Assembly (NCBI GenBank): GCA_030390025.1
Contig: JASTWF010000033.1
Location: 1,490,001-1,554,000 of the forward strand
Source of the DNA: Squalus acanthias
Taxonomy: Eukaryota
Direction: 5' to 3'
Length of the DNA: 64,000 nt
Of this stretch, positions 1-64,000 are shown piece after piece. The notes below the pieces were generated by a model that did not search any database, was not told the origin of the DNA, and saw only the letters and a list, made by a program, of their open reading frames with translations. Both the position numbers and the translations under genes were made by a program. Numbering within the stretch: the stretch's first letter is position 1; the number at the start of each line of letters is the position of its first letter.

Positions 1-3000
1 GTCCTCGCTCTTGGGTCCCGTGCTCGCTCCTGGGTCTCATCCTTGCTCCTGTGTCTCGTCCTCGCTCCTGGGTCCGGTCCTCGCTCCTGGGTCCCGTCCT
101 CGCTCCTGGGTCCCGTCCTCGCTCATGGGTCCCGTGCTCGCTCCTGGTTCCCGTCCTCGCTCCTGGGCTACGGTCTCGCTCCTGGGTCCCGTCCTCGCTC
201 CTGGGTCCCGTGCTCGCTCCTGAGTCTCATCCTTGCCCCTGTGTCTCGTCCTCGCTCCTGGGCTACGTCCTCGCTCCTGGGTCCAGTGCTCGCTCCTGGT
301 TCCCGTCCTCGCTCCTGGGTCCCGTCCTCGCTCCTGGCTCCCCTCCTCGCTCCTGGGTCCCGTCCTCGCTCCTGGGCTACGTCCTCGCTCCTGGGTCCCG
401 TCCTCGCTCCTGGGTCCCGTCCTCGCTCCTGGGTCCCTTCCTAGCTCCTGGGTCCCGTCCTCGCTCCTGGGTCTCGTCCTCGCTCCTGTGTCCCGTCCTC
501 GCTCCTGGGTCTCGTCCTCGCTCCTGGGTCCTGTCATCACACCTGGGTCTCGTCCTCGCTCCTGGGTCCTGTCCTCGCACCTTGGTCTCGTCCTTGCTCC
601 TGGGTCCCGTCCTCGGTCCTGGGTCCCGTCCTCGCTCCTGGGTCCCTTCCTAGCTCCTGGGTCCCGTCCTCACTCCTGGGCCTCGTCCTCGCTCCTGGGT
701 CCTGTCCTCGCTCCTGGGCCTTGGCCTCGCTCCTGGGTCCTGTCCTCGCTCCTGGGTCTCGTCCTCGCTCCTGGGACCCGTCCTCGCTCCTGCGCCTCGT
801 CCTCGCTCCTGGGTCCCGTCCTCGCTCCTGGGTCCCTTCCTCGCTCCTGGGTCCCGTCCTCGCTCCTGGGTCTCGTCCTCGCTCCTGGGCCTCGTCCTCG
901 CTCCTGGCTCCCGTCCTCGCTCCTGGGTCTTGTCCTCGCTCCTGTGTCCCGTCCTCGCTCCTGGGTCTCGTCCTCGCTCCTGGGTCCTGTCATCACACCT
1001 GGGTCTCGTCCTCGCTCCTGGGTCCTGTCCTCGCACCTTGGTCTCGTCCTCGCTCCTGGGTCCCGTCCTCGCTCCTGGGTCCCGTGCTCGCTCCTGGGTC
1101 TCGTCCTCGCTCCTGGGTCCCGTCCTTGCTCCTGGGCCTCGGCCTCGCTCCCGGGTCCTGTCCTCGCTCCAGGGTCCCGTCCTCGCTCCTGGGTCTCGTC
1201 CTCGCTCCTGGGTCTCGTCCTCGCTCCTGGGTCCTGTCCTCGCTCCTGGGTCTCGTCCTGGCTCCTGGGTCCCGTCCTCGGTCCTGGGTCCCGTGCTTGC
1301 TCCAGGGTCCCGTCATCGCTCCTGGCCCTCGTCTTCGCTCCTGGGCCTCGTCCTCACTCCTGGGTCCTGTCCTCGCTCCTGGGTCCCGTCCTCGCTCCTG
1401 GGTCCTGTGCTCGCTCCTGGGTCCTGTGCTCGCTCCTGGGTCCCGTCCTCGCTCCTGGGCCTCGTCCTCACTCCTGGGTCCCGTCCTCGCTCCTGGGTGC
1501 CCGTCCTCGCTCCTGGGTCCCGTCCTCGCTCCTGGGTCCTGTGCTCGCTCCTGGGTCTCGTCCTCGCTCCTGGGTGTCGTCCTCGCTCCTGGGTCCCGTC
1601 CTCGCTCCTGGGTCTCATCCTCGCTCCTGGGCCCCGTCCTCGCTCCTGGGTCCAGTCCTCACTCCTGGGTCCCGCCCTCACTCCTGGGTCCCGCCCTCAC
1701 TCCTGGGTCCCGCCCTCACTCCTGGGTCCCGCCCTCACTCCTGGTTCTTGCCCTCGCTCCTGGGTCCCGTGCTCGCTCCTGGGTCCTGTCCTCGCTCCTG
1801 GGCCTCGTCCTCGCTCCTGAGTCCCGTCCTCGCTCATGGGTCCCGCCCTCGCTCCTGGGCTTCGTCCTCGCTCCTGGGTCCCGCCCTCACTCCTGGGTCC
1901 CGCCCTCGCTCCTGTGTGCCGTGCTCGCTCCTGGGTCCCGCCCTCGCTCCTGGGTCCCGCCCTCACTCCTGGGTCCCGCCCTCACTCCTTGGTCCCGTCC
2001 TCACTCCTGGGCCTCGTCCTCGCTCCTGGGTCCTGTCCTCGCTCCTGGGCCTTGTCCTCGCTCCTGGGCCTTGTCCTCGCTCCTGGGTCCTGTCCTCGCT
2101 CCTGGGCCTCGTCCTCGCTCCTGGGACCTGTCCTCGCTCCTGGGCCTCGTCCTCGCTCCTGGGTCCCGTCCTCGCTCCTGGGTCCTTTCCTAGCTCCTGG
2201 GTCCCGTCCTCGCTCCTGGGTCTCGTCCTCGCTCCTGTGTCCCGTCCTCGCTCCTGGGTCTCGTCCTCGCTCCTGGGTCCTGTCATCACACCTGGGTCTC
2301 GTCCTCGCTCCTGGGTCCTCTACTCGCACCTTGGTCTCGTCCTCGCTCCTGGGTCCCGTCCTCGCTCCTGGGTCCCGTCGTCGCTCCTGGGTCCTGTCCT
2401 CGCACCTTGGTCTCGTCCTCGCTCCTGGGTCCCGTCCTCGCTCCTGGGTCCCGTGCTCGCTCCTGGGTCTCGTCCTCGCTCCTGGGTCCCGTCCTTGCTC
2501 CTGGTCCTCGGCCTCGCTCCCGGGTCCTGTCCTCGCTCCTGGGTCCTGTCCTCGCTCCTGGGTCTCGTCCTGGCTCCTGTGTCCCGTCCTCGGTCCTGGG
2601 TCCCGTGCTTGCTCCTGGGTCCCGTCATCGCTCCTGGCCCTCGTCTTCGCTCCTGGGCCTCGTCCTCACTCCTGGGTCCCGTCCTCGCTCCTGGGTCCCG
2701 TCCTCGCTCCTGGGTCCTGTGCTCGCTCCTGGTTCCTGTGCTCGCTCCTGGCCCTCGTCTTCGCTCCTGGGCCTCGTCCTCACTCCTGGGTCTCGTCCTC
2801 GCTCCTGAGTCCCGTCCTTGCTCCTGGGTCCCGCCCTCGCTCCTGGGCCTCGTCCTCGCTCCTGGGTCCCGCCCTCACTCCTGGGTCCCGCCCTCGCTCC
2901 TGGGCCTCGTCCTCGCTCCTGTGTCCCGCCCTCACTCCTGGGTCCCGCCCTCGCTCCTGGGTGCCGTGCTCGCTCCTGGGTCCCGCCCTCGCTCCTGGGT

Positions 3001-4542
3001 CCCGCCCTCACTCCTGGGTCCCGCCCTCACTCCTTGGTCCCGTCCTCACTCCTGGGCCTCGTCCTCACTCCTGGGTCCTGTCCTCGCTCCTGGGCCTTGT
3101 CCTCGCTCCTGGGTCCTGTCCTCGCTCCTGGGCCTCGTCCTCGCTCCTGGGTCCCGTCCTCGCTCCTGGTCCTCGTCCTCGCTCCTGGGTCTCGTCCTCG
3201 CTCCTGGGTCTCGTCCTCGCTCCTGGGTCCCGTGCACTTTCCTGGGCCTCGTGATTGCTCCTGGGCCTCGTCCTCGCTCCTGGGCCTCGTGATTGCTCCT
3301 GGGCCTCGTCCTCGCTCCTGGGTCACGTCCTCGCTCCTGGGTCTCGTCCTCGCTCCTGGGTCCCGTCCTCGCTCCTGGGTCCCGTGCTCTCTCCTGGGCC
3401 TCGTCATCACTCCGGGGCCTCGTCCTCGCTCCTGGGCCTCGTCCTCGCTCCTGGGTCCCGTGCTCGCTCCTGGGCCTCGTCCTCGCTCCTGGGTCCCGTG
3501 CTCGCTCCTGGGTCCCATCCTCACTCCTGGGCCTCGTCCTCGCTCGTGGGTCTCGTTCTTGCTCCTGGGTCCTGTCATCGCTCCTGGGTCCCGTCCTCGC
3601 TCCTGGGCTTCGTCCTCACTCCTGGGCCTCGTCCTCGCTCCTGGGTTTCGTCATCACTCCTGGGCTACGTCCTCGCTCCTGGGTCCCGTCCTCGCTCCTG
3701 GGTCCCGTGCTCGCTCCTGGGTCTCATCCTTGCTCCTGTGTCTCGTCCTCGCTCCTGGGCTACGTCCTCGCTCCTGGGTCCCGTCCTCGCTCCTGGGTCC
3801 CGTCCTCGCTCCTGGGTCCCGTCCTCGCTCCTGGGTCCCGTCCTCGCTCATGGGTCCCGTGCTCGCTCCTGGTTCCCGTCCTCGCTCCTGGGCTACGTCC
3901 TCGCTCCTGGGTCCCGTCCTCGCTCCTGGGTCCCGTGCTCGCTCCTGGGCCTCATCCTTGCTCCTGTGTCTCGTCCTCGCTCCTGGGCTACGTCCTCGCT
4001 CCTGGGTCCCGTCCTCGCTCCTGGGTCTCGTCCTCGCTCCTTGGTCTCGTCCTCGCTCCTGGGTCCCGTCCTCGCTCCTGGGTCTCGTGCTCGCTCCTGG
4101 GTCCCGTGCTCGCTCCTGGGTCTCGTCCTCGCTCCTGGGTCCTGTCATCGCTCCTGGGCCTCGTCCTAGCTCCTGGGTCCCGTCCTCGCTCCTGGGTCCT
4201 GTCCTCGCTCCTGGGCTTTGTCCTCGCACCTGGGTCCCATCATTGCTCCTGTGCCCCTTCCTCGCTCCTGGGTCTCGTCCTCGCTCCTGGGCCTCGTCCT
4301 GACTTCTGGTTCCCGTTCTCGCTCCTGTGTTTCGTCCTCGCTCCTGGGCTTTTTCATCGCTCCTGGGTCCCGTCATTGCTCCTGTGCCCCTTCCTCGCTC
4401 CTGGGTCCTGTCATCGCTCTGGGCCTCATCCTCGCTCCTGGGTCCTGTCATCGCTCCTGGTCCTCGTCCTCGCTCCTGGGTCCTGTCCTCCCTCCTGAGT
4501 CTCGTCCTCACTCCTGTGCCTCGGCCTCGCTCCTTGGTCCTG
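1..4542. repeat. 19-bp GC-rich tandem satellite (consensus GTCCTCGCTCCTGGGTCCC), about 240 units, running off the left edge
   Basis: The unit register shifts by 1 per 20 nt. Three units (57 nt) give the 19-aa repeat LLGPVLAPGSRPRSWVPSS seen in all + frames. The + strand has almost no A. Confidence 0.97.
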
Positions 4543-5170
4543 AGATAGAGTGGGCGACCAACAGGGTGACAAAGAGAGTGACATACGGCGGCAGAAAGAG
4601 GTATTGAGAGAGAACGAAAGCCAATGGGGGAGAGAGACCGACGGGGAGGGAGACAGATGGAGACAGCCTGTGGGGTGACACAGAGAGAGACAGATAGGGG
4701 AGACAGAGGGGAGGGGTCAGACGGGGAGTCAGAGAAATCGGACGGGTTTGAGACAGAGCGACATAAACAGATAGGGGGAGACAAACGGGGCTAGACAGGC
4801 GGGGGGGAGGCAGACGGGGGAGAAAGTCAGGAGAGACAGACGGTGTGTTCCAAAAGGAGATACAGCCCAGCGGAGGAGTCAGATGGGGTGAGACAAAGAG
4901 AGAGTCAGACGGGGGGATGCAGACGAGGAAGACATGGACGGGCGATAATGTAAGAGAGACATACGGGGGAGTAGGAGCGGGAGACAGACTGGGGGTTGAA
5001 CGACAGGGGCTGAGAGAATGATGGAAACAGACGCGAGGAGGACAGAGAGAGACATATGGTGTAGATAGAGAGAGAACGAGAGCGCCAGTGTGGGGACAGA
5101 CCGATGGGGAGAGAGTTGGATGGCGACAGACTGGGGCAAGACATATGAAGCGCGATACAGAGAGAGGCAG
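4543..5170. repeat. GA-rich low-complexity tract (inverted homolog of the CT-rich tract at ~15240-15765)
   Basis: Purine-rich gagacagac-type runs; the reverse complement matches 15240-15765 colinearly. Confidence 0.8.
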
Positions 5171-5238
5171 AAGGTGAGACATTTTCAGATTTCATATTGT
5201 ACCCACGATGACAATCCCATTCTATTTTAATATTTATG

Positions 5239-6761
5239 AGCCCAGAAATTCGGCGCTTGTCCGGTGAGTACGTGCTGTGTACTCACCCGTAAGGCCACTG
5301 GAAGTGCCGGTTTCCTGCATGCCCTGCGCATGCCCGGGAAACCGGAATTTCCAGTCTCGTGAAGGGAGTGGTTCAGAGGTGAATCGCGTGCGCAGGAGAG
5401 GCTGCGCGCACGCAGCAAACTTCGTTTTTTTTCAGGTTTCTCCGGGTAGGTAAGTATGGAAGAAGCTGCACTTTTAAAAAGAAGGCGCAAGACCCGTTTT
5501 TAAACAGGTAAGTGGTTAATTAATTACAATTTAAATTTTTTTTCAACAGATTTACCTTTTTTAGATACTTTAAAGAAAGGTAAGTTTATTTTTAGCAGCG
5601 TTAAAAAGTATAATTAATTTTATCAAAAATTTAAATTTTTGTTTAAAGTAGTTAATGGGCCAAAATTTGGGCAGTTTCCGGGTGACTACACAGTGCATAC
5701 TCACCCGTAAGGCCACCTGAAGTGCCGGTTTCCTGCATGCACTGCGCATGCACGGGAAATCGGAACTTCCGGTCTGGTGAAGGGGGCGGTTCATAGGTGA
5801 ACTGCGTGCGCGGTAGAGGCTGTGCGTACGCAGGAAACTTAGGTTTTTTTTCAGTTTTCTACGGGAGGGTAAGTATTGAAGAACCTGCACATTTAAAAAG
5901 GAGGCGCAGGACCCGTTTTCAACAAGGTAAGTGGTTAATTAAGTATAATTTCAAAATTTTTTCAACAGTTTCATCTTTTTTAGATACTTTAAAGAAAGGT
6001 AAGTTTATTTTTAGCACTGTTAGAAAGTATTTTAATTTTTTCAAAAATTTAAATTTTTGTTTATGTGGTTAATTTATTTAATTATAGTTATTTAATAAAT
6101 GTGATTTTTTTTTTTATTTGAAGTTTAGCTGTTCTTTTGGGGCCGATTTCAATTCACAGATTTGACAGGTCTTCCTGTCAAATCTATGAATGAAAGAGGG
6201 TCTGCTGCCAATGGCTCTCCATGGCCCATGTGATCCCAGGGGACGCATCCCACTAACTGCGCCCCTGGGACACGCACGCACTGGACGCCGGCTCTTGGAG
6301 CAGGCCCAGGAGCTAAAGTTCCCGTGGGCCCAAAACACAACGGCAGGTGCGGTAGGTAAGAGCGAGCGCGATCCTTACCCCCGCGGCATGCCGGAGAGGC
6401 GAATTTCAGGGCCATTTTATTTAACTTATAGTTATTTTAAAAATGTGATTTTATTTTAAAATTTATTTGAAGTTTAAGGGTGGTTTTGGGGCCAATTTCA
6501 ATTCATAGATTTGACAGGTGTTCCTGTCAAATCTATGAATGAAAATGCCCTGCTAGGATTGGCACTCCATGGCCCACGTGATCCCAAGGGACGCTTCGAA
6601 CTAAGTGCGCCCCTGGGACACGCAAGCACTGCGCGCCGGCAGCTGGAGGATGCCCAGGACCCGAATTTCTCGTGGGCCCAAAACACAACGGCAGGCGCGG
6701 TAGGTCAGTACGCGCGTGATGCTTGCACCCACAGGAAGCCGGAAAACCGAATTTTTGGATC
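5239..6761 (+). mobile_element. Non-autonomous DNA transposon (MITE, PIF/Harbinger-like), outer copy, split by a nested copy of the same family
   Basis: Imperfect 15-bp TIRs AGCCCAGAAATTCGG / CCGAATTTTTGGATC. 3-bp TSD ATG at 5236-5238 and 6762-6764. The empty site is preserved in the paralogous segment near 15175-15185. Confidence 0.85.
5657..6413 (+). mobile_element. MITE copy nested in the outer copy
   Basis: Ends GGGCCAAAATTTGGG ... GCGAATTTCAGGGCC, flanks AAT/ATT; colinear with the outer copy. Confidence 0.85.
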
Positions 6762-7340
6762 ATGATGTTATTGTTGACAGCAAATACCACAGCTAGAATC
6801 TGAACATCATCCACAGGAGTGTAAACTGATGCGAAATTGTCATTTAACAGCTCTACCATAGCCTGGGAATCTGTTTCTCTCTGTCCTGAACTGTCTTTCA
6901 GTGGCCCAAAATCCAAAAATGTGTGGGTTAGGTTGATTTGGCTATGATAAATTGACCCTTAGTGTTAGGGGGGATTAAATATGTGGGGTTATGGGGATAG
7001 GATGGGATATGTTAGGGGGAATTAAATACGTGGGGTTACGGGGGTAGGGTGGGATATGTGTACTGTGGGGATTAAAGCAGGGACAGGGTACTGGATTTGG
7101 ATGATCAGCCATGATCGTATTGAATGGCGGAGCAGGCTCGACGGGCCGAATGGCCTACTCCTGCTCCTAGATTCTATGTTTCTATGTTTCTATCATTAAT
7201 AGTCTTCTGACTCCTGACGTAGCTGGAAATCCTTTTCCATTATTACCACAATTGTTCAGCATCTTCTTTGGCAAATATCTCTTGACTTCTTAAATGTTTG
7301 CTTTTGTCTCCCTCCATTGTGGGTGATATTTGTCCCTATT
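6762..7340 (-). mobile_element. Old CR1-type ORF2 fragment (continues from 5175-5238), interrupted by a SINE
   Basis: Translates to FGPLKDSSGQ..ELLNDNFASVYT, resembling the CR1 VGPLK..LN.YF.SVFT linker. Confidence 0.55.
6912..7193 (+). mobile_element. 5'-truncated V-SINE/HE1-like SINE with CR1-derived tail
   Basis: Matches the 3' half of the SINE at 31925-32283; ends in a (TTCTATGT)n tail; absent from the paralog at ~15030. Confidence 0.85.
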
Positions 7341-7904
7341 TTCCTGTAGACTGAATCCATCTTGATCTGAAATGGGTTCAATTAAAGACAGTTCGGGGAG
7401 TCAGGAATCATTCACCCCATGACTTACGCTGGCAGGTAAAACCCCAGAATGCTCCTTAGTAAGGATTCCGCTGCTGCCTCGCCATATATGTGTCAGGATA
7501 CCGAAACCGAGCTTTCTTACAGTCCACTCCTGGAGGCCCCACTCCCTGAGCCTGCAACATTCAGCAGGGTCAATCTTGGAATTCTGCAGCGGGAGTGATC
7601 CCATTGTAACTGCCAGGATCGCACTCCCGTGGATATTCCGGGTCGTGTATTTTTTATTAATCCTGATGTCTAACACGCAGACATCAATAACACAGGGAAT
7701 CCCTGGGAACACGCTGCAGGACCTTCTTTATCTGGAGATCACATGTCTGTTGTATAATTGTACCAGCAGTTCACAGGTTCCTGTGAAATCCTCCGTCTAC
7801 CATTTTAATGCAGATTTTAACCAATTTATTTTAAAAGGGTTTATTTTAAATGAGTTAACACCTGCCTTAAAATGTTAGGCCCAGGATTGTCACACAAACA
7901 CATA

Positions 7905-8668
7905 GGCCCTGTAAATCGCCTCTCCGGCTTGCCGCGGGGGTAAGGATCGTGCGAGCACTTACCTCCCGCACCTGCCGTTGACCTCTGGGCCCACGGGAAC
8001 TTCAGCTCCTGGGCCTCCTCCAGGTGCCGGCAAGCAGTTCTTGCGTGTCCCAGGGGCGGAGTTAGTGCGATACGTCCCCTGTGATCACGTGGGCCATGGA
8101 GAGCCAATGGCAGCAGACCATCTTTCATTCATGTATTTGACAGGAAGACCTGTCAAATCTATGAATTGAAATCGGCCCCAAAAGAACAGCTAAACTTCAA
8201 ATAAATTAAAAAGAACCATCAGATTTATAAATTAACTATAAGTTAAATAAATTAACTACTTTAAACAAAAAATTTAATTTTTGAAAAAATTAAAATACTA
8301 TTTAACAGTGCTAAATATAAACTTACCTTTCTTTAAAGTATCTAAAAAAGGTAAACCTGCTGAAAAAATGTTTTAATTATAATTAATTAACCACTTACCT
8401 TGTTGAAAACGGGTCCTGCGCCTCCTTTTTAAATGTGCAGGATCTTCAATACTTACCATCCAGGAGAAACCTGAAAACAAACCTTAGTTTGCTGCGTGCA
8501 CGCAGCCTCTAACACGCACGCGTTTCACCTCTGAACCGCTCCCTTCAGCAGACCGGAAGTTCCGGTTTCCCGCGTATGCGCAGTGCATGCAGGAAACCGA
8601 CCCTTCAGGAGGCCTTGCGAGTGTGTACACAGTGCGTACTCACCCGGCAAGTGCCCAATTTTTGGCCC
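7905..8668 (-). mobile_element. MITE copy (same family as 5239-6761), inverted
   Basis: GGCCCTGTAAATCGCC ... CCCAATTTTTGGCCC ends; reverse-complement colinear with 5657-6413. Confidence 0.85.
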
Positions 8669-8755
8669 AATAAATCTTCATGGAATAATTACCAGTCATT
8701 GTTAGACTGGAAACTGAAACCTTCCTTTTCCCTTTCAGTCAGGAACCGATCGCAG

Positions 8756-9629
8756 AAGAACATAAGAACATAAGAAATAGGAGCAGCAGTAGGTCATTTG
8801 ACCCCTCGAGCCCTTGACCTCATTCAATAAGATCAAGGCTGATCTTCTACCTCTACTCCACTTGACTGCACTATCCCCATATCCCTTGGTTCCCTTAATA
8901 TCCAGAAATCTATCGACCTCTGTCTTGCATATACTCAACGACTGAGCAACCACAGCCCTCTTTTGTAGAGATTTACAAAGATTCACCACCCTCTGAGTGA
9001 AGAAATTTCTCCTCATCTCAGTCCTGAATGGCCGACCCCTTATTCTGAGACTGTGACGCCTGCTTCTAGACTTCCCAGTCAGGGGAAACATCCTACCTGC
9101 ATCATCCTGACCTGACAGGCCCTGTAAGAAGTTCACATATTTCAATGAGATCACCTCTCATTCTTCTGAACTCTACACAATATAGGCCTAGTCTACTTAA
9201 TCTCTCCTCATAGGACAATCCCCCCATCACTGGAATCAGTATGGTGAACCTTCGATTCACTCCCTCTATGGCAAGTATATCCTTCCTTGGTAAGGAGACC
9301 AGAACTGTACACAATACTCCAAGTGTGGTCTCACCAGGGCCCTATATAATTGCATGAACACGTCTTTACTCGTTTATTCAAATCCTCCTGTAATAAAGGC
9401 CAACATACCATTTGCTTCCGTAATTGCTTGCTGCACCTGCATGTTAACTTTCAGTGATTCTTGTACCAGGACAGCCAGGTCCCTCTGAACACCAACATTT
9501 CCCAATCTCTCACCATTAAAAAAAATACACTGCTTTTCTATTTTTCTTACCAAAGTGGATAACATCACATTTCTCCACATTATATTCCATTTGCCATGTT
9601 TTTTCAGACCCACTTAGCCTGTCTTTATC
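8756..9629 (-). mobile_element. CR1 LINE 3' end (host element; resumes at 13422-13673)
   Basis: (AAGAACAT)n tail; RT C-terminal peptides RRNFFTQRVVNL and ERLSRLGLY. Confidence 0.9.
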
Positions 9630-10394
9630 ATAGAATAGAATGATATAAAGTTACAGCACGGAAGGGGACCATTTCGGACCATCGGATCCGCGCCGGCCTA
9701 CAAAGAGCTATCCAGCTTAATCCCACTTCCCAGTTCTTTGTCCGTAGCCCTGCAGGTTACAGCATCCCACGCGCACATCCAAGTACTTTTTAGATGTGGT
9801 TAGGATTCCTGCATCTATCACCCTTTTAGGTAGTGAGTTCCAGACCCCCACAACCTTCTGGGTGAAGACATTTCCCCTCAAAATCCTCTCTAAACCTTCC
9901 ACCATTTTAAATCTAACCCTGGTATTTGACCACACTGCTAAGGGAAATAGATCCTTTCTATCCACTTTATCCAGGCCCCTCATATTTTTATACACCTCAA
10001 CAAGGTTTCCACTCAGCCTCCTCTGTTCCAAGGAAAACAGACCCAGCCTATCCAGTCTTTCCTCACAGCTAGATTCTCTACTCCCGGCAACATTCTTGTA
10101 AATCTCCTCTGTACCCTCTCCAGTGCAATCACATCGTTCCTCTAATGTGGTGACCACAACTGCACGCAATATTCTAGCTGCGGCCTAACTAGTGTATAAT
10201 ACAGTTGAAGCATAACCCCCCTGTTCTTGTATTCTATGCGACGGCTAAAAAAGGCAAGCATTCCGTATGCCTTCTTAGCCACCTTATCTACCTGGCCTGC
10301 TACTTTCAGGGATCTGTGGATATGCACTCCAAGGTCCCTTTTTTCCTCTAGACTAAGCAATGGCCAACCATTTAATGTGTATTCCCTTTCCTTG
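9630..10394 (-). mobile_element. CR1 LINE 3' end (second family; resumes at 12285-13414)
   Basis: LVRPQLEYCVQLWSPH and FTQKVVGVWNSLP; CTTTATC duplicated at 9623-9629 and 13415-13421. Confidence 0.9.
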
Positions 10395-12284
10395 AGCTAA
10401 AAAAAGAGCTTAGGAGAGCTAGGAGGGGGCATGAGAAGTCCTTAGCGGGTCGGATCAAGAAAAACCCCAAGGCTTTTTACTCTTATGTGAGAAATAAAAG
10501 AATGACGAGGGTGAGGGTAGGGCCGGTCAAGGACAGAAGTGGGAACTTGTGCATGGAGTCAGAAGAGATAGGAGAGGTGATGAATGAATACTTTTCGTCA
10601 GTGTTCACCGAGGAGAGGGGCCATGTTCTTGAGGATGAGAGTGTGATAAAGGTGGATAGGCTGGAGGTGGTAGATGTTCTGAGGGAAGATGTTTCAGCAA
10701 TTTTGAAGAACCTGAGGGTCGATAAGTCCCCTGGGCCAGATGGGATATATCCTAGGATTCTTTGGGAGGCAAGGGAGGAGATTGCAGAGCCTCTGGCTTT
10801 GATCTTTGGGTCCTCACTGTCCACGGGGATGGTGCCAGAGGACTGGAGAGTGGCGAATGTTGTTCCTCTCTTCAAGAAAGGAAATAGGAATGACCCTGGT
10901 AATTATAGGCCGGTTAGTCTTACTTCGGTGGTTGGTAAGATAATGGAAAAGGTCCTGAGGGATAGGATTTATGACCATTTGGAAAGGGGCAACTTAATCA
11001 GGGATAGTCAAAACGGATTCGTGAAGGGTAAGTCTTGCCTAACAAATTTGATTGAATTCTTTGAGGAGGTAACTAAGTGTGTAGATGAAGGTAGAGCAGT
11101 TGATGTCGTATACATGGATTTTAGTAAGGCGTTTGATAAGGTTCCCCATGGTCGTCTCATGAAGAAAGTAAGGAGTTGTGGGATAGAGGGAAATTTGGCC
11201 GATTGGATAAGTAACTGGCTATCTCATAGAAGGCAGAGGGTGGTGGTGGATGGAACATTTTCGGACTGGAGACCAGTTACCAGCGGTGTGCCACAGGGGT
11301 CGGTGCTGTGTCCTCTGCTGTTTGTGATTTTTATCAATGACTTGGAGGAGGGGACTGAAGGGTGGATCAGTAAATTTGCTGATGACACCAAGATTGGTGG
11401 AGTAGTGGATGAGGTGGAGGGCAGTTGTAGGCTGCAAAGAGACATTGATAGGATGCAGAGCTGGGCCGAAAAATGGCAGATGGAATTTAACCCTGATAAG
11501 TGCGAGGTGATTCATTTTGGTAGGGCAAATTTGAATAAGGATTACAGGGTCAACGGCAGGGTTCTGAGGAACGTGGAGGAGCAGAGGGATTTGGGGGTTC
11601 ATATCCACAGATCTCTGAAGGTTGCCACTCCAGTGGATAGAGCAGTAAAGAAGGCCTATGGTGTGTTGGCGTTAATTAACAGAGGGTTTGAGTTTAAGAA
11701 CCGTGAGGTTATGCTGCAACTGTACAGGACCTTGGTGAGACCACATTTGGAATATTGTGTGCAGTTCTAGTCACCTCACTATAGGAAGGACGTGGAAGCA
11801 TTGGAAAGAGTGCAAAGGAGATTTACCAGGATGCTGCCTGGTTTGGGGGGGAGGTCTTATGAGGAAAGATTGAGGGAGTTGGGGCTTTTCTCTTTAGAGC
11901 GGAGGAGGATGAGAGGCGACTTAATAGAGGTTTATAAGATGATGAGGGGGATAGATAGAGTGGATGTTCAGAGACTATTTCCTCGGGTAGAGGCAGCTGT
12001 TACAAGGGGGCATAACTATAAGGTGCATGGGGGGAGATATAGAAGGGATGTCCGAGGTAGATTCTTTACTCAGAGAGTGGTTGGGGTGTGGAATGGACTG
12101 CCTGCTGTGATAGTGGAGTCGGACACTTTAGGAACTTTCAAGCGGTTATTGGATAAGCACATGGAGCACACCAGAGTGATAGGGAGTGTGATAGCTTGAT
12201 CTTGGTCTCGGACAATGCTCGGCACAACATCGAGGGCCGAAGGGCCTGTACTGTGCTGTACTCTTCTATGTATCTATGTATGTA
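10395..12284 (+). mobile_element. Young 5'-truncated CR1 LINE with near-intact RT ORF (10487-12199, single TGG>TAG stop at 11768-11770)
   Basis: RT motifs NYRPVSL, DFSKAFD, GVPQGSVL, KFADDTK; ORFs 10487-11770 and 11792-12199 are in the same frame; TTCTATGTA tail. Confidence 0.93.
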
Positions 12285-13414
12285 TTAGCCCTCCCCAAAT
12301 GCATTATCTCAAACTCCCCAAATGCATTATCTCAAACTTCTCCGGATTGAATTCCATTTGCCACTGTTTTCCTCACCTGACCAATTTATTGATATCTTCC
12401 TGCAGCCTACAGCTTCCTTCTTCAGTATCAACCACACAGCCGATTTTAGTATCATCGTCAAACTTCTTAATCATCCCCCCTACCTTCAAATCTAGATCAT
12501 TGATATATACCACAAAAAGCAAGGGACCGAGCTCTGAGCCCTGTGGAACCCCACTGAAAAGCAACCTTCCAGTCACAAAAACACACATCAACCATTACTC
12601 TCTGCTTCCTGTCTCCGAGCCAGTTTTGAATCAAATTTGACACTTTGCCCTGGATCTCATGGGCTTGTAACTTCGTGACCAGTCTACCATGTGGAACCTT
12701 ATCAAAAGCCTTGCTAAAGTCCATATACACTGCATCAAACGCACTACCCTCATCTACCCTCCATGTTACATACTGGCCTGTAATTAATCGGTCTATCCTT
12801 TTCTCCCTTTTAAAACACGGATACCATATTAGCAGTTCTCCACACCTGAAGAGAGAGAGGATTGAAAAATGAAGGTCATGGACTCTGCTATTTCCACTTT
12901 TGCTTCGCTTAACAGCCTGGGATACATTTCATCCGGGCCTAGAGATTTATCCACTTTTAAAGCTGCTAAACCCCTTAATACTTCCTCTCTCACTATGTTT
13001 ATTTCATCTAATATTTCACACTCCTCCCCCCTGATAGCAATGTCTGATTCGCCCCTCTCCTTTGTGAAAACAGGCGCAAAGTTTTCATTAAGAACCCGAC
13101 CGACGTCTCCCGTCTCCACACACAGATGACCCTCATGATCTCCAATAGGCCCTAACCTTTCTTCAGTTATCCTCTTACTCTTAATATATTTATCAAACAT
13201 CTTTGGGTTTTCCTTGATTTACTTGCCAAGAATTTTTCATGCTCTCTCTTGGCTTTCCTAATATCCTTTTTAATGACACCCCTGCACTTTCTGTACTTCT
13301 CTAAATATTCTGGAGTATTTAGCCCTCGGTATCTGTCATACGCCGGCCTTTTTTTCTTTATCCTACCCTGCATGTCTCTAGACATCCAGGGGGCTCTAGA
13401 TTTGTTAGTCCCAC
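12285..13414 (-). mobile_element. CR1 LINE RT region (continuation of 9630-10394)
   Basis: MDFSKAFDKVPHGRL, GVPQGSELGP, KFDDDTK. Confidence 0.88.
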
Positions 13415-13421
13415 CTTTATC

Positions 13422-13673
13422 TTTTCGAAGCTTCCTTGCTTCCTCCTCTCAACTTACATTCCCACCCAGCTTTGTATCATTAGCAAACTAGGATATATTA
13501 CATTTGGACCGTTCATCCAAATCATTGATATAGATAGTGAATAGCTGAGGCCCAACACTGATCCTTGCGGTACCCCACTAGTTACAGCCTGCCAACCCGA
13601 AAATAACATGTTTATTCCTACTGTATGTCTTCTGTCCGTTAACCTATCCTCAACCCATGCTAATATATTGCCA
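13422..13673 (-). mobile_element. CR1 LINE fragment (continuation of 8756-9629)
   Basis: RT sequence resumes in register after the CTTTATC duplication. Confidence 0.75.
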
Positions 13674-14115
13674 TCAAAGTTTTACACCAATCATTGCTTT
13701 GACAGCACGTTTCCAGCATTCACCGTTGTCCTTCCGGACTCGAAACACAATTGTAAAGGAGCCTTCTGTGCCGTGCCTGGGAGCTCTGAACCATGGAAGA
13801 GAGCGGCTGGGACACATTCCTTACAGGCCTCAAGATTAACCCACACGGCAACCTTGCTGTCAGTGAAGAGAGATGAGAAAGACCAAAGTGCCGTTTGCCC
13901 CTCTCAGTGTGGCCCTGAAGGACTGTGTCCTGGCTGAAGTTCTGTTCCCGCCATACGATCCTCCCCCCAGATTGTCCTTTCTGAGCTCCAGCCAGGTGAT
14001 GCTCAACACCCAGGTGGGAAAGACGAAAATCTACAAGGTGATTAAAACAAAGCTGATTTATTTGAAATTTCTCCAGAATATTAAACTCCCGCCCAGTTAC
14101 AGGAGTTACTGACAT

Positions 14116-14316
14116 CAGCAGAAACAAACCCCCACTGTCAGAGTGAACATGGTTCAGTCCTGGATCTGATTTACAGCAGCAATAACAGCAGAATCAAACC
14201 CCCACTGTCAGAGTGAACATGGTTCAGTCCTGGATCTGATTTACAGCAGCAATAACAGCAGAATCAAACCCTCACTGTCAGAGTGAACATGGTGCAGTCC
14301 TGGATCTGATTTACAG
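14116..14316. repeat. 70-bp tandem repeat, about 3 copies, immediately 3' of the zinc-finger remnant
   Basis: CAGCAGAA(A/T)CAAACCC..GGATCTGATTTACAG at 14116, 14186 and 14256. Confidence 0.9.
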
Positions 14317-14705
14317 CTGTTGTCGCAGCAGGGTGGATGGCCGAGTGAATCCCTTCTCACACACGGAGCAGGTGACCAGCCTCTCCCCAGTATGAACTCG
14401 CTGGTGTTTCAGCAGGGTGGATGAACTAGTGAATCCCTTCCCACACACGGAGCAAGTGACCGGCCTCTCCCCGTGAACTCGCTGGTATGTCAGCAGGGTG
14501 GATGGCCGAGTGAATCCCTTCCCACACACGGAGCAGGTGAACGGCCTCTCCCCAGTATGAACTCGCTGGTGTACACTGAGGTTGGATGTTTGCCTGAACC
14601 CAGTCCCGCAGTGAGAACTCCTGAACGGTCTCACATCCGTGTGAACACGTTGCTGGAACTTTTATCCCACTTCCCGCAATCCAGGCATTTAAAGGCTTTA
14701 CAGAG
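14311..14705 (-). pseudogene. C2H2 (Kruppel-type) zinc-finger array remnant
   Basis: [17 protein letters not shown] linkers, about 4-5 fingers. Lost Cys/His ligands and a break between ORFs 14631-14975 and 14311-14634; the upstream side is cut by a CR1 fragment. Confidence 0.8.
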
Positions 14706-14789
14706 TATTAGAAGGGGATGATTTGCAGACGGGAAGCTCAAACTAAACATCACATGTTCCAAAATAGCTATTAGACAATGTGGAAAATA

Positions 14790-15000
14790 ATGAGTCGGAC
14801 ATTTAGGACTGAGATGAGGAGAAATGTCCTTACTCAAAGGGTTGTGAATCATTCGAATTCTCAACCTCAGAGGGTAGTGGATGCTCTGTGGTTGAGTATA
14901 TTCAAGACGGAGCTCGATAAATGTTTTGGAACTAATGGAATGAAAGGGCTGCAGTTGAGGTGGAAGATCAGCCATGTACTTGTTGAATGGTAAGGCAGGC
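14790..15000 (+). mobile_element. CR1 LINE 3' fragment
   Basis: FRTEMRRNVLTQRVVN peptide and CR1 3' UTR start. Confidence 0.8.
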
Positions 15001-16100
15001 GACGTCAGGAGTCAGAAGACCGTTAATGATGGTTTTGGGCCAATGAAGGACAGTTCAGGACAGATTGAAACAGATTCCCAGGCTAAGGCAGACCTGCTAA
15101 ATTATTAATTCACGTCAGTTTCCACTCCTGTGGATGATGCGCAGATTCCAGCTGTGGGATGTGCTGTCGACAATAACATCATAAATATTAAAATAGAATG
15201 GGATTGGCATCGTGGGTAAAATAGGAAATCTCAAAATGTCTCCGCATCTGCCTTTCTCTTTGTCACGCATCATATGTCTCGCCCTGTCTGTCCCCATCCA
15301 TCTCTCTCCCCATCGGTCTCTCTCCCGCTGGTTCTATCGTTCTGTCTCTATCTCCATCCTTATGACTTTCTCTGTCCTCCCCCCTTCTGTTTCCATCAGC
15401 CTGTCACCCCCGGCCATTCTTCCTTCTCCTGCTCCTACTCTCACGTATGTCTCTCTTACACTGTCTCTCGTGCCTGTCTTCCCCGTCTGTCTCCCATCGT
15501 CTGACTCTCTTTCTCTCACCCCATCTGTCTCCTCCGCTGGTCTGCCTCTCCGTCTGGCCCTCACCGTCTGTCTCCCGTAACTTTCTCCCCCGTCTGTCTC
15601 CCCGTGTCTGTCTATCTCTCTCTGTCTGAAACCCGTCTGATCTTTTCTGCCTCCCCGAATGCCTCCACGGTCTGTCGCCCACATCTGCCTCCCTCCCCGT
15701 CGGGCTGACTCTCCCCCATTGTCTGTCGCTCTCTTTCTGTATGTCTCTCTCTCTGTCGCCCTGGTGGTCTCTCCCTCTCTCTCTTTCCCTCTGTCTACCA
15801 CCTTATGTTTCTCTCTCTTTTCCCCTTTCGGTCTCTCGCTCTCTATCTCCCACCGTATGTCTCTCTCTCTGTTCCCCTTTTGGTCTCTCTCTCTCTCTAT
15901 TCCTCACCGTATGTCTCTCGCTCTCTGTCCCCATGTAGTTCTCTCTTTCTCTTTCTCCCACCGTATGTCTCTGTTTCTCTGTCCCCCTGCTGGTCTCTTT
16001 CTCTCTGTCGCCCACCATATCTCTCTCTCTCTGTCTCTGTCCCGGTCGGTCTCTCTCTCTCTCTCTCTCTGTCTCCCACTGTATGGCTCTCTCTCTCTGT
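15001..16100. repeat. Old CR1 fragment (15001-15240) plus CT-rich low-complexity tract; inverted paralog of 4550-7230
   Basis: Reverse complement is colinear with 4550-5238, 6762-6911 and 7194-7222. Confidence 0.75.
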
Positions 16101-17120
16101 CACCCTCAACGTAACAATCTAATATACCCAACAGCCCACACTGTAACCCACTGATATACTCAACACCCTTCACTGTAGCACTATGATAAACCTCACACCA
16201 ATCATTGTATCACTCAGATATACTCCACACCCCGCACTGTAACATTCTGATAAAACCCACATCCGTCACTATAACAATCTTATATACCCTACACCCCTTA
16301 CTAAACACTCTGATATCAACCACACATCTCACTGTAATACTCTGAAATACCAAACACCCGTGAATGTAACACTGAAATACGCCACACCCCTCACTGTAGC
16401 ACTCTCTGATAATCTCCATACCCCTCGCTGTAACACTCTGATATACCGACACCTCTCAATGTATCAGTCTGATATACGCCACAACCCAAAGTGTAACACT
16501 CTCTTATACACCAAACCCTGACTGTAACATTCTGATATAACCAACACCCCTCAATGTAACACTCTGAGCTAACCCACACCCCTCAATGTAACACTCTGAT
16601 ATAACCCACACCCCTAGATTTAACACTGTGATATACCACACACCACTCACTGTACGACACTAATATACTCGACACCTCTCACTGTAACTCTCTGATATAC
16701 CCCACACCCTTCACCCTAACAGTCTGATATACCCCACATCCTTCACTGTAACTCTCTGATATACCCCACACCCCTCACTGTAACACTCCGATATACCCCA
16801 AACCCCTCACTGCAACACTCTGACATACCCCACACCCCTCAGTGTCACACTCTGACATACCCCACACCCCTCACTGTAACCCTCTAATATACCCCACACC
16901 CCTCGCTGTCCCACTCAGATATAGCCCACACCTCTCACTGGAACAAGCTAATATATACCACACCCTTCACTGTCACACTCTGATATAGCCCACACCTCTC
17001 ACTGGAACAAGCTAATATATACCACACCCCTCACTGTCACACTCTGATACATGCCACGCTCTGGACTGTTACTACCCACAACAATCACTGTAATAATGAT
17101 ATACCCCACACCACTCATTG
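16100..17120. repeat. 32-bp minisatellite (CACTGTAACACTCTGATATACCCCACACCCCT), about 30 degenerate units
   Basis: CACTG starts at 16744, 16776 and 16808. Confidence 0.9.
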
Positions 17121-17384
17121 TTGTCACTGCCACTTTATCCCATGGGCTTCAATTTTGGTAATATGTGATACTTTATCAAGCACCTTTTGTAAGGATAGGG
17201 AAATTAGGACAGTGTGAGTAGTATCAATCATAAAACCATAGCATTGGTGATCCAAGTTGTGTTGACAAATTGTTTAGCGTACTTGACGCCCCGCTCTGAT
17301 CTCAGGCCTCGCCTGGTTTTAATCCATGAATTATAAATTTATTGATTTTAATCCTATTTTATTATTTCTATCTATTTGTTCTCA

Positions 17385-17545
17385 GGATGTGGGTGACGCT
17401 GTCAAGGCTGGTATTACTTGCCCATCCCGAGTTACCCATGAAAAAATGGTGGGCCTTCATCTTGAGCCGCTGCTGTCCTTGTGGTGAAGGTGATCCCACA
17501 ATACCGTTACTGAAAGAATTTCAGGCTTTTGACCCAGTGATGATG
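17385..17545 (-). mobile_element. 3' tail fragment of the LINE family seen at 30205-32440
   Basis: Reverse-complement similarity to 32290-32430. Confidence 0.55.
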
Positions 17546-17567
17546 ATGAAAAGCGATATATTTGAAG

Positions 17568-17972
17568 GGTACGGTAGCATAGTGGTTATGTTGCTGGTTT
17601 AGTAAACCAGTTATCTGGACGAATGAGCCAGTAGTTCAAAGCTCACCAGCTGGGGAATTTAAATTCAATTAATTAAACAAATCTGGAATAAAAAGCTTGT
17701 GTCAGTAATCGTGATCATGAAAGTACCGGATTGTCGTAAAAACCCATCTGGTTCGCTAATGGCCGTTAGGGTAGTACATCTACCGTCCTTAACTGTTCTG
17801 GCTGAAAGGTGACTCCAGAACCAGAACAATGTGGTTGACTTTGAACTGCCCCCTTAAATCGCTCATCAAGGCACTCGCTTGACTCAGCACCTCACCACCA
17901 CCTTCTCAAGGGCAATTAGTGATGGGCAATAAATGCTGGCCGTGTTAGCGACGCCCACATCCCAAGAATGAA
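17568..17972 (+). mobile_element. tRNA-derived SINE whose 3' tail matches the LINE at 30205-32440
   Basis: A-box-like TAGCATAGTGG and B-box-like GTTCAAAGC head; tail CACCACCTTCTCAAGGGCAATTAG.GATGGGCAATAAATGCTGGCC shared with 32360-32420. Confidence 0.75.
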
Positions 17973-17974
17973 TT

Positions 17975-18472
17975 ATAAAAATAGGAGCAGGAGTAGGTCA
18001 TTCGGTCCCTCGAGTCTGTGCCGCCATATAATGAGATCATGGCTGACCATTCAAATTCAGTACCCTATCCCTGCTTTCTCCCCATTTCCCTTGATCCCTT
18101 TAGCCTTAAGAAATATATCTAACTCATTCTTGAATATATTTAATGAATTGGCCTCAACTGCCTTGTGTGGTAGAGAATTCCACAGGTTCACCGCACTCTG
18201 GGTGAAGAAATTCCTCCTCATCTCAGTCCTAAATGGCTTACCCCTTATCCTTAGACTGTGACCCCTGGTTCTGGACTCCCCCGCCATCGGGAACATCCTC
18301 CCTGCATCTAGTCTGTCTAGTCCTGTTAGAATTTTATAACTTTCAATGAGATCCCCTCTCAATCTTCCAAACTGTAGCGAATATAAGACTAATCGACCCA
18401 ATCTCTCTTCATACGTCATTCCTGCCATCCCATATATCAGTCTGGTGAATCTTCGCTTCACTCCCTCCATGG
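17975..18472 (-). mobile_element. CR1 LINE 3' end
   Basis: ORF 18057-18470 (EGVKRRFTRLI..RRNFFTQ..WNSLP). Confidence 0.9.
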
Positions 18473-18599
18473 CAATGATTTATAAAGCGTCATAATATTT
18501 TATTATTGGCCATAATGATTTATAAAGGGGTATAAAGATCAGTAAATTGTTATAATGATTTTCAAGTATTATAAAGGGTTATAATGATTTATAAAGTAC

Positions 18600-19065
18600 T
18601 GGTGCCGGGCCTCCTCCTCCCTGGGCTGGGCTTCTCGAGCTCCCGTGGGCCGGGCTGCTCTGCCTCGCCGCCCGCTCTCACGGTAACCGAGCCTCCAGCT
18701 GCTGACGGCCTCGGGACGCTCCCCTCCCGCCGCCAGGGAAAGGCACAGAATGAAAGCCGCCATTCTTGTGCGGGGCGCCAGAGCCGCCATCATTGTGCGG
18801 GGCGCCAGAGCCGCCATCATTGTGCGTGGCACCAAAGCTGCCATCTTTGAGCGGGCGCCAATACCGCTATCTTTGTGCGGTTCACTGGAGACGCCATCAT
18901 TGTGCGGGGTGCAGGAACCGCCATCTTTGTGCTGGGCGGGGTCCTGCTGCTCTGTTCATTGATCGCCGCCACCTTCTTTGTCTGGGGCACGGCGGCCGCC
19001 ATCCTGGTACGGGCGGAAGTTGCGCTGCTTCAGGCGGCGCGTTAGGGGCGGCCATCTTTGTCTGA
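18600..19065 (-). promoter_or_regulatory. CpG-rich island with arrayed GCCGCCAT(C/T) YY1-type motifs (27-bp units) and an ETS-type GGCGGAAGT
   Basis: High CpG density and repeated (G/A)CCGCCATC/T motifs; function is inferred only. Confidence 0.4.
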
Positions 19066-19113
19066 GGCACTGATGCCTTTCCAGAGGGGCCTGACAGGTG
19101 GCCGCACACCTCA

Positions 19114-19590
19114 CAGGGAGCCCAGTGTAGAGAGTCTGTGATTGAGCGTGTGAATGTCATCGATCACCGGCCCCGCGCCGAACTGTCCCGGGGGAGAGTG
19201 GACGCCATAATAACAGACCCAAGGAGCCCAGTGCAGACATTCTGTGAGTGAGCGTGTGACTGGCCCCGATTACAGGCCCCGCTGGCGGCCCGGGAGAGAG
19301 CGGCTCACCACAATATCAGTCCCAGGGAGCCCAGTGCAGAAAGTGTGTGAGTGAGCGAGTGAATGTCCCCGATCACTGGCCCAGGGGGAGAGCGGCTCAC
19401 CACAATATCAGGCCCAGGGAGCCCAGTGCAGAGAGTGTGTGAGTGAGTGTGTGAATGTACCTAATCACCGGCCCCGCGGGCGGCCCGGGGGACAGCGGCT
19501 CGCCTCAATATCAGGCCCAGGGAGCAGGTGTAGATATTGTGTGAGTGAGCGAGTGAATGTCCCCGATCACTGGCCCCGCGGGCGGCGCGG
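19114..19590. repeat. Tandem repeat of ~90-105 bp, about 5 units (AGGGAGCCCAGTGCAGA..GTGAGCG.GTGAATGTCCCCGATCAC..)
   Basis: GGAGCCCAGTG recurs near 19117, 19222, 19326 and 19418, with a variant near 19521. Confidence 0.85.
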
Positions 19591-19594
19591 ATGT

Positions 19595-20195
19595 GAAGGC
19601 TGGATAACAAAATTGAGGCTCATGGAATAGGCGGGTCAGCGACAGCTTTGTAAGGATTTAGCTTAACGACAGAAAACAGCGAGATGTGTAAAATGGCTGT
19701 TTTTCAGACTGGAGGATGGTAGACAGTGCTGTTCCCCAAGGGTCAGTGCTGGGGCCACTGCTTTTTTGATATATATAAATGACCTGGATGTTGGAATAGA
19801 GAGTCGAATTCCTAAATTTGTCGATGACACTAAACAGTGAGGATGATACCAGTCAACTGCAACAGGACATAGAAAGACTTTTAGAATGGGCAAGACAAGT
19901 TGATGGTACAAGGACTAGGGGACACTGATTTAAGGTTTTGGGCAAGAGAAAAGGGGGGACGTGAGGAATTTTTTTTAGACAGCTTGTAGTGGACCTAGAA
20001 ATCGCTGCCGACGGAAGTGGTGGTAGCGGAGACACGCAATGTTTTCAAGGGGTGACTGGACACACTGAGGGAAATAAACTTGCAGGGATACGTCGATAGA
20101 GCAGGGGAATAGGACTGCCTGGGTTGCTCTACAGAGAGCCGGCACGGACTCGATGAGCCGAATGACCTACTGCGCCGTTATGATTCTATGATTCT
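19595..20195 (+). mobile_element. Internally deleted CR1 LINE fragment with 3' tail abutting the GPCR stop codon
   Basis: PQGSVLGP and KFVDDTK motifs; (TATGATTC) tail. Confidence 0.8.
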
Positions 20196-20197
20196 TC

Positions 20198-21099
20198 TCA
20201 TCCTTTAATGAATTTTACAGTCAGAGTAAAGGAATATTTCACCACATTCTTTATCTGCTCTCTGAACTTAGTCTGGGTCACGCAATAAATCCCAGTGTTC
20301 GTGCAGCAACTCAGCAGCTGCAGCATGAATCCCATTTCCCTTACATAAGTAGGTGGCATTACATACACATTCCCGAAATAACTCATCCGGTTCCATATAG
20401 AGAACATCATAATCACTGCCCATAACAGAATGAAATTGCCCGAGATAGCAAGCAGTAAAATGATGGATTTCCTGCGGCTCTCCATCTCTGCGTCTCTGGG
20501 ACTCTCCCCACTGCTGGGACCCCGGAGTCTCCTGCGGGCTCTGCTGGCCACTAAAATGTGTCTGACGGTGACAGCATTGAGCAGCAGAATCAGAACAAAT
20601 GGGATTCCCGGGGTGAGAATATGATAAAGGAACTCGATTGCTGTCCAGAATAGTGACAACTGAATATCCAGTTTTACATAACAAAACCAGGGGACGTTCA
20701 TAAGCCAATATTCATCTGTGAACATAAAATACCAGAAAATGTTCTTTAAACAGCTCAGCACTGTCACTGTGCCCAGAACCACAGCCGCCGTTTTCTCGGT
20801 GCAATATTTAGTTTTCAGCTTCTGGCAACAAATGGCCATAAATCGATCAAAGGTGAAAGTGACGGTGAACCAGACAGAACAGTCTGTGGCTGCATAAAGC
20901 AGGGCGGCGTGAATATTACACACGCGGAGGGACAGCACGAAAAGGAACTGTTCCCAATACAGAATCGGAATCTGCCTCAATATCAGGTCGAGGATAACGA
21001 CCAGTAGATCCGCCGTTGCCATGGCCACCAGGTAGCGAGTGACACATTTGGAGAGACCACACTTTCCCCGAGACAGGGTCACAATCGTCACTAAGTTAA
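20198..21099 (-). CDS. Class A orphan GPCR, GPR139/GPR142-like, main coding exon (TM1 C-half to C-terminus)
   Basis: Open 297-aa frame with AMATADLLV (TM2), FTFDRFMAIC (DRY-like) and SCCTNTGIY (NPxxY-like). Acceptor tttcccttcctcacag at 21100-21115; phase-1 junction gives ..VP|VNLVTIVTLSRGKCGLS. Confidence 0.9.
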
Positions 21100-22409
21100 C
21101 TGTGAGGAAGGGAAATAAACAGGGAAATTATACATCAGGATGGGAGCAGAAGCAGCGTTTTCATGGAATTCGGGATGAAATCTGCAATTAATTAGCGACA
21201 TCCAATTATATAATCTAATTCTATTATCTTTGGAGCTGAATACAGGGTTTATTGTAAGAATAATCGATAATACATTGTAGAATCAATAAATCAAATGGGG
21301 ATAAATACAACATGAAAGTAACAGATGTTTGATCAAGGAGAGATTAAATGATAGATCTTCATTTAGCCCAGCAGACAAAAGCACCGCCCGAGGCACTAGG
21401 GACACAAAGGACCAGAACCTCTCAGGAAGCCTTCCTGTCCCGGGATCAGTCAGCATTTGGAGCGGTGCAATTCGCTTCTGTGCCCCTGTGTTAGGGAGGG
21501 GGAAATCCGGCTTGTATTCATGCTCCTGGTTAGAATATCCATTATATTTAGAACTGAAAATGAATGCAACAGCAATATACAGAAACAGCAATCTTGGCAT
21601 ACAATAATTACAGGCAATTGTATGTAAAATGTACGGATGTAATATGCAAATGCTAAGATAATAAATACAAGTGCACTGCAGTTATAAAGATAACTGGGCT
21701 GTAAGGAATGTTTTGAAGTTTGAACTTTCTACAGTTTTGTTGAAATACACAAATTGTAGATCATTGAAAGGAAGGTTTTCCAAATCACATTTCAAAAAAT
21801 GGACTCTGAATTAAAATAAATAGTTATCATTGACCAGGTAATGTCCCACTAAATGCATTTATTAGCATCGAAATCAGCCGATTTATCCCACAGGCAAAGT
21901 TATGGCAAACGCTTTTGTAAAGTTTCTGAACACAAATGGAAGAGATATATCCTTGTACTTTTTCACCTGTTGTTTTCCACTTGTGCAGAGAATAGCAGAC
22001 GTTAAAATAGGAAAGGGTTTTCTTATGCTCAGTACTTCAGTTACAATCAGCTGGAATTGTTTATCCTGAAGTAAAGCAGAAGGCAATAGAGAATCACTCT
22101 GGGTCTCACTGAGAGATCCACTGAACTGTGACAGACTGGCATGAGATTCAATTACAAATTCAAAACAGTGAATGGAAATAAATGTATTGAAACCAGGTTG
22201 AATGAACATGTTGTGAGAATGCAAATTATCCTTGTAATCCTTTTGTAACCATCAGAAGTAGTGCCACTACTGCAGAACTGGATATGGTGGGACAGGAGAC
22301 ACTGACTGGAACTGAATGATTAGCGGATATTTCCGACATTTAAAGATGTGTTTGTGATCTGCCAGGAATTGTTCCTGTGACTCTGTAAGTAACCATACCG
22401 AGCATTAGG

Positions 22410-22525
22410 TGAAAACAAAACCAAAATACTGCGGATGTTGAAAATTTTAAATGGAAACAGAAAATGTTGGAAATATTCAGCCAGTCAGGCTGCATCTGTG
22501 GAGAGCGAAACAGAGGTAACGCTTT
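22410..22525. mobile_element. Penelope terminal-repeat-derived fragment (intronic)
   Basis: AAATACTGCGGATG..GAAAATGTTGGAAATATTCAGC..GCATCTGTGGAGAG matches 59575-59630; similar pieces lie near 35160-35290 and 50600-50670. Confidence 0.65.
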
Positions 22526-22529
22526 ATAG

Positions 22530-24850
22530 GAACATAAGAAAAGGAGTAGGCCATACAATACTTCTTGCATTTCATAGGATTCCATTACATAGGATAAACG
22601 GGACAGAAACAGACCATTCGGCCCAACCAGTCCTGCCGGCTATTATACTTCACTCGAGCGTCCTCCCCTATGTCCTCATCTCAATCTATTAACATAACCC
22701 TCTGTTCCCTTCTCCATCATATGCATGTCTAGCTTCCCCTTAAATGCATCTGTAGTATTCCGTTCAACCACTCGCTGAGGTAGAGAGTTCCACATTCTCA
22801 TCACTCTTTGGGTAAATAAGTTTTTTCTGAATTCCCTATTGGAATTCTTGGTGACTATCTTATATTGATGGCCTCTAGTTATGCTCTACCCCACAAGTGG
22901 AAAGATTCTCTCTGTATCCACACTATCAAAACCTTCCATATTTTTAAAGGCTTCTATTAGGTCACACCCTTTCTTTTGTCAAGAGAATAGAGACCCAGCC
23001 TCTTCATCCTTTCTTGATATGCATATCCTCGCATTTCTTTTATTATCCTTGTAAATCTTCTCTGCATCCTCTCCAGTGACACTATATCCTGTTTTTATAA
23101 TATGGCGTCCAAAACTGTACGCAGTACTTTAGCTGTCGTCCAACCAAGGTTCGATACAGGTTTAGCATGAATCTACTTTTTAATTCTGAACCTCTCGAAA
23201 TAAACTCTAGCGCTTGGTTTGCTTTGATGATGCCCTTGACAACCTCTGTTCAACTTAAGTGATTTGTGTATTTGTACTCTTAGACCCCTTTGTTCCTCTA
23301 CCCACCTAGTAATCATGGCCCCAGCATTGAAGTCTACATCATTGATATATACCACATAAGCAAAGGACTTATTTCTGAGCCCTACCGAACCCCACTGCAA
23401 GCAGCCTTCCAGGGACAACTACACCCGTCGACCATTCCCCTTTGCTTCCTGCTACTGAGCCAATTTTGGATCCAACTTGCCACTTGCCCTTGGATCCCAT
23501 GGGCTTTTACTTTTTTGACTGACCTGTCATGTGTGACCTTGTCAAAGGCCTTGCTAATATCTATGTGGAATACATTAAATGCATTACCCTCAAGACACTC
23601 CTCGTTACCTCCGCAAAAAAGGTAGTCATAAACGAACTTCCATTAACAAATCCATGCTGACTGTCCTTGATTAATCCATGCCTTTCTAACTGCCGATTTA
23701 TACTGGTCGTCAGAATTTGTCCAATGATTTTCCACCACCGAGGTAAGGCTGACTGGCCTGTAATTGGTCAATCCCTTTCTCTCTTTTTAAAAAACTTCAT
23801 CCGGGTCTCGGGTTTTATCTACATTCAATGATACTAAACTCCTTAATATTTCCTCTCTCACTATGTTTATCTCATCTAATATTTTACACTCCTCCTCCTT
23901 AACAACAATGTCTGCTTTACCCTACTGCTGTGAAGACAGATGTAAAGATTTTATTAAGAACTATACCCACGTCTTCTGCCTTCACAGATATGTTAACTTT
24001 ATGGTCCCTAACAGGCCATACTCTTACTTTAGTTAACCTCTTGCTCTTAACGTATTTCTAAAACATCTTTGGATTTTCCTTGATATTACTTGCCATTATT
24101 TTTTCATGACCTTTCTTTGCCTTTCTAATTGCCTTTTTAATTTCAATCCGCCACGTTCGATACTCCTCTGAGCTTTCTGCAGTATTGAGCTCTCGGTGTC
24201 TGACAAAAGTTTCCCTTTTTTTCCTTCTCATACCCTGTATGCCCCTTGACATCCAGGAGGCTCTAGATTTGGAAATCCCGCCCTTTTTCTTGTGGGAACA
24301 TATTTGCTCTGAACCCTCACTATCTCCTCCTTGAATGCCTCCCACTGCACTGACACACATTTCCCATCAAGCAGCTCTTTCCATTCCACTTTTGCTAAAT
24401 CACATCTCAGCTTAGTTAAACTGGCCTTTCCCCAATTGAGAAATTTTACACCTGGTCTATCTTTGTCCTTTTCCATTAGGGGAGAATTAATATCGATGTT
24501 CAAAATCATGATGTGTTTTGATAGATTAAGTAATTCTGTTTCTAATGACAGAACCGTCAGTAACCAGAGGAGACAAATTTAAGGTAATTGGCAAAAGAAC
24601 CAGAGGAGAGACGAGGAGAATGTTCTTTATGCAGTGGGTTGTTGTGATCAGGAATGCAATGTCTGAGAACGTGGTGGAAGCAGATTCAATAGTAACTTGC
24701 GACATGCAATTGGATAATTAGTTGAAGGGAAAATATTTACAGGGCTCTGGCAAAATAGTAGGACTAATTAGATAGCTCTTTCAAAGAGACAGCACGAGCA
24801 CGATGCACCGAATGGTCTCCTTCTGTGCTGTACCATTCTATGACTCTATG
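22530..24850. mobile_element. Cluster of decayed CR1 fragments in the GPCR intron (mostly minus; plus-strand 3' end at ~24480-24850)
   Basis: CR1 ORF2 peptides in ORFs 24058-24360 and 24228-24509; CR1 tails. Confidence 0.8.
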
Positions 24851-25384
24851 AGCAAGAGACAGAAAGAGAGAGAGAGAAGAGGTAGGGACAGAAAGAAAAA
24901 TAAAGACAGACAGACTGGGAGAGGTACAGAGGGACATATATTAACTTTAAAAGGGGAATTGAATAAATACTTGAAGGGGAGCAATATGCAGGAATATGGG
25001 AAAAGAGCAGGGGAATGGGACTAATTGGAGGGGTGAGGCCATGATGGATTTGATCTTAAGGATGAGAATATTAAAATCGAGGTGTTGCCGGATCGGGAGA
25101 CAATGTCAGTGGTCATAGTAGCGATGGCTGAATGGAACTTGGTGCAAGTTCGGATATGGTTAGCACATGAGTTCTAGTTTATGGAGGCTTTTAACTTGTA
25201 GGCTTTGGTCTTCCCAAGATTTAAAGGACAAGCACAATAATACAGTGATACATGGTTAACAGATCTAATTGCTGGATAGAGAGACTTACCAGGAACAACA
25301 ACCGCAGCAAGGAGGGGAGAGTAAATGAGAAGAACAGTAATACAGTAAAACATGGTTAATAGCAGAGCTGACAGAGACCCTTAC

Positions 25385-25661
25385 CAGGAACACCCACAGC
25401 AGCAAGGATGGGATAATAAATAAAAAGCACATCAATACAGTAAAACATGGTTAATGGAATAGTTGGATCGATAAACTTTCCAGGAACACCAAAAGCAGCA
25501 AGGAGAGGATAGTAAAAGTGTTGAATAATCACAAGTGCGTCATAGATCCGGTTTTCTAATTGTAGTCTATCATAATTTGCAGCAATATATTCCATCTCCC
25601 CGATGAAAGCCCTGCCCATTGTTGTAACATTCAAATCTACTGTTCTCTGATTCTGATCCAT
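25385..25661 (-). CDS. GPCR first coding exon (N-terminus + TM1 N-half), using the duplicated in-frame donor at 25384
   Basis: ATG in ACAATGG context at 25661 (alternative at 25619); YYPLLAAFGVP and YYPILAAVGVP motifs. First donor is G|GAAAGT (mutated), second is G|GTAAGG. 277+902 nt gives 392 aa. Confidence 0.7.
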
Positions 25662-25759
25662 TGTTGCAACATTCCAATCTGCTGTTCTCAGATTCGGACT
25701 CTGTTAGTGCCGGAAGTGATGCTCTCACTGACATTGTGGGATGACACATTGAAAGGAGT

Positions 25760-25955
25760 CCCTTTAATAGAAGAGGGAGACACTGCACTGATACAATTAG
25801 AGTCCATGGAGACTGACATTCATTACAGTAACTGAACAAACAGCTTCAGTTTATCCGTGGAGACTGACATTCATTACAGTACCTGAACAAACAGCTTCAG
25901 TTTATCCGTGGAGACTGATATTAATTACAGTAACTGAACAAACAGCTTCAGTTAA
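25760..25955 (-). promoter_or_regulatory. Putative GPCR promoter: TATA-like TATTAAA about 100 nt upstream of the ATG plus three 51-bp tandem repeats
   Basis: CTTTAATAG at ~25762-25770; TCC(A/G)TGGAGACTGA repeats at 25803, 25854 and 25905. Confidence 0.45.
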
Positions 25956-25999
25956 CCCATTTCATACCATCACTTTTTATACCACAGTAAAGTAAAACA

Positions 26000-28900
26000 T
26001 TTACCCGGTAAATGTCCAGCTCATATGAGGGTTTGTGAGGGAAGGAATCGTGGAAATAGTGCCGGCTCTGGCTACAATCTTTCAATGCTCCTTGGATATG
26101 GGAGTGGTGCCAGAGGACTGGAGCGTTGCAAATGTTACACCCTGTTTAATAAAGGAGAGAGGGATAAACCCTGTAACTGCAGACCAGTCAGCCTAATGTC
26201 GTTGGTGCGTAAACTTCTAGAGGCCATATTCCGGGACAAAATTATCTGTCACTTGGATAAATATGGATTAATAAATGACAACCAGTACAGCTTGTTTTAA
26301 AGTCTTAGTGTGTCTGCCAAACTTGATTGAGTTCTTTGATGAGGAAACGGAGAGTATTGATGAGGGTTATGCATATGGACTTTCAAAAGGCGTTTGATGA
26401 AGTGCCGCTTAATAGACTTGATAGAGAATCCCAAAATGGTTCTCAGCATAACAAAAATGGCGGGGAACCAAGATTCTAATGAGAGTGAGGAACTTAATGT
26501 AATTAATATAAGTAGAGAAAATGTACTAGAGAAACTAATTGGACTAAAAGCTTACAAATCCCCTGGACCTGAAGGCCTACATCCTAGGGTTTTAAAAAGA
26601 GGTGGCTGAAGCATAGAAGCATAGAAGCATAGAAGATAGGAGCAGGAGTCGGCCATTCGACCCCTCGAGCCTTCTCTGCCATTTAATGAGATCATGGCCG
26701 ATCATCCAAATTCAGTACCCTGTCCCTGCTTTCTCCCCATATCCCTTGATCCGTTTAGCCTTAAGTAATATATGTATCTCCTTCTTGAATATATTTAATG
26801 AATTGGACTCAACTGCCTTCTGTAGTAGAGAATTCCACAGGTTCACCACAATCTGGCTGAAGAAATTCCTCCTCATCTGAGTCCTAAATGGCTTACCCCT
26901 TATCGTTAGACTTAGAGATAGTGGATGCATTGGTTTGGATCTTCCAAAATTCCCTAGTTTCCAGAATGGTCCCAGCGGATTGGAAGGTCACAAATGTAAC
27001 ACCGCTATTCAAAAATGGAAGGAGTGAAAAAACAGGGAACTACAGGCCAGTTAGTCTGAAATCAGTCGTCGGCAGAATACTGGAATCCATTGATAAGGAA
27101 GTGATATCAGATCACTTAGAAAATCATAACATGATTAGGCAGAGTCAGCATGGTTTTATGAAAGGGAAATCGTGTTTGACAAATTTATTAGAGTTTTTTG
27201 AGGATGTAAATAGCAGGGTAGATAAAGGGGAACAAGTATATGTAGTATATTTGGATTTCCAAAAGGCATTTGATAAGGTGCCACATAAAAGATTATTACA
27301 CCAGATTAGGGCTCATAGGTTTGGGGGTAATATAGTATCATGGAGGGAAGATTGGTTAACGGACAGAAAACAGAGAGTAGGGATAAACGGATCTTTTTCA
27401 AGTTGGCAGGTGCTGCAAAGATCAGTGTTGGGGCCTCAGCTATATACAATCTATATTAATGACCTACATGAATCGACCAAGTGTAATGTATCAAAGTTTG
27501 CTGATGATACAAAGCTGGGTGGGACAGAAAGTTGTGAGGAGTACAGAAAGAGTCTGCAAAGGGATATAGATAGACTGAGTGAGTGGGCAATAAGTTGGCA
27601 GATGAATTATATTGTACGGAAATGTGAGGTTATTCACTTTGGTAGGAAGAATAGAAAAACAGAATATCTTTTAAATGGTGATAAACTTTCAAATGTTGGT
27701 GTTCAGAGAGATTTGGGTGTCTTCGTGCAAGAAATACAGAAAGCTAGCATGCAGGTACAGCAAGCAATAAGGAAGGCTAATGGCATGTTGGCTTTTATTG
27801 TAAGGGGGATGGACTATAAAGTTAAGGAAGTCTTACAACAATTGTACAGGGTCTTGGTGATACCACACCTGGTGTACTGTGCACACTTTTGTTCCCCTTT
27901 TCTAAGGAAGGATAATCTTGCCCTGGAGGCGGTGCAACAAAGCTTCACTAGATTGATTCCTGGGAAGAGAGGGCTGTCCTACGATGAGAGATTGTGTATA
28001 ATGGACCTGTACTCTCTGGAGTTTGGAAGAATGAGAGGCGATCTCATTGAAATACACAATATTCTGAAGGGGATGACAGGGTAGATGCTGAGAGGATGTT
28101 CCCCCTGGCCGGAGTGTCTAGAACTAGGGTGCGCAGTATCAGGATAAGGGGTCGGCCATTTAAGACCGAGATGAGGAGGAATTTCTTCACTAAGAAGGTT
28201 GTGAATCTTTGGAATTATCTGATCCAGAGAGCTGTGAATGCTGAGTCTTTGGATATATTCAAGGCTGAGGTAGATAGATTTGTGGACTTTAGGGGAATCA
28301 AGGGATGTGGAGATTGGGCGGGAAAGTGGTGTTGAGGTCGATTATCAGCCATGATCTTATTGAATCGCGGAGCAGGCTCGAGGGGTCGTATGGTCTAATC
28401 CTGCTTTTATTTTTTATGTTCTATTGTTGTAATGTTCTTAAATTGAACCCCTTGGGATTAAAGGGGCATGGGCTCCGTAGATGAAATTGGCTAAGGGGCA
28501 GGTAACAGAGAATAGTGTTGAATGGTTATTTTTCAGACAGAAGGGAAATGTACAGCGATGTCCCCCAGCGGTCGATATTAGGACCAGTGGTCTTTCTGGT
28601 AGACATTAATGGCTTGGACGTAAGTCTAAAGGCATAATTTCAAAGTTTGGAGATGACACGAAACTCAGAAATGAAGTAAACACTGAAGAGAGTAGCAGAC
28701 TTGAGGAGCACAAAGACAGACTGTTGAAATGGGCAGAAACATGGCAGATACAATATAACAGAAAGAAATGTGAAGTGATACATTTTGGGAGGAAAATGAG
28801 GAGAGGCAACAAAAACTAAATGGTACAAATTTAAATTGGTACAGAGAGACCTGGGAGTTTACATACACAAACCTTTGAAAGTGGCAGGTTGATAAGATTC

Positions 28901-29935
28901 GTAAAAACGCATACAGGATCTCTGGTTTTATAAATAGAGGCATAAGGTACAAAAGAAAGGAAGTTATGCTAAACCTTTATAAATGACCGGTTAGGCCTGA
29001 GGTGGAGTATTGTCTCCAATTCTGGGCAACACACTTTAGGAAGGATGTCAAGGCCTAGGAGAAGGCGCAGAGGAGATTTACTACAATGATACCAGAGATG
29101 AGGGGTTTCAGTTATGTGGCGAGACTGGAGAGGCAGAGATTTTTCCCTTTCGAGCAGAGAAGGTTAAGAGGACATTGAGTAGCTGTGTTCAAGGGTTTGG
29201 ATAGAATAAAATCACGTTATAGAGAATGAGAGGTGATCTTATTGAACTATATAAGACACTGAGGGGCCTCGACAAGGTAGATGCAGAGAGGATGTTTCCC
29301 CTCGTGGGGAAATGTAGAACTCGGGGGCACAGTTTCAGCATAAATGGTCGCCCTTTTAGAACTGAGATGAGGAGGAATTTCTTCTCTCAGAGGGTCGTAA
29401 ATCTGTGGAATTCTCTGCACCAGAGAGCTGTGGAGGCTGGGTCATTAAATACATTTAAGGTGGAGATAGACAGATGTTTGCAAGGTAACGGAGTGAAGGG
29501 TTATGGGGAGCGGGCAGGGAAGTGACTTTGAGCCCAAGATCAGCGATGATTGCTAGAGGGGCCAAGTGGCCTATTCCTGCTCCTATTTCTTATGTTCTTA
29601 TGTTTTTAAATAAGGAAAAACTGTTTCCAGTGGCAGAAAGGTTGGTAACCAGAAGATACAGATTTAAGATAATTGGCAAAGAACCAGAGGGAAGATGAGG
29701 AGAATTTGTTCTACACAGCCAGTTGTTGTGATCTGGAATGCACTGGCTGAAAAGGTGATAGATGCAGATTCAATAATAACTTTCAAAAGGGAACGGGATC
29801 AATTATGCAAGTGAAGGATTTGCATCGCTATGGCAAAAGAACACGAGAGTGGGACTAATTGAATAACTCTTTCAAAGAGATAGCACAGGCTCGATGGACC
29901 GAATGGCCTCCTTCTGTGCGGAATGATTCTGTGAA
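26000..29935 (+). mobile_element. Nested CR1 LINE complex: host (26000-26421, 28440-29215, 29606-29935) with inserted CR1s (26425-28420; 29220-29605) and a minus-strand CR1 tail (26611-26912)
   Basis: ORF 26888-28084 with full RT motifs; several CR1 tails; host reading resumes across the junctions. Confidence 0.85.
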
Positions 29936-30204
29936 TCAGTGATAACAAAAGCCATTGAGTCCTTGTCGCATGTGTAGAATCGACGTTCTGCACTTTTTGA
30001 GCTAGTTTCCAATCGTTACTTGTACTCAGATAAAGGCGACAGCAGAAAAGCAAACACAATGGGCTGGTGAGACAAGGTGTGTTGACAATTTTATAAATAG
30101 AGTTTAAGAAACCTGAAATCATGAAATAACTATGAAACTAAAAATAGGGGCGATAAATATAAGAATTGAGGAGAAAATTCTTCACCCATAAAGTGGGAAG
30201 CTGC

Positions 30205-32440
30205 AACACATGACTACATGCAAGCTAAAGAGTGGAGCAGCATGCTATAGACATTGCTAAGCGATCGCACAATTAACGGATCAGATCAAAGCTCCGCAGT
30301 CCTGCCACATCCAGTCGTGAATGGTGGTGGATCATTAATCAACTAACGGGAGGAGGAGGCTCCATGAATATCCCCATCCTCAATGAGGGTGGAGACCAGC
30401 ATCTGAGTGCAAAAGGCAAGGCTGAAGCGTTTGCAAATATCTTCAGTAACAAGTGCCAATTGGAGGATCCATCTCGGCCTCCTCCTGCGATCCTAACCAT
30501 CACAGAAGCCAGTCTTCCGCTAGTTCGATTTGCTCCACGTGAAAACAAGAAACTGCTGAGCGCACTGGATACAGCAAAGGCTATGGGCCCCGATAACATC
30601 CCGGCTATCGTGCTGAAGACGTGTCCTCCAGAACTAGCCGCGCCTCTAGCCAAGCTAATCCAGTACAGCTACAGCACTGGCATCTATCCGACAATGTGGA
30701 AAACTGCCCAGGTATGTCCTGTCCAAAAAAAGCAGGACAAATCCAATCCGGACAATTACCGCCCCATCAGTCTACTCACAATCATCAGCAAAGTGATTGA
30801 AGGTGTCATCAACAGTGCTATCAAGCGGCACTTACTCACTTATAACCTGCTCACTGATGGCCAGTTTGGGTTCCGCCAAGACCACTAGGCTCCCGACCTC
30901 ATTACAGCCTTGGTCCAAACATGGACAAAGGAGCTGAATTCCAGTGGTGAGGTGAGAGTGACTGGCCTTGACATCAAGACAGCATTTGACCGAGTGTGGC
31001 ATCAAGGAGCCCTAGTAAAACTGAAGCCAATGGGAATCAGGGGAAAACGCTCGACTGGCTGGAGTCATACCTCGGACAAAGGAATATAGTTGTGGTGGTT
31101 GATGGTCAATCATCACAGCCCCAGGACATCGCTGCAGGAGTTCCTCAGGGCAGTGTCCTAGGCCCAGCCATCTTCAGCTGTTTCATCAATGACCTTCGCT
31201 CCAAATAAGGTCAGAAATGTGGATGTTTGCTGATGACGCCACAGTGTTCAGCGCCATTCACAACTCCTCAGATAATAAAGAAGTCCATGCTCGCATGCAA
31301 TAAGACCTGGATGATGTTCAGGCTTGGGCTGATAAGTTGCAGGTAACATTCGCGCCACAGAAGTGCCAGGCAATGACTATCTCCAACAAGCGGGAGTCTA
31401 ACCACCTCCCCTTGACATTCAACGGCATTACCATCGCCGAATCCCCCAGCATCAATATCCTGGGTGTCACCATTGACCAGAAACTTAACTGGAGCAGACA
31501 CATAAATACTGTGGCAACAAGAGCAGGCCAGAGCCTAGGTATTCTGTGGCGAGTGTCTCACCTCCTGACTCCCCAAAGCCTTTCCGCCATCTACAAGGCA
31601 CAAGTAAGGTGTGTGATGGAATGCTCTCCACTTGCCTGGATGAGTGCAGCTCCAACAACACTCAAGAACCTCGACACCATCCAGGACAAAGGAGCCCGGT
31701 TGATTGGCACCCCATCCACCAACTTAAACATTCACTCCCTCCACCACCGGCGTACCGTGGCTGCAGTGTGTACCATCTACAAGATGCAATGTAACAACTC
31801 GACAAGTCTTCTTCGGCAGCACCTCCCAAACCCGCGACCTCTTCCACCTAGAAGGAGAAGGCCAGCAAGCGCATGGGAATACCACCACCTCCAAGTTCCC
31901 CTCCAAGTCACACACCATCCTGACATGGTGGCATAGTGGTTAGCACTGGTGCTTCACAGCGCCAGGGACCCGGGTTCGAATCTGAGCTCGGGTGACTGTC
32001 TGTGTGGAGTTTGCACATTCTCCTCGTGTCTGCGTGGGTTTTCTCCGGGTGCTCCGGTTTCCTCCCACAGTCCAAAAATGTGCGGGTTAGGTTGATTTGG
32101 CTATGATAAAATTGACCCTTAGTGTTAGGGGGGGATTAAATATGCGGGGGTAGGGTGGGATATGTGTACTGTGGGGATTAAAGCAGGGACAGGGTACTGG
32201 ATTTGGATGATCAGCCATGATCGTATTGAATGGTGGAGCAGGCTCGAATGGCCTGCTCCTGCTCCTAGATTCTATGTTTCTAAATATAAAATCCTAGAAC
32301 TCCCCCCTAACAGCACTGTGGGAGTACCAACACTGCAACGGTTCAAGAAGGCGGCTAACCACCGCCTTCTCAAGGGCAACTAGGGATGGGAAATAATGCT
32401 GGGCTCGCCAGCGGCGCCCCGATCCCATAACCGAATAAAA
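30205..32440 (+). mobile_element. 5'-truncated LINE of the CR1/L2 group, distinct from the other CR1s, with frameshifts
   Basis: AMGPDNIP..NYRPISLL..QFGFR, GVPQGSVLGP, FADD, YKAQVR; distinct 3' tail. Confidence 0.88.
31925..32283 (+). mobile_element. V-SINE/HE1-like SINE inserted in the LINE 3' region
   Basis: tRNA-like head (TGGCATAGTGG, GGTTCGAATC), V-domain TGTGTGGAGTTTGCACATTCTC..GGTTTCCTCCCAC, CR1 tail. Confidence 0.9.
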
Positions 32441-32454
32441 ATAAATCATTTTTT

Positions 32455-34830
32455 TAATGGAATCATTACGACACAGAAGGAGGCCTTTCGGCCCATCGTG
32501 TCCGTGCCAGTCGGAAAAGAGCTTCCCAACCGAATCCACCTTCCAGCACTAAGTCCGTAGCCCTGTAGGTTATTGGTCCTTCTTATCCACTCTATGCAGG
32601 CTCCTCCTAATTTTATACATTTCAATTAAACCTCCCCTCGGCCTCCTCTGTTCAAAGGAAATAAACCCCAGCCTCTCCAAACTTTCCTCATAGCTAAAGT
32701 TACCCAGTCCTAGCAATATCCTCGTATATCTCCTCTGCACCCTCTCCAGTGCAGTCACATCCTTCCTGTAATGTGGTGACCAGAACTGCACGCAGTACTC
32801 AAGCTGTGGTCTAACCATTGTTGTATATGGTTCGAGCATATCTTTCCTGCTCTTATATTCTATGCCTTGGCTAATAAGGGAAAGCATTCCGTAAGTCATT
32901 TTGACTACTTGATTGACCTCTCCTGCCACTTTGAAGGATCTGTAGACATACGCGCCAAGGTCCCCCTGTTCCTCCACACCTCTCTGTATCCTCCCATTAA
33001 TTGTGTATTCCCTTGCCTTGTTGCCCTTCCCCAAATGCATTACCTCACAGTTTTCCGGATTGAATTCAATTTGCAACTTTTCAGCCCAACTGACCAGTTC
33101 ATTGATATCTCCTTGCAGTCTAAAGCTTTTTTTCCTCAGTGTCAACCACACGGCCAATGTTTATATCATCTGCCAATTTATTTATCATTCCCCCTACAGT
33201 TATGTCTAAATCGTTAATATATACTACACAAAGTAAGGGACCGAATACCGAGCCCTGTGGAACCCCACTGGAAACAGCCTTCGAATCGTAAAAACGCACC
33301 TCAACTATTACCCTTTGCTTCCTGCCACTGAGCCAATTGTGGATCCAGTTTGCCACTCTCCCTTGGATCCCATGAGCTTTTACCTTTTTTTTCAGCCTGC
33401 CATGTGGGACCTTGTCAAAAGCCTTGCTAAAATCCATGTAGACTAGAAAAACGAAATGCCGTCATCGAACTTCTTACCTCCTCAAAGAAATCAACCAATT
33501 TATTCAAACACAACATTCCCTTAACAAAATCATACTTGCTCTCCTTGATAAGCTGTGTCTTTCTAAATGTAGGTTTATACTGACCCTCAGAATTGATTCC
33601 AGTAATTTTCCCACCACCGAGGTTAAACTAACTGGCCTGTAATTGTTCGGTTTATCCCTTCCTCCCTTTTTCAACACTGGTACAACGTTAGCAGTTCTCC
33701 AAAACTCTGGCACCACTTTTGTAGCGAGCGGGGATTTGGAAAATGATGGTCAGAGCCTCCGCAATTTCCTCCCTTGCTTCTTTTAATAGCCTCGGATATA
33801 TTTAATCCGGCCCTGGTGATTTAGCTACTTTCAAGAATGCGAAACCCCTTAATAATTCACCAGCTTCTTCCTTAACTTCAATGTCGGCATCGTCCCCCTA
33901 TTTTGTAAAGACAGCTGCAAAGTATTCAACAAGCAACTTACCCACATCCTCCACCTCAAGACATAGATCACCATTTTGGTCCCTGATAGGCCCTACTCTT
34001 TCTTTAGTTATCTACTATCTTTATGTAATTAGAAAAGATCTTTGATTCTACTTGCCAGTGTTTTTTATGCTCTCTTTTTGCTTTCCTAATTTCCTGCTTA
34101 ATTTCACCCCACACTTTGTATACTCTTCTAGGATTTCTGCGGTATTGAGCTCACGAAATCTGATAAAGGCTTCCCTTTTTTGCCTTTTCTACCCTGTATG
34201 CACCTTGTCATCCAGGGGCCTCTACATTTGGCAGTTCTACCCTTTTTCCATGTGGGATCATATTTACTCTGAACTCCATGTATCCCCCACTTGAACACCT
34301 CCCACTGCTCTGACACTGATTTACATTCAAGTAACTGTTGTCATTCCACTTTTGCTAAATCATTTCTCAATCTAGTAAAATTGGCCTTCCCTCAATTTAG
34401 AACCCTTACTCCCGTATTTTTTCCTCCTTATCTATAATTATGCTAATAGTTACTGAATTATGATAACTATCACAAAAATGCTGTCTCACTGATACTCCTT
34501 CCAGCTGCCCAGCTCCATAACCGAAAACTTTCGAAAACTGCTCCCCCTCTTGTTGGGCTTGCTACGTATTGGCTAAAAAAAGATCTCCAGAATGCAATTT
34601 AGGAATTCTGTGCCCTCTCTACCATTTACACTGTTAGTATCCCAGTTAATATTGGGGTAGTTGAAATCCCCCACTATTACTGTCCTATTGTTTTTGCACG
34701 TGTCAGAAATTTGCCAACAAATTTACTCTTCTATCTCCCTCGGACTGTTTGAGGGTCTATACAACACTCCCAGCAGTGTGATTGCCCCTTTTTTTGTTCT
34801 TTAGTCAACCCATATAGTTGTTGATCCTTC
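32455..34830 (-). mobile_element. Decayed CR1 LINE (EN C-part to 3' end)
   Basis: ORFs 32570-33157, 33120-33437 and 33504-33716 with RT motifs. Confidence 0.88.
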
Positions 34831-35652
34831 TGACGTAGCAGCTTATTTACCATTTATTTTTGAGGCTGTAACACCAAGAACAATCCTTTGCAAACATCCA
34901 GAAACACAAAAGTGAACAGAGCATGCCAAAGTAAGAGGCACAAGTAGAACTGATTTGCCTGGGATATTTGGGTCGTATTGGCAGGGCTTGTTGGTGTCCT
35001 ATGGCCTGTGGAGCCGTAGTTCGGACATCCCTGAGTTAGGAGGATCTAAAATCAGCCAGAGATCCACTGATGGATGAAATAAACCCATCAGTACCCCAGC
35101 CTCTCATACGTCACATTTCTGGCAGGGTTACAGACACACAAGTCAACCTGCAGAAATTAAACAAAAAGCAGAACAACACAGATGCTGGAACACTGAAATA
35201 AACCTGAAAACATTGGAAACACTCAGCAGGTCTGCCAGCATCTGCGGAGCGATCAGACCAGTTCAAGTTTTGGGTGTGGCCCTTCCTTTAAAACGGCAAA
35301 AAAATAAGATGGTCTTTTGGCTAGAATGCGAAACTCACAACGAGGATACCTCCACTCAGATCAGTGTCTCGAGTTATAGTTGCAAATTTCAGAGAGGTGA
35401 TTATTAATACAAGGAAAGATCCCGTTCCACTCAACATATAATGAAAAAAGAAGCCACATGTGTGGCATCCGCGGGGTGCAGTGTCGTGATCTTACGACTG
35501 AGTAAGATAATTTGACTATGAAAAAGACGTATTTTTTATAAGATCATGCAGAAAAGGTGCTGCAGATGTGGTCAGGGGAAATTATCAAACTGCAAAATGA
35601 ACATAATGCTTATTTGCCAACAATCCAAAACTGGGAGCAAGACTGATCGTTG

Positions 35653-36057
35653 CACATGCTGGAGGAAGCTACAGGAAGCACTGGTGTCAGCCTCGGAGCA
35701 GGCCGTGGCCGTGTTATCACATGCTGGAGGAAGCTACAGGGAGCACGGATGAGAGCCTTGGAGCAGACCATGGGCCTGTTATCACATGCTGGAGGAAGCT
35801 AGAGGGAGCACTGATGTCAGCCTGGGAGCAGGCCGTGAGCCTGTTATCACATGCTGGATGAAGCTACAGGGAGCACTGGTGTCAGCCGAGGAGCAGGCCG
35901 TGGGCCTGTTATCACATGCTGGAGGAAGCTACAGGAAGCACTGGTGTCAGCCTGGGAGCAGGCCGTGAGCCTGTTATCACTTGCTAGAGGAAGCTATAGG
36001 GAGCACTGGTGTCAGCTTGGGAGCAGGCCGTGGGCCTGTTAACACATGCTGGAGGAA
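35653..36057. repeat. 65-bp minisatellite, left part (about 6 units)
   Basis: CACATGCTGGAGGAAGCTACAGG.. at 35653, 35718 and onward. Confidence 0.92.
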
Positions 36058-39000
36058 CATAAGAACATAAGAACATAAGAAATAGGAGCAGGAGTAGGCC
36101 AATTGGCCCCTCCAGCCTGCTCAGTCATTCAATAAGATCATGGCTTATCTGATCCTAACCGCCAATCTACTATCACTGAACCATCTCCTGACCCTAACAG
36201 AATTGGACACACGAAATAGGAGCAGGATCAGGCTACACGGCCCCTGGGCCCGCTACGCTACCCATAGGGCCATGACCGATCCGAACCTAGGCTTATGTCC
36301 AAATTCCTGCCCGCTCCCCGTAACCCTTAATTCGCTTTACTTCTAGGAAACTGTCTATTTCTGTTTTAAATTTATGTAATGATGTAGCTTCTACAGCTCT
36401 TTGGGGCAGCATATTCCATGGACCTACCACCCTCTGAGTGAAGTAGTTTCTTCTCATCTCAGTTTTGAAAGAGCAGCCCCTTATTCTAAGACTATGCCCC
36501 CTTGTTCTAGTTTCACCCATCAGCGGGAACATCCTCCCCGCATCCACCCGATCCAACCCCTTCACAATCTTATATGTTTCAATAAGATCGCCTCTCATTC
36601 TTCTGAACTCCAATGAGTACAGTCCCAATCGACCCAACCTCTCCTCATATGTCCATCCCCTCATCCCCGGGATTAACCGAGTGAACCTTCTTTGTACTCC
36701 TTCGAGAGCAAGTATGTATTTTCTTAAGTATGGACACCAAAACTGTATGCAGTATTCCAGGTGCGGTCTCACCAATACCTTGTACAAATGAAGCAATACC
36801 TCCCTATTTTTATATTGTATCCCCCTAGCAATGAAAGCCAACATTCCATTGGCCTTCTTAATCACTTGCTGCACCTGCATACTAACCTTTTGAGTTTCGT
36901 GCACCAGGACCCCCAGATCACTTTGTACTTCAATACTTTCCAGTTACTTGCCATTAAGAAAATAACTTGCTCTACTATTTTTCCTGCCAAAGTGCATAAC
37001 CTCTCACTTTCCAGTATTGTATTCCATCTGCCAAATCTCTGCCCACTTACTTAGCCTGTCTATGTCCCCTTGCAGATTTTTTACGTCCTTCTCACTCATT
37101 ACTTTCCCTCCCATCTTAGTATCATCTGCAAACTTTGATATATTACACTCGGTCCCCTCCTCCAAATCGTTAATATAGATTGTAAAGAGTTGGGGACCCA
37201 GCACTAACCCCTGCGGAAAACCACTAGTTACTGATTGCCAGTCTGATAATGAACCATTTATCCCAACTCTCTGCCTTCTGTTAGATAGCTAATCCTCTAT
37301 CCATGCCAGAATATTACCCCCAATCCCGTGATTTTTTATCTTAAGCAATAATCTTTTGTGTGGCACCTTGTCAAATGCCTTTTGGAAGTCTAAATACACC
37401 ACATCCACTGGTTCCCCTTTATCAACCCTGTATGTTACTTCCTCAAAGAACTCCAGCAAATTTGTCAAACATGACTTTCCCTTCATAAAACCATGCTGAC
37501 TTTGTCCTATTAAATTATGATTATCCAAATGTCCCTTTACTGTCTCCTTAATAATTGACTCCAAAATTTTACATACCACAGATGTTAGGCTAACCGGTCT
37601 ATAGTTTCCACCCTTCTGTCTACTGCCCTTTTTAAATAAGGGTGTTACATTAGCAGTTTTCCAGTCTGCCGAGATTTTGCAGATTCCAGGGAGTTTTGGA
37701 AAATCATTACCAATGCATCCACAATCCCTACCGCCACTTCCCTCAAGACCCTAGGATGTAAGCCATCAGGTCCAGGTGATTTATCCGCCTGGAGTCCTAT
37801 TATTTTACCGAATACCACTTCCTTAGTGATTTTGATCGTGTTTAGCTCATCCCCCCTATAGCCCCCTGTTTGTCCAGTGTTGGGATATTCTTCGTGTCCT
37901 CTACTGTAAAGACTGATACAAAATATACATTCAGTGTATTTTCCATCTCCATCTTTCCCACCATTAATTTCCCGGTCTCATCCTCTAAGGGACCAACATT
38001 TACTTTAGCCTCCCTTTTTCTTTTTATATAACTATAAAAACTCTTACTATCTGTTTTTATATTTTTTACAAATTTACTTTCATAATCTATCTTCCCTTTC
38101 TTAATCAATCGTTTTGTTATTTTTTGCTGTCTTTTAAAGTTTTCCCAATCCGCTATCCTCCCACTAGCTTTGGCAACCTTAAAAGCCCTTGTTTTTAGTC
38201 GAATACTATCCTTAATGTCATTACTTAGCCACGGATGACTGTCTTTTCTTTTACACCCTTTTCTTCTCAGTGGAATATATATTTTTTGGAAGTTGTAAAA
38301 TAACTCCTTAAATGTACACCACTGATCATGTATCGTCTTACCCTTTAATCTATTTTCCCAATCCACTCTACTCAATTCCGCTCGCATACCTTCATAGTCT
38401 CCTTTATTCAAGCTTAGCACGCTTGTTTGAGATCCAACCTTCTCACCCTCTAATTGAATATGGAATTCAACCATGTTATGGTCACTCATTCCAAGGGGAT
38501 CCTTTACTAGGACATTTTTAATTAATCATGTCTCTTTACACAGGACCAGATCAAAGTTTGCTTGACCCCTGGTCGGTTCAGTTACATACTGCTCAAGAAA
38601 CCCATCCTTAATACACTCAATGAACTCATCCTCAAGGCAGCCCTGCCCAATTTGATTTGTCCAATTAATATGATAGTTAAAATCCCCCATAATTATAGAT
38701 GTTCCCTTATTACAAGCCTTACATATTTCCTGATTGATACTCCGTCCAACAGAGTTGCAACTGTTCGGAGGCCTATAGACTACGCCCACTAGTGCTTTTT
38801 TCCCCTTATTATTCCTTATCTCCACCCAAACTGTTTCATTATCCTGATCTTTTGACCAAAATTTCATTTCTCTGTATTACAGTGATTCCTTCCTTTATTA
38901 ACATAGCCACCCCACCTCCCCTTCCTTCCTGCCTGTCCTTCCTGATCGTTAAATAACCTGGTATGTTTAATTCCCAGGCATTGTCACCCTACAGCCATGT

Positions 39001-40699
39001 TTCTGTAATGGCCACAAGATCATACCCATATGTAGTTATTTGTGTCTTTAACTCATCTATTTTGTTACGGATGCTACGTGCATTCAGATAGCGAACTTTC
39101 AAATATGATTTGTGACACTTAGTTCCTGCTTTTGCCCTTTTTATTACTTTACCTTGTACTCCATACCTTCTGCACGTTCCTGACACACTCTGGTTTTTAA
39201 TGTCCCCACTGCTACCTCAGTCTATGTCCTTCTCTGTTGTCATTTTTATTATTTGCTCTCCAGGAACCTCCCCCCCACTAGTTAGTTTAAAGCCTTCTCA
39301 ACAGCCCTAGTTATATGATCCGTCAGGACTAAAGTCCCAGCACTGGCCAAGTGAAGCACGTCCCAAAGGAACAGCTCCAGCATGCCCCAGTACTGGTTCC
39401 AGTGTCACAGGAAGCAAAACCCATTTCTCCCACGCCAGTCTTTGAGCCACTCATTTAACTCTCTAATGTTATTTGTCCTAGCCAAATTCGCTCGTGGCTC
39501 AGGTAATAATCCAGAGATTATTACCTATGAGGTTCTGTTTTTTAATTTGACCCCTAGCTGCTCATACTCCTTTAACAGAACCGGCTTCCTTGTCCTATCT
39601 ACGTCGTTTGTACCAACATGGACCACGACAACTTGATCCACCCCCTCCCACTGCAAGTTTCTTTCCAGCCCAGAGGAGTTGTCCTTAACCCGGGCACCGG
39701 GCAGGCAATACAGCCTACGGGACTCTCGCTCTCGGCTGCAGAGAACTCTATCTATCTCCCTAATAATACTATCCCCTACCACGACAACATTTCAATTTAA
39801 TCCCCCCTCTTGAATGGCCCCCCATTCCACGGTGCTGTGGCCAGGTTGCTCATCCTCCCTGCAGTCCCCACTCCTGTCCCCACAGGGAGTAAGAGCCTCG
39901 AACCTGTTGGACGAGAGCGAGGGCTGCGGCTCCTCCAACACAACCTCCTGGATCCCCGTACCTGCCTCACTCGTAGTCACACCGTCCTGTCCCTGACCAT
40001 GGGCTACATCTGAATTAATTAACTTCATAGGTGTGACCACCTCCTGAAACACAGAGTCCAGGTAATTCTCCCCCTCCCTGATGTGTCGCAGTGACTGAAG
40101 CTCAGACTCCCGCTCATCAACAGGGAGCTGGAGTTCCTGTAGCAGCAGACACTTGTCACAGATGTAATCACCGTGAGCCTCAATGGGGTCCACTGGCTCC
40201 CACATCTCGCAACAGTAACACATCAGCTGCTCCATTCTATGTAATTAATTAATTTTTTTATTGTTAGTCATGGACACTCTCTGCCCGATTATAGCTGCTG
40301 GTATCCCCTCTAATTAATTGGATTTAAATTAAATCAATCCCTCTAAATTAGACCAGTTAAATGGTTTACCAACAATCACTCTGCACCAGAAAGGCCTTAT
40401 TAACTAGAACCCACAGACTTTAAGTTTAAAAAGAGAGAATTACTCACCAACCAATTACTTACCTGCTTTCTGGTGACGTCACACCTCGATTATTTTTACC
40501 TCTCTCCCTCCCTCCGAGTTCGGAGACTGGTCCCGCCTTACCTGATCTCTGGAGCCTTTTAAACCCTCTGCCGCCGCCTCACCTCACGCAGGTCCGCCGC
40601 CGCACCAGGAAGCTGACAAAGATGGAAAAAGGAAGGCACACCTCCCTCCCCGAACTCCCTCACTCACCAAACTCGCAGCTTAGCATTCTGTTCCTATCT
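36055..40699 (-). mobile_element. Full-length decayed CR1 LINE: 5' UTR, ORF1 (Cys finger + coiled coil + SGNH esterase), ORF2 (APE + RT), 3' UTR
   Basis: CYCCEMW..CDKC; GDSIIR..VHVGTND; YLNARSIRNK..ITETWL; GDFN; SDH; DFQKAFD; KFADDTK; (AAGAACAT)n tail. Confidence 0.93.
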
Positions 40700-40945
40700 G
40701 CTACAGGGAGCACTGATGAGAGCCTGGGAGCCGGCCGTGGGCCTGTTATCACATGCTGGAGGAAGCTAGAGGGAGCGCTGGTGTCAGCCTGGGAGCAGGC
40801 TTTGGTCCTGTTATCACATGCTGGAGAAAGCTACAGGGAGCACTGGAGTCAGCCTGGGACCAGGCCCTGGGCCTGTTATCACATGCTGGAGGAAGCTACA
40901 GGGAGCGCTGGTGTCAGCCTGGGAGCAGGCCGTGGGCCTGTTATC
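40700..40945. repeat. 65-bp minisatellite, right part (about 4 units)
   Basis: Resumes with GCTACAGGG exactly where the left part stops (GGAGGAA). Confidence 0.92.
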
Positions 40946-41029
40946 TTAGCAGCACACCAGGAAAGATAGGTTTTCAATTAACTTTGCAATTGCCTTTTTT
41001 AGTGCTGATAGGCCTCAAACATTTGGGCA

Positions 41030-42780
41030 ATAGTGACACAAAGGCTAGGAGGTCAGGGTAGGGGGATGGCGCAGAAGCAGATAATAAGATAGCCAAAAGA
41101 CACACACTGGCGGAGGGGCTCCACGGCACAGCGGTAGAGAGGAGTGACAAGGAGCGTAGAGAAGGGAACGGACAAACAGAAACAGAACAAAGAATAATGT
41201 AGAAAGAGCAGCAGTTAAAGTGACGAAAAACGCAAAGCCAACTAGCTTACTGTTGGAATGCATGTGTGTTAATGCGGGGAGTGTTACAAATAAGTTTGAC
41301 GAGTCGCAGGCGCAAGTTGTCACATAAGGTTATGAAATAGAGGCTATAACGGGGTCCTGGCTTATAAATGGCTATAATTGGAAACTGTCTTGCATCGCAG
41401 GTTACTAAGGGAAGTTGGGGTGGAGATAGTGGAAGGGCTTGCTTAGTCTTGAAAACTTCCCCAGATGCGGGGGAGGTGCTAAAGGATTGGAAAGTGGTAA
41501 ATGTGACATCCTTGTTCAAGAAAGGGTGTAAGGAAAATCCTAGTAACTACAGGCCGGTCAGTTTAACATCAGTGGTGGGTAAGATTTTAGAAACAATAAT
41601 CAGGGAATAATTTAACAGGCACTTGGAGAGGTTAAGTAATCTGAGGAGAGCCAGCACGGATTTATAAAAAGCAGATTGTGTTTGACTAATTTATTGAATT
41701 TTTTGATGAAGTAACAGAGATGTTTGATGTAGGGAATGTAGCGGATGATGTCTATATGGATTTTAAGAAAGCGTTTGAGACAAAATACCACAGAAAATGC
41801 TGGTTAACAACATTTAGGCTCATGGAATAGCAGGGTCAGTGACAGCTTGGATAAGAAATTGGCTTATGGACAGAAATCAGCGAGTCAAGATAAATGGTTG
41901 TTTTTCAGACTGGAGGATTGTAGACAGTGGTGTTCCCCAAGTGTCAGTGCTAGGGCCGCTGCTTTTTTTTGACATATATATAAATGATTTGGATATTGCA
42001 ATAGAGAGTAACAAATCGAAATTTGCCGATTATACCAAACTTGGAGGTGTGGAGAATTCCAATCGACTGCATCACGACATAGATAGGCTAGCAGAAAGGG
42101 CAGACAAGTGGCAAATGGAATTTAATGCAGATAAGTATGAAGCGATGCATTTTGGCTGAAGTGATAGTGAGAGGCAATAAAGACTTAATGGCACGCTTAA
42201 AAATAGTGTGCAGGGAGAGAGCGACCGGCGCGGTTCATTTGCATAGGTCTTTGAAGGTGGCAGGTCATATTGAGAGAGCAGTGATCAAAGCATATGGGAT
42301 CTTGGGTTTCATAAACAGAGCTATTGAGTACAAAAGCAGGGAAGTTATGCTGAACATTCATAAAGCTCTCGTTAGGCTACAACTAGAGCATTGCGTGCAG
42401 TTCTGGTCACCACACTTTAGGAAGGATGTGAAGGTCCTTGAGAGGGTGCAGAGGATATATACAAGAATGTTTCCAGGGATGAGGGATTTTAGCTACAAGG
42501 TTAGGTTGGAGAAGCTGAGGTTGTTCTCCTTGGAGCAAAGGAGACTGAGGGGAGGTTTGATAGAAGTGTACGAGATTATGACGGGTATGGATAAGGTAGA
42601 CAAAGAAAGGCTGTTCCCATTAGCTGATGGTACAAGGACTAGGGGAAACAGATTTAATGTTTTGGGCAAGAGATACATGGGGGATGTGAGGAAGAACTTT
42701 ATTACGCAGCGAGTGGTAATGACCTGGAATTCGCTGCCGACGAGGGTGGTGGAAGCGTAGACGATCAATGATTTCAGCAG
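41030..42780 (+). mobile_element. Internally deleted CR1 LINE
   Basis: NYRPVSLTSVVGK, KFADYTK and LEHCVQFWSPH peptides. Confidence 0.85.
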
Positions 42781-43180
42781 GAAAGCAGCGGCAGCGGCGA
42801 GAGGATAAATAGCGGCCCGAGAGCGGAGCTGAATTAAAACAGCGGTAGCGGCGAGAGGATAAAGTGCGGCCCGAGAGCGAAGCTGAATTAAAACAGCGGC
42901 AGCGGCGAGAGGATGAAGAGCGGCCCGAGAGCGGACCTGAATTAAAGCAGTGACAGCGGCGAGAGGATAAAGAGCGGTCCGGGAGCGGAGCTGAATTAAA
43001 ACAGCGGCAGTGGCAGCGGCGAGAGGATAAAGAGCGGCCCGAGAGCGGAGCTGAATTAAAACAGCGGCAGTGGCAGCGGCGAGAGGATAAAGAGCGGCCC
43101 GAGAGCGGAGCTGAATTAAAGCAGTGACAGCGGCGAGAGGATAAAGAGCGGTCCGGGAGCGGACCTGAATTAAAGCAGCG
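42781..43180 (+). repeat. 53-60-bp CpG-rich tandem monomers (about 7) heading the CR1 element
   Basis: GCGGCGAGAGGAT(A/G)AA at ~42795, 42848, 42902, 42956, 43016, 43076 and 43130. Confidence 0.9.
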
Positions 43181-45677
43181 CGATGCTCCAGTTCAAAACA
43201 ACATCAAATGTGACGTCCCAGGAGAGCTGGTAGGTGATTGGTTGGTGAGTATTACAGCTCTTTTTTGCTCTCTAAGTGAGGAAAGGGTGTTAAATTAAGA
43301 GCTGAGAAACTGTAACTCGCTAGTACTTATGAACTTAATAACTTAAATTAAACGAAATAATCAAAAATTTATCCTAAAAGATCGATTGAATAAAATCTTT
43401 TACCAATTAATTAATAAACAAGACAATGCTTGAAATGGCAGGGCAGGTGGTGTGTCGTAACTGCAGCTTGTGGAAGTTTGTGGAGCGCATCGCGATCCCG
43501 AGCAACCACATCTGCAGTAAATGTCTGCATTTCGAGGAAATTCGGCTCAGAATTGTTGAGCTCGAGTACGAGCTGCAGACATTGCGATGCACCAGGGAGG
43601 GGTCAGTTATCTGGACACTTTGTTCCAGGAGGCAGGCACACCCTTTAGGTCGAGTAGTACTTTAGAGTTCGTCTGTGGTCAGGGACAGGAGGGTGTGACT
43701 GCGAGTCAGGAAGGTATGGGAACCCAGGATGTAGTGATGGAGGAGCCACAGCCCTGGAACTTGTCTAATGGATGCGAGGTACTTTCTACCTGTATGGATG
43801 AGGAAAAGGACTGCAGGGAGGATGGGCAAACTGACCACGGCACTGTAGTACAGGGGGCCATCCAAGTGGGGGGAGAAGTAAGGGATTTGGTAGTAGTACG
43901 GGACAATATAGTCAGGGAGATAGATACTGTTCTGTGCCGCCGTGAAAAAGAGTCCCGAAGGCAGTGTTCCCTGCCGGTGCCAGGGTTAAGGATATCTCCT
44001 CGTGGCTGGAGAAGAACTTGGAGTGGAAGGAGGAGGATCCAGTTGTCATGGTTCATGTAGGAACCAATGATACAGGTAGAACTATGAATGAGGTTCTGCT
44101 GAGGGAGTTTGAGGACCAAGTTCTAAATTAATAAGCACAACCACAACGGTAATAATCTCTGGATTACTACCTGAGCCACGCGCAAATTGGCACAGGGTCA
44201 AGCAGATCAGAGATTTAAATGAGTGGCTCAAAGAGTGGTGTGGGAAAATGGGGTTTCAATTCATGGGGCACTGCCACCAGTACCGGGGAAAGAGGGAGCT
44301 GTTCCATAGGGACGGGCTCCACTTAAACCGAGCAAGGACCAGCGTCCTGGCGAAGCGAATAACTAGGGCTGTAGATAGGGCTTTAAACTAAATAATGGGG
44401 GAGGGGTCAGGTGAGAGGAAATTTAGAAATGCAAAGAGAAAGCCCAGGGCAATAGAGCAGTTTAGCGATTTGGGTAAAAATAAGTAGAGTGTGACAGGAA
44501 GGGACAGAGAGTTTAATGATAGCAGTGCAGCAGAGAATAAGGCCAAAGCAGGGAATAATGTTAAGAACATTAAATTAGATGCTCTTTATCTGAATGCACG
44601 AAGCATTCGTAACAAGATAGATGTATTCGTGGCGCAAACAGAGATAAATGGGTTTGATCTAATAGCCATTACAGAGACATGATTGCAAGGTGGCCAAGGT
44701 GGGGAACTAAATGTTCCAGGGACTTGACATTTCGAAAAGACAGGCAGAATGTAAAAGAAGGAGGAGTAGCCCTGATAAAAAAGGATGACATAAGGACAGT
44801 ACTGAGAAAGGATCTCAGCTCGGAAGATCAGGATTTAGAATCAGCATTGGTGGGGATAAGGAAAACATGGAGCAGAAAACATTGGTAGGAGTATATAGGG
44901 CCCCGAACAGTAACTATACCGTTGTACAGAATATTAATCAAGAAATACTTGGAGCTTGCAACAAAGGTAATGCAATAAACTTGGGGGACTTCAATCTTCA
45001 TATAGACTGGACAAATCAAATTGGTAAAGGTAGTCTGGAGAATGAGTTCTTGGAATGCATTCGGGACAGTTTCCTAGAACAATATTTTATGGAACCAAAC
45101 AGGGAACAGTTTATTTTATATCTTGTATTCTGTAATGAGACAGGGTTAATTAGCAATCTCATAATAAAGGATCCTCTGGTGCAGAGTGGTCATAATATGA
45201 TAGAATTTCACGATAATTTTGAAAGTGACTTGCCCAAGTGCGAAACTAGAGTCTTAAAGTAAATAAAGCCAATTACATAAGTATGAGGGGCGAGTTGACT
45301 AAGGGAGATTGGAAAAATAGATTAAAGGTATGGCGGTAGATAAGCAGTGGCTAGCATTTAAAGAAATATGTCATAATTCTCAACAAAAATGCATTTCATT
45401 GAGAAACAAAAATTCCACGGGAAAAGTAATCCAACCGTGGCTAACTAAAGTAGTTAAGGATAGCATTAGATTGAACGAAGAATCTAATAATGTAGGAAAA
45501 ATAAAAATAACCCTGAGGATTGGCAGAGTTTCAGAAACCAGCAAAGTTTGAACATTGATTGATTAAAAGGGAAAAAATTGAATATGAGAAATAACTAGCA
45601 GGAAATATAAAAGCAGACTGTAAGAGTTTCAAAAGTATGTAAAAAGGAAAAGAGTAGCAAAAGTAAACATTGGTCAC
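42781..45677 (+). mobile_element. CR1 LINE 5' half (5' monomer array, ORF1, endonuclease), truncated at 45677
   Basis: ORF1 CRNCSLW..CSKC, esterase HVGTND, APE YLNARSIRNK and GDFN. Confidence 0.88.
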
Positions 45678-46870
45678 TGTAAGGGGTATCTTAATCGCTC
45701 CCACACCCCTCCGGTTCCTAGAGTTTGGACTTATTTAGGGGTTGTGAACAAAATTGCAGTAAACAGGTTCTGATGAAAGAATTTTACTTTATTAAAAGAA
45801 AAAGGTAACAATGTTGAAACACACTTATTACTTAAACACAGATTCGGGGAACACACGGTACAAGCGTGGGAAATGGCAATATATCAAACAAAACCTTATC
45901 CCTCCCAAAGATCCCACTATCTGGCTAGGTTTTTGGTTTCAGGAGATCAGGGATAATGCTCACCAACGAATCCTTGACAGGATTTTAGAGTCTTTTGTTT
46001 AAAAAGACTCCGTAAAGCCCTTGTTGCTGCGAGGTGTCCGATGGTCACTGAGGCAGTCGCTCTGGTTTCTTCTTGCGTGCTGGTCTGTTTTCTGGCCTTC
46101 TTCCTCGTGGCTTGTGGTAGGTTTTGCTGGAGCAGGGAGAGAGCTGTGTCCGCGTGGTCAGCCAGTCCGAAAGAGAGAGAAATTATGGCACAGGCTTTCA
46201 AATTATACTGTTTCTTTTTCGCGCCCAAAAAACCCTTATTAAAACTGATTCCTTTTGGTTGCAAATGAACCTTGCTTAGTCCAATTGTCTAGTTTTGGCG
46301 GGCTTGCCAGTTCCGATGGCTTTTGCTCAGTGTTAAACATGTCTTGATCGTTTTCCGGTTTAAACATAGCCTTATCTGCGCGCCAAATCTCCCCATATTG
46401 TCCTAGGTCTTTTGGCGGGCTTTTAAATCTGTTCTGTGGATACCTGGTTGACTGTTTTTTTTTGATGGGATAATGGCTATGAAACTGTGTGCTGGAAGTT
46501 TTATTGTCAGGAATCGTTTTTAGATTTCCAGCATCTTATTTGCCCCTGGGGATTCATATTTGAATGTGTTTGTGAGTTTTTGCTTTGTCTCTTGCACCTT
46601 GGTAGGATTTGTAGTGTAAACAATTCCCAGACAGCTTGATCTGTTCACTGCCTGGCCACGCCCCTCGCAGCTTGAGTCCGTGAAATGTGTCTCTCCCAAC
46701 AGTAAGATTCAAAAAGTCAGTTTCCTCAGGTTTTTTTCTTCCCTGATCTTTAGGTTTTTACATCAAATCACTTCACATAGGCCCCATCATCCCAAGTTTG
46801 TATGAAAAGTCCAGAAATCACTTCCTTTAGGGCTCTGTTCGAGTTTCTGGGGGATTTTGCGAAGCCTACA
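45678..46870 (-). mobile_element. Candidate solo LTR
   Basis: Begins TGTAAGG and ends GCCTACA, abruptly truncates the CR1, has a minus-strand AATAAA near 45790; no TSD found. Confidence 0.4.
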
Positions 46871-46949
46871 AGATCAGCAAACTGAGCGCAGTCCGGGAAC
46901 GGATCCTGATCACACCCTGCTCTGAGTGGCTCCACTGGGCGAGAACAAC

Positions 46950-47400
46950 AGCACAGGCCAGATATGTAGCCTGGGCCCTTCCTACACTGTGGGGCTCAGT
47001 AACACGCTGCTTGAGATGGAGTAACACACCAAAGGCCGGGTGGAGCCTGGGCTCTTCCTAATCTGTACGGCTCAGTAACACACTGCTTGAGATGGAGTAA
47101 AACACCACAGGCCGGAGATGGAGCCTGGGCCCTTCTTAATCTGTGGGGCTCAGTAACACACTGCTTGAGATGGAGTAACACACCACAGGCCGGGGATGGA
47201 GCCTGGGCTCTTCCTACTCTGTGGGGATCAGTAACACACTGCTTGAGATGGAGTAACACACCACAGGCCGGGGATGGAGCCTGGACTTTCTCTGTTCTTT
47301 GTGGGGCTCAGTAACACACCGCCTGCAATAAACTAACAGGCCTAAGGCCGAGTATGGAACCTGATTACATTCTGTTGTGTGGGGCTCAGTACCACACCGG
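46950..47400. repeat. ~78-bp minisatellite, 5-6 units
   Basis: TCAGTAACAC recurs at ~46997, 47072, 47150, 47228 and 47308. Confidence 0.9.
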
Positions 47401-48023
47401 GTGAGATCTGCAATCTCTGCACTCAAGCGGAGCCCCTGGGGCGGAGTCATCAGTTGCCTCCATGCAAGAATAGACATGGCGGATGGACAGAGGCTGTTGT
47501 ATCAATGTTTTTAAACTTTTTTCACTGGCGACCCCCAGCTCTGAATCCCCCAGCAGAGAATTCAAGTAGAGTTGGATATAAATGAGATTCAACATCAGTA
47601 TCAGAACATTACTCTTTGATTCGGGACTCTGATCTCTCTCCAGCATCTCGCTGCTGAAGATTGAACTTGACATAATTGCAGCTTGGCTCGGGATCAGTGC
47701 GGCTCAGCGAGACTTCGGCCCGTGTCTCCCTTCACAACCCATCAGTGCCGAGAAAAGAACGGGGAATTTTACACATGTGTTTTGTTCTGTAACTTTATTT
47801 GAACATTTCAGTGCATTTCACGCTGTGTCCAACACGGTGAGGTCCCCCTGGTGTATCAGATTTGTATCTGCATCAACACTCCAGCTTTACATTAACACAA
47901 CCTGAACTCCGAGATCTTGTCCGGCCTCATTGCCCCGAAAGTGAGGATTGAGCGGGAGGGGCAATGCCACCCGGGGTTAGATTTTCCTCCAAGCGGGTGA
48001 TACAACATTTAATTTACTGTGAA

Positions 48024-48084
48024 GCCCAAATAGCTCAGTTGGGCGAGCGTTAAACTGAAGATCTAAAGATCCCGGGTTTCGGCA
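48024..48084 (+). pseudogene. tRNA-Phe(GAA) pseudogene with a 12-nt T-arm/B-box deletion
   Basis: GCCCAAATAGCTCAGTTGGG..CTGAAGA..ATCCCGGGTTTCGGCA followed by TTTTT. Confidence 0.85.
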
Positions 48085-48515
48085 TTTTTGGTTAGTTTGT
48101 GTCTCCTTCACTATAAGAAGATAGAATCAGAAGAGGTTTTCCGCTCGTGAATCCGCGTCCACCAAATGAATGGGAGTGAAACCACATCTGATGCCGCTCG
48201 AACCGGCTCCAGTCGCCCGCTGCGGGTTCGAATCCAGTCGGGGTCCCGCCGCCTGGTTTTATACCGGGACAGTGTTTGAGGGAGGGGCTGTTCAGCGGTG
48301 GTGCGATAATAAATTTTAGGATGAGGTTTGTGAGATTAAAAGAGCTCTTTTACTGTTACTTTCGATTGACACTCTGCCCAGTTGTATATACGAACAGTTA
48401 ACAATGTTTAAGCGATGTGGTGTGTTCAATGTTTGTGCAGTAACTCGGTCACCCAGTGTGAGCCTGAAAGACAATCCCCCAGCCTGGGCTCGAATCTTTC
48501 AAACAGGCACTTTGT

Positions 48516-48590
48516 GGCCGGTTAGTTCAGTTGGTGAGAACGTGATGCTTATAAAATTCAAAGCCTCGGGTTCGATCCCCGTAAAGGCCA
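48516..48590 (+). pseudogene. tRNA-Ile(AAT)-derived pseudogene (anticodon now TAT, anticodon stem broken)
   Basis: GGCCGGTTAG..GGGTTCGATCCCCGTA.AGGCCA. Confidence 0.8.
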
Positions 48591-49088
48591 TCAGAATTTG
48601 TTCATACTTTTAAGCTTTTTCGAAATACTTAAAATACAACCTTTATAAAGAAACAAATCCACACAGAATCTCACGGGGGATTTATTTTGATAAACATCCA
48701 TTGCAACTTTGTCACCGTGGCGGAGAGACACATCTTTCTGTTTATTTGTTTTTTCTGGGTTTGCTGATGAACGTTGAACTGGCGGCCTGTTCCAGTTAAT
48801 GGTCACAAGAGGGTAAGCGACAGACAGAGCGGCTCTGACCCCGCGAGATGGGCAAAAGGCTTCAGTTCAGGAGTAAATGCATCAATGAAATGTTGGCCCG
48901 GCACCGAGAGAGACAACATCCAGAGAAAAGCACAGAACGAAATAGATCAATCGAAAACGTTATAAATATTTCCCATGCTTGATGTCTCTCTATTCAATCG
49001 CCAACCATTCAGTGCCGGAGAAAGAATTCCAGTTTAAATCGTTCAGTTCGAGAATGGCAGCGGAAAGAAACTCAAATGAATTGAAAAC

Positions 49089-49332
49089 TGCCGAATCCCA
49101 GGATTGAATCAGGGGCCATTATTAAATCTGTAGCGAGAAAAACAGAGTTAACGTTTCAGGTGGATGACCGTTCGTCTGACGTTAACTGTTTCTCTCTCTA
49201 CAGATGCTGCCTGATCTGCTGAGTATTTCCAGCATTTTCTGTTTTTATTTGAAATTTCCAGCATCCGCCAGTATTTTGCTTTTGTACCTTTATAAATCTT
49301 CAAGTCGCTCATCCCAACTGAGCTATTGCGGC
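49089..49332 (-). pseudogene. tRNA-Phe pseudogene split by a ~160-bp Penelope terminal-repeat insertion
   Basis: 3' half at 49089-49129 and 5' half at ~49286-49332; the insert matches the Penelope end at 59575-59666. Confidence 0.75.
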
Positions 49333-62409: not shown

Positions 62410-62940
62410 GTTGAATGTGTTCAGTTCTAGTCATCACAACATAGGATTGGTTTATTAGCTTTGGAGGGCGTGCAGCCTAGATTTACCAGAATGATACATA
62501 GACTCCAAGGGTTAAATTACGAGGAGAGTTTACTCAAACTAGGGTTGTATTTCTTGGAATTTAAAAGCTTAAGCAGTGATTTGATTGAAGTGTTCAAGAT
62601 ATTAAAGCGAACTGATAGGGTAGCTAGTGAGAAATTATTTCCGATGGTTGGCGAGCCTTGTACGAGGGGGTGAGTTTAAAAAATAGAGCCAGACCTTTCA
62701 GGAGTGAAGTTAGGAAACACTCCTACATGCAATGGGTGGTAGAAATTTGTAACTCACTTCCGCAATCTGCAGTTGATGCTGAGTCAATTGTTAACTTTAA
62801 ACATGAGATTGATCGTTTTTTGTTAACCTCCGGGATACCGGGAAAAGGGATATAAACGGAGCTGGGTCACAGATCACACATGATCTCATTAAATGGCGGA
62901 ACATGCTCGAGGGGGTAAATGGCTCACTCCTGTTCCTATA
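62410..62940 (+). mobile_element. CR1 LINE 3' end
   Basis: LEGVQPRFTRMI..; CR1 tail. Confidence 0.85.
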
Positions 62941-63009
62941 ATGAGTGTGAAATGATCGTGTTTCAAGGTGCTGCACGCAAGTGAAGATGAGAATCGCGAT
63001 TAAAATGAA

Positions 63010-63082
63010 AGCCCGAACAGTGACTTGAACCCTGAACCCTCAGATTAAAAGTCTGATACACTGCGGACTGACCTATCCGGGC
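63010..63082 (-). tRNA. trnak-uuu: tRNA-Lys(TTT), D-arm degenerate, probably a pseudogene
   Basis: GCCCGGATAGGTCAGTCC..TCAGACTTTTAATCTGAGGGTTCAGGGTTCAAGTCACTGTTCGGGC. Confidence 0.8.
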
Positions 63083-63460
63083 TCTACTGTCGATGCGTCA
63101 TACAACGAATTTAACTGGCTCAGCTGCTGCATTACACACTCAACCAATTGCATTTGCTTCTCCAGTAATCCCGCCTGTACAGCGCATTTTTCTCACAAAC
63201 GCAGACTAACTGCCCCCACCGGCTTCACTTCAGGAACAGTGTCCCTCCCACAAAGGACACGCTCTTTAACAGCGGCCTCAGATGTGAAAACGGAGGTGTC
63301 AGTTTGTTACAGTAAATAAATTAGGGCATCTGACGCTTGTCCCCCTGACACTGGTGAACTAGTGAGACAGACTTTACAGCAAGGTTCTGTTTATTGTGAA
63401 AAAGCAAAGAAAATATTCTTACGGAATTATCCAGACTTCAATCAAAGCTAAAAACAGCCC

Positions 63461-63535
63461 TGACCCCGAAGTCATTTGAACACGCAGCCTTCTGATACTG
63501 AGGAGTCAGACGCGCTACCGTTGCGCCACGAGGTC
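63461..63535 (-). pseudogene. tRNA-Trp pseudogene with 3 extra nt in the anticodon loop and a broken T stem
   Basis: GACCTCGTGGCGCAACGGTAGCGCGTCTGACTCCTCAGTATCAGA..CGGGGTCA. Confidence 0.8.
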
Positions 63536-63669
63536 ATAAAAGCAGCAAACTGCTCAGAATACACAACGGGTCGAGCAGCTTCCGAAAAACAATTACACTT
63601 TCGACGTGTAGACAACAGTTAGAACTACAAACAAGGCCGTGTGAAAATATAAACCGTGGGTGTGTATAT

Positions 63670-64000
63670 AGAATCATATAAATTCACAGCACAGAAGGAG
63701 GACATTCGGCCCGTCGTGCCTGTGCTGGCTTAGAAAGAGCAGCCGTGCTGTATTTACATATTAGTCCCCCCAAAGTGCATCACTTCACACTTCCCCGCAT
63801 TGAACTCCAATTGCCATGATTCCGCCCATTTTAAGATCATAGAAACATAGAAACATAGAAGGTAGGAGCAGGAGTAGGCCATTCGGCCCCTCGTGCCTGC
63901 TCCGCCATTTAATGAGATCATATCTGATCATCCAAATTCAGTACCCTGTCCCTGCTTTCTCCCCATATCCCTTGATCCCTTTAGCCTTAAGAAATATATC
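63670..64000 (-). mobile_element. CR1 fragments; 3' end of a CR1 at 63836-64000 running off the right edge
   Basis: (CATAGAAA)n tail; same family as 26611-26912 and 17975-18472. Confidence 0.85.

Follow-up and report, generated by a model that had tools for sequence, protein, structure and literature searches.

A GPR139-like receptor gene of Squalus acanthias with an apparently mutated exon 1 splice donor and two duplicated donors downstream

A G-protein coupled receptor (GPCR) gene of the shark Squalus acanthias is assembled with GA in place of GT at the end of its first coding exon, and two further copies of the exon end, each with a GT, follow in the intron. This raises the question of whether the downstream copies rescue the gene, as proposed in a preliminary description of the locus, or whether they are older features of a receptor copy that is being lost. 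To answer it we analysed the window, a stretch of 64,000 nucleotides from contig JASTWF010000033.1 of assembly GCA_030390025.1 (positions 1,490,001 to 1,554,000). The gene lies on the minus strand and consists of exon 1 (25481..25661) and exon 2 (20198..21099), with an intron between them. The features of the locus, from upstream to downstream in the direction of the gene, are:

25803..25953, no strand assigned: short 51/26-bp tandem array upstream of exon 1, adjoining a repeat remnant
25763..25769, minus strand: TATA-like word 108 nt upstream of the ATG, with a putative promoter role
25481..25661, minus strand: coding part of exon 1, 60 codons plus 1 nt, encoding the N-terminus and the outer half of TM1 and ending at the ancestral donor position
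25479..25480, minus strand: dead donor 1, GA in place of GT (CTG/GAAAGT), base as in the assembly
25423..25480, minus strand: first intron-start copy (I1), 58 nt, stop-free in the exon 1 frame, with an ATG at 25448 that shares the frame of exon-end copy 2
25385..25422, minus strand: exon-end copy 2, encoding the family-consensus peptide of the TM1 outer half, 31/38 identity to copy 1
25383..25384, minus strand: donor 2, GT (CTG/GTAAGG), phase 1, in frame, 7/9 consensus
25328..25384, minus strand: second intron-start copy (I2), 57 nt, with a TAA in frame at 25358-25356, followed by an ATG at 25353
25290..25327, minus strand: exon-end copy 3, with two radical residue changes (Y>S, G>V) relative to the majority of the three copies
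25288..25289, minus strand: donor 3, GT (CTG/GTAAGT), 8/9 consensus, intron-proximal, 66 nt downstream of the stop
25227..25289, minus strand: third copy of the intron start (I3), about 63 nt, exceeding I1 and I2 by 4-5 nt
21100..25226, minus strand: rest of the intron, about 4.1 kb, containing high-copy repeat remnants and ending in a pyrimidine tract and AG (21101-21100)
20198..21099, minus strand: exon 2, intact frame from the inner half of TM1 to the C-terminus, matching Pfam 7tm_1

The receptor gene and its family

Exon 2 matches the 7tm_1 profile over positions 2-260 of 260 with a score of 64 bits (curated cut-off 30.5), as expected for a class A (rhodopsin-like) GPCR. The exon 1 region was matched at 56% in a tblastn comparison with a homologous protein model (P0054), and the N-termini of homologs are consistent with it. 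A 42-nt tandem repeat at 25616-25695 encodes a 14-residue N-terminal repeat with a glycosylation sequon, and its copy number is highly variable among homologs. A second AG at 21091, 9 nt inside exon 2 and in the phase of the acceptor, could remove three TM1 codons.

A search with the exon 2 protein returned 2485 matches at E <= 1e-20 among 4122 candidates (90% clustering), and all 120 of the matches listed were shark models named 'probable GPR139'. Identity to the Squalus gene over exon 2 was 70-79% for most of the listed matches, RefSeq/UniRef models of a probable G-protein coupled receptor 139 from Heptranchias perlo, Heterodontus francisci and Pristiophorus japonicus. These models have the same N-terminal motif and are split within TM1 at the same place as the Squalus gene, which differs from them in having GA at donor 1. 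By identity and by the exon structure that splits TM1, the Squalus gene is one paralog of this shark expansion. In a tree of 182 exon 2 sequences, none from a bony vertebrate, it clustered with 13 Pristiophorus models (support 0.87). Summed contig depth over exon 2 was 3e4-1.6e5, compared with 56 for a contig matching the locus exactly; depth is not copy number, and the values fit a very large family in the Squalus genome. The size of the family, as seen in the number of matches at 90% clustering and in the high summed depth, is of more interest than a single splice lesion.

Human GPR139 has two exons with the intron in TM1, and in mammals it is a single-copy orphan receptor. When P0054 was compared with solved structures, human GPR139 (PDB 7VUG and 9M42) was the only match (E 3.9e-13), with the TM1 motif aligned, and exon 2 alone had no match among solved structures at 1e-10. 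Human GPR139 therefore appears to be the nearest solved and human relative, reached through P0054 only, and is distant from the Squalus gene, which belongs to a large expansion. Relatives of GPR139 and GPR142 are treated in the accessible text of PMC8514136 and PMC6504862. In open literature listings, which do not cover subscription papers, we found no paper on the shark GPR139-like expansion or on the donor cassette described here. Neither is mentioned in the accessible parts of 10.1101/2025.06.08.657570 and PMC10620051, although the expansion might appear in a supplementary table of tandem clusters that accompanies the first of these; the part of PMC11772838 that was available contains nothing relevant here.

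For comparison of N-termini we used 272 of 279 homologous proteins, those with an exon 2 anchor; one protein (P0274) was wrongly anchored. These models are automatic predictions and represent a small part of the family. Exon 1 ends with one motif directly before exon 2 in 217 of the 272. The other 55 have N-termini foreign to the family, some of them resembling LINE fragments, and many annotated family members may be without a usable exon 1.

Several features of the window lie apart from the gene. Positions 1-4540 are occupied by a 19-bp GC-rich satellite (about 239 copies), which is extremely skewed between the strands and contains long spurious ORFs. A C2H2 zinc-finger-like frame (81-bp repeat, three copies) is found next to a 70-bp repeat at 14116-14661 on the minus strand, and one 65-bp tandem repeat forms two arrays about 5 kb apart, at 35653-36057 and 40700-40945. 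Reverse-transcriptase and GIY-YIG-like frames at 60015-62116, on the minus strand, presumably belong to a Penelope-type retroelement.

Three exon 1 ends and their donors

The end of exon 1 is indeed present three times, as the preliminary description had noted. Read on the minus strand, the copies end in GTTCCTG at 25481, 25385 and 25290, at intervals of 96 and 95 nt, and are followed by GAAAGT, GTAAGG and GTAAGT respectively. Tandem Repeats Finder reported a period of 95 with 2.6 copies at 25271-25516. The 38-nt exon end was matched with 31/38 and 32/38 identity at the two further copies and nowhere else in the 64-kb window at 24/38 or better, indicating that the repeat did not arise by chance. 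The repeated unit consists of the 38-nt exon end and the start of the intron (57-63 nt, about 58), so approximately 19 of the 32 codons between donors 1 and 2 are former intron. The exon-end copies are 82-84% identical to one another; in the intron parts, where there are also indels, identity is about 74-79%.

Donor 1 is mutated in the assembly, where A at 25479 gives GA for GT. The models with a single motif right before exon 2, together with the true exon 1 coding sequence that lies ahead of copy 1, identify donor 1 as the ancestral donor. Both points agree with the preliminary description, and so does the reading of donor 2, which lies 32 codons downstream of donor 1, in frame and with no intervening stop; translation from the ATG at 25661 with splicing at donor 2 gives 392 aa without a stop. 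Splicing at donor 1 would yield 360 aa. Donor 3 had been placed out of frame behind a TAA. The frame from ATG 25661 does stop after 101 aa when donor 3 is used, but donor 3 is not without a frame of its own: the ATG at 25353, 2 nt past the TAA at 25358-25356, is joined by it to the frame of exon 2 and would give 321 aa. Re-initiation following a 101-codon frame is unlikely. By consensus, no other GT in the region scores as well as donors 3 and 2, of which donor 3 is the better. The last base of the acceptor AG is at 21100.

Age and distribution of the duplicated unit

If the duplication had arisen to rescue this locus, it should be specific to it. It was instead found in paralogs of the same species and in a model from another shark. 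In two DNA runs, X1 and X5, on two samples of two studies, contigs of 93.9% (X1, depth 108) and 95.4% (X5, depth 151) identity span the point where an intron start meets exon-end copy 2, extending 66+82 letters to either side of it in X1 and 90+41 in X5. Their divergence from the Squalus locus points to paralogs rather than alleles. Joints that step back by about 90 nt suggest paralog intron starts in which features of I3 and I1 are mixed; such joints do not give the number of units.

Among the 272 models, only P0056 of Heptranchias (XP_067833419.1) shows the duplicated unit, which is there predicted as the first exon. The model starts with the unit in the same register, matching at 13 of 21 aa and at 8 of the first 10 residues, which are intron-derived; the best of the other 271 models reached 4 of 10 at these positions. 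The exon-end copy in P0056 is degenerate. P0056 sits in a Heptranchias clade whose listed members are 91-95% identical to it and have an ordinary exon 1 annotated, and it is not sister to the Squalus gene (74% identity). Residues 1-22 of P0056 correspond to the duplicate of intron start and exon end, with its own ATG; probably this first exon is false and the true exon 1 of its locus is broken.

The cassette is therefore either old in the subfamily or arises repeatedly at one breakpoint. As the copies are old (74-84% identical) and common to the Squalus paralogs and the Heptranchias model, the spare donors most likely predate the loss of donor 1 and existed before it as silent intron. We infer this order, and the proposal that the duplication was itself a rescue event is not supported.

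Donor use, predicted products and competing readings

Two sets of contigs that may derive from RNA left the bin 25306-25511 without cover, and a joint from 21099/21100 to a donor was absent from the 15 joints listed of 159, which is not evidence on expression. The listed contigs of these sets on exon 2 were 92-98% identical to it and are thus probably from paralogs; one of them runs unspliced across the acceptor.

Nonsense-mediated decay is triggered when a stop lies more than 50-55 nt upstream of a junction, and in an mRNA spliced at donor 3 the stop would lie 66 nt before the junction. In mammalian substrates with two strong donors at least 45 nt apart, almost all splicing takes place at the intron-proximal donor, according to the available part of PMC3413131. 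This rule would favour donor 3, and with it an mRNA that contains the stop and is prone to decay; the rule is a mammalian one and may not hold in sharks. Like the competing duplicated 5′ splice sites described there, the Squalus gene has two near-consensus donors, here 95 nt apart, but it differs from them in being a natural shark first exon with an in-frame stop between the sites. The accessible text of PMC3510495 reports that intronic donors behind in-frame stops are common and normally unused in human cells, where stress switches such latent donors on. Suppression of this kind would favour donor 2. If the gene is transcribed, a mixture of donor 2 and donor 3 products is most plausible. The class of mechanism is already known: duplication across a splice site makes spare sites whose use lengthens the coding sequence (PMC3443670, in the part available). 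The Squalus gene differs from the latent 5′ splice sites described there in that no new intron is formed; the exon would grow by 96 nt if the site were used.

The 392-aa product had been envisaged as a receptor with an additional hydrophobic segment at its N-terminus. The doubled motif was found in none of the 272 homologous models, so the form is not a known variant among them, and no junction that would produce it was seen; its use as a receptor is thus not borne out. Nor is the extra membrane segment. By hydropathy alone (Kyte-Doolittle, 19-residue segment, values for every second window), the highest value over the first motif copy is 1.42, compared with 1.8-2.0 for TM1, and it is followed by charged and proline residues, so that it is not clearly an eighth helix. 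TM1 itself would be rebuilt from copy 2 with windows of 1.9-2.0, as hydrophobic as normal, and the intron-derived residues would lengthen the hydrophobic stretch ahead of it (1.7-1.8). The 392-aa form retains the one N-glycosylation sequon, at residue 11. A word search for the read-through segment, a weak search, found none among 20 candidates. The sole HMMER match to it in 1.84 billion representatives, P0280, is a repetitive ORF (36%, pairwise E 0.002) and was rejected as a chance match.

Whether the gene is under selection or in decay was examined in the spacer, the exon-end copies and exon 2. Shuffled spacers were free of stops in 31% of cases, and with a further factor of one third for the frame an open in-frame spacer is expected in approximately 10% by chance, which is unremarkable for a family this large. 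Copy 2 has two synonymous changes and one conservative change and keeps the consensus peptide, whereas copy 3 has two radical changes; this leans towards rescue, with three changes in each copy to go on. Exon 2 has 2 departures among the 114 columns where conservation reaches 95%, and 59 of 112 homologs have at least 2, with similar results at thresholds of 80-90%. Exon 2 is open and deviates no more than the family median, with neither the frame disruption nor the excess change of a pseudogene, and any decay must therefore be recent. Damage is limited to the donor and possibly the TATA-like word. This word contains two extra nucleotides in 87% (X1) and 55% (X5) of the paralog depth of the two DNA runs, and the Squalus copy therefore appears to carry a 2-nt deletion, which is a possible promoter lesion. 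Exon 2 differences from paralogs of the same species comprised 8 non-synonymous and 5 synonymous changes in the 13 rows listed, with a neutral synonymous share of 23%, and 6 non-synonymous to 3 synonymous in those listed rows where at least 77% of the depth differed in both DNA runs; the listed subset is biased, and these counts do not discriminate between selection and decay.

On balance we favour the view that the gene is a paralog in a birth-and-death family, with a dead donor and latent duplicate donors, and that it is likely decaying. A segment of about 95 nt over the boundary of exon 1 and intron 1 would have been tandemly duplicated twice long ago, perhaps by slippage at short TTTA-like microhomology, leaving two spare donors within the intron. 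The GT to GA change at the authentic donor, which is seen in the assembly, would have followed. If the gene is transcribed, the spliceosome would pick between the two latent donors: donor 3, stronger and intron-proximal, would give an mRNA that is a target of nonsense-mediated decay, and donor 2 would give a receptor lengthened by 32 residues at its N-terminus. A mixture would be the likely result, with little normal receptor in it. The open frame to donor 2 would be incidental, and the copy would be drifting towards a pseudogene. The intact exon 2, the consensus kept in copy 2 and the reported silence of stop-preceded donors all weaken this reading.

The same three observations are in favour of a functional rescue, in which donor 2, the nearest intact donor, would be used predominantly to make a working 392-aa receptor; a pre-existing spare, rather than one arisen to that end, would have become essential. 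TM1 would then be built from copy 2, and the 32 extra residues would lie in the extracellular N-terminus or lengthen TM1. This is possible, though we doubt it. Donor 2 is canonical, in frame and stop-free (about one chance in ten). The family-consensus peptide survives in copy 2, exon 2 has an unbroken frame and is conserved to the usual degree, TM1 of the 392-aa form has its normal hydrophobicity (1.9-2.0), and donor 3 may be suppressed by the stop that precedes it (PMC3510495, accessible text). Yet none of the 272 models has the 392-aa form, donor 3 is both the stronger donor and the intron-proximal one, selection cannot be demonstrated from only three changes in each copy, and the homologous copy in Heptranchias is degenerate. 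A wider version, in which an old spare-donor cassette present across shark orders acts as a latent backup, its in-frame spare being recruited on donor mutation to create a new 32-residue extracellular or TM1 segment while donor 3 sets the level through nonsense-mediated decay, seems to us distinctly unlikely. Least probable of all is the built-in switch of the preliminary description, with receptor level set by the choice between donor 2 (productive) and donor 3 (decay). The anatomy suits it, as one donor is in frame and the other, 95 nt away, is preceded by a stop, and stress activates latent donors in human cells (PMC3510495, same text), but copy 3 is decaying, any unselected duplicate donor would look alike, and we saw no sign of regulation.

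Two other readings concern donor 1 itself, and both are very improbable. The GA could be an error of the assembly, or an allele that is segregating; most chromosomes would then have an intact donor 1, with copies 2 and 3 as silent decoys in the intron. The base is known from the assembly, one long near-identical contig ends only 3 nt past it, and with many near-identical paralogs a collapse is possible; however, a contig that matches over 162 nt with 0 differences bears out the assembly nearby, around donor 3, and I1 and I3 also disagree at several further positions within the first 20 nt. Marginally less probable again is that the GA donor is still spliced, as a non-canonical GA-AG intron, to give the normal 360-aa receptor. 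The site is otherwise good apart from position +2 (8/11 consensus) and, like the GA-AG introns of FGFR1-3, has GA at the donor in a U2-like context; such introns occur in vertebrate FGFR genes and ITPR1, as given in the accessible text of PMC4176328. According to the same text, the FGFR case requires a canonical GT donor 6 nt upstream, and the Squalus site has no strong helper GT there, the GTs at 25489 and 25487 being of poor consensus. Two strong GT donors would also compete downstream, and GA-AG introns are frequent only in a copepod and a tunicate, judging from the available part of PMC7072748.

As a single locus the gene matters little, since loss of a donor near latent donors is ordinary in large birth-and-death families, and with very many family members such coincidences are expected. 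For annotation, the lesson is that a duplicated unit with its own ATG and donor can be miscalled as a first exon, as has probably happened in P0056. If RNA showed donor 2 to be dominant, the gene would illustrate how an exon is naturally extended by a duplicate already in place, and would provide a clean test, outside mammals, of intron-proximal preference against suppression of stop-preceded donors. The backup-cassette reading, if true, would mean that receptors of this giant and little-studied family have acquired new N-termini by a route taken repeatedly.
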